This document shows positions 1 through 64,000 of a stretch of DNA of 64,000 nucleotides, piece after piece. Positions within the stretch are counted from its first letter, which is position 1, and each line of letters opens with the position of its first letter. A model generated the notes under the pieces. The model was given only the letters and a program-made list of their open reading frames with translations. It did not search any database and was not told the DNA's origin. The stretch covers positions 2,232,001 through 2,296,000 of the forward strand of contig NW_024704772.1 in assembly GCF_018977255.1 (NCBI RefSeq), written 5' to 3'. The DNA comes from Callorhinchus milii (taxonomy: Eukaryota). The position numbers were made by a program, and so were the translations under genes.

Positions 1-589
1 GACACAGTCACTACACTCCAGAGCGAAGCCTTCGAGACGTCCCCCCTGTATCGCGCGGCGCGGGTTGATTATCATTCCGGGCCGGACCGCGGGTGGGTGG
101 GGGGTGCGGGTGGGTGGGGGGGGAGGGGGGGGTGGGGGGTGGGGGGGGGGGGTTGTGCGGTGGGAGAGCGAAGATTTGAGCTGAGGCCCATTGGGAGGGT
201 CTTCCATTGGGTTACACGAGGGTTCTCCCTCCGTCCCCTCCGCTCGGCAGGCGCTGGCCTCGCCCCACCATCGGCAGTCAAGCCATCAACCTCTCTCCCC
301 CCCCCACCCCCACACCCCCACCCCCACACCCCCCCACCCCCACACCCCCACCCGCCGCCGCCTCCCCTTCGGAACTCCATCCCAAAGTCCCTCGACCTCC
401 TTCAAGGACCATCTCAAGACCCTCCTCTTCGACCCTCACCTTCCATCACCCTCCCGCCCCCCCCCCCCCCCCCCCCCCCCACCCCACCCCACCCCACCCC
501 ACCCTCCCGATTCCAACCCCCAGCTCAGGCCCTAATCCCTGACCGTCCGGCACTTTGGGACGTCCCACCCGACGGGAAAGGCGCTGCGT

Positions 590-1340
590 AGACGTCACGT
601 GTCACGCGCGCGCTCTCTCTCTCTCTCTCTCTCTCGCTCTCTCGCTCGCTCTCTCTCGCTCTCTCTCGCTCGCTCCGTGGTGGGACAAGTCTCGCGAAGA
701 GATTCCCGCGATCCGCGGAGAGCCCAAACCCCCAACGCGAAAAAAGAAGGTCCGCCGGTCAACCTCCACGACTCCCCTCTGATCTCCTTCCGGCCACGAG
801 ACCTCGCGCACCACGCACGCGCTTGCGCGCGCACCACACGCACGCACACGCGGGCGGCGCGCGCCCCCCCAGCAGCAAAGAAGCCATTGTAACCCCTTCC
901 GGGAGATCCAGAGAGGAACTCTCTTTCCCAGTCCCTCCGAAACCTCATCCCAACCGCGCGGGGAAAGAAAATTCCACCTGCGTGTCGGCTGCTGGAGGGG
1001 CAACAATAATAATAATACTTCCACTTGATATCGGGGCCGTATCACACCGCCGAGACGTCGCAAAGCGCTTCGGGCGACACAACACCGTGAAGTGGAGTGA
1101 CTCTCTTTGTTGGGCGGAACGGCACAGACCGGGAGGGCTGAGGGCCCGACCGCCGGTTGTGGAAGACCGTTCCCCGACTTCGCCTCTCGGACGTTGCCGC
1201 CGTCTCAACTTAAAAGCCAAAGCGAACGAGAGGGCGCCCCCGGCGCTCGCCGAGCGCGGCGGGGGGACGGGGGGCGGGGGACGGGGGACGGCGGGTTGAG
1301 GGAGAATGGGTTGACGGAGAGGGCGGAGAGACTTAAAGGC
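590..1340. promoter_or_regulatory. CpG-rich island, possibly upstream of the next gene to the left (PRR12 expected by synteny)
   Basis: High CpG density and TCTCGCGA-like and GCCAT motifs. No coding exon was recognised in the window, so the PRR12 link is inference from human gene order only. Confidence 0.3.
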
Positions 1341-2301
1341 GTTATTGTCGTTCATTTTCTTAGCGTTGCGAAGCCCTTTGAAGAATAAATTGGGATTAAA
1401 AATACTTTTCTCTCTCTCTCTCTCTCTCTCTCACATTTCTCCGGACCGATTGCCACTCCTCGCTCGCCGTCAAGCGTCGCGGTTGGCGCGCTCGCAAGCG
1501 AGAGGACCCGGGTTCGATCCCCACCACCCCCCCTACCCCCCCCCACCCCACCCCACCACCCCCCAGACAGAGACCTCTCAAAGCGCTTCACGGGATATGC
1601 CGCAGAGTCGATCGAACGTACATTTCGTGGGCGAAAAAGAAATATCAACGTCAAATGTCGGGGCGGGTTCCCCCCCGACCCACACGAGGTGCGACCACGA
1701 GTTCTCACCCTCACCGTTCCGAACGGAATGAAATGTTTTGATTTTATTGCGAATTTGTTACGATACACGCAAACAACGTCCGTACCGGAGAGACGCACGG
1801 GCGAACTTGTCTTTCTTTTCCCCCTTAAAAGACATACCGAAAAAAAAATAAAACATGTCCCGACGCAGGGAAATCCGTTCGGGTCCTGAGTTTGGGCAGC
1901 GATCCTCCATCGCAGTGGTCTCCAACGTTGGCCGTTTCCCTGTTGGTGGGTGTGTGTATCGGGGGGTGCGCGCGTGTGTGTGTGTGTGGCGGTGGGGGGG
2001 TGTGTGTGTGCGCGCGGGTGGGGGTGTGTGTGGCGGTGGGAGTGTGTGTGGGAGTGTGGATGTGTCTGCGTCTGGGCGTGCGTGCGTGTGCGCGGGGGGT
2101 GGAGACGAGAGTTCCCCTTCTTAAACCGCGCACAGCAGCGATCGCCTTACAATTTCTCCCCCTCCCGCTGATCCCACACACCACCCGCACTCCCTCATCC
2201 ATTCCACCCCTCCCTCCCTCCCTCCATCCCTCCCTCCGGCTTCCAACAAAAAAAAGGTGGACAAAAATAGCTGTCGGGGTCCCTTGTGTTCAGCGGCGCT
2301 G

Positions 2302-5300
2302 CTATACTCGTTGAGATCCACTAAAGAGAGAGAAGGAGAGAGAGAGAGAGAGAGAGAAAAAAAGAGTTGGTTACTCGCAGCTCAGGTTTGCTCTCTCACC
2401 ACAGAGATACATTCATAAAAGATCCCCGAATTTATTCCTTTATTTATTTATGTGCCTCATTACGTCGTCGAGACGTCTTCGCATATATATATATATATAC
2501 GGCAAAGTGAATTAACCGACGGGGTATCTCGTGGAGGGGAACCCGGGTCCTCTCGCTCGCGAGGCGAGTGCTCTAACCAATACCCTACAGGACTCCAGGG
2601 AAACAGAGGGGAGCGGAGTAAGGAAACTTGTCAAAGTTTTCCCCCCCTCCCACACCCCTGTCTGGGAATCGAACCCCGAGCCCTCTCGCTTGCGAGTCGA
2701 GCGCTCTAACCACCACTCTACTGGTCTCCACGGACGGTTGGACCCCGTTGCGATGCGGGGCTTTCGGGGGTCCGATAAAAAAGAACGCGGACCCCGATTT
2801 ACAACGTGCTCTTTTTTTTTCCTATATAAAACGGACCCCAAAAGTGCTGCGTAAATCTACAGCGCACCGGAGAGGGTTACGCGGGCAGTGTCCTGAGAGA
2901 GTGCACGAGAGACACGGAGTGACACACACACACACACACACACACGCACAGGACTGAGAACGCGTGTGAGACACAGAGATGGAGACGTTCGCGCGCCCGC
3001 GCCCGCAGACACGCGTGCACAGGCAGCGACAGAGAGAGAGCGCGACAGAGAGCGATCCACAGAGACAGAGAGAGGGAGAGGAAGAGGGAGAGACAGACGA
3101 AGAGAGTTGATGAGGAGGTACTGACCCACGGTAAGGTGGGGGCATGGCATCGTGTTGGCCTGATCTCTCCAAGGCCTCCTCGTATGAGGGCAAACCGGGC
3201 GCGACGCTCTCCAGGGTAGTCAGTGGCACCTCTTCAGGCCTCGAGGCCACTGGCTGGTTCACTGGGGGAGGGCTGTGCTCCATGTAGACAGGCGGCCTGG
3301 GGCGCACAACACAGCACAACACGACACAGTCACACGAGGCTGTCACCATCACAGGCATCACCTCCCACAACAACAATAATAATAATTGCCACGTCTCGCC
3401 CCCGCTCGGGAATCGAACCCAGGTCCTCTGGCGTGCGAAGCGATTGCTGCAGGACTCCCACCCATCTCCCCCACTCCGCACCAAGACCGTTCCCCCCCCC
3501 CCCCACCCCAACCCCCAACCTTCCTCCCCACTAACTGGACACTAATGAGGATACTGACCTCGCCGACCGACTCACACACACACACACTCACACACACACA
3601 GGAGGGAGAACTGACCGACTCCCTCTGTCTCTCTCTCTCTCACACGCGCGCACCCACCCACCCACCCACCCACCCACTGACCGTCTCGGACACTAACCTC
3701 ACTGACCGCTTTCCGCGTTGCTTGCAGAAGTAAATGACGACCAGGGTCATCAGGATGAGCAGGACAAAGGCCCCGATGAGCCCGGCCACCAGCCCGGCCA
3801 CGTCAAAGGCCGGAGACTCTGTGGGTGGGGGGTGGGTGGGTGGGGGTGGGTGCAGAGATCGCAGACAGGTTAACACACATCACCTCTCGCTGCCCCCCCC
3901 CTCCTCACCCTGGCCTCCCCCTCATCCCAGCCCGTTCCTCCATCAGGACCAAGTGTACAGTCGTGTCATTTGACAGCAAAGCCCTTTGAGACGTCTCGAG
4001 GACGGGATAAGGCGCTACATCGAAATGCAAGGATTATTATTGTTGTTGTTGTGACTGATCTCAGCCCCACTCTGTGCTGAGGGGCTGATCTTTTACCCCA
4101 ATCTCAGCCTGGAATCTTACTGATGGTCGGGACGATTGGGGAGAGAGAGGATTGCGGAAAGCGGAGGCACTGGGCGGAGTGGGGGAGAGAGGAGGGAGAA
4201 GAGGGAGGGAGAGAGGGAGGGAAAGAGAACCCACTGAAATAAAACTCACTCAGGAACACATCTGACACTTACCCGACTCGTGGTTGTTGGCCTTCACGTA
4301 TTCGTTCTGCAACAAACACACTTGACCATCAGCAACAAACAACAGCAACGTGCACGCACGCAGCACCCCTCACGCGGGGCAGAGTCTCGGAGCGTTTAAC
4401 GGTAGCGGAGCCGGGGGGGGGGGGCGCGGGGGTAGGAGGTGACCGTACGTACGGTCGAAGAGGATCGCCCTTCGGTCGCGATCGCCCACGAAACACAGTC
4501 AATTCACTTCACAGTATATTCCGTGAAGCGCTTTGAGACGTCTCAACGACGTGATAATAATAATAATAATAATAATATTATTAATAGTAATGCGTGCATT
4601 TGACCCGGCGCCTGATCACGTCTTCGAGACCTCTCAAAGCGCTTCACGGGATAGACGGTAAAGTGGAGTGACCGTGTGATTTGAGGAACGAAACGCGGCA
4701 GCCGATTGCGCACAGCAGCGTTCCCCCCCACAAACAGCAGTGGATCGAGTGAACGAGTTATAATTTGGTTTAAAATCAAACGCAAAGATGATTGTTACGA
4801 GGGTTTTGATTCCGGTGAAGACATGGGGAGGGTCCCGGGACGGTGGGTGGGAATTCGTTTCGGGAATCTCTCTCTCGGGTGTGAAACTTGCCGTCAATTC
4901 GACATTCTCGAAGCATTCGTTCGCTTCCTCGAAGTTGCAGACTTCCTCCTGACATTCCCGCTCCAGGTTACAAGGAATGAAGAGCTCAAAGTCCCAGTTA
5001 TTGTAGAGAAGCTTTCGTTGCAGGAAACTCTTCGCCTGGTTCTCCTCCACAAACACTGAGACAGAGAGAGAGAGAGAGAGGGAGAGAGAGAGGGTCACAG
5101 AACGACTGGGTCAGAGAAAGAGAGCGAGAGAAGAGAGGGGGAGAAAGAAAAGAGAGAGGGTCAAAGAAAGACAGAGTGAGTCAGAGAGTCAAAGAGAGAG
5201 AGAGGGAGAGAGAGAGTGTGAGAGAGTCAGAGAAACACAGACAGAGTCGGGGAGACACGGAGAAAGAGAGAGAGAGAAAGAGAGAGAGAGACGTACGATA

Positions 5301-5451
5301 AGAGGGTACACGTAGCGATGTGGCAGATCGCTGTATGATAGGGACCCTGTGATGTACCTGAAGATGAGCTCCTCTCCACTGAGATCAGCGGTCGGGGGTT
5401 TGCACCCACAGCCCCTGCCCCAAATACCAGCAGCAGCCAGGGTCTCAGCAT
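2302..5451 (-). CDS. PRRG2: Transmembrane gamma-carboxyglutamic acid protein 2 (proline-rich Gla protein 2), ~200 aa, 6 coding exons
   Basis: Exons (minus strand): 5451-5358 (signal peptide MLRPWLLLVFGAGAVGA, Kozak-like ccgccATG); 5055-4892 (propeptide + Gla, VFVEENQAKSFLQRKLLYNNWDFELFIPCNLERECQEEVCNFEEANECFENVELT); 4306-4273; 3818-3698 (or 3707; TM helix FDVAGLVAGLIGAFVLLILMTLVVIYFC); 3296-3126 (PY motifs PPVY, LPSY, PPPY); 2320-2302 (GSQRV*). Phases join to 603 nt. Head-to-head with NOSIP and near RCN3, as in human 19q13.33, which favours PRRG2 over PRRG4. Confidence 0.9.
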
Positions 5452-7189
5452 GGCGGGCGGACAGCACCTGGGTGGGGGGGGGGGGAGAGAGGGGAAAAGA
5501 GGGGGAAAGAGAGAAAAGAGGGAAAAAGAGAGAGGCGGGAGAGAGAGAGAGAGATGGGGGTAGGAGATAGATAGATATATATAGAGAGAGAGAGAGAGGG
5601 AAGTGAGAAATATAGGGGAGCGCGGTCGAGCAAGCGAGAAAGAGGGGGAGAGAAACAGAGAGAGAGAGAGAGAGAGAAGGAGGGAGGGGGGAAGAGAAAG
5701 AGGGGAGAGAGGGAAGAAGCACATATTTATCATCAGATCGTAGAATGAGACATTACAGCTCAGGAGACAGACACACTGTAAACCGCTGACCTTAAACAGT
5801 TTCCTCTCTCCATAGATGCTGCTTGACCCGCTGAGTGTGTCACCAGCGACTGCTGTACTCATTACGCAGCGCCCATCCCCAGACCTGGGGCTCACTCCCC
5901 CTCCCATACCCCATTCCTGTCTCAACCCCTTTAGCCTTCCTCCTCGAAAGCGGATCCAATCCCCGGTCAGTCCAACAACTACGACAGGTTGTAATCGCTG
6001 CTCTGTGGAGCGATATCAATCAATCAATCAATCAATCGATCGATCGATCGATCAATAAATAATCCTCGCATTTGATACAGAGCTCTTCACGTCTTCGAGG
6101 CGTCTCAAAGCGCTTCACGGAATAAGACTGTAAAGCGAATTCACTGTGTATTTTGTGGGCGAAACGCGGCGGCCGATTGCGCACAGTGACGTCCCCGCAA
6201 ACAGTCGTGGATTGGAGTGACCGATTTACGGCAGTTTAGGAGACAAACCCCCTCCAGTCTCCTCGGGCTGAGGGCGGCTGCAGAAATCCCCCTATCCCCA
6301 ACGTGTCTGTTCTTCCTCTCTCAGCCTCACACAAGATCAGTGTTGGCAGGAGATTCAGGTCGTGGTGGAGAAATCACAAGCGCACTCACACACACACACA
6401 CACACACACACACAGTCAGACACCCAAACAGACACACAGATACTCACACCCAGACACACCCAGACACACAGACACACACAGACACCCACAGACACCCAGA
6501 CACACACGGACACNNNNNNNNNNNNNNNNNNNNNNNNNNNNNNNNNNNNNNNNNNNNNNNNNNNNNNNNNNNNNNNNNNNNNNNNNNNNNNNNNNNNNNN
6601 NNNNNNNNNNNNNNNNNNNNNNNNNNNNNNNNNNNNNNNNNNNNNNNNNNNNNNNNNNNNNNNNNNNNNNNACACACACAGACACCCACAGACACCCAGA
6701 CACACAGACACCCACAGACATCCAGACACACACCCAGACACACACATACACCCAGACACCCACAGACGAGACTGAGAGCGGGCAGTCAGTACAGAGTTGG
6801 GGGCGAGGGGGAGGGAGTCCTACCGGGGGAAAGGTGCAGCCTGTACCAACCGGGGGACCGACAGTGTGCGAGCGAGAATGGGGCTCAGACCCCGAGACCC
6901 AAGCCTCCGCTCAGCCCTGCTCAGTGCCACCAGCCACCGTACCTGTCAGTGAGTCACCCCCTCGCCCAGACCACGCCCCGACTGTGTAAACACCAGCGGA
7001 GTGACTCACACCACATTGAGTGCCCCAATTTGAGTGCTCCAGCACCCGCAGAGCCGGGGGCAAGAAATCCGGGCGACGGGAGAGGGGGAAGTTTGCGCTA
7101 AAAATGAGAGAGTCCAGGTTCGACCCCCCCCCCCCCCCCGCACACACACACGCATAGAACGCCACACACCCACCCACCCACCCACACAC

Positions 7190-7390
7190 ACACAGCGAAT
7201 GGCAGCTTCTGCACGTTCAAGCTCCCACGCCAAGACCTGGAGTCACATAGTCTAAGCTGATGCTCCAGTGCAGCGCATGGGTGGGGGGGGGGGGGGGGGG
7301 TTGCACTGTCGGAGGTGCCGTCCTCTGGATGAGACATGAAACCAACAACGCATGGCATTTACTCGGCACCTTTCACGTCTCAGGAGGACG
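7190..7390 (+). mobile_element. Older Deu-domain-like SINE fragment
   Basis: GCTGATGCTCCAGTGCAG..GCACTGTCGGAGGTGCCGTCCTCTGGATGAGAC resembles the AmnSINE1/SacSINE-type core as recalled. Related copies at ~18270-18420, 33890-34010, 39660-39770 and 51640-51820. Confidence 0.6.
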
Positions 7391-9262
7391 TCCCGGGGCG
7401 CTGGACAGTCAGGGACACGCACCCGAGCTGAGGGTAGAGATCAGGAGGGGGGTGGAGGGCAGGGGGTAGGAGGGTCACCGAAAGCACGGTCGAAGAGGAG
7501 GGTCTTGAGACAGGGTCGCGAAGGAAGCAAGAGGGAGGGGGGGGAGGTGGAGGGACTGCGGGATGGCGGCAGAGAGGGGCGGGCGAGGCTGGGCGACATG
7601 AAGCTGAGCGGAGGGAGTGGGCAGGGCGTTGGTAGAGGGTTAGGAGGTCACAGAGGTAGGGGCACGGAGGGCTTTGACGGTGAGGACCAGGATCTTGAGC
7701 GATGGGGAGCCAGTGGTGTCTGCTGTGGACCTTAAGGATCTGGTGTGTCATCACTTTGCGCACATCAGCTGTGTTTACCAACGATACGCGAGCCGTCGGA
7801 CTTTCACGGTAAAAATCCTGCGAAGCCCTCTTTTGAGACGTTTAGGTGATGTGATAAATAACATAATCCCTGCGTTTAATTGTTATAATTATTATATTAT
7901 ATTCTATTCGCGGGTCTCGACGACCTGACAAGGAAAATTATTATTACGTGTAGCGCCGATGGCGTGGGCTGGCGGCGGCCAAAGGGATATCAGCCTCTCA
8001 CTGAACTTTCAGGGTCTGGTGGAATAATAGCGGTGGCGGTGAACTTGTCAGTCGCACAATGAACATTTCCCCTTTAAGGAAATTCGTTAAAGGTTTCACC
8101 GACTCCTGGACTCTGCCCCAAAACCCACACACTCAACCTCACGCTCTCTCTCTCGCTCTCTCTCTCTCACACACACACACACGCGCACGCACACGCACGC
8201 ACACGCTCACCCTCTCCCTCACGCTTCCCCAAACGTTCCACCCGCGCGCGCACCCCTCACAGTAATCAGATGCAAGGATTGCGTTATCCGGCGCCTTATC
8301 CACGTCCACTGGACGTCTCGAAAGACCTCACGGGATTTTTCGACCGTAAAGTCAATTGCAATAATAAAAGTGCAGTGAATTGTTACTGAAGCACCGACTT
8401 GGGCACTTGCAGCGGAAAGCAACAGCCGCGACCCGCGAACGGCCATGAGACGAACGAGCGATTTTACCTGGTGGGGATTGTCGGCCGGGACGCAGGAAGA
8501 GAAAACACCCTCCTCTTGTCCAATAGTGTTATGGGGGGGGGGTGCGGGGTGTTGGGTGGGGGGGGGGGGATCTTTAATGTTCACCTGAACGGGCACGGAC
8601 CAGAACTCGGTTTAATATCTCACCCGAGGTGCCACCGGTCCCTCCGCACTTCGCTGGAGCGTCAGCTTACGGACTGAGGGCTCAAAGTCCCCGACATTGG
8701 GGCCCTCCGAACCTCCGTCTCAAAGGCGGGCGGGTGGGCGATTAAAAAAAAGAAAAGCCACAGAACCCACGGCTGTTCGCGGGGACGTGGCCGGGCGCAC
8801 TCGCCCGCCCGCCCGCCCGCCCCGTTGCCCCCGCGAAGCGCACAGCCGCTCCGGTTTACGGTACAGCCTGAGACGGCTCGAAGACGCGATAAGGCGCTAC
8901 GTCAAAAACGCGAGGATTATTATTATTATTATAAGTGACTCAACACCTTCACCTCCGCGTGCACAACCTCATTCCCCCCCTCACCCCCGCCCCCCCCCAA
9001 CCACCCCACTTCATCAACCTCATCCTCCCCTCGCGTGCCCCTTTAATCCACGAGCGCCCGGCACTTTCCATCTTGCCTTGTGGTATCCCAGAGATATCTG
9101 TGTGTGTGTGTGTGTGTGAGTGTGTGAGTCTGTCTCTCACTCCATCTCTTCCGCCTCCTCCCACCAAATCCCGAGGGCCTCTCCACAACACCCTATCTGC
9201 GTCCGTTCAAAAAAAAAAACACTGCTCAAATCGGCAGCAGAATCAGGAGGGGAAGTGGAGTC

Positions 9263-9294
<32 letters not shown>

Positions 9295-9456
9295 TGATCC
9301 CTATCACCTCTTGAACGCCTCGAATAGAAGTAACGCTCAGGATTTATTTGTGTGCGTGTGTTCTTTTTAAAAAAAATAAAAAGGGAGTTCCTTTACAGCC
9401 TCGATTGCAAGTGACGTGAATGTGCAGTCTGCTGAAAAAAATCCCCTGCTCCCCCC

Positions 9457-9487
<31 letters not shown>

Positions 9488-10097
9488 GCTCGCTATCTCT
9501 CTCTCTCGTGTTGCCCCACGCGCGTCAAATTCACACTTTTCATGCCGTGTCCCGCGAAGCGCTTCGAGACCTCTCGGAAGTCTCAAGGAACGCGATGAGG
9601 CGCCGTACCAAGTGCATCAGCTAAACATTCTCACAATACCTCACAACAATCTATCCGGCAGACCGCCCGACCTGACCTACCTCCCTGTCCCGCCGCGGAG
9701 TCCTGCAGCATTTGTGGCGCGCACGCTCGCCTCGCTCGCCTCGCCTCGCAAGCGAGAGAACCTGGGTTCGATTCCCGGAAGGGGCAAAAATCATAGGCAG
9801 GTTTCCCCGACTGTGCGATCCCTCCGCCCGAGCCCAAAAAAAAAACCTCGGGTCGCTCGCTCGCTCAAAATTTTGGGGGCACTGCTGTGCGCGATGGGCT
9901 GCCGTGTTTCGCCCACAAACCACGCAGTCGACTCACTTCACAATGTATTCCACGAAGCGCTGTGAGACGAGGCGCTATGTCAAACGTAAGCCCTTCTCTC
10001 GCTCTCTCTCTCTGTCTGTCTGTCTGTCTCGTCCGGTTCCAGGGCTTGTGGGGGAAGGGGCAGCGGGGAAAGAAGAGTCAATTCAGAGCAGATATTT

Positions 10098-10179
10098 TTA
10101 AAAGTTAACTGGCTTTATTTCTGCATTCTGAAAGAAATAAAGAATGCAGAATGCAGAAATAAAGCCAGTTAACTTTTAA
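10098..10179. repeat. Perfect inverted repeat: 33-bp arms, 16-nt loop, TTAA ends
   Basis: 10098-10130 TTAAAAGTTAACTGGCTTTATTTCTGCATTCTG is the exact reverse complement of 10147-10179. Confidence 0.95.
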
Positions 10180-11269
10180 TTGTCAGATTCCCTCCTTGTC
10201 AGATGTTACAACTCGTTGGCGACTTGACGCAATTGATTGAGAACCAGAATTTCTGGTTTAGCCGAAATCGACCCTGGGTGTGAATTTGGTTTCTNNNNNN
10301 NNNNNNNNNNNNNNNNNNNNNNNNNNNNNNNNNNNNNNNNNNNNNNNNNNNNNNNNNNNNNNNNNNNNNNNNNNNNNNNNNNNNNNNNNNNNNNNNNNNN
10401 NNNNNNNNNNNNNNNNNNNNNNNNNNNNNNTGCAAATATTACGTGGTAAAATTAATCCATATCTATGTATATATCAAATGCAAGGATTGTTATCATATAT
10501 TATTATGTCTGTATAAATACTTGAATGCACGGAGGAAGGCGCGAGGAGTGGAAGAGAACAGAGCAGCGTTCCCGCCAGCGACCCGACTCCTGCTCTCTGC
10601 CCGGGGAAACGAACCGACCAGGAAGTTTTGATAGAAAACTCACCAACTCTGCGACCGTGTGGCTCCAGGTGAGGGCGAACACCGGTTAATCTGTATCCGC
10701 GGGCAAATCCGATCGACCCCGTCCCCCGTGACAAGCGTCCACGAGGAACCGCGCAACAGTGCTTTATTTTACCTTCCTGACAAGAGAGGAACACAGGTAT
10801 ATATATGTATACACACACACGCACGCACACATACACACAGGACAAAGCCAGACGCGAGCAAAAACACTCCCACAACCAATTCTCGGGCAATGGGCAAGTC
10901 ACGTGCTGGAGAGCAGGTAACACACTTCAAAGCTTGCCAAGCAGACACTGTTAAAGGGGAAGCACACGCGCACACGCGCGCACACGCACGCACACGCGCG
11001 CAGAAACCGCCGGGCAGATTTTCCAACGCCGAGCCGCGTGCAATCGGCCGCCGCGTTTGGCCAACCCCGCGCGCGCGCGCGCGAAAAAACAAACAAAAAA
11101 AAAAACGCGCTCGGTTCCCCTTTGCGGCGCCGTTCCGAGCGAAGCGCTCCCGAGATGTTTCCGCCACGCGATAAGGCGCTGTGTCAAACGGAAAGGTATT
11201 TTCCTCCACCCCCTCAGGGCGCCTACGTCACCCCCCCCCACCCCCACCCGGCTCGACTCCGCAAACGCT

Positions 11270-11800
11270 CCGCCTTCCCGACCCCTCCCTCCACGGGCTG
11301 CGGATAATCCCGAACCCTGCAGCCCGTGTCCTCTCCCGCACCGAACTCCGTGACGCCATCTCCCCCACTCTCGCCCGACTCCACTGCCTCCCCGTCCTTC
11401 AGAGGATCCAGTTCAAGATCCTGGTCCTCGCCCACAAAGCCCTCCATGGCCCTCGCCCCCACCCTACCCCTGCCACCCCCTAACCCCCGTCAACCCGCCC
11501 GTTCCCTCCGCTCAGCCGGCTCCGGCTGCTCCGTGTCCCCCCGACCCACCCGTCCCACCATTGGCATTGGCGGGAGAGCCTTCAGCCACTCTGCCCCCGA
11601 CCTCTGGAATTCCATCCCCCAGTCACTCCGCCTCGTCCCCTCCTTAGGCTCCGTCGAGTCCTGCCTCAAAACCCTCCTCTTCGACCGTGCCATCGGTCAC
11701 CCCCTTCCCCTCCCCTCTCCCCCCCCCCCCCGAAATGCTGTACTCTGTCCAGCGCCTTGGGATGTCCTCCCGACGTGAAAGGTATTTTACGAATGTGATC
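11270..11800 (+). mobile_element. L2-clade LINE 3' fragment
   Basis: Encodes ISPTLARLHCLPVLQRIQFKILVLAHKALHG and GGRAFSHSAPDLWNSIP..LKTLLF, typical of the L2 ORF2 C-terminus. Its tail is shared with the SINEs. Similar fragments at ~190-590, 7440-7740, 35200-35440, 41340-41700, 48980-49340 and 54230-54710. Confidence 0.85.
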
Positions 11801-14159
11801 TTATGGTTGTTTTATAGGGTACAGTATTATTATTATACATAATAAGATGGTTGACTGGTGGCACTCTCGCCTCTGAATCAGAGGGTTGTGGGTCCACGCC
11901 AGCGGGTTGAGCGACCAAACCATTATTTATTTGCTAAAAATGTCGTCGCTCACTCCGCGAGGCGTTTGTGGGGACGCCGCTGCGTGCCGTGGCCTCACCC
12001 GCAAAATACCCGGTCACTGCGCTTTACGGTATGTTCCGTGAAGTGCTTTTGAGACGTCTCACTGATCTGATATCAAACGCAAAGTGGTGTAAGCGCTATT
12101 CACGCCGAGGTGCGAATGAGCCTGGCGTGGTTAGTGTTAAGTGTTGGTGTTCATTCTCTCCCTCCCCCACCCCCCACACACACCCCCCAATTCCACAGCT
12201 CCAGGGGAGTTCATAAACTTGAAGTTCAATGGACAGAGTTTTACGGTCTTTAAACAGTTTGTTTAAACCCAACAGAACGAGGGTCAGAGTTTACAGGGTG
12301 AGGCGGTCGCTCCGGACACGCTCACCCGTGAGACAGTACCCTGCGCGAAAGGCGCTTGTATAAAATGCCAAGTTATTGTTGCTTTGCTTTACTCGAGTCT
12401 CTCGTGACGATGGGCCTGGTACTTCACTTGGTCAGCTGGGGGTCTTGACACACGTGGGAGCCGATCGCCTCGTGGAAGGGCTTCAAATACAACGTGCCAC
12501 TCGCAGGTGGGAGTTTCCTCGCGTCAGGTTTTTTGCTACTCCTTCCTTCGCCGATCGCAAATGATTGCGATCCTTTCGCGGTTGACGCAGTCCTCGGGTC
12601 GTCGAGAGGCTCTCAAAGCGATTTGCTTCACTGCGCGTTCTGTGCAGTGAAGCCACTGTTGCGTCTTGCGGCCGAAACTGCAATCCAAATGAAGCGAAAC
12701 TATAAATGAACCTGTAACCGAAAATGAAACGGGTGATTTTGACGGTACTGTGTGCAGTCGCGGTTGTACGGTGGTGGTGAGAGCACTCGCCTCGCAAGCA
12801 ATTGGATCCAGGTTCGATTCCCGGCAAGTTTCCTCGTTCCCCTCACGCCTGTTTACATTGCAGTAAGTAGGAACCCGGTTGTTGGTCGATTGGCAAATTA
12901 CTTTCCGGGGGTAATAATCCCTCTGCCTCACCCCCCCCCCACCACCCCAAAACAAAATGGTCACTCAATCCACGACTGCTATCCCCGTGTGCGCAATTGG
13001 CTGCCACGTTTCGCCCACGAAACACACAATCGATCCTCTTTACATTCTGTGAAGCGCTGTGAGACGTCGCGACGACGCGACGGGGCTCGACAGTAAATCA
13101 AGGTGGTTATCTTCACTCGCGACACGCGGGACAAGAACGACATACCAGCTGATGAGGTGTCTGCTCTGTTGCAGCCTGGATTGTGCCGACACATGCTGCA
13201 GCGTGTTTTGAGAGGCACGATACTGGGCGCAGCTACTTCCGGTGCTTCTTGCCTCTCTATCACCACACCGTCTGTCCTTAATAACAGTAATAAGCCTCGC
13301 ATTTGATATGGCGCCTTATCACATCATTGAGACGTCTCAAAGCGCTTCACAGGATGTACAGTAAAGTGCGTTGACTGTATATTTTGGGGGTGAAACACAA
13401 CAACCCACTGACTCGCTTAATAATAGACCCTTAATAATGATAATTACACCTGTTTTTGATACAGCACCTTGTCACGTAACACACGCCCAGCGCTGCTTCG
13501 GAGGGTCAGCTTAAGACCGTGTGATTCCATGTCCCGGTATGAAGGCTTGAACCCTGACTCGGAGGCGAGAGTTTTACTCTCTCCCCCCCCCCCAACCGGA
13601 GGGACGCACCTTCCTTCCTTCCTTCCCTAATTGAGGCTGACAGTGCCCACAGGTCAGGAGGGAATGACCATGTCTCACTAATCCCTTCCTCCTTGGTTGG
13701 GGGGTTAGCATTTTTGATTCAAACTGTCCACTCCCCACCTCACCTCACAAGTCCCCCCCACTTCCAGCCCCGTTATTCCACCCCTCCCCTCCTCAACCCC
13801 CTACAATCGCCAGTATCGCCAAGCGCTTTGACGCCTTCTCCCCGACGTGAAAAGGCGCGTTATGGAGGTGTACGTTCGCGGATCTGCAGCGGGAATCAGC
13901 AGCCGACTTTGGTGAAGTGAGTGGACCAGGTGGTGGCCTTCGGCGGAGCCGACACCGGACAAAGACGTCGCACGGTCACCGCTCTGAACGGCCTTCAAAC
14001 CAAACGACTGGGAGTTCCGCACCGGAGGGACACCCTTCCCGTGTCTGGAATGGAATGGGATGTGCACACACTCTCCCCCCCCATTCACCCCCCCCCCCGC
14101 TCCCCGCTCCCTCCCCCCGGAATTCCAGAAACTATTAAGCGCGGGTTAGCGAGTGCGGG

Positions 14160-14700
14160 CGTCAGGGAGGGCGGTGTGGGGGGGGGTGGGGAGGTGTGGG
14201 GGGGGAGAATGGGAGGGGGAAGACGCGGATGCCAGGGTGACGGGGGATGTGGGGGTGGAGACGCAACGGGGAGGTGGGGGTGGGGCGGCGGACGGGAACG
14301 TGAGAGGAGTGCACGGAGCACGAGGGGGGGTGAGGGCTGGGGGGGAGGGGAGGGTGGGGGTGGGACTGGGGGGTTGGGGGCCTGAGTGGGGGGCTGAGGG
14401 GTGGGGGCGGAGGGGAGGGGGGGGCCTGGGGGGGGCTGAGGGGTGGGGGCTGAGGGGTGGGGGGGGAGGGGAGCGTGGGGGGGGTGAGGGATGGGGGCTG
14501 AGGGGTGGGGGGCCTGAGGGGGGGGGGGGGTGGGGGCTGAGGGATGGGGGCCTGGGGGGGGAGGGTGGGGGGGGCTGAGGGGTGGGGGTGGGGGGCCTGA
14601 GGGGGGAGGGAGAGGGTGGGGGAGTGTGGGGGGGGCTGAGGGGTGGGGGGCGGGTGAGGGGTGGTGGGGGCTGAGGCCTGGGGGTGGGGGAGGGGGAGGG
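14160..14700. repeat. G-rich minisatellite (GGGGCTGAGGGGTG-like)
   Basis: Degenerate tandem G-run units upstream of the NOSIP promoter. Confidence 0.85.
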
Positions 14701-14759
14701 TTCGAACAGCCGTTCAGGGTCAGACACACAGTCAGAGACGGGACCCAAACAAATACTCA

Positions 14760-14941
14760 GTCAGACAGACACCGGCGCACGTCACTGGGCGGGAAGACAC
14801 GCACTTCCGGCGGTGCACCCGCTATCTCCTCCCCCCGAGCCCCGCCCCCCGAGCCCCGGAACTGCTGCTCTGACCCCGCGGAGGAGAGGGGGAGGGGTTT
14901 CGGTGCTGCGCACTTCCGGTGGAGTGAGATTACTGAGAGAG
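14760..14941 (+). promoter_or_regulatory. CpG-rich promoter and non-coding exon 1 of NOSIP (possibly bidirectional with PRRG2)
   Basis: Two ETS/GABPA motifs CACTTCCGG (14802-14810, 14911-14919) plus CCGGAA. A donor GAG|gtcagt at 14941 could splice to the acceptor at 16179. Confidence 0.65.
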
Positions 14942-14994
14942 GTCAGTGAGAGAGAGAGAGAGTGAGGGGTTTAATACCCCGAACAGCGCTGTCA

Positions 14995-15400
14995 CCCCCC
15001 AACTCCCCCCTGAACCCCCCAACTCCCCCCCAACTCCCCCCTGAACCCCCCAACTCCCCCCTGAACCCCCCAACTCCCCCCTGAACCCCCCAACTCCCCC
15101 CGAACTCCCCCCTGAACCCCCAACTCCCCCTGAATTCCCCAAATTCTTCCCTAAATCCCCCTGTTACCCCTGACCCCACCCCCTGACCCCACCCCTGACC
15201 CCACCCCAATTCTCCCTGTTACCCCCTAATTCTCCCCTAACTCCCCCCTTGAAACCCCCAACTCTCCCTAATTATCCCTGAACACCCCCCCCCCATCCCC
15301 CTGAAACCCATAACTATCCCTATTACCCCCTAATTCTCCCCCTAGCGCTCCCCTGGATACCCCCCCCCCAAAACCCCTAACCCTCTGTAATTCGCCCCCT
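14995..15400. repeat. C-rich minisatellite (CCCCCAACTCCCCCCTGAA)n
   Basis: ~20-bp tandem units at the start of NOSIP intron 1. Confidence 0.9.
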
Positions 15401-15774
15401 CCCCCCCGTATCGGGTTTGATTCCCGGGTCGGGTTGGGGCGAAACCTCGGGCGAGTTTCCCTACTCCGCGCACACACAGACACACACACACACACACACA
15501 GGCGCCTCTGTCGACTGAGCAGTAAGTCGGAACCCGGTTGTTAGTCGATTGGCGGTTCGCTTTTCTGGGGGTAATAATCGCTTCAAAAACAATCACTCAC
15601 TCACTCACTCAGTGTGTGTGTGCATAATGATTTGGTCACTCACCGCTAACTTGACTCCCTCGGCGAAGCGTCATCGCCATACACGGTTCTGGATTTCTTT
15701 CCTGACTGAACGAGATATTACGACTGTTGACAAGTGCGTAATCGGCTGCCCACAAAATACACAGTCACTCCACT

Positions 15775-16007
15775 GTGGAGTCCTGTGGCTCAGTGGTTAG
15801 AGCACTCGCTTTGCAAGTGAGATATCTGGGTTCAATTCCAGGCAGAGGGCGAAACCTCGGGCAAGTTTCCTTACTCCACACAGAGCCTAATAATAATCCC
15901 TTCAAAACCAAATTCACTTTACAGTGTGTTCTGTGAAGCGCTTTGGGACGTCCTCCCGACGTGAAAAGCGCTATATCAAATGCAAGGATTATTATTATTA
16001 TTATTAT
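15775..16007 (+). mobile_element. Internally deleted SINE of the same family in NOSIP intron 1
   Basis: A box TGGCTCAGTGG, B box GGTTCAATTCC, same 3' tail and (ATT)n. Confidence 0.8.
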
Positions 16008-16191
16008 TTACAGTGTGTATCCTGTGAGGCGCTTTGAGAGGTCTCGAGGGCGTGATCAGGCACTGTATCGAATGCCAGGATTATTTATACGTGAGGTGAA
16101 TTAAAATACAGTGGACGAAATGACTGCCTGAATCAATGCAACTTTCTCCCTCCCCTGTTTTTCTCCCAATTCCTACAGGGATTCCTGCGCA

Positions 16192-19100
16192 ATGACCCGG
16201 CACGGGAAGAACTGTACGGCCGGTGCGGTTTACACCTACTATGAGAAGAAGAAGGACACAGGTGCGAGAAAGAGAGCTTCTATCTTGGGATACAGTATAT
16301 ATTTATGTTTTACCTACCCTTCTATATCAGGGCATTTCACTCACATAGTACACAGTCAATTAACTTTACAGTATATTCTGTGAAGCGCTTTGAGACGTCA
16401 CGACGACATGATCAGGCGCTGTATCAAACGCAAGGATTATTATTATTATTTCTATCCACGGATGAGCTGAGTTGCTTCTCTCTTCCAGCTGTCTCTGGAT
16501 ACGGCACACAGTCACTTCGCCTCAGCAAAGACGCCATCAAGGACTTCGACTGCTGCTGTCTGTCACTGCAGCCGTGCAAGAATCCCGTTGTGACGTGAGT
16601 CACTCTTAAAAATACTTCTCCTCTTTCCCACGTCGCTCCCCCCCCCCCCCCCACATCAACAACAACACTTGCAATTTATATAGCGCCCTTCGCTCGGGGT
16701 GAAATCCCCGGAACGCTTGTCAGAGGCGGAGTCCATGACTGTCGCGGGGAAGAGGGGAGAAATAAAGAAAAGGTTAACGGTCTGAGGTGACATTGTTTTT
16801 TCTTTCGTCCGTCTCCGTAGACCCGAAGGCTATTTGTACGAGAAAGAGGCAATTTTGGAATATATTTTGCACAAGAAAAACGAAATCATCAAGCAAGTGA
16901 AGGCAAGCGTTTTCAAAGTCTCCCCATCCTGCCCGCGCCTTTCCCTGCCCCCCCACCCCCCCCTTCTCTCCCCCCCCCCCCCACCCTCCGACTAATTACT
17001 CCGGAGGCACCTCAAAGCCCTTCATGGGACATACTGTGAAATGGAGCGACTGTGCGTATCTGTGGGCGAAACATAGCTGCACAATTGCGCACAGCACCGT
17101 GGGAAACCACACACAGTAACTTACAACAACAACAACAACTCACATTTATACACGGGGGCCCCCCGCGCAGTTTTACAGCGTCCCCAGAGCGCTTGAAGTT
17201 GGCGGAGCACTGTTTAACGTCCATCCGAACGACGGCGCCTGCAACAACGCGGCGATGATTGACAGCCTCTGTTGCCCTCTCTTCCAACCCAACTCTCCGC
17301 TTTTTTCCCCCTCCCGTCTCTCCCCCCCCCCCCACCCACCCACCCGGCGTGTGTGTTGCGTCAGGCTTACGAGAAGCAGAAGAACGTGAAGAAGACTGAG
17401 AAGGCGGAGTTGGCCAAGGCGGCGAAGGAGAGCAAGGTGGCGGCCTTCCTGGAGAAAGAATCGACCATCGTCAGCAAACCGCTGAATCCCTTCAGCAACA
17501 AAGCGGGTAAGAATCCCCCCCCCCCCCCCACTCCCCCCTGACCGTGAAGTGGCATACAATTGCGCGCAGCGACGTCCCACAAACAGCCGTGAAACGAGTG
17601 AGCGATTTTACTTTTCCTGTTCGATTTACCCCACTCCGACCCTCCCCCCCACCCCACACCCCTCCCCGCAGGTGAGCAACAGCCCGGCCCCAGCAAAGAG
17701 CCGCCCGCAGCAGTCAAGCCCAGGTCTCTGCCCAGTTTCTGGGTTCCCTCCCTCACCCCGGAGGCCAAGGCAGCCGACATCAAAAAACCCGTAAGCAACA
17801 AAATCGTAAATCGTGACAATAATGATGGTGTCAATAAGAGCAATTTATAATAATGGCAACAGTAATGGTACTAACGATTAATAATAGTAATTATTATTAA
17901 CCATAGTCATTGTTAAGCCCATGCTCGGGGCCCCCCGACAGCTGACCGTTCAGCGCTTTGGGACGTCCTCCCGACGTGAAAGGCGCTCTATAAGCGTCAT
18001 TTTGTTGTGGTGGTGGTTGTTATTAATAAGAATAATTATAACAAGTTAATAATAGTAATTATTAATAATGATGGCGATAATGATGATTAGTAAATACTAA
18101 AGTAATACTACGGATAAATAATAATCCTTGCACTTGATCAAGCGCCCTAGCACGTTGTTTCGACTTCTCAAAGCGCTTCACAGGATACTCTGTAAAGCGC
18201 AGTGACTGTGTATTTTGTGGGCGAAACACGGCAGCCACGTCCCACAAACAGGGCCAGGGGAACTTTAACGTCCACCTGAACAGGCAGATGAGGAGTGAAG
18301 TTTACCGTCTAATCCAAAGGACGGCACCTCCGACAATGCAGCACCTCCCCCAGCGCTGCTTGTGCTCTCAGCTGGTGGGGGTTCGAACCCACAACCTTCT
18401 GCCTGAGCGCTACCGACTGCGCCGGGCTGACAGGCGTAGGAAACTAGGAGCAGGACGAAAGGCATCGTGTCTCCGGCTGACACTGTCTGTCCCTGGCTCT
18501 GTGTGTGTGTAGAGTTCCCGTGTGTAGGGTTCCTATATAAATGCCGTTGGCTTGACGTGTCTCTCGCAGGACAAGACCGTCTACTGCCCGATGAGCGGGA
18601 AGCCCCTGAGGATGAAGGACCTGATCGCAGTCAGGTTCACGCCGGTGGATGAAAAGCTCGAGCGGATCCAGTTGATCACGAAACAGGAGCGTTACGTGTG
18701 TGCGGTCACCAGGGACGTCCTGGGCAATTCCCTGCCCTGTGCTGTGCTCCGACCCTCGTGAGTCCAGCCTTTTGAGTTATTCTTTATTCTCACCTTTATT
18801 CTCACCGAATCGCCTCGTGTTAATAATAATAACAATTATAATAATCCTCGCCTTGACGTCTGCCTCTGCGCCCTGCTCCCTCCTTGGCTAAGCATCTGTG
18901 CAGAGTTGCGCCGCTGAAAGGGGAAACTGTCCCCGGGCTGGAAGGATATCTCGGTCTCTCGGTCAAGGGGGCGGGGGTTGGGGAGGGAGGGGTTGTGGTT
19001 GCTGTTGCTCTGGCTCCCTGAAGCTGTGACTGGACCTGACCAGGCTGTTGTCTGGTTTACAGAGGGGCTGTGGTCACCATGGACTGTGTGGAGAGGCTGA

Positions 19101-19644
19101 TCAAACCTGACATGCTGGATCCTATCACTGAGCAGAGGCTGACCGAGAAAGACATCATCCAACTGCAGAGGGTGAGAGACCATCAGTGTGTGTGTGTGTG
19201 TGTATATCCGTGTGTCCTTGTGTGTCTCTGTGTACGTGTGCGTATGTATCATTGTGTGTGTGCGTGTGGACTTGATTCCGACATTCCATTGCCAAGCACA
19301 TTATCTCGGAGCCAGTTCAGCTCCGTGGAGACCCCCCGCTTCCCTGCCCGCACCCACCCCACGGAGGAGAGTCACTAACTCGTTGGTCGGGTGGGTGGTG
19401 GGGGGTGTGTGGTAGGGAGCAACAAATTAAGGAAAGCGAGTGACATGATTCGGATGTGCTGTGTTGCTTGGGAGTGGGGGTGGGTGGGGGTGGGGGGGGG
19501 GAGGGTGGTGGGGGGGTGGGGGAATTGAGGCTGCCATGATTTCAGACCGAACAATGTGCTGATGGCGCGCAGGGCGGAACTGGATTTGCGGGATCCGGAG
19601 TGAAACTGGAAGCAAAGGAATCGAGACCCGTGATGCAAGCGTGA
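16192..19644 (+). CDS. NOSIP: Nitric oxide synthase-interacting protein (RING/U-box-like), ~295 aa, 8 coding exons
   Basis: Exons: 16192-16261 (MTRHGKNCTAGAVYTYYEKKKDT); 16489-16594 (SGYGTQSLRLSKDAIKDFDCCCLSLQPC); 16821-16902; 17365-17506; 17672-17790 (LPSFWVPSLTPEAK); 18570-18757 (CPMSGKPLRMKDL..YVCAVTRDVLGNS); 19063-19171; 19573-19644 (GGTGFAGSGVKLEAKESRPVMQA*). Total 888 nt, in frame. AATAAA at 19798-19803. Confidence 0.97.
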
Positions 19645-21133
19645 CGGACACCCCTCGTCACCCCCACTCGTGGCTGCGGAAACCTGTCCCTGTGGTCAAG
19701 GTGGGATAAAGTTTGTTCATATTCTGTCTCCCCCCCCCCCCCCCCATGCATTTGATATGATACTGCCTCCTTTTTAGTTGTAAATATCTGTGTGTTTAAT
19801 AAACGGATCGCTTTCTGACATCTTCTACTGCTGTTGAAATAATCCTTGGATTTGACACGGCGCCTTATCACGCCTTCCAGAAGTTTCAAAGCGCTTCACA
19901 GGACACGCCGCAAAGCGAAGTGACTGGTGTATTTTGTGGGCAAAACGCGGCAGCCGTGGATTGAATGACTAAATTATTATTTTCTTAAGGTACCATTACC
20001 CCCTAGAAAAGCGACCCACCAATCGACTAACAACCGGGTTCCTACTAACTACTTGGTAAACAGAGGCACGTGTGTGGAGTAAGAAAACTTGCCTAACATT
20101 TTGCCCGGGAATCGAACCCGGGTCCTCTCGCTTGCGAGATGGTACGGGGTACGCCACGATTCCACGAACTAATCGGATCTGCAGAGGTGAGACATGACGC
20201 CGTTAATTTATCCTTTTAATACAAAGTTTTTTTTTATTATCAAATGAGCTTGATTGTTGCAGGCACAAAGACTGAGCTTATGGGCAATAAGTGGTCACAG
20301 ACCCACAGACTCTTCTATCCGTTTCACAAGGTACGCAGTTTAGCAACAGAATTCAACCCAGCAGCAATGAACAGGGGGAATACATACGCATGATAGAACT
20401 CTTTTGTTTCACTTATAGCCCCAACGTTCTCAACCACACTCTCAGTTCAACTGCAGCGTGGGTTAGAGGCAGAGCAAAGCTCAATCTACCACCATGCGTT
20501 CACACTCCCAGGTCCAGGTGAGAGACAGAGTAAAGCTCCCTCTACATTGTGGGCTCGGAGGCCTTTGCAATCCTTCTGGGCTGATTCTTGAGGTAAGAGC
20601 ACTATGCTTCCCTTTCCCTTTGCATCCCCTTGTTCGTTCACTGCCATCACCGTCCCTGATATTGAATCCAGATAGAGATCGTGTGTGTGAACGCAAAAAG
20701 GCACCTGGGTTGAATGCAAGCCTGACTATTGCACATTTAATCCTGCTCTGGATTGCCTGACAGATAGCGACAGCTGAGTGAGTGAGAGAGATGTCTCTCT
20801 CTTGCTCTCTCTCTAACCCTCTTGCTTTACGGAGGCATTGTAAAACACTGAGGGGTTGCACTGGAAAAATTATCTACCAATTCCCTCCCTCCCGCACACA
20901 AAAGAGTTGTCCAGCTCCTTTGCCCTTGAAAGTAGGGACCTTTCCACAACTTGCCCCGATATGACGCAAGAGCATTAACAGTGAGCATCAGCGGAGGGAA
21001 TCAAAAGTCTAACTTGCCTACTTCGGGGGCCGGTGTGATGGGGTGGAGGGGGGAGAGGTAGGTGGGGGTTATTGCCGGCAGTGCGAGCAGGGCGTGGGGA
21101 GGTGGGAACCCAGCGAGTGAGCGAGCACGTGTG

Positions 21134-21238
21134 CTAAAACTCGTCGTGCGCGACCATCAGTTCTCCGAAATCGGTCAGTGAGCTGCTCGCAAACTTGGTG
21201 TAATTCTCCAAGAATTCCTCTTTATTGAGCTGCCCGTC
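21134..21238 (-). CDS. RCN3: Alternative (distal) terminal exon of RCN3 encoding DGQLNKEEFLENYTKFASSSLTDFGELMVAHDEF*
   Basis: 105-nt phase-0 exon behind a long polypyrimidine tract and CAG acceptor (ctctctcgccctcag|GAC). It is open, ends in TAG and is homologous to exon 23745-23638. About 0.9 kb of non-repetitive sequence follows, then a minus-strand AATAAA at 20233-20238. Confidence 0.85.
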   Translation of the reverse strand, partial: DGQLNKEEFLENYTKFASSSLTDFGELMVAHDEF

Positions 21239-23637
21239 CTGAGGGCGAGAGAGAAGGAGGGAGGGAGAGAGAGGAGTGAGAGAGAGAGAGAGAGAGAGAG
21301 TCGGGGTTCAGGTTAGAGAGAGGACAGGCCAGCTGCCCCCCCCCCCAAACACCAAACCCCACCCACTCTCCCACGATCGAGGCTAAACAGGTGCGTGGTT
21401 TGTTTTCAGGACAAACACTAAAGGCTTAAAGCCCTGGGAGGTGTAAGTACACTTTGCCCACAAAACACACAGTCACTCCACTTTATGCTGTGAAGGGCTT
21501 TGAGACGTCTCGACCAAGTGATAAGGCGCTGTATCAAATGCAAGGATTATTATTACTATTATTATTACTGAATTGACTGCGTGTTTTGTGGGCGAAACCC
21601 GGCAGCCAACAGCGACAGTCGTGGATTGAGTGACTTTTTTGTATAACAACAAGATTACATTTGTATAGCGCCTTTCACGTCGGGAGAATTATTATAATAA
21701 AGGGATTATTAACCTCTGAAAAGCGATCCCCCAATCGACTAACAAGCGGGTTCCTTGTTAGGTAAACAGAGGGGTGCCCGGGTATTGAACCCGGGTCCTC
21801 TGGCTTGCGAGTCGAACGCTCTTACCACTACGCCACGGGAAGTTCCACGCGTGACATTTGTCACGCCGTAAAGTGGAGTGACTTGTGCGTTTTGCGGTCG
21901 AAACGCGGCAGCCAGTTGCGCACGGCGGCGGATTACAGCGGGGAGTGGGTTCTCACGATGGGGTTCCTCTTAGCAAAGCGTGGCTCAGTGCTTTGCTGCG
22001 GCTTCTCCCAGGGTGGTCCCAGGTCGGCAAGACCCTCCCTCTCCCCCCTCTCCCCCCACCCCGGGGCTCCTAGACCCCGATGCAAGGTACAAAGCCTTCG
22101 CACGTCGGAGGCAAGAGGCAGTGAGTGAGTGTGCGCACACGTTCAATCTGTGGTTGTTTCCCTGTGTAACTCCTGTCCTTTCACTTAATATTAAAATCAA
22201 GACAAACCCCGACTTAGAATCTGATGACCAGTCGCTAAAGTGAATCAAAAGAGGACTGGGTTTCTGTCAATCTCTCTCTCCCTCTCTCCCATTCCCCCCC
22301 CCCCCTCTCTCGCTCTCTCTCTCATCCGGCCCTCGCAAGAAGAACAGCAAGAAAACACTCGGGTTTAACCCAGAGCTGCTGATGCTGTTGCTGCGCAGAC
22401 ATGTTACTCGGCTTTGAGCTGCTCTCACTCACTCTCTCACTGTAACACAGATGTGCAGCAACTCCTGCGAGCTTGTACTCATGGCTCTCTCTCTCTCTCT
22501 CTCTCCCTCAATATATCCCTCCCTCCCACCCTCTCTCCTTCCTTCCCTCCCTCTCTTCTTCCATCCCTCTCCTTCCTTCTCTTGCTCCCCTCTTTCTCGC
22601 ACTCCCTCCACCGCCCTCCCATCTCTCCCTCCCTCTCCCCTCTCCCTATCTCCCATCTCTCTCCCTCTACCTACCTACCTCCCTCCCACTCCCTCTTCCC
22701 CTCCCTCCCACTGCCTCTCCCCCTCCCTTCCTCGCAGAAAAAATAGAATCATCCAAAGCTTAAAATAAATCCCTAAAACGAATCACAACCACCCCCCGCC
22801 CCCCCCCCCCCCCACAAACGCAGGCCCCCACGAGAGTCAAGAGATGCAACATGCAATTTCTCCGCACGTCTCCCAGAAACTCAGGTCTTGACGTGATCGA
22901 GTAAAGTTTCTCTCCTGGTTTTTGAAGAGATAATTCGACCGAAACAGCCGATCACGTCAAGACCCATCGCTCTGAGACGTCGTGGCAGGTTTTGAGGACT
23001 GAGGTACCCGCTCGGAATTTAGAAAACAAATTAGAAGAATCGGGTTACGGTGCGAAAATAACTCCCCCCCCCCCCCCCCCCACACCCCACCCCCCCTCCC
23101 CTCCCCACCCCGATCGAAAATTTTCTACCAAATCGTGATTCGGGATCTGCATGGTGTGTGTTTTCCGTGTTTAACGTGCATTGCGTGTGTGCTTAGCGTG
23201 TGTTCAGTATGTGTGTGGTGTGCACTTTGTGTGTGTGTGAGTGCGCACTGTGTGTGTGTGTGTGTGTGTACACACTGGAATATTTTCCCCATGACCTATG
23301 CTCTCCCCCCTCCCGTCCACACGGACTGTCAGACACTGTGACCCACACCCCACTGTATGTGTGTGTGAGTGTGTGTGTGTGTATGTATGTGTGGGGGGGA
23401 AGGGGGGGGGAAAAGGGAAGGACACATCTATCTGTACCCCAATCCTCAAAACAAAAATCGATTGATCTAAAATAAATACAATTAAAGTCATGATCACAAT
23501 TAAGATAAAAGCGAATCATCCGTGATTTGTCGAGATTGGGGTCGGAGGATTCCTCGGTGATTTGGCGGAATTCGGGTGATTTTTGTCAGATTGCGGGTGA
23601 TTTGGGCAAATTCGGGTGGATTCGGACGATTCGAGAA

Positions 23638-26600
23638 TCACAGCTCGTCGTGTTTCCTGGTGAGATCTTCCCCGTAGTTGGTGACCTGGCTCCCCACAAA
23701 CATACTCCAGTTCTCTAATATCTCAGCTTTCGTCATTTTGTTATCCTGTAATCACACACACACAGACACACATAGACGGACAGACACACACACACACACA
23801 CGCACACAGACGCAGGTACACACACACATAGAGTGAGAGACACAGCATGAGCGAGGCGGAGAGCTACACACGCGCGTGCGCGCGCGCACTCGCTCGCAGC
23901 AATGTTAAACCAGCTGCTTTACGGTTTTCCTGCAAATCTCCCGCTGGGGATTAACGGGTTAAACCGGACAGCCGCCTGAACTAACAGAGGAGATAGTGCG
24001 GGATAAAGAGAGAGAGAGAGAGAGAGGGACACATACACACACACACACACACAGAATGAGACGCACACACACAGATTGAGACACACACACACAGAATGAC
24101 AGAGAAAGACACACACAGAGGAGAGGAAGACAGACGGACAGACAGACAGACACACAGATGAGCACAGAATGAGAAAGACCGAGAGAGAATAATCCTCGGT
24201 TTGATAATAGCGCCTCATCATGTCGTCGAGTCGTCTCAAAGCGCTTCGCGGGGCTGCGTGGCTGTAAAGTGGAGTGACTGTATACTTTTGGGGCGCAACG
24301 CGGCAGCCAATTGCGCACAGCGGCGTCCCCAGAAACAGTCGAAGACGTGATGAGGCGCTGTGTCAAATCCAAGAACGATTAGGATTGTAAATAGACCAGT
24401 GGGAGTCTGACAGACACAGAAACCTCCGCTGCGTGTAAGTCCCTCAAGTCCTGAGCGCGTTCCTGACCTTGTTCATGTCCGACTCGTAGATTAGATGTCG
24501 AGATTCTGACTCCGCGTGATCGTATTCCCCCGGGAGGATCCACTGCGTGACCTCCTGCCTGTCCAGCTTCCCGTCCTTATTCGTATCCCGGATCTCCCGG
24601 AATTGCTGGCGTTCCGTCTTCACCCATTCCGGCTCCGGCTCCTCAGCCTCGGGATTGTACATGTCGTCTGTCGGGAAGAGAACAGGACAGAAATCGGACA
24701 CAGCGGCAGCCACAGCTTTACTGCGCCTCTCGCCCTGACCTGGGAGTGTGGACGGACGAGATGGCCGGAGCAGTAAAGAAATATTTGATGAGAGAGAGAG
24801 ATACATTCATTAACTCACAGATAAATTCATCCATATCCACAAAACCATCGCCATTCCTATCGATGTCCTCCATGGTTTCCTGTGGATAGAGACGGGATTA
24901 GAACCAGTACAAGGTTCCTATTAGTTACAGTCTACCCCTCTCCCCAAAGCCCACGATTGTGTGTGTGTGTGTGTGTGTGAGATAGATTCACCCCTTCAAC
25001 CACCGACAACCCGTCTCAAACACAGTTACCTTTTTGCCTGCGCTGTGGCCCGTTATATTCATCATAATAATCCTGGCATTCGATACGGCGCCTTATCACG
25101 CTGTTGAGACGTCTCAAAGCGCCCCACGGGATATCTTGCAAAGTGCAGTGACTTGTGTATGTCGTGGGTGAAACTCGGCAGCACCGGAGCGACCCCTCAA
25201 ACGTTTAACGGTGGATCGAGGGACCGAGTTCTTATTTTTTTGGAAGGATTATTACACCCGGAAAGCGATCCGCCAATTGACTTAACAACCGAGGTCCTAC
25301 TTCCTGCTGCGTACACAGAGCCGTGTGTGTGTGTGTGTGTGGAGTAAGGAAACTTGCCTAAGGTTTTGCCCTGCCCGGCCGGGAATGGAATCGAACCCGG
25401 ATCCTCTCTCTTTCGCGCGCTCTAACCACTACGCTAAGGGGCTTTGAACCCACACCCTTTCCGACTTGAGAGGTGAGAGCGCGCCGGGGTCGACGGGAGA
25501 TTGCGCGGTGAGCTTTGGCCACCGACCGACCGTAACAATGACGTCCTTCATGTAGTCAAACTCCTCCGGGTGCAGGAAAGCGGTGAACTCCTCCCGGGTA
25601 GCGATCAGATCGCCGTCCTTGTCCGCCATCTTGAACCTGCGCTCGTCACGGGACTGCATCTTTACGTAGCTGGCCTTGTCGTCCACGTCGTTGAACTCCT
25701 CGTTCTCTGCAAACGCAAACGCAAACGCTCCCTGTGACGTCGTGGCCCTATTGCCGGAGCGCCCCGGAGCCCCATCCTTTTATGCGTCACACCCCATCAC
25801 CGCACCGAAGAGTCTCCAAACCAAGACGTTGACCGGGAATTCCGTGCCTCCCTTCGGACATCCCAGAGATGACGATGGTATTGTAGTAAATACTAATGAA
25901 TAACCCTTGCATCGGATACCGCGCCTTACCGCGTCTCAAGGCGCTTCGCGGAACATACCGTAGAGTGTAGTGACTGTGTGTTGGGCACAGCAACAGCAGC
26001 GGCACGATCACATTGCTCTCGCGCCTTCTCACGTCGGGAGGACGTCCCGCAAACAAACCGTCGCGGATTGAGCGGCCAAACTATCACCGGGTTCCTACTC
26101 GGCCCCGAGTCAGCGGGCGCGTGGGTTGGAGTGAGGAAACTCGCCCGAGGTTGCGCCCCGCCCCGGGCATCGGACCCAGGACCCCGCAAGCCCTCCGCCT
26201 CGGAGGCCAGAGATCTCGCGACCGAGCCCCACCCGTCTACGTCGGTCGCAACGAATGTCATCGATCGAATGGGTGGGAGGGTGGGGGGCGGCTGATCGGT
26301 TGCGCTATACCACTATCGGCCACGGGAGGACGACATTATCAGCCCCCAACCCCCCCCCATCCCCTCCCCAAGTGGCTGTTTCTGGCCACTGCAAGAGGTG
26401 AAACCGATTGATTTGGGGGAAAAAACATGTGGATTCTTAAACTGCGGCTTTTAAGTGTGAAATTTCGCAACAGCTCAAACGGTTATCACGAGGGGGCGTC
26501 AACCGCAAGATTTGTGCAACGAATGCTCCCCCTTCTCGCTCACAGTTTGGCCGTGGGGGGCCGGGGGCGGCGGGTGGGGGGGGTGGGTGGGGAGGGAGGT

Positions 26601-28825
26601 GTTGAATGTTTCTCCGGTGCAGGGGAGTGAGGCCAGTGTGTAGTTTCGCTCGAGTTAATTAATAACCCTCGCATTCGATACAGCGCCTTATCAATGTGGC
26701 TGCGCCGTCTCAAAGCGCTTCACGGGATACCCTGTAAGGAAGAGTGACCGTCTATTTGCGGGCGAAAGGCCGGAGCTGTCCCACAAACAGTCGTGGATCG
26801 ATTGATCCAATTAGTATTAGTATTCTTATAATGTAATGTAATGCAATGAATTGAATGCAACATAATGAGTAAAATATAATGAGAACAACAACTTGCTACC
26901 ACTCTGGGTGGGGTGGGGGGGGGGGCGCTGTGTAAATGCACGTTGTTGTTGATGTTGGTTGCCCGCTGCTCTCTGGGGACTTACCCTTATAGTAACCGTA
27001 CGTGGTGTTCTTGTATTCCTCCCACGACACTTTGTCGTCTTTGTTCAGGTCGTATTCCTTCCAGTGCTTCTTCACGTTCTCGTCAATGAAACGGTTCTGC
27101 GTCCGCTTGATCCACTCCACCAGCTCCTCGTGGGTCACAAACCCGTCCTTGTTCTTGTCGATCCGGTCCACGATCTTCCTGAGAGAGCAGAGCCAGAGGA
27201 GGGGGTGAGAGAGGAGAGGCGGGAGAGAGCGAGAGCAGAGTACGGAGAGGGTGAGAGTGAGTGAGAGAGAGGGTGAGAGTGAGCGTGAGTGAGAAAATGG
27301 TGAGCAGGGAAAGGGGCAGAGGGTGAGAGAAAAGGTGAGAGTAGGAGAGGGTGGGAGGGGGGGAGTGAGAAGGTGAGAGCGTGTTTGTGGGATCACTGCG
27401 GCGTGCAATTAATTGGCTGTCGCGTTCCGCCCACAAACACGCACAGTCGCTCCACCTTACAGTATATTCTGCGAAGCGCTGTTGAGGTGTTGAGGATGGG
27501 ACGGTAGTCGCACGCGACAGACTCCAGGTCCAGTCTCCCGTGAAAGGGAAAGACAATTTTTACAAAAATTGCTCATTAAGAGTTCCCTTCCCATTCCATT
27601 TAGAGACACAAGAACATGAGAACTTGCTCGATAAAAGGAGACCAAGGTCCACCCAGTTCGCCTTCCGCCCTCCTGGCAGTTGCTTGACATGTCGCGTCCC
27701 AGACTAGACACCGTTATTCCCCGAGATATTATTTCCTCAAAGAAACCTATCTGATTTAACTGGTCTCCACTGTTTAAACCAGATGTTAAACCGGGAAAAG
27801 TAAAGCGCCCTCCAAAACCCTTGACGCTAAATAAGGGTAACTTTTGAAAGGAAATAATAATAGTCGTTGCAGTTAACGTTACTCTTGTCGCCTACTCTAT
27901 CTGTGCAGATCTCTCGTTGGGCAGTTAACTGTTACTTGTCTGTTTCTCTCACTCGCCACGTGTACAGATCAGCCACAAGGTTCTCATTTCAACCACATCG
28001 GGAGAGGAGGGGAGGTGGTGGGGGGGGGGGGGGAGTGGGATGTGTTGCCAGCTCAGCAAACAGAGCGAGAGAGAGAGAGAGAGTGAGAGAGCAATGTAGG
28101 GATGAGCAAGGGAGAAAAAACAATCTCGCAGTTTCTGCTGCGTTACAATTGCTAAACAAGTGGAGAGTGGCCCTTTTACGGCGACAAGTGACATTTACAC
28201 AGCGTCTTTCACGTCGGGAGGACCTCCCAAGGCGCTGGACAGTCAAAGATTTGGACCTTAACCCATTCCACCCTTGCATTTGATAACAACCCCTCTCTCC
28301 CTCAACACTCACTCACTCTCACTCAGTCACCTCCCTCCTCTCTCTCACTCCCCCCCTCTCTCTCTCTCTCTCTCAAATAATCCATGACTGCCCACAAAAT
28401 ACAGTCAACTCACTTTTACAGTGTATCCTGTGAAGCGCTTTGAGACGTCTCAAGGACGCTGTATCAAATGCAAGCATTATCATTAGTAGTGATAATAGTA
28501 GTCCTTGCATTTGATAGATGAATATCTTATATTTTAGTCTATATTATTAATAGTAGTAGTGTCAGAGTTACGGGAGTGAGTGTTAGTGTCACAATTACCC
28601 CAGCCTCTTTTTGCTCTCCTCTGTGGACAACGTATCGAAGGTTTCGGCCGTCTCTTTGCCCAGGAAGGCTTCGTGGTCGTACTGAAATCCCTCCGTTTCC
28701 TCGGGGTGTCTCTCCTCCAGGTCCTTGGCGTGATGAACCCGGTCTTTCTTCTCCGAGGTGGGTTTGCCAGTGACCGCGAGCCAGGCACAGAGAGACAGCA
28801 GGCAGAGCGAGGTCAACAGCTTCAT
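23638..28825 (-). CDS. RCN3: Reticulocalbin-3 (CREC-family ER EF-hand protein), 321 aa, HDEL isoform
   Basis: Exons (minus): 28825-28599 (signal peptide, [10 protein letters not shown]); 27178-26985; 25706-25531 ([30 protein letters not shown]); 24879-24819 ([20 protein letters not shown]); 24667-24468 ([12 protein letters not shown]); 23745-23638 ([20 protein letters not shown]). Total 966 nt, all GT-AG. Convergent with NOSIP, as for human RCN3. Confidence 0.93.
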
Positions 28826-29202
28826 GGCTGGAAAATTAACAAGACCCTGTGCGGGGCGAGAATAACGACGACAACAAGAACAAGTTACACTCAACACAGC
28901 GACTTTCATGTTGGCAATAAAAAAAAATATCCCGAGGATATCCCAAGGCCCCGGACGGTAAGGGATTTGGAAATAACACCTGATCGGCGTTAAGCATCAA
29001 ACTGAAGTTGACCAAACGTGCCCACGACGCGCGCCACCAGCGGAGATCATTTGAGCCACACCTCGGAAGCTTTTAACGCGAGGGTTTCAAGCAAATCTAG
29101 CGGCTACATCTGGAGCTTTACTCTGATCAGTCACAGCAGACGGGCAATCAAAGGTACCTTTAAATCTTTAAAGCCGAGCAAGCGAGACGGACAGAGAGAG
29201 AG

Positions 29203-29236
<34 letters not shown>

Positions 29237-30624
29237 GCGCACACTGAATGCCAGTGGCTTTGAGTGTGGGTCTGTGTCAGTCAGTCTGTCGGTTAGTCGA
29301 ACCTGGCTCGGTTTAGAGAGAAACGTGGCGTTAACACTGTTGGGAGGAGTTTGAGGGATGTCTCAACCACAGCTTTTCTCCTCGATGTTGCAAGGCTCGC
29401 TGTGTGTTTTTTTTATTTTGTGGCTTTTTAAAACTGCCTTCGGCTGCCATGTCTCGCCAACAAAACACACAGTCAGTTTGCTTTACAGTTCATCCTAGGA
29501 AGCGCTTTGAGACATCTCAACGATGTGCTGGTGACATTTACTACCCTTGCATTTGATATAGTGCTCGAAGGCGCTGTATCAAATGCAAGGATTATTACTA
29601 ATGTTATTATTTAACCTTTTGAGAAATCAGCCGCTGTACAAAAAAATTCTGCCCAAACCTCAACTGCAACCAAAGAGTCGTTAACAACAATAATAAAATA
29701 ATAACAATAATCCTTGCATTTGATATAGCGCTTTTCACGTCGGGAGGACGTCCCAAAGCGCTTCACAGAATATACTGTAAAGTGAATTGACTGTATATTC
29801 GTGGGCGAACGCGGCGGCCGATTGCGCACAGCGATGTCTCACAAACAGTCGTAGGGTAAGTGACTAGTTATCCAGAGTGGCGAGTCAGGCATACGTGTGA
29901 CACACGCACAAAAGTAAGTGGAATATTGATGGCATTGCGACTTAAGTGGTCAGTGATAAGTTTAAGTCAAGGTTGAGTTATCAGCATTTCTCTCTCTCTG
30001 CTTCCTGAAAATTGTTAATTATTAGAAATTTTTTCAGGGCGGTTCTGTGGTTATGTTTCCCGGACTGAATCACTCACGGGAGGAAATTAAACTCGTCCCC
30101 AAACGAGGGAACAGCCTTATTTCAACCTTCAGAATCCGTCCCACGCGAGAACACAGTGTTTCCTCGGGGTGGGGAGGGGGAAAAAAAGGAAAACGTTTAA
30201 GTTTTAACACTCATAATATTGTTGTCCTTCCATCCTTTCATCGAGGTAAACGATCAACATTTGTGGGCGAACCATCAACAGTCTTTTGAATGTTTAAACA
30301 AATCACAGTAACCTTTGTTTTATTATATATATATATATATATTTATATAATAAAAAAAACACAATGTGGAAAACTCCCCAAACAAAATTCCTCAAATGTT
30401 ACCAAACTGCTCTGTGGCCCCACGCAAAAAGTTTCTTCTCTTTTTGTGCGCGGGGGGTGGTGGTGGTGGGTGGGGGGGGTGGTGGGGGGCGGGAAAGCGG
30501 TCGCTCACACATATATTTAAACGGATCGACGAGATCACCGTTAGCATTTGAGGTGATCGATTGACACGGTTTGCGGAGCGCGCGACTGTCCGCCTCCTTT
30601 CGCCCGCAAAACGCACAACCGATT

Positions 30625-30950
30625 GGCTTTACGGTACAATACAATACAATAATATAGTAATAATATAGTAACAATAATCCTAGCGCTCTCTCTCTCTCTC
30701 TATATATATATGTAGATATATCCTGTGAAGCGCTTTGAGACGTCTCAACGACGCGATAAGGCTCTGCATTCAAAGGCAGGGACCGTGATTATTAAATAAC
30801 AAAATGCACAATCAATTCGCTTTACGGTACAATACAATAATATAGTAATAATATAGTAACAATAATCCTAGCGCTCTCTCTCTCTCTATATAGATATATC
30901 CTGTGAAGCGCTTTGAGACGTCTCAACGAAGCGATAAGGCTCTACATTTC
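30625..30950. repeat. Local tandem duplication of a ~140-bp SINE-tail-containing segment
   Basis: GCTTTACGGTACAATACAATA..CCTAGCGCTCTCTC..GAAGCGCTTTGAGACGTCTCAACG..GATAAGGCTCT occurs at ~30627 and again at ~30819. Confidence 0.8.
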
Positions 30951-31174
30951 CATTAAATAACAATTATGAAGAATATCTATATATATATATCTATATATAT
31001 AATCTCTATGTACACATTTAAAGTTGCTATTGACCCACTGAAACGATTAATGATCACACGTGTGAACAGAAGCAGCTCATCAACTGGATCCTGTGGTGTT
31101 CGGTCGAAGGCAATAAAAGATATAGGTCGTTATCTTGAGAAATAAATCGATAAATCACTCACTCACTCACTCAC

Positions 31175-31860
31175 CATCAAAAAAAAAAGTTGCTCGAGAT
31201 TTGTGAATGGGGGTCAGCGGTTGTGACAGTCACTGTATCGCTCTGTGGCCGATCCACCCACGTCACTCGGTTTGTTTTAAAAAAAAGAGGCGGGAAAGGT
31301 CACGCCCGTTCAAACCCGCCAATCGCGAGCCCGCTTTCATCCGCGGCCGACCGCCGCCCGGCTGCAACGAGCGCTCCGATTGGTCCTGGGCGGGCTGTGG
31401 CGCTCTCCCATTGGCACCCGAGCGCCACGTTGACAGGACGCGGCGGGGCGGGGCCACTGGAGGGTGGGGGAGAGTGCGCCTGCGCGCAGCGAGAGGCTGG
31501 GCGAGGGCTGGCAGTCTTGACGCGTGACGTCGACGGAGGCGTGCGTCCCTGATTGACAGCCGGCGCGCCCAATGGGAGTCGCGGTGCCGCGTCGATGACG
31601 TCGGCGGCCGCGCGTGGGACGGTGGCGCTGGTGCTGGTGGGCGGGGGCGGGGGGGGGAAGGGGGCGGCACCCTGTCTGTCGACCAATCAGAGGCCGGCGG
31701 CGGGCGCGCTGATTGGCTGCCCGGGGTTTGGGCGGGAAAGGGCTGGGGCCGGCGCGAGGGCTGCTGTCCGCCCGGAGCCTCGGCAGCGCGCGCGGCCCCG
31801 GAGAGGGCGTCGAGCGTCGCCTGGATGAGGCGTTTCTTCGGAGCTTTCTGCTAGGCCGTA
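31175..31860. promoter_or_regulatory. Bidirectional CpG-island promoter between RCN3 (-) and FBXO47 (+)
   Basis: Very CpG-dense. At least five CCAAT/ATTGG boxes, a GC box GGGGCGGGGC (~31445), CRE-like TGACGTCG (~31525, ~31596) and UPRE-like TGACGTGG on the minus strand (31258-31265). A minus-strand donor ATG|gtgagt at 31175 marks a probable RCN3 non-coding exon 1. Confidence 0.75.
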
Positions 31861-32480
31861 CCCCCCCCCCCCCCACACACACAGACACCCCCACACACAG
31901 ACACCCCCACACACAGACACCCTCCCCCCCCCCCACACACACACCCCACACACCCCACAGACACCTCCCTCCCCCACACACCCCCACAGACACCCCCACA
32001 CACACCCACAGACACCCCTCCCCCCACACAGACACCCTCCCCACAGACACCCCTCCCCCCCACACACCCCACAGACACCCCCTCCCCCCCACACAGACAC
32101 CCTCCCCACAGACACCCCCCCCCCCACACACCCCCACAGACACCCCCTCCCCCCACACACCCCCACAGACACCCCCTCCCCCCCACACACCCCCACAGAC
32201 ACCCCCTCCCCCCACACAGACACCCTCCCCCACAGACACCCCTCCCCCACAGACACCCCACAGACACCCCTCCCCCCCACACAGACACCCTCCCTCCCCC
32301 CACACACACACATCCCCCCACACACCCTCACACCCCCCCACAGACACCCTCCCTCCCCCCCACACCCCACAGACACCCTCCCCCCACACACTCCCCCACA
32401 GACACTCCCTCCCCCCTCACACACACCCACAGACACCCCCACACACCCCCACACACACCCACAGACACCCCCCCCCCCCC
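31860..32480. repeat. C/A-rich minisatellite (CACAGACACCCC-like)
   Basis: Tandem units directly downstream of the RCN3/FBXO47 promoter. A similar array at 6385-6770 spans a gap. Confidence 0.9.
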
Positions 32481-32627
32481 TCAGCTGACCGAGGCCTGGA
32501 GGTGAGGGAGGGAGAGGCTGTGGCACCTCGAGGGCCTTTTGCGCCATCACAATCTTTACATTCGACGCAGCGCCGTATCCCGTCGTCGAGACGTTCTCGT
32601 GGCGCTTCGGGCAGGCGGCGGGGGGGG

Positions 32628-32933
32628 NNNNNNNNNNNNNNNNNNNNNNNNNNNNNNNNNNNNNNNNNNNNNNNNNNNNNNNNNNNNNNNNNNNNNNNNN
32701 NNNNNNNNNNNNNNNNNNNNNNNNNNNNNNNNNNNNNNNNNNNNNNNNNNNNNNNNNNNNNNNNNNNNNNNNNNNNNNNNNNNNNNNNNNNNNNNNNNNN
32801 NNNNNNNNNNNNNNNNNNNNNNNNNNNNNNNNNNNNNNNNNNNNNNNNNNNNNNNNNNNNNNNNNNNNNNNNNNNNNNNNNNNNNNNNNNNNNNNNNNNN
32901 NNNNNNNNNNNNNNNNNNNNNNNNNNNNNNNNN
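32628..32933. other. Assembly gap (other gaps at 6514-6671, 10295-10430, 56395-56522)
   Basis: Runs of N. Confidence 1.
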
Positions 32934-33584
32934 GTGATTTATATTCGCTTGTGAGGTGAATTATATACTGTATATACACTGCCTTTATAAATATATATAT
33001 GTGTGTGTGTGTGTTGGGTGAATTTTATATAATAATTCTTGCATTCGATATCATGCCTTATAATGTTGTTGAGACGTTTCAAAATGCTTTACAGAATATA
33101 CTGTGTATTGTGGGTGAAACGTGAATTATATACAATTGTGTGTGTATATATATACACACACACACCCACACACGCGCGGGACAAGTCTCGCAGACTTGCT
33201 CCTTTTTTTGGGGGGGGGAAAAAGTCAAATGTTACCATAATTTTAGGAAAGGGAGAAGGGAATAGAAGGCTATAGGGGAAGAAATGAGGAGCAGGAGAGG
33301 CTTATGTAGAGTTTAAACCCTGACTTGGCCTATTTGAGCCGTAAAAGTCGATGTACCTGACGTGAAAGGCACTATACAAATGTAATTTTGTTGTTGTTGT
33401 TGTGATTCTGTGTGTTGTTTTGCCCCCAGAATCCAATCCCCCTACACTTTCAAGCTTGATAGATTTTATTGAGCTGTAGGAATCTTTAACGCCTGTCTGA
33501 TGTGTATATTTGACGTAAGTGCGCTTAACGTCTCTCGTTTGTTTTGTTTTTATCGGGAGTGTGTGTTTCCTTTGCAAACAATAG

Positions 33585-36500
33585 ATGAAGCCAACGGAGG
33601 GAGACGAGACACCGCTGAGGATAAATGCGTTCACCGTCATTCCAAAACAGAAATATCGAAGAAGTTGCAGGCATCTGCCACCCAAGAAAGATGACGACGG
33701 GCTGGAAAGTCTCCACCTACAGAATAGCTGCGGCTACTTCCAGATAATGCCGCTGGAGATTTTTCACAAAGTCTTGTGCTATCTCTCAGGTGTGTAGTTT
33801 GTGCAACTTCTGTTGTCACAAGTAATCGGGAATGTTTTTAACCGGCGTAGCAATAAGTCATTCGCTCAGGTAGTAGGACTCTGTGAGTCAAATGGTGTGT
33901 GTTGAAGGCCGAGTTTAAGATCATAGCTGGCACACCGCATTGTGGGTTAAACACAGTGTTGTTCGAGGTGCTATGTTTTGGATGAGATGTTAAACCGAAT
34001 GAGCAATGAATCAAGACACTGGGGAAGCNCCCCCCCAACCCCACTCCCTCTTTTCCAATAGCCTTGTTGTTTTGATAAAAGCGACTGACATTTTTGTCAA
34101 CGTGTTGTTGTTTTTTTGTTTTTCAGTGAGCGATATCAGCGTTCTGAGCATGACGTCAAAAGTGGTCAGCACTCTCGTGGTGGGTTACATTGCCACTAAC
34201 TCCGGGATCACACGACTTTTACTGCAGGGGTTTCACTCGACAGACATTTCGAAGAAATCGCTCGTCATCAAACACTACAGATCATTAGGTAACACCATGT
34301 TTTAGAGGGGCTTTTTTCCCCCTTCCACATTCCCTCCCCCTCCTTCCCCAATCTGCATGTCAAGTAGTTTTCTGCTCTTCCAGTTTCCGTGATGCTTTCC
34401 TCTTTTTCAAATCCCGCCTGAAAACCTTCCTCTTCAACTGTGTGGAGGGTGGTATATAAATGCAAGTTGTTGGTCAATACTTTTGCACTTAATCTGTGTG
34501 CGACTGGTTCAACAGCTTAACAACGTTTGGTTTCTTCCCCTTCAGGCTTGCTATTTAAGAGATGTACCCTCCTGTTGCCCACTAAGCAGAGACTAAAGTT
34601 TGCACATAACCAGTTGTTCAAGGTAAGACAGCACAACTGCAAAGATTTGCCCTCAAAATGCAGTCAGTTCACTTTACAGTGTATTCTGTGAAGAGTTTTG
34701 AGACTCACGAAGAAATGATAATGCGCTCTATCAAATGCAAGGATTATTATTTGTTAAGATACATTTTATTCTAATGTGTGATTTAAAAAGTGTATAAATT
34801 GAATTACAAACTAAAATCCTGGTATAAGCATTCTGAATTATCTGAGGAAATTCAGCATGTTATACCTCTAGTAGTAGTTGAGCAGAACAAATGCTAAGTA
34901 GGATAGCTCCGTTATTCTCGGGCTAATGAGCCTGGGTTTATATTTAAACATTCTGGATCGCTTGTTTGGTTGAGTGGGGGTATTGGCGTAGAAGGACATG
35001 TTTTCAAACCATAGCTTGAGTTATAGGATACTAAAGTCTCAGGTATTTTGTGTGTATTAATATTGTTTCTTAAATGCATTTTTTTTTGTTGCTATCAGAA
35101 TCCATGCTTCAGGATAGGCGGCTGTACCACGCTTGTAGAATGTTCTGGATTTGCCTGTTTTGGAACATTATTACAGGTAAGGTTCATATTGGGATCAATA
35201 AGGCTGGTGGCGGGTTCTGGCCAACTGCTTGTCCCTTGTGCCCTCAGTTCCACCATGGTGGCCAGCCCCGAATTTCTTGAACTCTCTTCCTCTATCCCTC
35301 CGCCTTGCCCCATCCTTCCCCATCTTGCGCTTGAAGACCTTCCTCCTCGACCGTGCTTACGGTCACCTCCCCCTGGCGTGGAGTTGTGCTCCGCCACCGT
35401 CTTCAGTTGCTACCCAGCGTGAGAGGCGCGATATACATGCGAGTTGTTGTCGCAGTACACTCGGTGGCTGCGCTTGTGATACAGCAGATTACACTCGCTT
35501 CGTTTGGGGGTTCACAATTCCAATAGGGCGGGAAGGAAGGAGGGAAAATATGCAAACCCAATTTTTTTTTATTTATTTTTTTTGACAGACCCTGATCGCA
35601 GGCTGGGACGAGCTCGAATGCAATCGCGTGTTTAACTTTCTGAACGAAACCGCGAATCTACCACGGAAAATGCAAAGCGTCGTATGCAGCAGGCCAGGTA
35701 AATTGATAGAAGCACAACACAAAGCCATAGTGTGCCCGACCAGCTAAGTGAACGGAAACACAAGGTGAAACGTGGTGCACAGCACAGCACGTCAGGTAAA
35801 TTGATATAAACTTAGAAGTGAAATTAAGTGTCTTAGTTTCGCAGGTCCGCTGCCGTCTGGAGTGAGGTAAGTCGGTTGTATGCCATTCCAAGCCACCACC
35901 GGTTGATGTTTCAGCAGTCACTGTGCGTGTGCGCGGAGAGACAGCTGACTCCGTCAGTGCTTCAAAACTCCCTTCACGCCCAGGGTGAGAAACCGATGAC
36001 GTGCCACTCCTGCCAACATCTCTTCCACGGAATGCCCTATGGGGATAACAACAGCAAATACTCTTTGAAAACAAAATTTAACCTTCAGAAATGGAAAGGA
36101 TAAAGACCCTGCACTGCATTCTTAATTGCTTGAAGCTTTTTTTTTAGGGAGGAGGTTCTGATGAAGAAAACATTCATTTCCTGAGCGTCTTGGGTCGAGA
36201 CGCTTCTCTCTCTCTTTAAGTGGGGTCTCCAAACTAAATAGGTTTTGCTGTGTGGTTGTACACAGCTTCTAAACACTAAGCATTTTGCTTACGTTCCTGG
36301 GGAAGCTCATGAGCATACGAATACAGGATTTATATTTTTTAAATGGATCGCCATTTGGAGATGCACTGATTATATCCAACCACCAGAGGTTGCTGGTGGA
36401 GTGTCCGAAGTTTATTTGGTTTATTTAGCAAGCAATAAGAACTTCAGAGTCCTGTCGTGTGTGACCATGATAACGCGGTGCTCGTTCAGACAGAAAAGAG

Positions 36501-39500
36501 GTTGCGCTTGCCTTGATAATGTTGGGTGACATGGCAGCAACTTACCAGTCGCTTCCTGGGGTTAATAACCCCTTCAAAACAATAGATAAACATAATAATA
36601 ATAATAATAATAATCCTTGCAGTTGGTATGGCACTTTTCACGTCTTCCAGACGTCTCAAAGCGCTTCACAGAATATGCTGTAATGTGAATCGACTATACT
36701 TGTGAGCAAAATACGTCTGTATAAAATGATAATAATTTGGTCGTTCAAAACACGACCGTTTGTCGGTCAGTGCTGTGCGCAATTGGCCGCCTCGTTTCGC
36801 CCAATCCTCAGTTTGGTTTGATACTCTTAAGCACCGCTTGCGTCGGACACCCGGTGGCCCCCTCCCCCAAAAAGGGAATACTGTGCGATCTTAAGTGGTA
36901 ATTAAGAGAAAATTGTACTGTATAAAATAAGTTACAGTGTGGACTTAACGGACAAGCAAATGGTGAAATGGAGTACTGTTTGAGAGTTTAGGAAGCGAAG
37001 TATCATTCTGTTGCAGTGGCGTTTGCAGGGAGAGATAAAACAAGCTTGAGAGTTCCGATGTTCGTATTTCACAGGTGAAAAGAACATACCCACGCCTTTT
37101 TTTTTCCTTTGCAAGTGAAACGGGCTCTGTCCTCTAGGCTCCCAGTTATCATAGGCAGCTTCGCATTTCTCTGAACATTCGCAAGCCAGCGTGGTACTTG
37201 CACGCACGCGTTCCCGCAGTCTCGTTAATTTTCTTCGTGTCCATTCGTGTTTCATCACTTTGCTGCAGGAGTGTTTCCTTTTTTTTCACTTTGCTTCTCC
37301 CCAATTCTTCCCCCCCCCCCCCCCCCCGCCCTCCCGGCCCCCCCTCCCCCCCCCAAGCACGCAGACCGCCATTCTTATGTTATAATGTTATACATTATAA
37401 AATTTTCTCCCTATCTTTAGGTTTTCCCTGCGCCACACTCCTGGCCCAGAGGGTGTCAAGGTGGCTAGGCGACCTACTCCCAGGCTTCTGACAATGCTGC
37501 TCTTGAGCCGGATGTTAAGAGGTGAGGAGAGAGCAACTTGAGGGGGTTTGGGGGTAAGAAGCCCCTGCAAACTATTCCTCTCTTCCCTGCGGGGTCAGGA
37601 AGAGTTTGGTGTTATCTCTGCTAGTGGCGTGGCTTAGGTCAGCAGTTTATTAGGGAAACGCGCTCTTAATTTCCTCTCACCTCTAAAAGAGACCATGGGA
37701 TTTTATATTATAGCCTCTCCCATTCATACCCCATGGACACGAGAATACTAATCACTGCAACCCTGTAGCACTATGGATATTTTTAAATCTAGACTGAACA
37801 GTAGGGGGCATTGGGTTGCTAAGTGAAGGTGATATAATGTTTAGAATGGTTAAATAGCTTCAAATGCTAAGAGAATTTGGTCCAGGATTGTGCAACAGAA
37901 CCATTCTTTTGTGATGTTTATGAAGGTGTTTAAGCTGCTTTGACTTGCCATTTTCACTCGTTTGCATTTTTCCTTTTGCAAAAAATAATGTCATGTATAG
38001 ATTACTTGTTTCGTCCACAATATGTACAGTCAATTTACTTTACAGAAGAATATTTTGTGAAAGCACTTTGAGACATCTCGACGACGTGATAAGGCGCTAT
38101 ATCAAATGCAAGGATTATTATTATTACAGCAAGGCTCCCGGCTAATGCTTGCTTCGTCTCGGTCTTTGTGTGCAACTTATGAAATCCTGCAGGTCCCCAA
38201 ATTCAATGCAGTCTAACAAATAAGGCATTAGAAACCTCCTGATTGTGGTGTGACTTGTGTGAGGTTTATTGTACAGTGTATAGATTCTAGGGGTCTAGAT
38301 TTCCCTCATAAAACATACACGATAGCGATGATCTGCAATTTTCTTTATGTGTTTGAAACAGGTGCGACCAAGAAACTGGAGTTGCAGGTCCGGCTATTCT
38401 ACCGACGAGTTCTCTTAGATCACTGGGAGCATCAGCATGATACGGCTTTCTGGCTAACCCGCATCCTAAAGCCATGGCCAATAGTCAACCAAGCAAGACT
38501 GCTGTATTTACTCTATGGGCCTATGTTCATTACTGATGGTGGTAATAATACTGATAATAATCCTTGCACTCGATATGGCGCCTTATCACACCTTTGAGAC
38601 GTATTGAAGCTCTTCACAGAATATACTGTAAAGCGGATATACCAATTTTTTTTTTTTTTGAAGGCGTTATTACCCCCCGGAAAAGCAATTCATCTGCCAA
38701 TCGACTAACGACAAGGTTCCTACTTACTGCTAGGTAAACAGAGGCGGGTGGTTGCTCACTCGCTCACCGTTTTGCCCTGCCGGGAATCAAACCCAGGTTC
38801 TCTTGCTTGCAAGGCGAGTCCTCTAACAACTGAGCTTCAGGACTCCTTTGATCCACGTTTCCCTTGTGTATGAGAATTAGGTGAAAATCAACACACTTGA
38901 CTGGTTCCGGCCTGCCTCTTGCTTGTCCCTCGTCCCTTCCTTTCTACCATTGTTAGCTGCGTTTTCAGCCAATACACTTCAAAACTATCCCTCCGCCTTG
39001 CCCCCTCTTTCCCCATCTTCAGGTCGTGTCTTTGACCTTACCTATTTGTCCATGAATTGTGTTCGATTGAGACTTGGAGCAGATCCAGTTGTTTTACATC
39101 ATCCGTTTTTGCACACGTTAGCGTTGGATGGAAGGAACCGATTCAATTTTAACGTTTAAACTTACATTCTCAGGTCAGATTCAGTGGCATCAGATGACTC
39201 AAATACCCGCCAATGAGGAAAGCGTGAAGGATTTGGCGGTGGCAGTCAGACTGCTGCATGAACACAAAAAGGAATGGACAGCTGATGACATCTTCACCCT
39301 GTTGGAGGAATTAGCAGGTATTTGAGATTTCGGGACCTACAACTTTGAGCTGCACCCGATTTAGAATCATAGTATCTTACAGCACAGAAGGAGGTCATTC
39401 GGCCCATCGTGCCTATGCTGACTGTTTGAAAGCACTACCAACTAGTCCCATTTCCCCCTCTCGCCCCATAGCCCTGTACATGTTTTCCTCTTTAAGTACC

Positions 39501-41885
39501 ATTGAAAGTATCTATTCCCTCTTTTGAAAGTTATCATTGAATCACCCTTCCAGGCAGTGCGTTCCAGGCCGTAACAACTCTGGGAGTAAAAAAAAGAAGT
39601 CTTCCCTCTGGTCCTTTTGCCAATTATCTTAATTCTGGTTACCACCCGCCAGAGGTATTAACAGATTCAAGCCCCCACGTCGCGTCTTGGAATCACATAG
39701 TCTTCGCTGATGCTCGAATGTGGTGCTGGGGATGGGTTGCAGTGTCAGAGGTTGAGTTAAACAGATTGGTTGGCTGTGATAGATTTTGTAGATTTTGTGT
39801 TAATTCTAGGTTTCCCTCAAGAGTGGCTCCTGGAGAATTGTGCCCGGCTTCTGATATGTTGTGGCAACAACATGTGTTTTACTTTTCTGGCCAATAAAGC
39901 TGTGAATGGGAGGCTAAATGAGCTGGCCACACTCATCGTTTTCCTGTCTTTGGTGAGTAGTAAGACAAAGAGCTGCATTTTGAGGTTCAGCCATCTCAGT
40001 CATGGGTGTACGTACCAAAGCTGATTGTTTAAATGTTCAAGCCTGGCTTGTCATGGAAATGTTGGCGGATTGCTTTTCCGGGAGTAATAATTCCTCCAAA
40101 AAAATAAATAATCTGGTCGCTCACTCCATGACTGTTTGTGGGACACTGCTGTGTGCAATTGGCTGCCACGTTTCGCCCAGCAAAACAGACACTTTACAGG
40201 ATATTCTCTGAAGCGCTTTGTGACGTCTTGACGATGTGATATATCAAGTGCTGTTATTATTATGATTATTATCAACTCAATAACTTCGACATTGTGGTAT
40301 TTTATATGGGTCAACGCTTTCACTTTGATTATTTTGGTGCAGGTATGTGAAAAGGATGGTTACTGCATGGACTGGGCTGTAAAAATGGTGCAGAGAATCT
40401 GTAAGGTGATAGCTAACAGTGAAAGCAGGTGGAACTTTCTACAGGCAATCGAGAAGGTCTATGCTCGGGTGACCATAGACATGATCGAGTCCATATTGTT
40501 TAGTGAGTAATGTTTGTGCGCTTAATGTTCGTGCGCTTCTGTGTGTTTTTAAGTCATGTTGGAAGAGGCTGACTGTGTCAAGATAAGTGCGTGCATGTGA
40601 GTGTGTGTGCAGTCAAGTAAGTGCGTTACACCTTTATTTTTAAGGAGGCCGTTGAAGCAGGTACCAAATATTATCTGTCTGTTGCGATAACCAAATCATA
40701 TCTTGGTTTGAGACCAGAAAAGGAGCGGTATTTTTGGAGAGTTGCTATTTTGCGAGGGGGTTGGTTTGGGTGGGGAAAGTAAATAGATTCTGCAGGCGAA
40801 ACAGGTTCCCAAAATCAGACAGTTCCCCTCCTTCATTCCCCCCCCCCCCACCTCCCGCCAGTTCTGCTGCAAAGGGGTATCCGGGGGAATTTAAAATGTA
40901 AGTAGACTGCTGGAAACCATACAATGGTAAGAATCCTGCCCCGAACGTATGTGTTTTTCGAAGTCTTGTTTCATTCTCGAACCCTTGTCATCTTACGCCC
41001 TCGAACGAGTGCAGAGTAGAAAAAGCCAGTTGCTGCCATGACAGTAATGTGTTGTGACAGCTCCCTCTCCCTCCAACGCAGCCTCCCAGCCTTCCCTTAA
41101 CGTAAAACAAACGACAGAAAAATATGATAGCAATTATGACAATCGGCTTAATAAACTGTGTTCGAGGAGAAGTGGCACGATTCTTCAAGTGATTGCACAC
41201 ACGTAGAACATCTTTTACACTAGAATTCACCCAATGATTTATTGCTGGAACAGAGAAGATCAAAATGAACAAAGGCATCTTGAAGTTGATTGTTATTATT
41301 TGTTCTGTTTACTCCATACCCCCATCATACCAGGTCTGGTCAGGTTGAACCGGCTCCCTTTCCCCGAGCAAATCTTCGCACCCTGATACCTCCCTACCTC
41401 TCTGACCTGCTTACTCCCCAACCTCACTGCTCGCTGGCTCCGGCCTCCTGCATGTCCCTCGTGCCCTCCGTTCCACCATCGGTGGCCGCGCTTTCAGCCA
41501 CTACGCCCTAAACTCTGGCGCACTCTTCCTCTCTCTCTCCGCCTTGCCACTTCCTTCCCCATCTTCAAGTCGCGCCTGAAGACCTTTCACTTCGACCGTC
41601 TGTGCGGTCACCCCCCCCCCCCCCCCCCGGATCGGCAGTGTGCTCAGCCACTCTCAAGCGTTCTGGGACGTTACCCTTTATGAGGGGCGCAATTTGTTGC
41701 TTATAATTGTATTAACAAGGGTTACTGATCGTGAAACAGCCAAGTTGCTGCTGTGCTGTTTGTGTGTTTCAGGTGGCCTCGAAGGGGATGAAGGCATCAC
41801 CTACAACATGTACAACATGGTGAATGCCCAAGCTGAGTTTCACAAAGAGATCATGCTTCGTGCCTTCAACAACGTACTCACATGA
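33585..41885 (+). CDS. FBXO47: F-box only protein 47, ~455 aa, 10 coding exons
   Basis: Exons: 33585-33789 (F-box start MPLEIFHKVLCYLS); 34127-34288; 34546-34622 (LLFKRCTLLLPTKQRLK); 35099-35176; 35589-35697 (TLIAGWDELECNRV); 38362-38538 (or 38541; FWLTRILKPWPIVNQARLLY); 39174-39317 (KEWTADD); 39810-39952 (EWLLENCARLL); 40343-40502 (VCEKDGYCMDW); 41773-41885 (NAQAEFHKE). Total 1368 nt. These motifs match FBXO47 as I recall it. AATAAA at 43647-43652 followed by a GT-rich tract. Confidence 0.94.
39360..39645 (-). mobile_element. CR1 LINE 3' end fragment
   Basis: AGAATCATAG..ACAGCACAGAAGGAGGTCATTCGGCCCATCG is the reverse of a CR1 3' terminus. Related plus-strand ends (GAGGGGCTGAATGGCCTCCTCCTG) at ~50390-50530 and ~59160-59285. 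Confidence 0.7.
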
Positions 41886-44518
41886 AAGGCATTTTGGGAA
41901 CAGCAATCACTGCCTTAATACACATGTACACACTCGCATATATTATACAGCACCTACGTTGTGGTCGAATTGAACCAGCTTCTGTTTTGTTTGCTTTTCA
42001 CAAGAGATCGAATAACCAAAGATTATTGGGTTTATGGTCTTTTAGACGCAGAGAGAGAAAAACAATCCCCACACACTGACTGTTACAGAAACCGTGCTCG
42101 GGTTGACTACAGAAACAAAGTTTGTAGACTGAACAGACCACCAGCTGCTATACCCCCAGTAAACCCACACACAAGGTAGATACCAATTCACGGTCTCTAG
42201 AGGCACCGATTTATGCATTTATTCCTTTTGAAAGGAGCCTAGTTTTGATTAACTAATTTCCCTGTCCTATTTTTTATTAATTCTCACCATCTCTCCTTTG
42301 ATACCACCCACACACGCCATTGCCTAGCTAAGAGTGGGAGAGAGAGAGAGGTGGTGGCGGTGTTTGCAACCTGCTTCTAGGCTCCCACCAATACATTGGC
42401 TCAAGATGTCCGATAGGAGCAAGTCCAGCTTGACTTTTCCCTCCCATCGTCCCTTGACTTCTGCTCACCATTTTTCCCATGAATTAATACGGCTGAAATC
42501 AGGACCTTGTTGGATGAGAAATCAAAGCCACGCAGTCTGTAGTAGAGCTTCAAAGCATCGCTTCACCACAACACCAAATACATTTATTAGTCCTGTCATT
42601 TTCCCAGTCAAATCAAATTTAATAATTAATGCTTTCACTTAACTGAGCCCCAGTTAACTCGTCTCTTGTTTGGGAGAAATTGCAACTGTGCTTTTGTCAG
42701 CAGTCTTTATTGTTTTTGCTGCTGTTGGTTTCCGTACATCGCGGGAAACTAGAAAACGTCAGAGGACTTATCCTGAAATTGTACTCTTCCAACAATATCG
42801 TTCAGCCACACCGCAGTTGGGTTCTCATTGCGTTAATTGCCAACTGGGATAAGAAAAATCTAAAATGTTTCTAGATTTTCATGTACTTGCAGTCGACCTG
42901 TAAATAAGTGACTTGACTTGCTGATCACAGCCGTCTCGTCTCGGGTAATTAATTAATAGCTTCTCTTAGGTGAGTGCGAAACTTGGTCTCTCATACACTG
43001 TACAAATGTTTTCGCGTTGAAACACCCAAGTAACACTGAATTCCCAGCGATATTCTCGGTTCCACGTACTGAGTCTGACATACCTCTTCTCTTCGCCCTC
43101 TCCCCACACCCCCCCCACCCCCCACCCTCCCACCCATCTCTCGCTATTCCATTCTTACGATCTAGAGTTGCAAAGAATTCCGATTCATTTGTGTTCCTGT
43201 TTACTTATTTCTGTTGGTTTTAAAGAGAAAGAATATTTTTTGTCGCACACTGAACGCCGGTGGCACGGGAAGGGATCGACAGGCAGCTGGGTGTCCGACA
43301 CGGCAAGGGAAGTGAACGCACACAGTTTTGGGTGCAGTATTTCCTTCCGGCTGATGTACGTACGTACGCAAAATATTCCCACGAACAAATTCAATGATAA
43401 AGTTGACCATTATTCTTAGCAGCAGTTTAATTTTAGAGAGCTGTAGTAGATGAGTTTCCTCTGCAAAGAGATACACACACGAGGACTAATTGCACAAACG
43501 TATTATCCATAAAAATCCGCCTTGAAACCGAATATTTCAACGCCGCTGCATTATTTATTTGTTGGTGTCTTTCCACAAAGCAATGATCGCGCGCGATAAT
43601 TCTGATAATTTATATTATTTAAAAGTGTTGGAAGGTGACGTGCCGAAATAAATTCAATAATTTAATTGTGAATAGATTTGAGATTGTGTTTCCGTGTTTG
43701 TTGCTGTGAGGGACATTAAAGCTTAAAGCCTTTGAGAGGACTTCAGTGTTCTGTCTCGGCTGTGCGGTTGCTGAAACGAAGCGCTTGCAATCTTCGGCTT
43801 CGTCTTCTTGCCTCAGAGCAGCCGAACCCTCTGCCTACGACTAACTCCCGATAAGCCATCGTACTACTGTTCAACTAACAGTGCGTTGGCAGTGTCGTAT
43901 ATGCAGTCAATTCACTTTACGGTGTGTTCTGTGAAGCGCTTTGGGACGTCCTCTCCCGACGTGAAAAGCGCTATATCAAATGCAAAGATTATTATTATTA
44001 TGTCGGTGTCCCATGACAGTCTGAGCCCAACAAAACCTTTTTTCGCCCACGCCAGCACATAACAACCCTCCGGCGTGTAACCCTCGCCCCGGACGTATAA
44101 TAATACTAATGTATTCCGATGCAGCGCCTTATCACGTCGTCTCAAAGCGCTCTACCGAATATATTCGGGCAGCGAGGTGTGCTTTGTTGACGTCCTCTCC
44201 TTGCTAACGATGTATTTCCAGTGGCTCGTTCTTCCTGATCGCTAGGCAAACATTGTGCGTGCCCCTTCCAAGACGGGACACTGGGCGAGGGCGGGTGACA
44301 AGGGGAGTTGAGGCACGGATCGCCCATGATGTTGTCGGATGAGCGGAACGGGCTCCGTGGGGCTGAATGGCCTCCTCCTGTTCCCGTTCCGTCGCAGTGC
44401 TGCGCGCCGACGCCTTACAGTTGCAGTTCCCTATCGACGCTTTTTTAGGTGAGAATGATCGAGCCGTCTGGCGCGAAGGGGGCGATATAAGTTGTTGATG
44501 TGAGTCGGTGTCTTCAGA

Positions 44519-44555
<37 letters not shown>

Positions 44556-46748
44556 CGGGTGAATTGGATGGAAAATGTACAATCTGACGGCAGGACTCGC
44601 CATTCGTGTCGGCGCCGACGGGAGTCCTGCAATTCCGTCAGGCGAAGAGGTCGCGTCGGCCGCTTTTATCGATCGCTGGAGCCGACGAGAAAATAACGAG
44701 GGGAGTTAAAGAAAAAAAGGGGACTCGCGAGCATTTCGTTTTGTTTCCCGCGGCCCTCGATGCGGAGGAAGGGACTTGGGGTGCGCGTTAGCGCCGCCCG
44801 CCCGAGAATCGAAACGGTCACGCATCTGCAAAGCCCTCCTTCGGTCAGCCTCGTCCTTCCATCATTCATTGCCCTCTCGATTGGGTAGGACAGCCCCAAT
44901 GTGCAGCCGTTATTCCTTCATCAATTCCCCCCCTCCACCCACCCACCCACCCCCTCGCACGCACACGCACACACGCACACGCACACACAGGCACACGCAC
45001 GCGCGCGCACAAAAGCAGATTAAAAGCAGCCTTGACATGATTCCCTTAAGCAGCCAAAGATGGCATCTGACAGATTTTATTTGCAATTTGTATAACCATT
45101 TACGCAGCAGTTTCGATCGTCTTTAACGTATAGAGAGAGAGAGAGAGAGAGAGAGGGTAATAGAGGGTTAGCAGTGAGATGCGTGTCAGTAATTCTGACG
45201 CTACTGTTGTCGTACTCTGTTCGCAGGGACGGCTTAAGTGAACTGCACTGCGAGTGAACAGCGCGCAATACCCCACCGATTAAACCACAGCAATCAGGAG
45301 CTTAACGCAATGATCATTACTGCCTTAAAGTCACTCCCAGCTATTTATTATTCTTTAGAGTGTACGGTGCACTGGTTTTGAAAATAGATTTTGCCTTTTG
45401 TTTTGTTTTTTCTGAACTGCTACGCATCAGGGATTAGAGTACACTAGAGGCGATGCTGGTTCGTTTGAAAGAAGTGTTGTGGAATCATAAGGTACCTGTC
45501 ACCGCTATGCAATAATGTACTATAAATATGAGTTTGTATGTAGAAAGCAGCAAATTGCCACGACATAAACACGCCTTAGCAGCACTGGAATCCACGTACA
45601 TCGCTCAATCAGCACATAAACTGGAAAGCGTACAAAAAAAAATAGTACGCTTAGTACTAATAGTACCGAGCGATACCGAGAAATTAGATGGAAGCAAAGG
45701 ATCCAACGTTTATTGGGGTTGAACCGTTGAGATGTCTCAAAGCTCTTCGCAGAATATAGCGTCAAGTAAATTGACTGCACTCCGCCGGCAAAACACAGCG
45801 GCCAACTGCTCACGGCGGCGTCCCACAAAGAGTCGCGGATCGAGTGGCCGCATTATGATTATTATTTTTTTTTGGAAGGGATGGTTACCCCCGGAAAAGC
45901 GATCTGCCGATCCACCAGCAACGGGGTTCCTGCTTAGCTAAGCAGAGGTGCGGAGTGAGAAAACTTGCCTTGGATTTCGCGCTGCGCGAGAATCGAACCC
46001 GGGGTCCTCCTCTCGCTTTGCGAGGCGAGTGCGCAAAACCACTGAGAGCTACAGGATTCCTTTCCGTCTTCCCTCTACCTCAGTAGACGTTCCTCTACAA
46101 TAGAAGCATCGGCTTTTCTCCACAATCCACGTTTGGTAGCGGGTCGAGTGGACTTTGTTGGCGAAGGAAAAGGAAGTGGTGTCAATGAACTTTTTATTTT
46201 TTGCAGTCTTAACCGTTTTACTTTCTGCTCCGACGCTCTGCATCCTTCCTTATTTTAGACCAAAGCAGATCGGAGGTGACAGGCGTCCCGTTCCAACCAA
46301 ATTAGAGGCCTGATCGGTTGTGAAATATTGTCGCTTTTTGTCGGTATAGCTGTTCAAAAGAGTTTATGGATGTGAATTTCCGTTACATTGCGTACAGGAG
46401 TGGTATGTAAGTGAGTAATGCGCTTTAAAGAAAGACGACACTTAACTGATAACCAGTGACCTCTTGTACAAAAGGAAAGATTTGCCCTGATAGAAAGCTT
46501 AGAACGAAACTAAGTTTTCCAGGTTTGGCACTGAGGAAACCTGAGTGCTTCCATTGACGCACTGTTTTTTTTTGCTTAAAGGATGAGATTTGCCATCTGT
46601 GTCCGCTTTTACAAATCAAAGAGGTTGAATAAGCATTGCCCTGCTGCTCGCGAGCTGTACCTTTTCATTCAGGGCGCGTCCTCCTTCCCGAAATGCTGCT
46701 GTCGTGTTATTTTTCGACCGCCGCTAAGCGTTACTTTCAGAATTATTT

Positions 46749-47071
46749 GTGGAGTCCTCAGTGGTTAGAGCACTCGCTTTGCGAGTGAGAGACCTGAGTT
46801 CAATTCCAGGCAGAGGGCGAAACCTCGGGCAAGTTTCCTTACTCCACACAGAGCCTAATAATAAACCCTCCAAAACCAAAAACAATGATAAATTGATCAT
46901 TTTCAATCGACGACTGTCTGTGGGACATTGCTGTGCGCAATTGGCCGCCGCGTTCGCCCACAAATATACAGTCAATTCACTTTACAGTGTGTTCTGTGAA
47001 GCGCTTTGGGACGTCCTCCCGACGTGAAAAGCGCTATGTCAAATGCAAGGATTATTCTTATTATTATTATT
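46749..47071 (+). mobile_element. Near full-length tRNA-derived SINE (dominant family in this window)
   Basis: tRNA-like head (CTCAGTGGTTAGAGCACTCGC..GTTCAATTCC), central GGGACATTGCTGTGCGCAATTGGC block, L2-like tail AGCGCTTTGGGACGT..AAGCGCTATGTCAAATGCAAGG followed by (ATT)n. Dozens of fragments occur across the window. Confidence 0.85.
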
Positions 47072-47099
47072 ACCTCGGAAACAATTAAAGTTAAATCTT

Positions 47100-47410
47100 T
47101 TCGGATTAAAGTGCGGCGCATTAGAGTTTCGGATCGTGCCCGCGGTGCCAGGTCTCGTTGATGTCGTTGCTCTTCTTCTGCGGCGTTCTGGGGCATCCTT
47201 TCCCGAGCCCTGTCGGTCTACGGTTTGACTCGTCCCGGCCGACCAGCCAGTGTGGGCCTGAGACAGAATGCGTTAGGGTCAGACTTTGTCTCTCGGACAG
47301 CGAGTCTCCCTGTTAATCCTGAAAACCCTAATGGGTCCCGGTGCGCCCTTTGCTGTGGAAACGGCCCGACGCAGTGACCATTGTGGGTCCGGCTTCACGC
47401 AAACAAAAGC
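47100..47410 (-). mobile_element. Highly degenerate CR1-type LINE ORF2 fragment
   Basis: The minus strand contains remnants resembling (V)RPHL and QRRAT in broken frames. Confidence 0.5.
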
Positions 47411-49454
47411 GTAAGCGCGATGAGGATGAGGGCGAGGATGGGTCGCAAACGTGACCGGCCCAAATTGATCATGTATGGTCACTGTGGAATTCTGCTTCAG
47501 TCTCTGTGAGCTGCCCCCCCCCAGCGACCCTCGCTTTTTACTCAGCCGCTCGTTAGGCACGAACGATGTGCACGTTATCTTGCATTAGCGCACGACTGTC
47601 GTTTATCCGTCGCTCCGTCCTCTTTTCCTGCGTTACCTGGTGAGCTGTGGTCAATCGAGCTCTCCGCTCACGCGCCTCGCCAGCGAGAGGACCCGGGTTC
47701 GATTCCCGGGACAGGGCGAAACGTTGGGCAAGTTTCCTTACTCCACACACGCACACACGGCTCTGTATACCCAGCAGTAAATAGAAACCCGGTTGTTAGC
47801 CGATTGTCCGATCGCTTTGCCGAGGGTAATAATCCCTTCAAAACAAATAATAATTTGGTCACTCAACCCACGACTGTGTGTGGGGACGCTGCCGGGCGCC
47901 ATTGGCCGTCGGGTTTCGCCCACAAAATATATTGTGGGCGAAATTTGGTTATGTCTGTGGTGAATCCGCGCACAGCACAGTAGTTTTTACAAATTATTGT
48001 CACGATGCCTCCAGAAATAATGAACTAATTTCGTGCCATTTCTTCAAACTCTGCTCCACACGCCACGGGCCAGGGTTCTGCTAAAGCGGTGGTAGCTTTT
48101 TTTTTTTGGAAGGACCAGTGGTCTGCAATATCGCTAGATATTGAGGTGGGCTCGAGATTTCCCAAGAGGAGAGTCTTGAGACGGACCTTGAAGGAGGCAA
48201 GGGAGGGAGTGGGGCGGAGGGACCGTGGGCTGGAGTTCCAAAGGGTTTTTATACGTCATAAATTAATCGACAGACACACCCACGTACGCACCGTCAGCAG
48301 AAGAAAGAGCACCAACTCTTTGACTGTTACCTTTCTCCGAACAAAACCCGGGCCAACGTCAGTCACCCGAATGGTTGTTGCAGTAGTACTAATAATCATA
48401 ATAATAATCCTTGCATTTGATATAGCTCCTTATCCCGACATCTCGACGTCTCAAAGCACTTCACGGTATATACTGTAACGTGAATTGACTTGAGTGCTAT
48501 TTTTTTTGTGGGAGTTAAATGTAATAAAAAAAATACATAACGCTGCTTCCTATTCCAGCGACGGAAAACTTGGGGCTCGGGATTTGGTGGGGGGTGGGGG
48601 GGGGGTTGAAAAGCTCGTTGGGTTGCGGAGAAAAAAACCACACACATAACGTACAACTTAAAATAAAAAGAACCACGACTCCCGGACCGATGTATTAGCT
48701 GTGACAGTAATGAAGTGTAGCCCGAGGCTGTTCACACATGAGTCAATCTGTGTAGGGTTTTGTTAATTGATACGATCTGATGTACAGTAGATTTCACTTT
48801 GGTGTTTTATGTACTCAATAAATATGCTAAAAAAGAGACCAGATCCTTTCCCCACCCCCCGCCGCCCCCAACGCAGACATTTTTTTTTGCCTTTAAACCT
48901 CTTTCACTCCCCACTCTTTCCCACCCCTTGTTGCGGGAAGCCACACATTGTTGTGGTGAAGAGTGTGGTGATGTGAAGGAGGCCTGGGATTTCCTTCCTA
49001 CCTCATCACAACCTGACTGCTCCCTCAGCTCAGCGGGCTCGGGGCTAGTCCACGTCCTCCCCGCGCCCGACTCGCCCCACCATCTGCGGTCGGGCCTTCA
49101 GCCTCTCTGCCCCCACCCTTTGGAACTCCATCCTACCATTCCCTTCACCTCCCTCCCTCTCCTCCTTCAAGGCACGTCTCGAGATCCTCCTCTTTGACCA
49201 CGACTTCGGCCACCCTCCTACCCCCCCCCCCCGGCCCTCCCCTGATCCCAAACCCCCCTTCCCACAACTTGGATCCAAATCCTTGACTGTCCAGCACCTT
49301 GGGATGTCCTCTCAAAGTGAGAGGCGCTATACAAATGTAATACTGCATTGTATTTTGAGCTGCGACACAATGGAGATGCCGATGAACGAACGTGGTCCAC
49401 CAAATCATGTGGTAATGACTAGTTAGAGAGGGACCGACACTTCGTTCCGGTGGA

Positions 49455-49780
49455 TAATAATAATAATAATCCTTGCATTTGACACAGCGCCTTATTCGAG
49501 ACGCTGCAAAGTGAATTGACCGTATATTTTGTGGGCGAAACCCAGCAGCCAATTGCACACAGCAGTGTCCTACACACGGTCTTGGATTGAGTGGCCATAT
49601 TTTTTGGGGGAGAGTTTATTATCCCCGGAAAGCGATCCACCGATCGACTAAGAACTGGGTTCCTACTGACAGAGGTGTGTGGAGTAATGAAACCTGCCTA
49701 AGATTTTGCCGTGCCCGGGAATCAAACCCAGATCCTACAGACTTGTGAGGCGAGTACTCTAACCACTGAGCTGCAGAACT
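49455..49780 (-). mobile_element. tRNA-derived SINE
   Basis: Tail, central block and tRNA head all present in reverse orientation. Confidence 0.75.
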
Positions 49781-52236
49781 TCGCAATATTAAACTATATT
49801 TTAAGTGCTCTAATTTTGGGCTACTTTTATTTTGTCTCAGTCAAGGCTGATAATCCCTTCCGAAGTTCTGCTTCTTTAAAGTTTACCGCCTGTGACAAGT
49901 TTCGGACCAAATCCTTTTGCACTTTCAACAGTAAAAGTTTCATTGAACCTGTCACCGAATATTATTCCTTGCTTAAGGCCCCTAAAGGGTGAATCATTCA
50001 GCCACTGCTCAAAGAATGGTATCTAATTAAGTGTCACATTCCATAGATTGAGATAACAAATGTCTAAGTGTTCTCCCTACTCTTTGGTTTCCTTGAGATA
50101 AGTTTCCAGCGCTGTTCTTAACTTGTTTCTGTCCAGGCAATAGTCCTGCACAGGGGCACTAGATGAGGACTAGGCTCCAGGCGATGTATTACAATGGCAG
50201 AGTGATGCTAAGCAAGTAATTGCCTTATAGCGACAAGAAAAAAAAAGCCCTACATTATCGTAAGGTTTTAGGGCTTATGACTGGGGACGTTACAGTCTGT
50301 CTGATTTTCAAACACCTCTCTCGATAGGAACGTAAGTATTTCTTAGACGAAAGAAGACCAAGGTCCATCCGGTTCACCTTCCATGATCAAGACTGAGGCG
50401 GATGGATATTTGTTAGGTCAGGGTATCAAAGGATATAGGGTCAAGGGCGGGTAACTGGAGTTGAGGTACAGATCGGCCATGATCTTACAGAATGGCTCGA
50501 GGGGCTGAATGGCCTCCTCCTGATCCTGTCCTGGCAGTCGCAGGCATGCATCTGTCGTGTCCCAGACACTGTATCCCAAGATATTATTTCCCGAAAGAAA
50601 TCAATCTGAAATCAAGGGTGAAACGATCAACTCTTTCTGCTTCGCCCGTCTCCCCAGGGAGCCTCTTCCATACACGTACCCCTCGTTCACCCAAATAGTC
50701 TTTTGACTTTACCCCCAATTTACAGTCTATACATTCCCGTGAAAGCATTTTCAGATGTCCTCCTGACTCGAAGGATGCCATACCAAATGCAAGGATTATT
50801 ATTATTTTTACTGCTATTACCATTACAGGCTTCAAAAGCCTAACCACAACAGAGACTGACTGTCAAGCTACTTTGAATTGATTAAACTGACCCGAGTAGA
50901 CTGGAGACGAGAGGAATGCTTTTGATATAATTAAAGCAATTCAGGGAAATATTGTCCACACACTGAACCCAATGCCAAGGAGCCTTATGCCGAGAGTTTT
51001 AAAGTGTCCCGATCCGAATTGTCCCCTCCAATGATAATGTCACATCACGTTATCCGGATTGTGAATTGGTCTGAGGAATAATAAAATTTTTTTTTTAATG
51101 ATTTGGTCCAGTTTCAAGGGAAGGGAGAGCTTACCTCTGTGGACTGTGCGAAAACATCAGGCGTACCGGCACATCTGGAACTAAAGCAGAGGGTTACAAC
51201 ACGTCTGCAGTTGTGTGGTTCGTGTCCTACCTGGTTGTTAATTTGTGGAGTCTCGGAGCATAGTGGTTAGTTATTGCGCTCGTCTTGTTAGTCGATTGGT
51301 GAATTAACTGTATATTTTGTGGGCCCAACAGTCTCCCACAAACAGAGTGGATTGAGTGACCAAATTATGTATTTTTTTTGAAGGGATTATTGCCCCCGGA
51401 AAGCGATCCGCAGATCGACTAACAACCAGGTTCCTACTGATTGCTGGTAAACAGAGACGTGTGTGTGTGTGTGTGTGTGTGTGGGGGGTGGGGGGGGGTG
51501 GTGGGGTGGGTGGGGAGAGTAAGGAAACTTCCCTAAGGCTTCGCCCCGACCTGACCCGCCCGGGAATCGAACCCGGCTCCTCTGGCTTTGCGAGGCGAGC
51601 TCTCCGACCACCGAGCGGCCAGGGACTCCGAATCGTCTTTAACCGTCCGTCTTGAACAGCCGAGATGGGAGTTGGGATCAATGTCTATCCGGAGGATGGC
51701 ACCTCCAACGATTGCAACGAAGTCGTGGCACTGCAGCTGGAGTGTCAGTCTGGATTATGAGCTCCGGTGCTGTGTGTAGGTCTAGAACCCGCAACCTCTT
51801 CACCCAGAGGCGATAGTATGAGTGCGTACGTGCGAGGCATAGAGATGCGTCGCGATGTCAGGTTGGGTTGCGAGTCGTCTCTTATCCGCTCGGATCGGTT
51901 CCTCGCGACTCAAACGGACTGGGGAATTGGGTTCTGTTTTGGATGCCTGAATGGCTTCCGGTCACAGCCTCTGTTTGCTTGTAAACGGGATCAGATTGTG
52001 TGCGCGCGCGAGTGCGTGTGCGTGCGTGCGTGCGGGTGGGTGGGTGTGCGTCGGGGTGGGGTGGGGTGGCGAGGTAACGAAAACCGAGGAAGCGGTCTTC
52101 TTTTTCAATAACGTACAGGTTCAATCTTCCTTTGCGAGGCCAGTGCTCCGACCACTACACTTCGAGACTCCATTGTAACGCTTAACCCGTGGGATACGGA
52201 AAAGCCTCAAGAAAGTCGCCCTTTCTCAAGGTTGAT

Positions 52237-52720
52237 GCCACCGTCTCTCTGTCACCGTCTCTCTGTCACCGTCGCTCTGTCACCGTCGCTCTGTCTCTCT
52301 GTCACCGTCTCTCTGTCACCGTCTCTCTGTCACCGTCGCTCTGTCACCGTCGCTCTGTCTCTCTGTCACCGTCTCTCTGTCACCGTCTCTCTGTCACCGT
52401 CGCTCTGTCTCTCTGTCACCGTCTCTCTGTCACCGTCTCTCTGTCACCGTCGCTCTGTCTCTCTGTCACCGTCTCTCTGTCACCGTCGCTCTGTCTCTCT
52501 GTCACCGTCTCTCTGTCACCGTCTCTCTGTCACCGTCTCTCTGTCACCGTCGCTCTGTCTCTCTGTCACCGTCTCTCTGTCACCGTCGCTCTGTCTCTCT
52601 GTCACCGTCTCTCTGTCACCGTCGCTCTGTCACCGTCGCTCTGTCTCTCTGTCACCGTCTCTCTGTCACCGTCGCTCTGTCTCTCTGTCACTGTCTCTCC
52701 GTCTCTCTGTCTCTGTCTCT
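52237..52720. repeat. Minisatellite built from CTCTGTCACCGT / CGCTCTGTCT variants
   Basis: Direct tandem units are visible; they produce the artefactual SLSPSLCHR ORFs. Confidence 0.95.
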
Positions 52721-55129
52721 CTGGTCCTTCATTTCGTGTGTTTTTTACCCCTTCATTGTATCATCTCCGAAGCCGAACCCCCACACCGGTACACCTACCA
52801 GTTTACCTACAGCCTAACGTTTCCCGTCGCTCCCTCACTTACTGCAAAACTGCCAGTGTTCCGTATGTATTATTTAAACGGTGTTAATATTCAAAATCGG
52901 GTATTTATATTTTATTATTAAAAGTTAAATATGTATTATTATTATTTAAACAGCTTTTAAGTAGTGTACGGCATCAAAGTCTGAATATTAATCCACTGCT
53001 CACAACCGCCTTTTACCAGATATTATACTTTGAAAGTTTGAGAATTTAGTTTAATGCTAAAACTCTGTTATACCGTTTGTATTTACAGATATATATATAT
53101 ACATATCTATGCAGATTTTGCCCACAAAATACACGGTCAATTCACTTTATATGTATATTCTGCGAAGTGCTTTACAGATATATATATATATATACACAAT
53201 AATAAATATGTACATAGAACAATCCCTTAAAAACAAAAGAAACACAAATAATAGTCACTCGATCCACGACTGTTTGTGGCACAATTGGTCCCCGTACTCC
53301 GCCCGCGAAATATACAGTCAATTTGCTTTACGCTCTACCCTGCGAAGCGCTTTGAGACGTCTCGACGACGTGATAGGGCGCTATGTCAAATCCGAGGACT
53401 GTTGCTCAGAGTAATAATCATCGTCACCACTTGCACTTCGGACAGCGCCTCATCACGTCAGGAGAACGACCCGAAGTGCTTTAAATTGTGTTTAGGTTGT
53501 AACTCCCTCCCTCCCTCCTCTTCCTCCTCTCCCCCCCACCGCCCCCCACCCCCGGCTTTGGCATCGTCCTGTTCCGACACACCGTCAAGTGCTCCGTGAC
53601 TCCGCTCTGCGCGAGAGGCGCTGTATAAATAAACGCAAGTTGTTGTGGCGGTCGTCGTAATTGTACGAACGGAAAGGGAGGAGGTGGTGGAGGAGGAGGT
53701 GATGGAGGCTGCGAATTTGCACCAGAATAGATGCTTTTTTTTTTTTTTTTTTCGTGTGCGTGTGTGTGTTTGCTCGATAAGAATTCCGTGCTCTTTCGCC
53801 ACGTTGTAGGTCGAGCTCATTAAAATATCCGTGCCCTCCGGACGTCGCCTGCGAGTTGCGTTTGTTTTACATCTGATTTTTCTTGGCTGCACACAGCCAA
53901 AAACCCTTTGCAAAGCATGCCTGAGTGCGTGCCGTGGCGTGTTGTGTCATTGCCTCTGGTCAGAGAAAGAATTGAGATGTTTGTGTGCCAGAGAGCGAGA
54001 GGGAGAGAGAGAGAGAGAGATTGAACGAGAGAGAACAAGAGATAGAGATAGAGAGAGAGAGAGAGAGACGCGGAGAAAATGGGGAGATTGTCAGATGGAA
54101 TCTAACGCGTGTTGTTTGAAATGAATCCGTATGTGTCAAGCAACTCATAAATTATGAAGCCACTCTTCTCGAAAGGCTACCTTGGCCTCGGAGACAGGGA
54201 GCGGACGTCTTGGGTTGCGTTCGAGATCCTCGTCCGCACCTTTGAGGCCACCCATGGCCTCGCCCCCTCCGAACCCCTCTGACCTGCCCGCTCCCTACCA
54301 ACCCCCTGCCCGCTCCCTCCGCTCATCGGGCTCCGTTCTGCTCCATCTCTCCCGCCCGACCCGCCCTACCGTCGGTGGCCGGGCTTTCAGCCTCTCTGGG
54401 ACTCCATCCCACGGTCCCTTGGCCTCGCTTCAAGGCCGATCTCAAGACCCTCCTCTTCGACCGTGTCTTCGATCTCCCTCCCACCTCTCTGCCTTCCCTC
54501 ACCCCCACTCATCCATGCTCGGGGCCCGACCCCTGACTGTCCACCGCTCGAAGAGGAAGGTCTTCAGGCCCGACCTGAAAATGGGGAAGGAAGGGGGGAA
54601 GAGAGAGGCGGAGAGGGAGAGAGGGAGGGAGTTTCCAGAGTTTCGGGGCGAAGTGGCTGAAAGTGCGGCCACCGACGGTGGAACGGAGGGCACGAGGGGC
54701 TTCGCCTTTTGTCGTTACGTCTCTCTTTTTAAGATACATATATCTCCCCCTCACTTCTCTTTCTATCTTTCTTTCCCTCCTTGTCACGGGGGGTCCCGCG
54801 GCTCAGAGGTGCAACCCTCTCGCCTCGTCAGCGAGGGGACCCAGGTTCGATTCCCACACTGCCGTGCGCCCGCAACAACACGCAGTCCATTCACTTTACG
54901 GTATACTCCGGGAAGCGCTTTGAGACGTCTCAACTCTATATCGGGTGCAAGGATTATTATTATTATTATTAATATTCTCTCACACTCCCTCCTCCCAATC
55001 TCCATCCTTTTCTCACTTCTGCCCTTTCCCTCTCTCTCTCTCTCTCTCTTTCTCTCTCTTCCCTCCCTCCCTTTCTCTCTCTCTCTCTCTCTCTCGCTCT
55101 CTGGCTCTCTCGCTCTGCGCGCGTGTGTG

Positions 55130-55233
55130 TCCCTCGACTTCATAGCCCAAATCTCCCTCCTCCTTGTAGCCCAGAGAGTGGTTTCCGGGAATACTTTGTG
55201 GACATTTTTTTCTCTCTCTCTCCCTCTCTCTTC

Positions 55234-55277
<44 letters not shown>

Positions 55278-55660
55278 CTTTTGATGTACGCACTTGGACA
55301 GGCTGACCCCTCCGATCATGCCACTGTTTGTCGAAAACACGCAACTTTTGTAAGACACAAGGCGTTGACTCGAAGTGACAAGCCTGCCACAAATGTTCCA
55401 AGTGATCTTTTCAGGCAGCCTAGCGTACATGATACCTCTCGACTCCTGCAGCCCCAATCTGGGGAATTAAGTTCAAAGTTGACATTAATGTTAAGAACAA
55501 ATGTCACAAAGACTCATCTCCCCCTTTCCGTACCTTCCAGAAGTTATTTATTCATACGCGCTTCGTACTTAGAGGCAGTCTCGCACGACCAGTGTTGTAG
55601 AGCGAAGATTATCTCCACAGGACTATCTACCTTATCCCGCACGGCTTCAGGCTAAGTATG
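55130..55660 (+). promoter_or_regulatory. Pax6 neuroretina enhancer (NRE/alpha)-like conserved non-coding element
   Basis: 55372-55432 GAAGTGACAAGCCTGCCACAA..TGATCTTTTCA..AGCCT..CATGA closely resembles my recollection of the Pax6 intron-4 alpha enhancer core. AAGTTGACATT (55476-55486) resembles exon alpha. It is an island of unique sequence among repeats. Confidence 0.6.
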
Positions 55661-56549
55661 ACTATCTCTCGTTATATTTTTTCGAGGGGTGGGGAAGGGG
55701 GAGAGGAGAGAGGAGAGAGGAGAGGGGGTAAATCATTTGTACACGTATATCTGATGTATATTTTTTTAAATAAAAGCAAATAATATCGAGTTATTTCAAA
55801 AGGAGACGTGATCGAACCACCTTTACGCCGCCCGCCCGCCCGCCCGCCCGCCCCCACCACCACCTGCGCCGCCGAAAAAAAAGTAATTGCGATTTAGACG
55901 TCACCCATAAAAGCCGTCTGTCAATCGCAAGTTGCGACGGAGAGTAAAATGACGGAGTGAGAACCTGTGTTTGTTTTCGGTTATCATTGAAAGGTTCGTA
56001 AAATATTTGGGTCAACTGCGCGAGGGGTAGAGAAGCTATTGCCCACAAAGTACGCAGTCAATTTACTGCGAAGCACTTTGAGACGTCTCTGGAAAATGTG
56101 ATGTCAAATGAGAGGATTGTTGTTAATATTATTATTAATATTATTATTATTATTATTGTTGTGCGCTCTCTCTCTCTCTCTTCAAGTCTTCCTGAAGTCT
56201 TCCGTCTTGTAGCACGGAAATGTTAGGTTTGTAAATTTTTTGGGGGGGTGGTGGGGTGGGGGTGGGGGGGGTGGTGGGTGTGGGGGGGGAACACGGTGAG
56301 CGAGGAGAATCGTATTGATTATTATTTATCCCTCTTCGTTTGCGGCACGATGGCAAATTTGAGATGAATCTTATACATTATTGTAGATGATACANNNNNN
56401 NNNNNNNNNNNNNNNNNNNNNNNNNNNNNNNNNNNNNNNNNNNNNNNNNNNNNNNNNNNNNNNNNNNNNNNNNNNNNNNNNNNNNNNNNNNNNNNNNNNN
56501 NNNNNNNNNNNNNNNNNNNNNNGTAGCCCTTTATATAACGTCTGAGCAT

Positions 56550-56624
56550 TTTGACAATGGTTCGCTGTCGGCTCCAAGTTGTCCTCTCAATGCGGAGGCA
56601 GCGGAGGGCTTGAGTCCTGCACAG
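56550..56624 (+). pseudogene. Possible degenerate paired-box remnant (PAX6 exon 5 homologue)
   Basis: FDNG-SLSAPSCPLNAEAAE-GLSPAQ versus [27 protein letters not shown]. It ends at a phase-0 CAG|gtacgt donor and sits at the collinear position. The 5' part may lie in the adjacent assembly gap. Confidence 0.35.
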
Positions 56625-56688
56625 GTACGTGACTTTTGAAAGGATAGTGAACTATATCAAATGCAAAGGATTATTATCATTACCATCA

Positions 56689-56719
<31 letters not shown>

Positions 56720-58403
56720 TCCGATATTTTTATTTGCCCCGGTGTCCCGGAACCCACCCCGGACCCTTATTCCAATAAGAATAATTTCCTTGCATTTTCA
56801 CTCCACGTTGCGCTTTGCCACGTCGCTCGAGATGTCTCCAAGGACGTCCCGTGAAGTGGAGTGACTGTGTATTTTGTGGGAAGAAACACGGCGGCCAATG
56901 GCCCGCAGAAAACAGCCGCGGATCGGAGCGATCGAGAGAGAGAGAGAGAGAGAGAGAGAGTGAGAGAGACCAGTTTTATTCGGGTACAGATCTCGGTCTT
57001 GATCCCGTATTGTTTCTGATCCCAACTAAATCCCGACGCCTACTTATTTAGCTCCCGACGGATTGGGATTCACAAGCCAGGAGGGGAAGGAAGCTTCTGC
57101 GTTGGAACGTTGATCAGCTTTTATTTTTATTATTGGGACGCCGAGAGAGCGAGAAAAGCCGGTCTTACAGCTCGGGCGACGGTTTTAATAGGAATTTATT
57201 CTTGAACAGCAGTAATAATAATCCTCGTGTTTGATGCAGCGCCTTATCGCGTCCCCGAGACGTCTCAAAGCGCTTCACCGACCGTCAAGTGGGATTGACT
57301 GTATTTTTTTTGTGGGCGAAAAATAGGGATATTATCTTTTGTGGCTGTTGTAGTTATTCCGAGAGGCGGTGGGATCATTAACTGGTACTTTTGAACTGGA
57401 ATTCTTTGGAAGTTGATGGGAACGTTGCTTTGTAATAGTTTTTTATTGATCCCGAGAGCACATTGTTTTAATAACTCTTATCAATCGTTGGGGTTCAGGC
57501 TGTGGGGATGTCAAGTCTCAATGCTTTTCAGTACGTTCTGTGCAGTATATTTATTTTGCGTTGTTCTAGATATTCGGGGGAATAGTTTTACGTGAAGTAA
57601 AATTGTACTGTCTATTTTTCTTTTTTTTAATGCGCAAAAAAAATCAGCGTTTTAGAAATAATAGCATTCGGGAACCGCCCTTAAGGTTCCGCATCGATAA
57701 TTATTATTATAATAATCATTGCATTTGATACAGCGCCTTATTATCATGCGGTTGAGACGTCTCAAAGCGCTTCACGGGATACACTGTCAGATTAATGGCA
57801 CTTTCTCACCTGTTTCGCCTCAATTTACTGTATAGTGACGTCCGTGAGGCTCTTTGCGACGTCTCGAAGACGTGATCAGGCGCTATGTCAATCGCGAGGA
57901 TCATTATTTTTATTCTTCTTATTATTCTACCTTGAGCTGCTGCGTTTCCCTAACAAACAAAACAGTCACTACACGCTCGATCGCAATTGCTTGCCCTGAC
58001 ATTGCCTGACCCACCCGTGTATTTTGCGGGAGAAACATACCAAGCGGAAACACGCAGTTGATTTTTTTTTAACCAATGACTGGAACGGCAACGGAGGCGG
58101 TGATTTTTTTCTGGAGCGAAAAAAAACGCGCAGAGGGGAAAAATAATGGGGGGGGGTCGTTGTGTGGAACAGACGCCCCCCCCCCCACCCCCCCTCGTTC
58201 ACGACAAAAACAACGCACGCTAACTGTTGACTAACTGCTTGACCAAAACGGACTCGATGTGTTAAAACCCACTCGGTCACGGTTTAAAAATGGACAAGTA
58301 AAATCCTCGGTTACTTCACACGCGCACACGCACACGCACACGCACACGCGCACGCACGCAGTCGCTAGGCTTCACAGTAAAATCCTGCGCAGCGCCGTGT
58401 GAG

Positions 58404-58712
58404 ATAATAATAATAATAATCCTTGCATTTGATATAGCGCTTTTCACGTCGGGAGAACGTCCCAAAGCGCTTCACAGAACACACTGTAAAGTGAATTGAC
58501 TGTATATTTGTGGGCGAACGCGGCAGCCAATTGCGCACAGCAATGTCCCAAACAGTCGTAGATTGAAAATGACCAATTTATTATTGTTTTGTTTTGGAGG
58601 GATTATTATTAGGCTCTATGTGGAGTAAGGAAACTTGCCCGAGGTTTCGCCCTCTGCCTGGGATTGAGCTCAGGTCTCTCACTCGCAAAGCGAGTGCTCT
58701 AACCACTGAGCT
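58404..58712 (-). mobile_element. Near full-length SINE, same subfamily as 46749-47071
   Basis: Its reverse complement is nearly identical to the 46749 copy and includes the (AAT)n tail. Confidence 0.85.
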
Positions 58713-60189
58713 CCGATGTCTCGACGGCGTGAGAAGGCGCTGTGTGAAATGCGAGGATTATTATTATTATTTATCACCCAATAGAGGTTTTCAGCACGGA
58801 AAGCAAGCCACCAGCCCGGCCGGTCTGTGCCACTGTTCCCTATTTCTCTACGTCCACCTTTTTTTTTCCCCCATCCGTCCGTCTCAATCTTTCGCCGTCC
58901 TCGGAAGCAAACCATTTTTTTTCCCCAACTGCAGCTCTCTCTCTCCTGGAAAAGGCTGTGCGCGGATGCCGGATCCGGTCGGGTTTTCAAGACCGAGGTG
59001 GACGGGTGTTTTTGTTAGGTCGAGGTATTTCGCCGGCAAATATCCGGTCAATTCGCTTTACGGTCTGTGCTGTGTGAAGCGCTTTGAGACGTCGAGAAGA
59101 CGTGAAAAGAAAGCGCTCTATCACATGAAGGATCGTTACTGTTATATTATGACGGGGAGAGGGTCCCAGAGCACTCGTATGGGGCAAAGGCGGGTGATTG
59201 GAGTCGAGGTTCCGATCGGCCACGACCGAATAAAATGGCAGGAACAGGCTCGAGGGGCTGAATGGCCTCCTCCTGTTCCTATATTCCTAATCCCGCACCT
59301 CCTAAGCCTCTTGACAGGTGCAAAACCTTGTGGAATTCTTGCAAGTAGACGGATTCCTCTGGACAATCCTGTCTAACCCAAAGATTTGCAATAACTTTTG
59401 ACCCCTCACTCTCGTTGGGCGACTGATTATAGCCTCTTGAGTTAAACATTGATAGCATCCTAAATAAATGCTTACCACGCCACGTCCTTGAGCATTTTCC
59501 TTCCTACGAGGGTTGGCCTAACCGCACTAAAGCACTCTGTCCAGAAATACATTGAAGATTTCAAGTAGGAAAAGGTTTCCCTCTGTCTTGGCCAACAATT
59601 CTCCTCAATTCCCCCCCCTCCCCACCGTGGATTAAAACAAAACTGCTCATTTATGTACTCATAATAATAATAATAATAATATGGCTATTTATGGGACATT
59701 GCTGTGTGCAAATTGTGTTTGACTACACATATGCAGCCCCAACACTTTCCAGAGACGAGCGAGAAACTCTCTTGAGTAGTTTTATTGTAACAAGGCATGA
59801 CGTCAAACACAATTGATATCAATATTTTATTATAATGATTTTTTTATTATTATTATTATTACATTTTATCATTTGATTTCAAACACCCAAAGTGACCCAC
59901 TCCCCACTGAGCCATTCAGCGACAACAATCCTCGCATTCGATACGGCGCCTTATCACGTCTTCGAGACGTCGCAAAGCGCTTCACCGGATATACCGTCGA
60001 GTGAACTGACTGTATGTTTTGTGGACGAAACACGGCAGCCAATTGCGTCCCACAAACAGCCGTGGGTTGAGTGACCAAATTGTTATATATTGGAGGGATT
60101 TTGCGCACATTTGAGGCTCGTGGTTTGATCGGGAAGGAATGAGCTGACTTCCGTTCTCGTGAGGAATCCATCTCTATATGAGAACGTTG

Positions 60190-60700
60190 TAAGACTAAGG
60201 GAATACCCACCTACATTGGGTTGATCGACGTCCGCAAGCCTTTTAACCTAATGCCTCATGAGATCCTTGTGATGAAAGTGGAAACCTTGGGAATACGTGG
60301 CCAAATCTTGGATTTTATCTGGAAAATGTGTTGAGGACGTGGATGGAGCAGCTGAGGTGGTTTCGGCATTGGACTTGGACCTCGAGAACATCAAGGTGGC
60401 TGGCACGTTACAAGCTGTCCTGTAAAGGTCCTCCCACCAGACTGAAGGCAGAGGTCCATCAGATAACCAATGAGGAAACTCTGAGGCTTGGGGCAACAGC
60501 TGCTGGAAGGGGTTACCTGGTGTCTTGAGATCATGAACGTGTGCTCGTACATCCAGCGTCAGGAATCCACCTGGATTGGCCTGTAGAGAGGCCAGCAGCT
60601 CCTCCTTAAACTCCGCACCTCCAACTGGGAAACCATTGCTCAATGGGAAGGGATGTGCGTTCCTTTGAGCTGTAGGAAGGAACGAAGATGGTGTCACACT
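60190..60700 (+). mobile_element. Degenerate LINE reverse-transcriptase fragment
   Basis: Translates TYIGLIDVRKPFNLMPHEILVMKVETLGIRGQILDFI, matching the RT motif D-x-x-KAFD-x-VPH-x-x-L-x-x-KL-x-x-x-GI-x-G. Confidence 0.7.
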
Positions 60701-61367
60701 GAGCTGTATCGGCCATCAGAATCCCTCCGCCTTTCCCCACCCCCTTCCACCCCCCTCTGTCAGATCGCGACTGGATGGTTCCTTCTTTGACCGTGTCTAC
60801 GGTCACCTCCTCCCTTTCCCCCCCCCCACTCTCCAATCTGAGGGGGACAGATTCAGTCGTGACGTGACTGGTCAAATTAACACTTCCCGTCTCCCATTTT
60901 ACTCTTAACCAACTCAACGGACCCATCTGGGTCTTTAAGACGCCGTCCGTTTCTTTTCTTTTCTTCTCCCATCGCTCTCTCTCTCTCTCTCTTTGACTGA
61001 GTGCTGTCAAAGTTCCACCTCTCTGTTGTCCTGTCAAACCTTCCGATCGTTTTATTTGTGCTTGATCGGTTTTTACATGACTCCCCGGACTCATTATTTT
61101 TTTATTGCTTGCGCATTTCAGAAATAATTCTTTGCAACCTCCGCCTCGCTCGCTCCTGAGTGCTTTTCCAAGTCCTCGCAATCTTTTTTTCTCCTTCACC
61201 CCCCACCGCCGCCGCCGCCGCCGCCGCCGCCGCTCACAGGGATTCAGGGCTCTTCCGCATTCTTTTAAAACGTTCGGTTTGTTCAAAAAAAAAACGGTTC
61301 CCCTTTTAATCGTCCGTTTTACGTCCGATTCTCTCCTGTAGACCTCTCCCTCCTCGAGCCCCAACTT

Positions 61368-61457
61368 TGTTTGTCTAAAGTTTTCCCGACAAATTACGAC
61401 GCCTCTGATCCAACTGCGATGGCCATTGGAGTCCAAACGTTGTTGGCGGTCCCCGGT
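61368..61457 (+). pseudogene. Degenerate paired-box remnant (PAX6 exon 6 homologue)
   Basis: Translates CLSKVFPTNYDASDPTAMAIG, which aligns without gaps to PAX6 [21 protein letters not shown] (7 identities in 21, plus conservative changes). A SINE interrupts it at ~61460. Confidence 0.6.
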
Positions 61458-61914
61458 GGAGTTCCCGATAGCTCAGTGGTTAGAGCTCTCGCCCCACAAG
61501 CGAGAGGACCCGGATTTGGTTCCCAAAGGGGGCAAAACCTGAGCGAAGTTTCCTTACTCCACACACACGCCTCTGTGGTCACTCTCAGTTGAATTAAATG
61601 CCGGACCATTCGCCTCCCGAGGAGAAAGCCGACGTTTCTAATTTCTCTTGGAATGTTTCCTTCACGCGCGTCTTCCCACTCCGGGGCCTTAGACCCCGCG
61701 GTGTCTGCCGTGGGCTCGAGCCGTGTCTCTGCGCGAATAACTTAACGGGTGCAAAACCAGGATGAAATGTTCTTTATTGGGGGCGCGAGTCATCGCGGAG
61801 CGAAAACCGCGTCTCGCAAACAAACCGCTTGCGCGTTCTTCGCCGAACGCGAGTTCCCGGAACCGTCAGAGGTGTGGAGACGTCCCTCACCCCATCGCTG
61901 TAACTCCCCTGACG

Positions 61915-62310
61915 GGGAGTCCTGTAGCTCAGTGGTGAGAGCGCTCGCCTCGCAAGCGAGAGGAACCGGGTTCGATTCCCGGGCGGGTCAGGGCGCAACT
62001 GTAGGCAAGTTTCCTTACTCCCCACACGCACACGCGCACGCACACGCGCTCACGCACACGCCTCTGTTTACCAGCAATGATTAGGTTGATGGATTGCGGG
62101 GGAAATAATATCTCCCCAAAAATGCGGTCACTCAATCCGCGGCTGTTTGTGGGGACGCTGCTGTGCGCGATCGGCTGCCGCGATTCGCCCACAAAACACA
62201 CAGTCACTCAATCCACGATCCATTATTCCAGTATATTCTGAGGAGCGCTTTGAGACGTCTCGATGACGTTATAAGACGCTGTATCGAATGCGATTACTAT
62301 TAATATTATC
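61915..62310 (+). mobile_element. tRNA-derived SINE
   Basis: GGGGAGTCCTGTAGCTCAGTGG..GGTTCGATTCCC head and the standard tail. Confidence 0.8.
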
Positions 62311-62764
62311 ACATCAAATGCATCTGCCATAAGGATTTCAAACCTGGGACCTTCCTGATCCCAATCCCGATCCCAAACCCGATCCCAGTCCCCAGTGTTC
62401 GAAAGGACATAAAATCTTCCCTCCAAGAACCATGTGAGTTGTAAAGAGATCTTCATAGTAATATTTGTGTTTGATGTATAACGCCTTATCATGTAGTTGA
62501 GACGTCTCGAAGACCCCCTCACGGGATATCTATTATAAAGCGAATTGCCCGTATACTCTGCGGGAGAAACAAGGCAGACAATTGCGTACAGCAGTGTCCC
62601 ACGGACGCAAAGTCGTGGATTGAGTGACCAAATCGTTATTATTATTTATCGGAAGAGATTATGAACCCCCCCCCCACCCCACCCCACACCCCCCCCCGGG
62701 AAAATGATCCTGGAATCTCACGTTAATCTAATAATAATAATAATAATCCTTGCCATTTTCCCTC

Positions 62765-63005
62765 TGTCTCCATCCCTTGAAGACGGCGGCTTTGACCCTC
62801 GCGTCTACCCCTCAAGCGAAGGAGTATCCGGCGCCGCCTGACGTCCGCGGTCGCTATCCGGGGTCGTTCCCCTATGGTTGTTGCCAGTTCCTGCCAGGCT
62901 CCGTCACCCAGGCCGCTCGTCCGTCGCCCGATTTGCCGGCTGCCCGCCCCGTCTCTGATCTCATGACCGAGGTAAATGAGGTTGTTGTTCTCCCTTTCCA
63001 TTGTT
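62765..63005 (-). mobile_element. Degenerate RTE-like LINE fragment
   Basis: LIYLGHEI..QIGRRTSGLG..AWQEL resembles the post-RT 'YLG..EI.RRI..G..AF..L' region. Confidence 0.5.
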
Positions 63006-63141
63006 CGGAAAAATTCGAGGCTAAATGGTCTCTCGGGGGGGAGATGAGGTGGTAAATTTAGGGCCTCTCAAACCCCTTTGCTTCTTTTTTTATCCTCCTG
63101 GGAGGGGGGGTGGGGGGGGGAAAGCTTGGCCAGACAGCGCG

Positions 63142-63172
<31 letters not shown>

Positions 63173-63342
63173 AATGGCCAAGCTAACGTATGGTCTGAGC
63201 TGGTTAGACTCCAGCAGTTACCCCCAACGCACACTCAGACCCAACCTCCTTCCTCCCCCCCACCACCCCCAAAGCCTTGACTCTCGCCAACCTGCGCCTA
63301 ATACTCTCCAGAATTAGGTGAGCAGGGTGCGTCCCCCCCCCC

Positions 63343-63387
<45 letters not shown>

Positions 63388-63622
63388 GAGGGAGTGGGGA
63401 GCGAGAGCCCATTCCGTTCCAACCGTCTATCGTTGGGGTTTTCCAGGTGTAGGTCGGGAGACCTGGAATCCTCCGCTTGGGTTTGGAGACTCTTAAGTGA
63501 CGGTGACGGGTTTCCGCGCGCGCGCGCTCGCGTGTTTTTGTGCGCGTGTGTGTGTGTGTGTGTCAGACACCCCCAAAAAATGTTTTCCCCCCCCCCACAC
63601 GCACCCCACCCCACACCCCCAG

Positions 63623-63788
63623 GTGCTCTCTGCAAGCGGAGTCTTGCGTACACTGGCCACCGAGGAGCATCCGATGGGAGCCGATGCCATGTACGATAAA
63701 CTGCGGATGCTGAACGTGCAGACGGGGAACTGGGGCGCCCGGGCGGGTTGGTACCAGGAGAACACGGTGGCCGGGCAGGGAAACGCAG
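63623..63788 (+). CDS. PAX10: Pax6-family linker exon (equivalent to PAX6 exon 7) of the paired-less paralogue Pax10/Pax6.2; probable start ATG at 63674; gene continues beyond the window
   Basis: 166-nt AG..GT exon encoding [55 protein letters not shown], versus PAX6 [55 protein letters not shown] (same recalled length and phases). Conservation rises sharply from the MGAD Met. No intact paired-box exon lies upstream. Divergent linkage to RCN3 parallels RCN1-PAX6. Confidence 0.88.
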
Positions 63789-64000
63789 GTACCATTGACG
63801 TTAACTCCCCTCCGACGCCCTCCCAACCCCCCGCGCACCCCCCCCCCGTCCCCGTCCCCGTCCCCATCCCCGCGCCTCGTCGTCGTTCTCGAGCCACTTT
63901 TCTACGGTAGCCGGAATTTCGCCCACAGAAAGAGACACGCGGCCACTTCGCTCGTACGCGGCGCGTCCTGCGAAGCGCTTTGAGGCGTCTCGGAGGCGCG

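What the first reader, a model, noticed from the sequence alone, without database searches (positions are those of the whole stretch)
21134..23745. RCN3 has two alternative terminal exons: an HDEL (reticulocalbin-type) end and a hidden HDEF (calumenin-type) end
Seen: 2.4 kb past the canonical last exon ([35 protein letters not shown]) is a second intact phase-0 exon, 21238-21134 (DGQLNKEEFLENYTKFASSSLTDFGELMVAHDEF*). It has a strong acceptor, its own unique 3' region and an AATAAA at 20233-20238. Either exon completes EF-hand 6 when joined to the ...ESDMNK| donor at 24468. Established: RCN1/RCN3 end in HDEL, while calumenin ends in ...TDFGEALVRHDEF and is retained less strictly (ER/Golgi, partly secreted). 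Inference: this is a splice/polyadenylation switch that changes both the last EF-hand and the KDEL-receptor signal. The TDFGE..HDEF match to calumenin, together with strong divergence from the HDEL exon, suggests an ancient exon duplication. The pre-duplication CREC ancestor may have carried both ends, with RCN and CALU each keeping one. I do not know of a description of this isoform.
Basis: partly seen in the sequence, partly recalled or inferred. Interest (0 to 1): 0.9.

Follow-up and report, generated by a model that had tools for sequence, protein, structure and literature searches.

The report
Second HDEF-ending last exon of RCN3
A gene for a calcium-binding protein of the endoplasmic reticulum carries, 2.4 kb behind its normal last coding exon, an intact old duplicate of that exon with a weaker retention tail, but the RNA data at hand show it transcribed without showing it spliced in.

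Summary
At 21238-21134 (minus strand) there is an intact 34-codon exon ending HDEF-stop. It is in phase with the exon 5 donor at 24468 and has a very strong acceptor and an AATAAA at 20238-20233. It is a true homologue of the HDEL exon at 23745-23638. A profile of database HDEF exons hits only these 2 of 2407 window ORFs. Only this exon is duplicated, and the two copies are deeply diverged (15/33 residues, 58/105 bases).

NOSIP and a Gla-domain gene as neighbours, plus earlier Pax10 notes, point to the RCN3 orthologue.

The HDEL exon has no poly(A) hexamer of its own for 2 kb, so the HDEF exon lies inside the HDEL form's long 3' region. That makes it a nested choice of acceptor, not a splice/poly(A) switch.

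In three RNA runs the block 20109-21240 is transcribed. However, the assembled contigs join exon 5 only to the HDEL exon and cross the HDEF acceptor unspliced: explicitly in one run, by inference in two. Contigs drop minor forms, so a minor or tissue-restricted isoform is not excluded.

The "calumenin-type, pre-duplication ancestor" idea cannot be resolved with 34 residues. I found no paper describing this exon.

The parts
28599..28825 (-). Exon 1, coding part (ATG at 28825; hydrophobic N-terminus; ends with 2 bases of a split codon, donor GT 28598-28597)
26985..27178 (-). Exon 2 (EF-hand pair)
   Evidence: Pfam EF-hand_7 E 8.4e-11; boundaries
25531..25706 (-). Exon 3
   Evidence: spliced contigs in X1, X2, X3, joint 24878->25530 (cut +1); frame
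24819..24879 (-). Exon 4
   Evidence: joints 24667->24819 and 24878->25530 in X1, X2, X3
24468..24667 (-). Exon 5; its last four residues supply positions 1-4 of the sixth EF-hand loop; phase-0 donor, GT at 24467-24466
23746..23875 (-). UG-rich, pyrimidine-poor stretch in front of the HDEL exon acceptor ((TG)n runs of 10, 16 and 12 nt within 130 nt)
23638..23745 (-). Proximal terminal coding exon, 35 codons + stop, ends HDEL; junction from exon 5 seen in RNA contigs
   Evidence: X2 record 21 and X3 record 28
21640..23637 (-). 2 kb after the HDEL stop with none of 13 common poly(A) hexamers; partly covered by RNA contigs; holds interspersed repeats and low-complexity runs
21239..21309 (-). Polypyrimidine tract (CT repeat) and CAG acceptor of the HDEF exon; masked by the reads tool
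21134..21238 (-). Distal duplicate terminal exon, 34 codons + TAG, ends HDEF
20109..21133 (-). 3' region downstream of the HDEF stop, held as one contig with the exon in RNA-like runs X1 and X2 (X3 from 20259)
20233..20238 (-). AATAAA (followed by ATTAAA at 20220-20215), the first strong poly(A) signal downstream of either terminal exon
19573..19644 (+). Last coding exon of the convergent neighbour NOSIP; its AATAAA is at 19798 (+). This is the possible source of antisense read-through over the HDEF block

Best explanation
The HDEF exon is an ancient tandem duplicate of the terminal coding exon of this fish's RCN3 orthologue. It was kept under coding constraint for most or all of its history.

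It does not sit in a separate transcription end. It lies inside the roughly 3.4 kb 3' region that HDEL-ending transcripts must traverse to reach the only good poly(A) signal (20238-20233).

The likely mechanism is a nested choice of acceptor. The exon 5 donor (24468) normally pairs with the first, weak, UG-rich acceptor (23745) and gives the HDEL protein, and the HDEF exon then rides along as untranslated 3' sequence. If that acceptor is skipped, the donor pairs with the very strong distal acceptor (21238). That gives a protein of about 320 residues with a better-consensus sixth EF-hand loop and the weaker HDEF retention tail.

Shown: the exon, its homology, its phase, its signals, transcription of the block, and the HDEL junction. 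Inferred: the past constraint, the shared poly(A) site, and any use of the distal acceptor, which in the three samples seen is at most minor.
For: - The ORF is intact and ends in a stop.
- Homology is unique. Only 2 of 2407 window ORFs match a database HDEF-exon profile, and this exon scores highest (58.6 bits against 55.3).
- Only exon 6 has a second copy. No flank similarity between the two copies is detected.
- The copies are old: 15/33 residues and 58/105 bases identical, and only 9 of 15 identical-residue codon pairs use the same codon. Yet there is no stop or frameshift.
- The exon keeps 11 of 13 columns that are invariant in 7 reference exons.
- Its 20 differences from the HDEL exon avoid the invariant columns (2 seen, 7.65 expected, P 7.7e-5).
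- It supplies D-G-x-L-x-x-x-E for loop positions 5-12, whereas the HDEL exon has N and M at positions 6 and 8.
- The acceptor has 38/40 pyrimidines, against 24/40 with (TG)n runs for the HDEL exon.
- There is no poly(A) hexamer for 2 kb after the HDEL stop, and a strong one at 20238.
- Ten small runs from three studies, guessed by the tool to be RNA, hold 71-100% of the sampled words of 20233-21238; the three laid carry spliced contigs.
- Unspliced contigs cover 20109-21240 and further upstream, as expected if this is the HDEL form's 3' region.
- A separate cluster of 7 database ORFs (P0001 group) carries a 23/34-identical HDEF exon behind an unrelated intron-like leader. A similar exon therefore exists intact elsewhere.
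Against: - No contig joining 24468 to 21238 appears in the displayed rows for 3 of 3 RNA-like runs.
- X3 record 24 runs unspliced from 21485 to 20259.
- X1 and X2 contigs carry 54 and 52 further letters past 21240. That is the same as the 54 letters in X11, which behaves as DNA (no spliced joints, even depth, an intron-spanning contig at 24346-25094). I therefore read those letters as genomic.
- X2 record 21 and X3 record 28 carry exon 5 -> HDEL exon in contigs that do not break at the donor.
- The exon has lost two family-invariant residues (VG replaced by AS in the FVGS motif).
- Constraint measured against P0001 alone is not significant (P 0.10).
- The protein searches found no fragment or protein containing this exon.
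- The strand of the RNA over the block is unknown, and depth falls with distance from NOSIP.
- The species of origin of the P0001 cluster is unknown, and its gene context could not be fetched.
Confidence: 0.5

Rival explanations
1. Relic exon. The HDEF copy is a former terminal exon, or a surplus duplicate, that is no longer spliced. It is now only untranslated sequence in the long 3' region of HDEL transcripts and stays intact only because it lost its function recently.
For: Only the HDEL junction is assembled in X2 and X3, and contigs cross the HDEF acceptor unspliced. Two family-invariant residues are lost. No protein or fragment with this end was found in the databases searched. No paper describes it.
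Against: The copies have diverged at 47 of 105 bases, yet there is no stop, no indel and 11 of 13 invariant residues are kept. The differences from the HDEL exon avoid constrained columns (P 7.7e-5). The exon has the best acceptor of the three measured at their true boundaries. Contigs cannot show the absence of a minor form, as the tool's own caveat says.
Confidence: 0.33
2. There are two independent terminal exons, each with its own cleavage site. A regulated splice/polyadenylation switch makes the HDEF form a major isoform in some tissues.
For: In each of X1, X2 and X3 the contig over 20109-21240 has about twice the depth of the HDEL exon contig (61.1 vs 30.1, 33.7 vs 19, 46.9 vs 19.4). AATAAA lies at 20238.
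Against: There is no poly(A) hexamer for 2 kb after the HDEL stop. The ends of the HDEL-exon contigs at 23491-23500 are shared by the DNA-like run X11, so they are assembly breaks and not RNA ends. There is no break at the exon 5 donor and no splice at 21238 in the contigs. The tool warns that contig depth cannot rank parts of a gene.
Confidence: 0.1
3. The RNA over the block has nothing to do with RCN3. It is plus-strand read-through or a long 3' UTR of the convergent neighbour NOSIP. This does not exclude either reading of the exon itself.
For: NOSIP ends at 19644 on the plus strand and points at the block. Contigs run past the minus-strand poly(A) signal down to 20109. Depth declines with rising coordinate (X1: 61 -> 13 -> 3.5 -> 0). 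A plus-strand AATAAA lies at 21696.
Against: NOSIP has its own AATAAA at 19798, about 150 nt after its stop. The absence of any poly(A) signal after the HDEL stop independently predicts minus-strand RNA here. Contigs carry no strand information.
Confidence: 0.3
4. Chance open frame that merely resembles a CREC end.
For: None beyond its short length. Pfam gives no hit for 34 residues.
Against: 0 of 5000 shuffles reach the observed score in any of three comparisons. HMM E-value is 5.5e-17. Phase, acceptor and stop fall exactly at the homologous boundaries.
Confidence: 0.01

Closest known systems
Calumenin (CALU) C-terminus, HDEF
   Same: Same tetrapeptide and the same TDFGE motif upstream of it. 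18-20 of 34 residues are shared with database ORF fragments P0002-P0006, which I take (by recall, no name came from a call) to be calumenin-type last exons. Papers describe HDEF as a weak retention signal, with calumenin found along the secretory pathway and secreted (passages of PMC3270221, PMC10044922 and PMC12516920).
   Different: It sits in the RCN3 orthologue, not in CALU. It has FASS where all references have FVGS. The neighbouring HDEL exon is just as close to the same fragments (19-21 of 33), so it is not specifically 'calumenin-derived'.
RCN1/RCN3 canonical HDEL end
   Same: Same gene and the same exon boundary and phase. The LEN motif is shared between the two window exons. [quoted passage not shown]
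   Different: Only 15 of 33 residues are shared. It is one residue shorter before the tail, and it ends in F instead of L.
Alternative exons within the CREC family (the CALU isoform 1/2 pair differing in one exon; Cab45-G/-S/-C of SDF4)
   Same: One CREC gene gives products that differ in one exon and, for Cab45, in localisation (passages of PMC12516920).
   Different: Those cases concern internal exons or truncations and are shown experimentally. Here the retention tail itself would be exchanged, and use is not shown.
P0001 cluster (7 unnamed ORFs from public run assemblies)
   Same: Closest relative of the HDEF exon: 23 of 34 residues, sharing EEFLENY and FGELM..HDEF. It is preceded by an intron-like leader that ends in a Q codon, as expected of a CAG acceptor.
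   Different: It keeps FVGS. It could be the main last exon of another CREC paralogue.

Membership tests
CREC-family terminal exon | Sequence homology to known CREC last exons over the full exon | tested here: met
   8 of 9 hits at E <= 0.001 among 1.84 billion representatives are C-terminal HDEF exons aligned over query residues 1-34. HMM score is 58.6 bits. 0 of 5000 shuffles reach the observed score.
CREC-family terminal exon | Completes the sixth EF-hand loop in phase with the preceding exon | tested here: met
   Phase-0 donor at 24468. The first eight residues give D, G, L and E at loop positions 5, 6, 8 and 12.
CREC-family terminal exon | H/KDEL-like tetrapeptide directly before the stop | tested here: met
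   HDEF followed by TAG.
CREC-family gene (host gene) | Signal peptide plus multiple EF-hands | tested here: inconclusive
   EF-hand Pfam hits in exon 2 (E 8.4e-11), with weak hits in exons 3 and 5. Exon 1 starts with a hydrophobic stretch, but no signal-peptide predictor was run and the joined protein was not built.
RCN3 orthologue | Conserved neighbourhood (NOSIP tail-to-tail, PRRG-type Gla gene beyond it, Pax10 region syntenic with human chromosome 19) | tested here: met
   zf-NOSIP on the plus strand at 16.1-16.6 kb (E 5.5e-18) and a Gla domain on the minus strand at 4.6-5.1 kb (E 5.3e-11). Pax10 comes from earlier notes only. The anole Pax10 region is syntenic with human chromosome 19 (passage of PMC4122933). 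That human RCN3 lies next to NOSIP and PRRG2 is recalled, not tested. Table S7 of that paper was not available.
RCN3 orthologue | Groups with RCN3 in a tree of full-length CREC proteins | not tested
Expressed alternative last coding exon | Splice junction from the upstream donor into the exon in RNA | tested here: inconclusive
   Not seen in 3 of 3 RNA-like runs. X3 crosses the acceptor unspliced, and X1 and X2 probably do too. The data are contigs, the tool masks 21241-21309, and only 15 of 121 joints and 32 of 12,747 pieces were displayed.
Expressed alternative last coding exon | Functional cleavage/poly(A) site downstream | tested here: inconclusive
   AATAAA at 20238 and ATTAAA at 20220 are present. 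Contigs run on to 20109, so no RNA end is shown.
Expressed alternative last coding exon | Conserved intact in other species at the same position | not testable with these tools
The P0001 cluster is suggestive only.
Calumenin-type exon (specific relationship to CALU) | Closer to CALU last exons than RCN-type exons are | tested here: not met
   Alt exon 18-20/34 and HDEL exon 19-21/33 to the same fragments. The labelling of the fragments as calumenin-type is recalled.

The most novel reading that the evidence does not exclude
One RCN3 gene makes two proteins by acceptor choice within a single terminal transcription unit. One is a tightly ER-retained HDEL form. The other is a leakier HDEF form with a more canonical sixth EF-hand. 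The switch would be set by factors that bind the (TG)n tract in front of the weak HDEL acceptor. The HDEF exon would be the original CREC end, kept in this lineage since before RCN and calumenin separated, so that the HDEL end of reticulocalbins arose as an inserted duplicate upstream of it.
Probability: 0.25. Interest if true: 0.6.

Novelty: new member of a known kind. Interest (0 to 1): 0.4.

Why it matters
If the exon is used, one gene would supply both a resident and a partly secreted version of a luminal calcium-binding protein by exchanging the retention tail and the last EF-hand together. That would be a compact way of setting the ER/secretory distribution. It would also give a living intermediate for how the HDEL reticulocalbins and HDEF calumenin diverged. 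If it is not used, it is an unusually well preserved exon duplicate inside a 3' UTR, of interest mainly for annotation. Either way, the junction test is simple and decisive.

Tried and rejected
- Protein databases for a product or fragment carrying the exon. The 34-residue query was too short for the search for homologous proteins. A 42-residue in-frame genomic reference found no candidate of 23-73 aa.
- An exon 5 query (region 47-113 of the 120-aa genomic ORF) gave 4 hits, none from this gene and none reaching a terminal exon.
- P0014 region 52-91 found only its own cluster.
- Full-length CREC proteins, with names and isoforms, were out of reach.
- The PDB sequence search gave only generic EF-hand proteins and no CREC entry.
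- Rfam gave nothing above gathering score in 19000-25000, so no known small RNA explains the RNA over the block.
- ARAGORN found 0 tRNA genes in 19000-26000.
- Literature searches: 'Pax10'+'RCN3' gave 0 papers. 'reticulocalbin 3'+'HDEF' gave 0 papers. HDEF+HDEL+calumenin+reticulocalbin gave 5 papers, and RCN3+alternative splicing+isoform+C-terminal gave 8, of which 7 were listed. By title and abstract none is about a second RCN3 end. I read passages of PMC12516920 only.
- Depth arithmetic across contigs was considered. For X1, 61 is roughly 13 + 48. I rejected it as evidence because the tool says contig depth cannot rank parts of a gene, and because X2 and X3 do not fit.
- I first read the 52-54 extra letters past 21240 as possible exon 5 sequence. 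I dropped that reading when the DNA-like run X11 showed the same 54 letters.
- I considered and rejected a processed pseudogene or partial gene copy. No other exon has a second copy, and the exon starts exactly at an acceptor.
- One search was my own frame slip and carries no information.
- In some searches my first guesses for some boundaries of exons 1-4 were off by 1-4 bases. I cite acceptor counts only for exons 5, 6 and 6'.

Full report
WHAT IS THERE. On the minus strand the window holds a compact six-exon gene. The coding exons are at 28825-28599, 27178-26985, 25706-25531, 24879-24819, 24667-24468 and 23745-23638. Three of the introns are confirmed by spliced contigs. By coordinate arithmetic alone the coding length is 966 bases with the HDEL exon and 963 with the HDEF exon. 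Exon 2 is an EF-hand pair (Pfam PF13499, E 8.4e-11), and exons 3 and 5 give weak EF-hand hits. The last exon ends HDEL-stop.

IS IT MORE THAN CHANCE. Yes.
- The two terminal exons align with score 73, against 18.5 +/- 4.0 for shuffles, and 0 of 5000 shuffles reach that score.
- A search of 1.84 billion cluster representatives with the 34 residues gave 9 proteins at E <= 0.001. Eight of them are short ORFs whose C-terminal 34 residues align end to end with the query and end in HDEF. The ninth, P0008, is an unrelated repeat protein matched on residues 13-33.
- An HMM made only from 7 of those database exons was run against all 2407 six-frame ORFs of at least 15 residues in the window. It hit two: the HDEF exon (58.6 bits) and the HDEL exon (55.3 bits). 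The next ORF scored 4.7 bits.
- tblastn of each exon against the window shows a second copy for exon 6 only.
- No repeat links the flanks of the two copies.

This is therefore a precise, old, single-exon tandem duplication. It is not a pseudogene fragment or a chance frame.

WHICH GENE. The plus-strand neighbour at about 16.1-19.64 kb is NOSIP. It has zf-NOSIP hits at E 3e-9 and 5.5e-18, and its last exon and stop are at 19573-19644. It is convergent with the CREC gene. Beyond it, on the minus strand, lies a Gla-domain gene (PF00594, E 5.3e-11). Earlier notes of this scan place a Pax10 gene at 57-61 kb, which I did not check. A passage of Feiner et al. (PMC4122933) says the anole Pax10 region is syntenic with human chromosome 19. 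From memory, human RCN3 lies tail to tail with NOSIP, with PRRG2 next. On that basis I accept the label RCN3 orthologue, but I made no tree of full-length proteins. The organism is coded in the tools. That it is a cartilaginous fish is my guess.

ANATOMY OF THE TWO ENDS.
- Both exons join the phase-0 donor at 24468.
- The last four residues of exon 5 give EF-hand loop positions 1-4. The HDEF exon then supplies D, G, L and E at positions 5, 6, 8 and 12. The HDEL exon has N at position 6 and M at position 8.
- The HDEF acceptor has 38 of 40 pyrimidines before CAG|G. The HDEL acceptor has 24 of 40 and is preceded by (TG)n runs of 10, 16 and 12 nt.
- None of 13 common poly(A) hexamers occurs on the minus strand from the HDEL stop down to 21640. 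The first strong signals are AATAAA at 20238 and ATTAAA at 20220. An AATAAA at 21226 lies inside the HDEF exon.
- The apparent ends of the HDEL-exon contigs at 23491-23500 are shared by the DNA-like run X11, so they are assembly breaks.

HDEL transcripts therefore most likely run through the HDEF exon to the distal site. The two forms would differ by acceptor choice within one terminal unit, not by a splice/poly(A) switch.

RNA EVIDENCE. The look-up of sequencing runs with 20233-21238 listed 15 runs. Fourteen of them hold at least half of the sampled words, from 4 studies. Ten are small runs, guessed by the tool to be RNA, from 3 studies. I laid X1, X2, X3 and X11 on 20100-25750.
- X1, X2 and X3 carry the spliced joints 24667->24819 and 24878->25530, so they contain mRNA. 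X11 has neither joint, has even depth, and has a contig running through introns (24346-25094). I read it as DNA.
- The junction from exon 5 to the HDEL exon sits inside single contigs in X2 (record 21) and X3 (record 28).
- The HDEF exon and its 3' region form one contig in X1 (20109-21240, depth 61.1), X2 (20111-21240, depth 33.7) and X3 (20259-21240, depth 46.9).
- The X3 contig continues unspliced to 21485.
- The X1 and X2 contigs carry 54 and 52 more letters beyond 21240. The tool did not place these letters because it masks the CT repeat at 21241-21309. X11 shows the same 54 letters, so I infer that they are genomic and that these RNAs are unspliced at the HDEF acceptor.
- No joint into 21238 is among the 15 of 121 joints displayed. 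However, the certain HDEL junction is not among them either, so that table decides nothing.

My inference from how such contigs are built (my own knowledge) is that an alternative junction at a substantial fraction would have broken the contigs at the exon 5 donor. A minor form would have been pruned. So the block is transcribed, its use as an exon is not shown, and in these three samples it is at most minor.

The strand of the RNA is unknown. Depth falls with rising coordinate (X1: 61, 13, 3.5, 0). That fits 3' bias of a long RCN3 3' region, an added spliced form, or NOSIP read-through. The tool itself warns against ranking parts of a gene by contig depth.

CONSTRAINT. The two copies share 58 of 105 bases. 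Of 15 codon pairs with the same meaning (14 residues plus the stop), 9 use the same codon. Despite that divergence the HDEF exon has no stop or indel, and it keeps 11 of the 13 columns that are invariant in six database HDEF exons plus the HDEL exon. The two it loses turn FVGS into FASS. Its 20 differences from the HDEL exon fall in invariant columns only twice, where 7.65 are expected (P 7.7e-5). Against P0005 the figure is P 0.018, and against P0001 it is P 0.10. I infer long coding constraint. A recent loss of function cannot be excluded.

RELATIONSHIPS. The HDEF exon is closest to the P0001 cluster (23/34), then to P0002-P0006 (18-20/34), and farthest from its own neighbour (15/33). The HDEL exon shares 19-21/33 with the same database exons. 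So both window exons sit about equally far from a conservative HDEF type. They also share LEN with each other and with P0001. With 34 residues, two scenarios cannot be told apart. In one, both ends existed before the genome duplications. In the other, the HDEL exon arose as a duplicate in the reticulocalbin lineage and the HDEF exon survived here.

The P0001 cluster has 7 members from public run assemblies, on contigs of 1-3 kb, with an intron-like leader that is conserved among them and unlike ours. This shows a similar intact exon in at least one other organism.

KNOWN BIOLOGY USED. [quoted passage not shown] CALU ends in HDEF, has isoforms that differ in one exon, and is found in the lumen and outside cells. 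Cab45 has splice forms with different localisation (passages of PMC12516920). HDEF retains less efficiently than KDEL/HDEL, and calumenin is secreted (passages of PMC3270221 and PMC10044922). The searches returned no paper on a second RCN3 end. Gene-model databases could not be consulted, so the isoform may already be annotated.

VERDICT. The exon is real, old and probably constrained. It is a nested alternative acceptor rather than a poly(A) switch. Its use is unproven and at most minor in the three samples seen. My probabilities are about 0.5 for a currently used minor or tissue-restricted alternative end, about 0.33 for a relic, and 0.1 for a major switch. Interest is moderate.

Noticed in passing
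window 16132-19644 (+): NOSIP gene, convergent with the CREC gene. zf-NOSIP Pfam hits at 16132-16595, last coding exon at 19573-19644, AATAAA at 19798. Only about 400 bp separate the predicted 3' ends of the two genes.
   Followed up: partly
window 2825-5110 (-): Gla-domain gene (PF00594 at 4637-5110). A proline-rich ORF with PPxY-like motifs at 2825-3541 looks like a PRRG-family member.
   Followed up: partly
window 19838-19955, 21484-21562, 21843-21930, 24188-24380, 25055-25183: Copies, in both orientations, of one interspersed repeat family at 70-85% identity. There are tRNA-like heads (sub-threshold Rfam tRNA at 21778-21835; a similar stretch at about 20100-20165). RNA and DNA contig depth there is hundreds to thousands of times that of the unique sequence.
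   Followed up: partly
window 23746-23875 (-): Long (TG)n-rich tract directly in front of the HDEL exon acceptor, which has few pyrimidines. UG repeats next to an acceptor are a classical exon-skipping element (recalled). This could be the handle for any regulation.
   Followed up: no
window 21221-21226 (-): An AATAAA lies inside the HDEF exon, formed by the codons for L-N-K. Contigs run through it.
   Followed up: no
window 22480-22740: About 260 bp of purine-rich (GGGAGG-type) low complexity on the minus strand, between the two terminal exons. There are also poly-G runs at about 21336-21350, 22790-22815 and 23060-23090. RNA and DNA contigs both break there.
   Followed up: no
window 31337-32600: Long GV/CG-rich repetitive open frames on both strands next to a 306-base N run (32628-32933). 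These look like a low-complexity repeat, not a gene.
   Followed up: no
proteins P0004, P0016-P0018 (database, unknown organism): P0018 reads through a short intron of another CREC gene: an exon-5-like part, about 28 intron-derived residues, then an HDEF exon. At least one calumenin-like gene therefore has a very short last intron.
   Followed up: no
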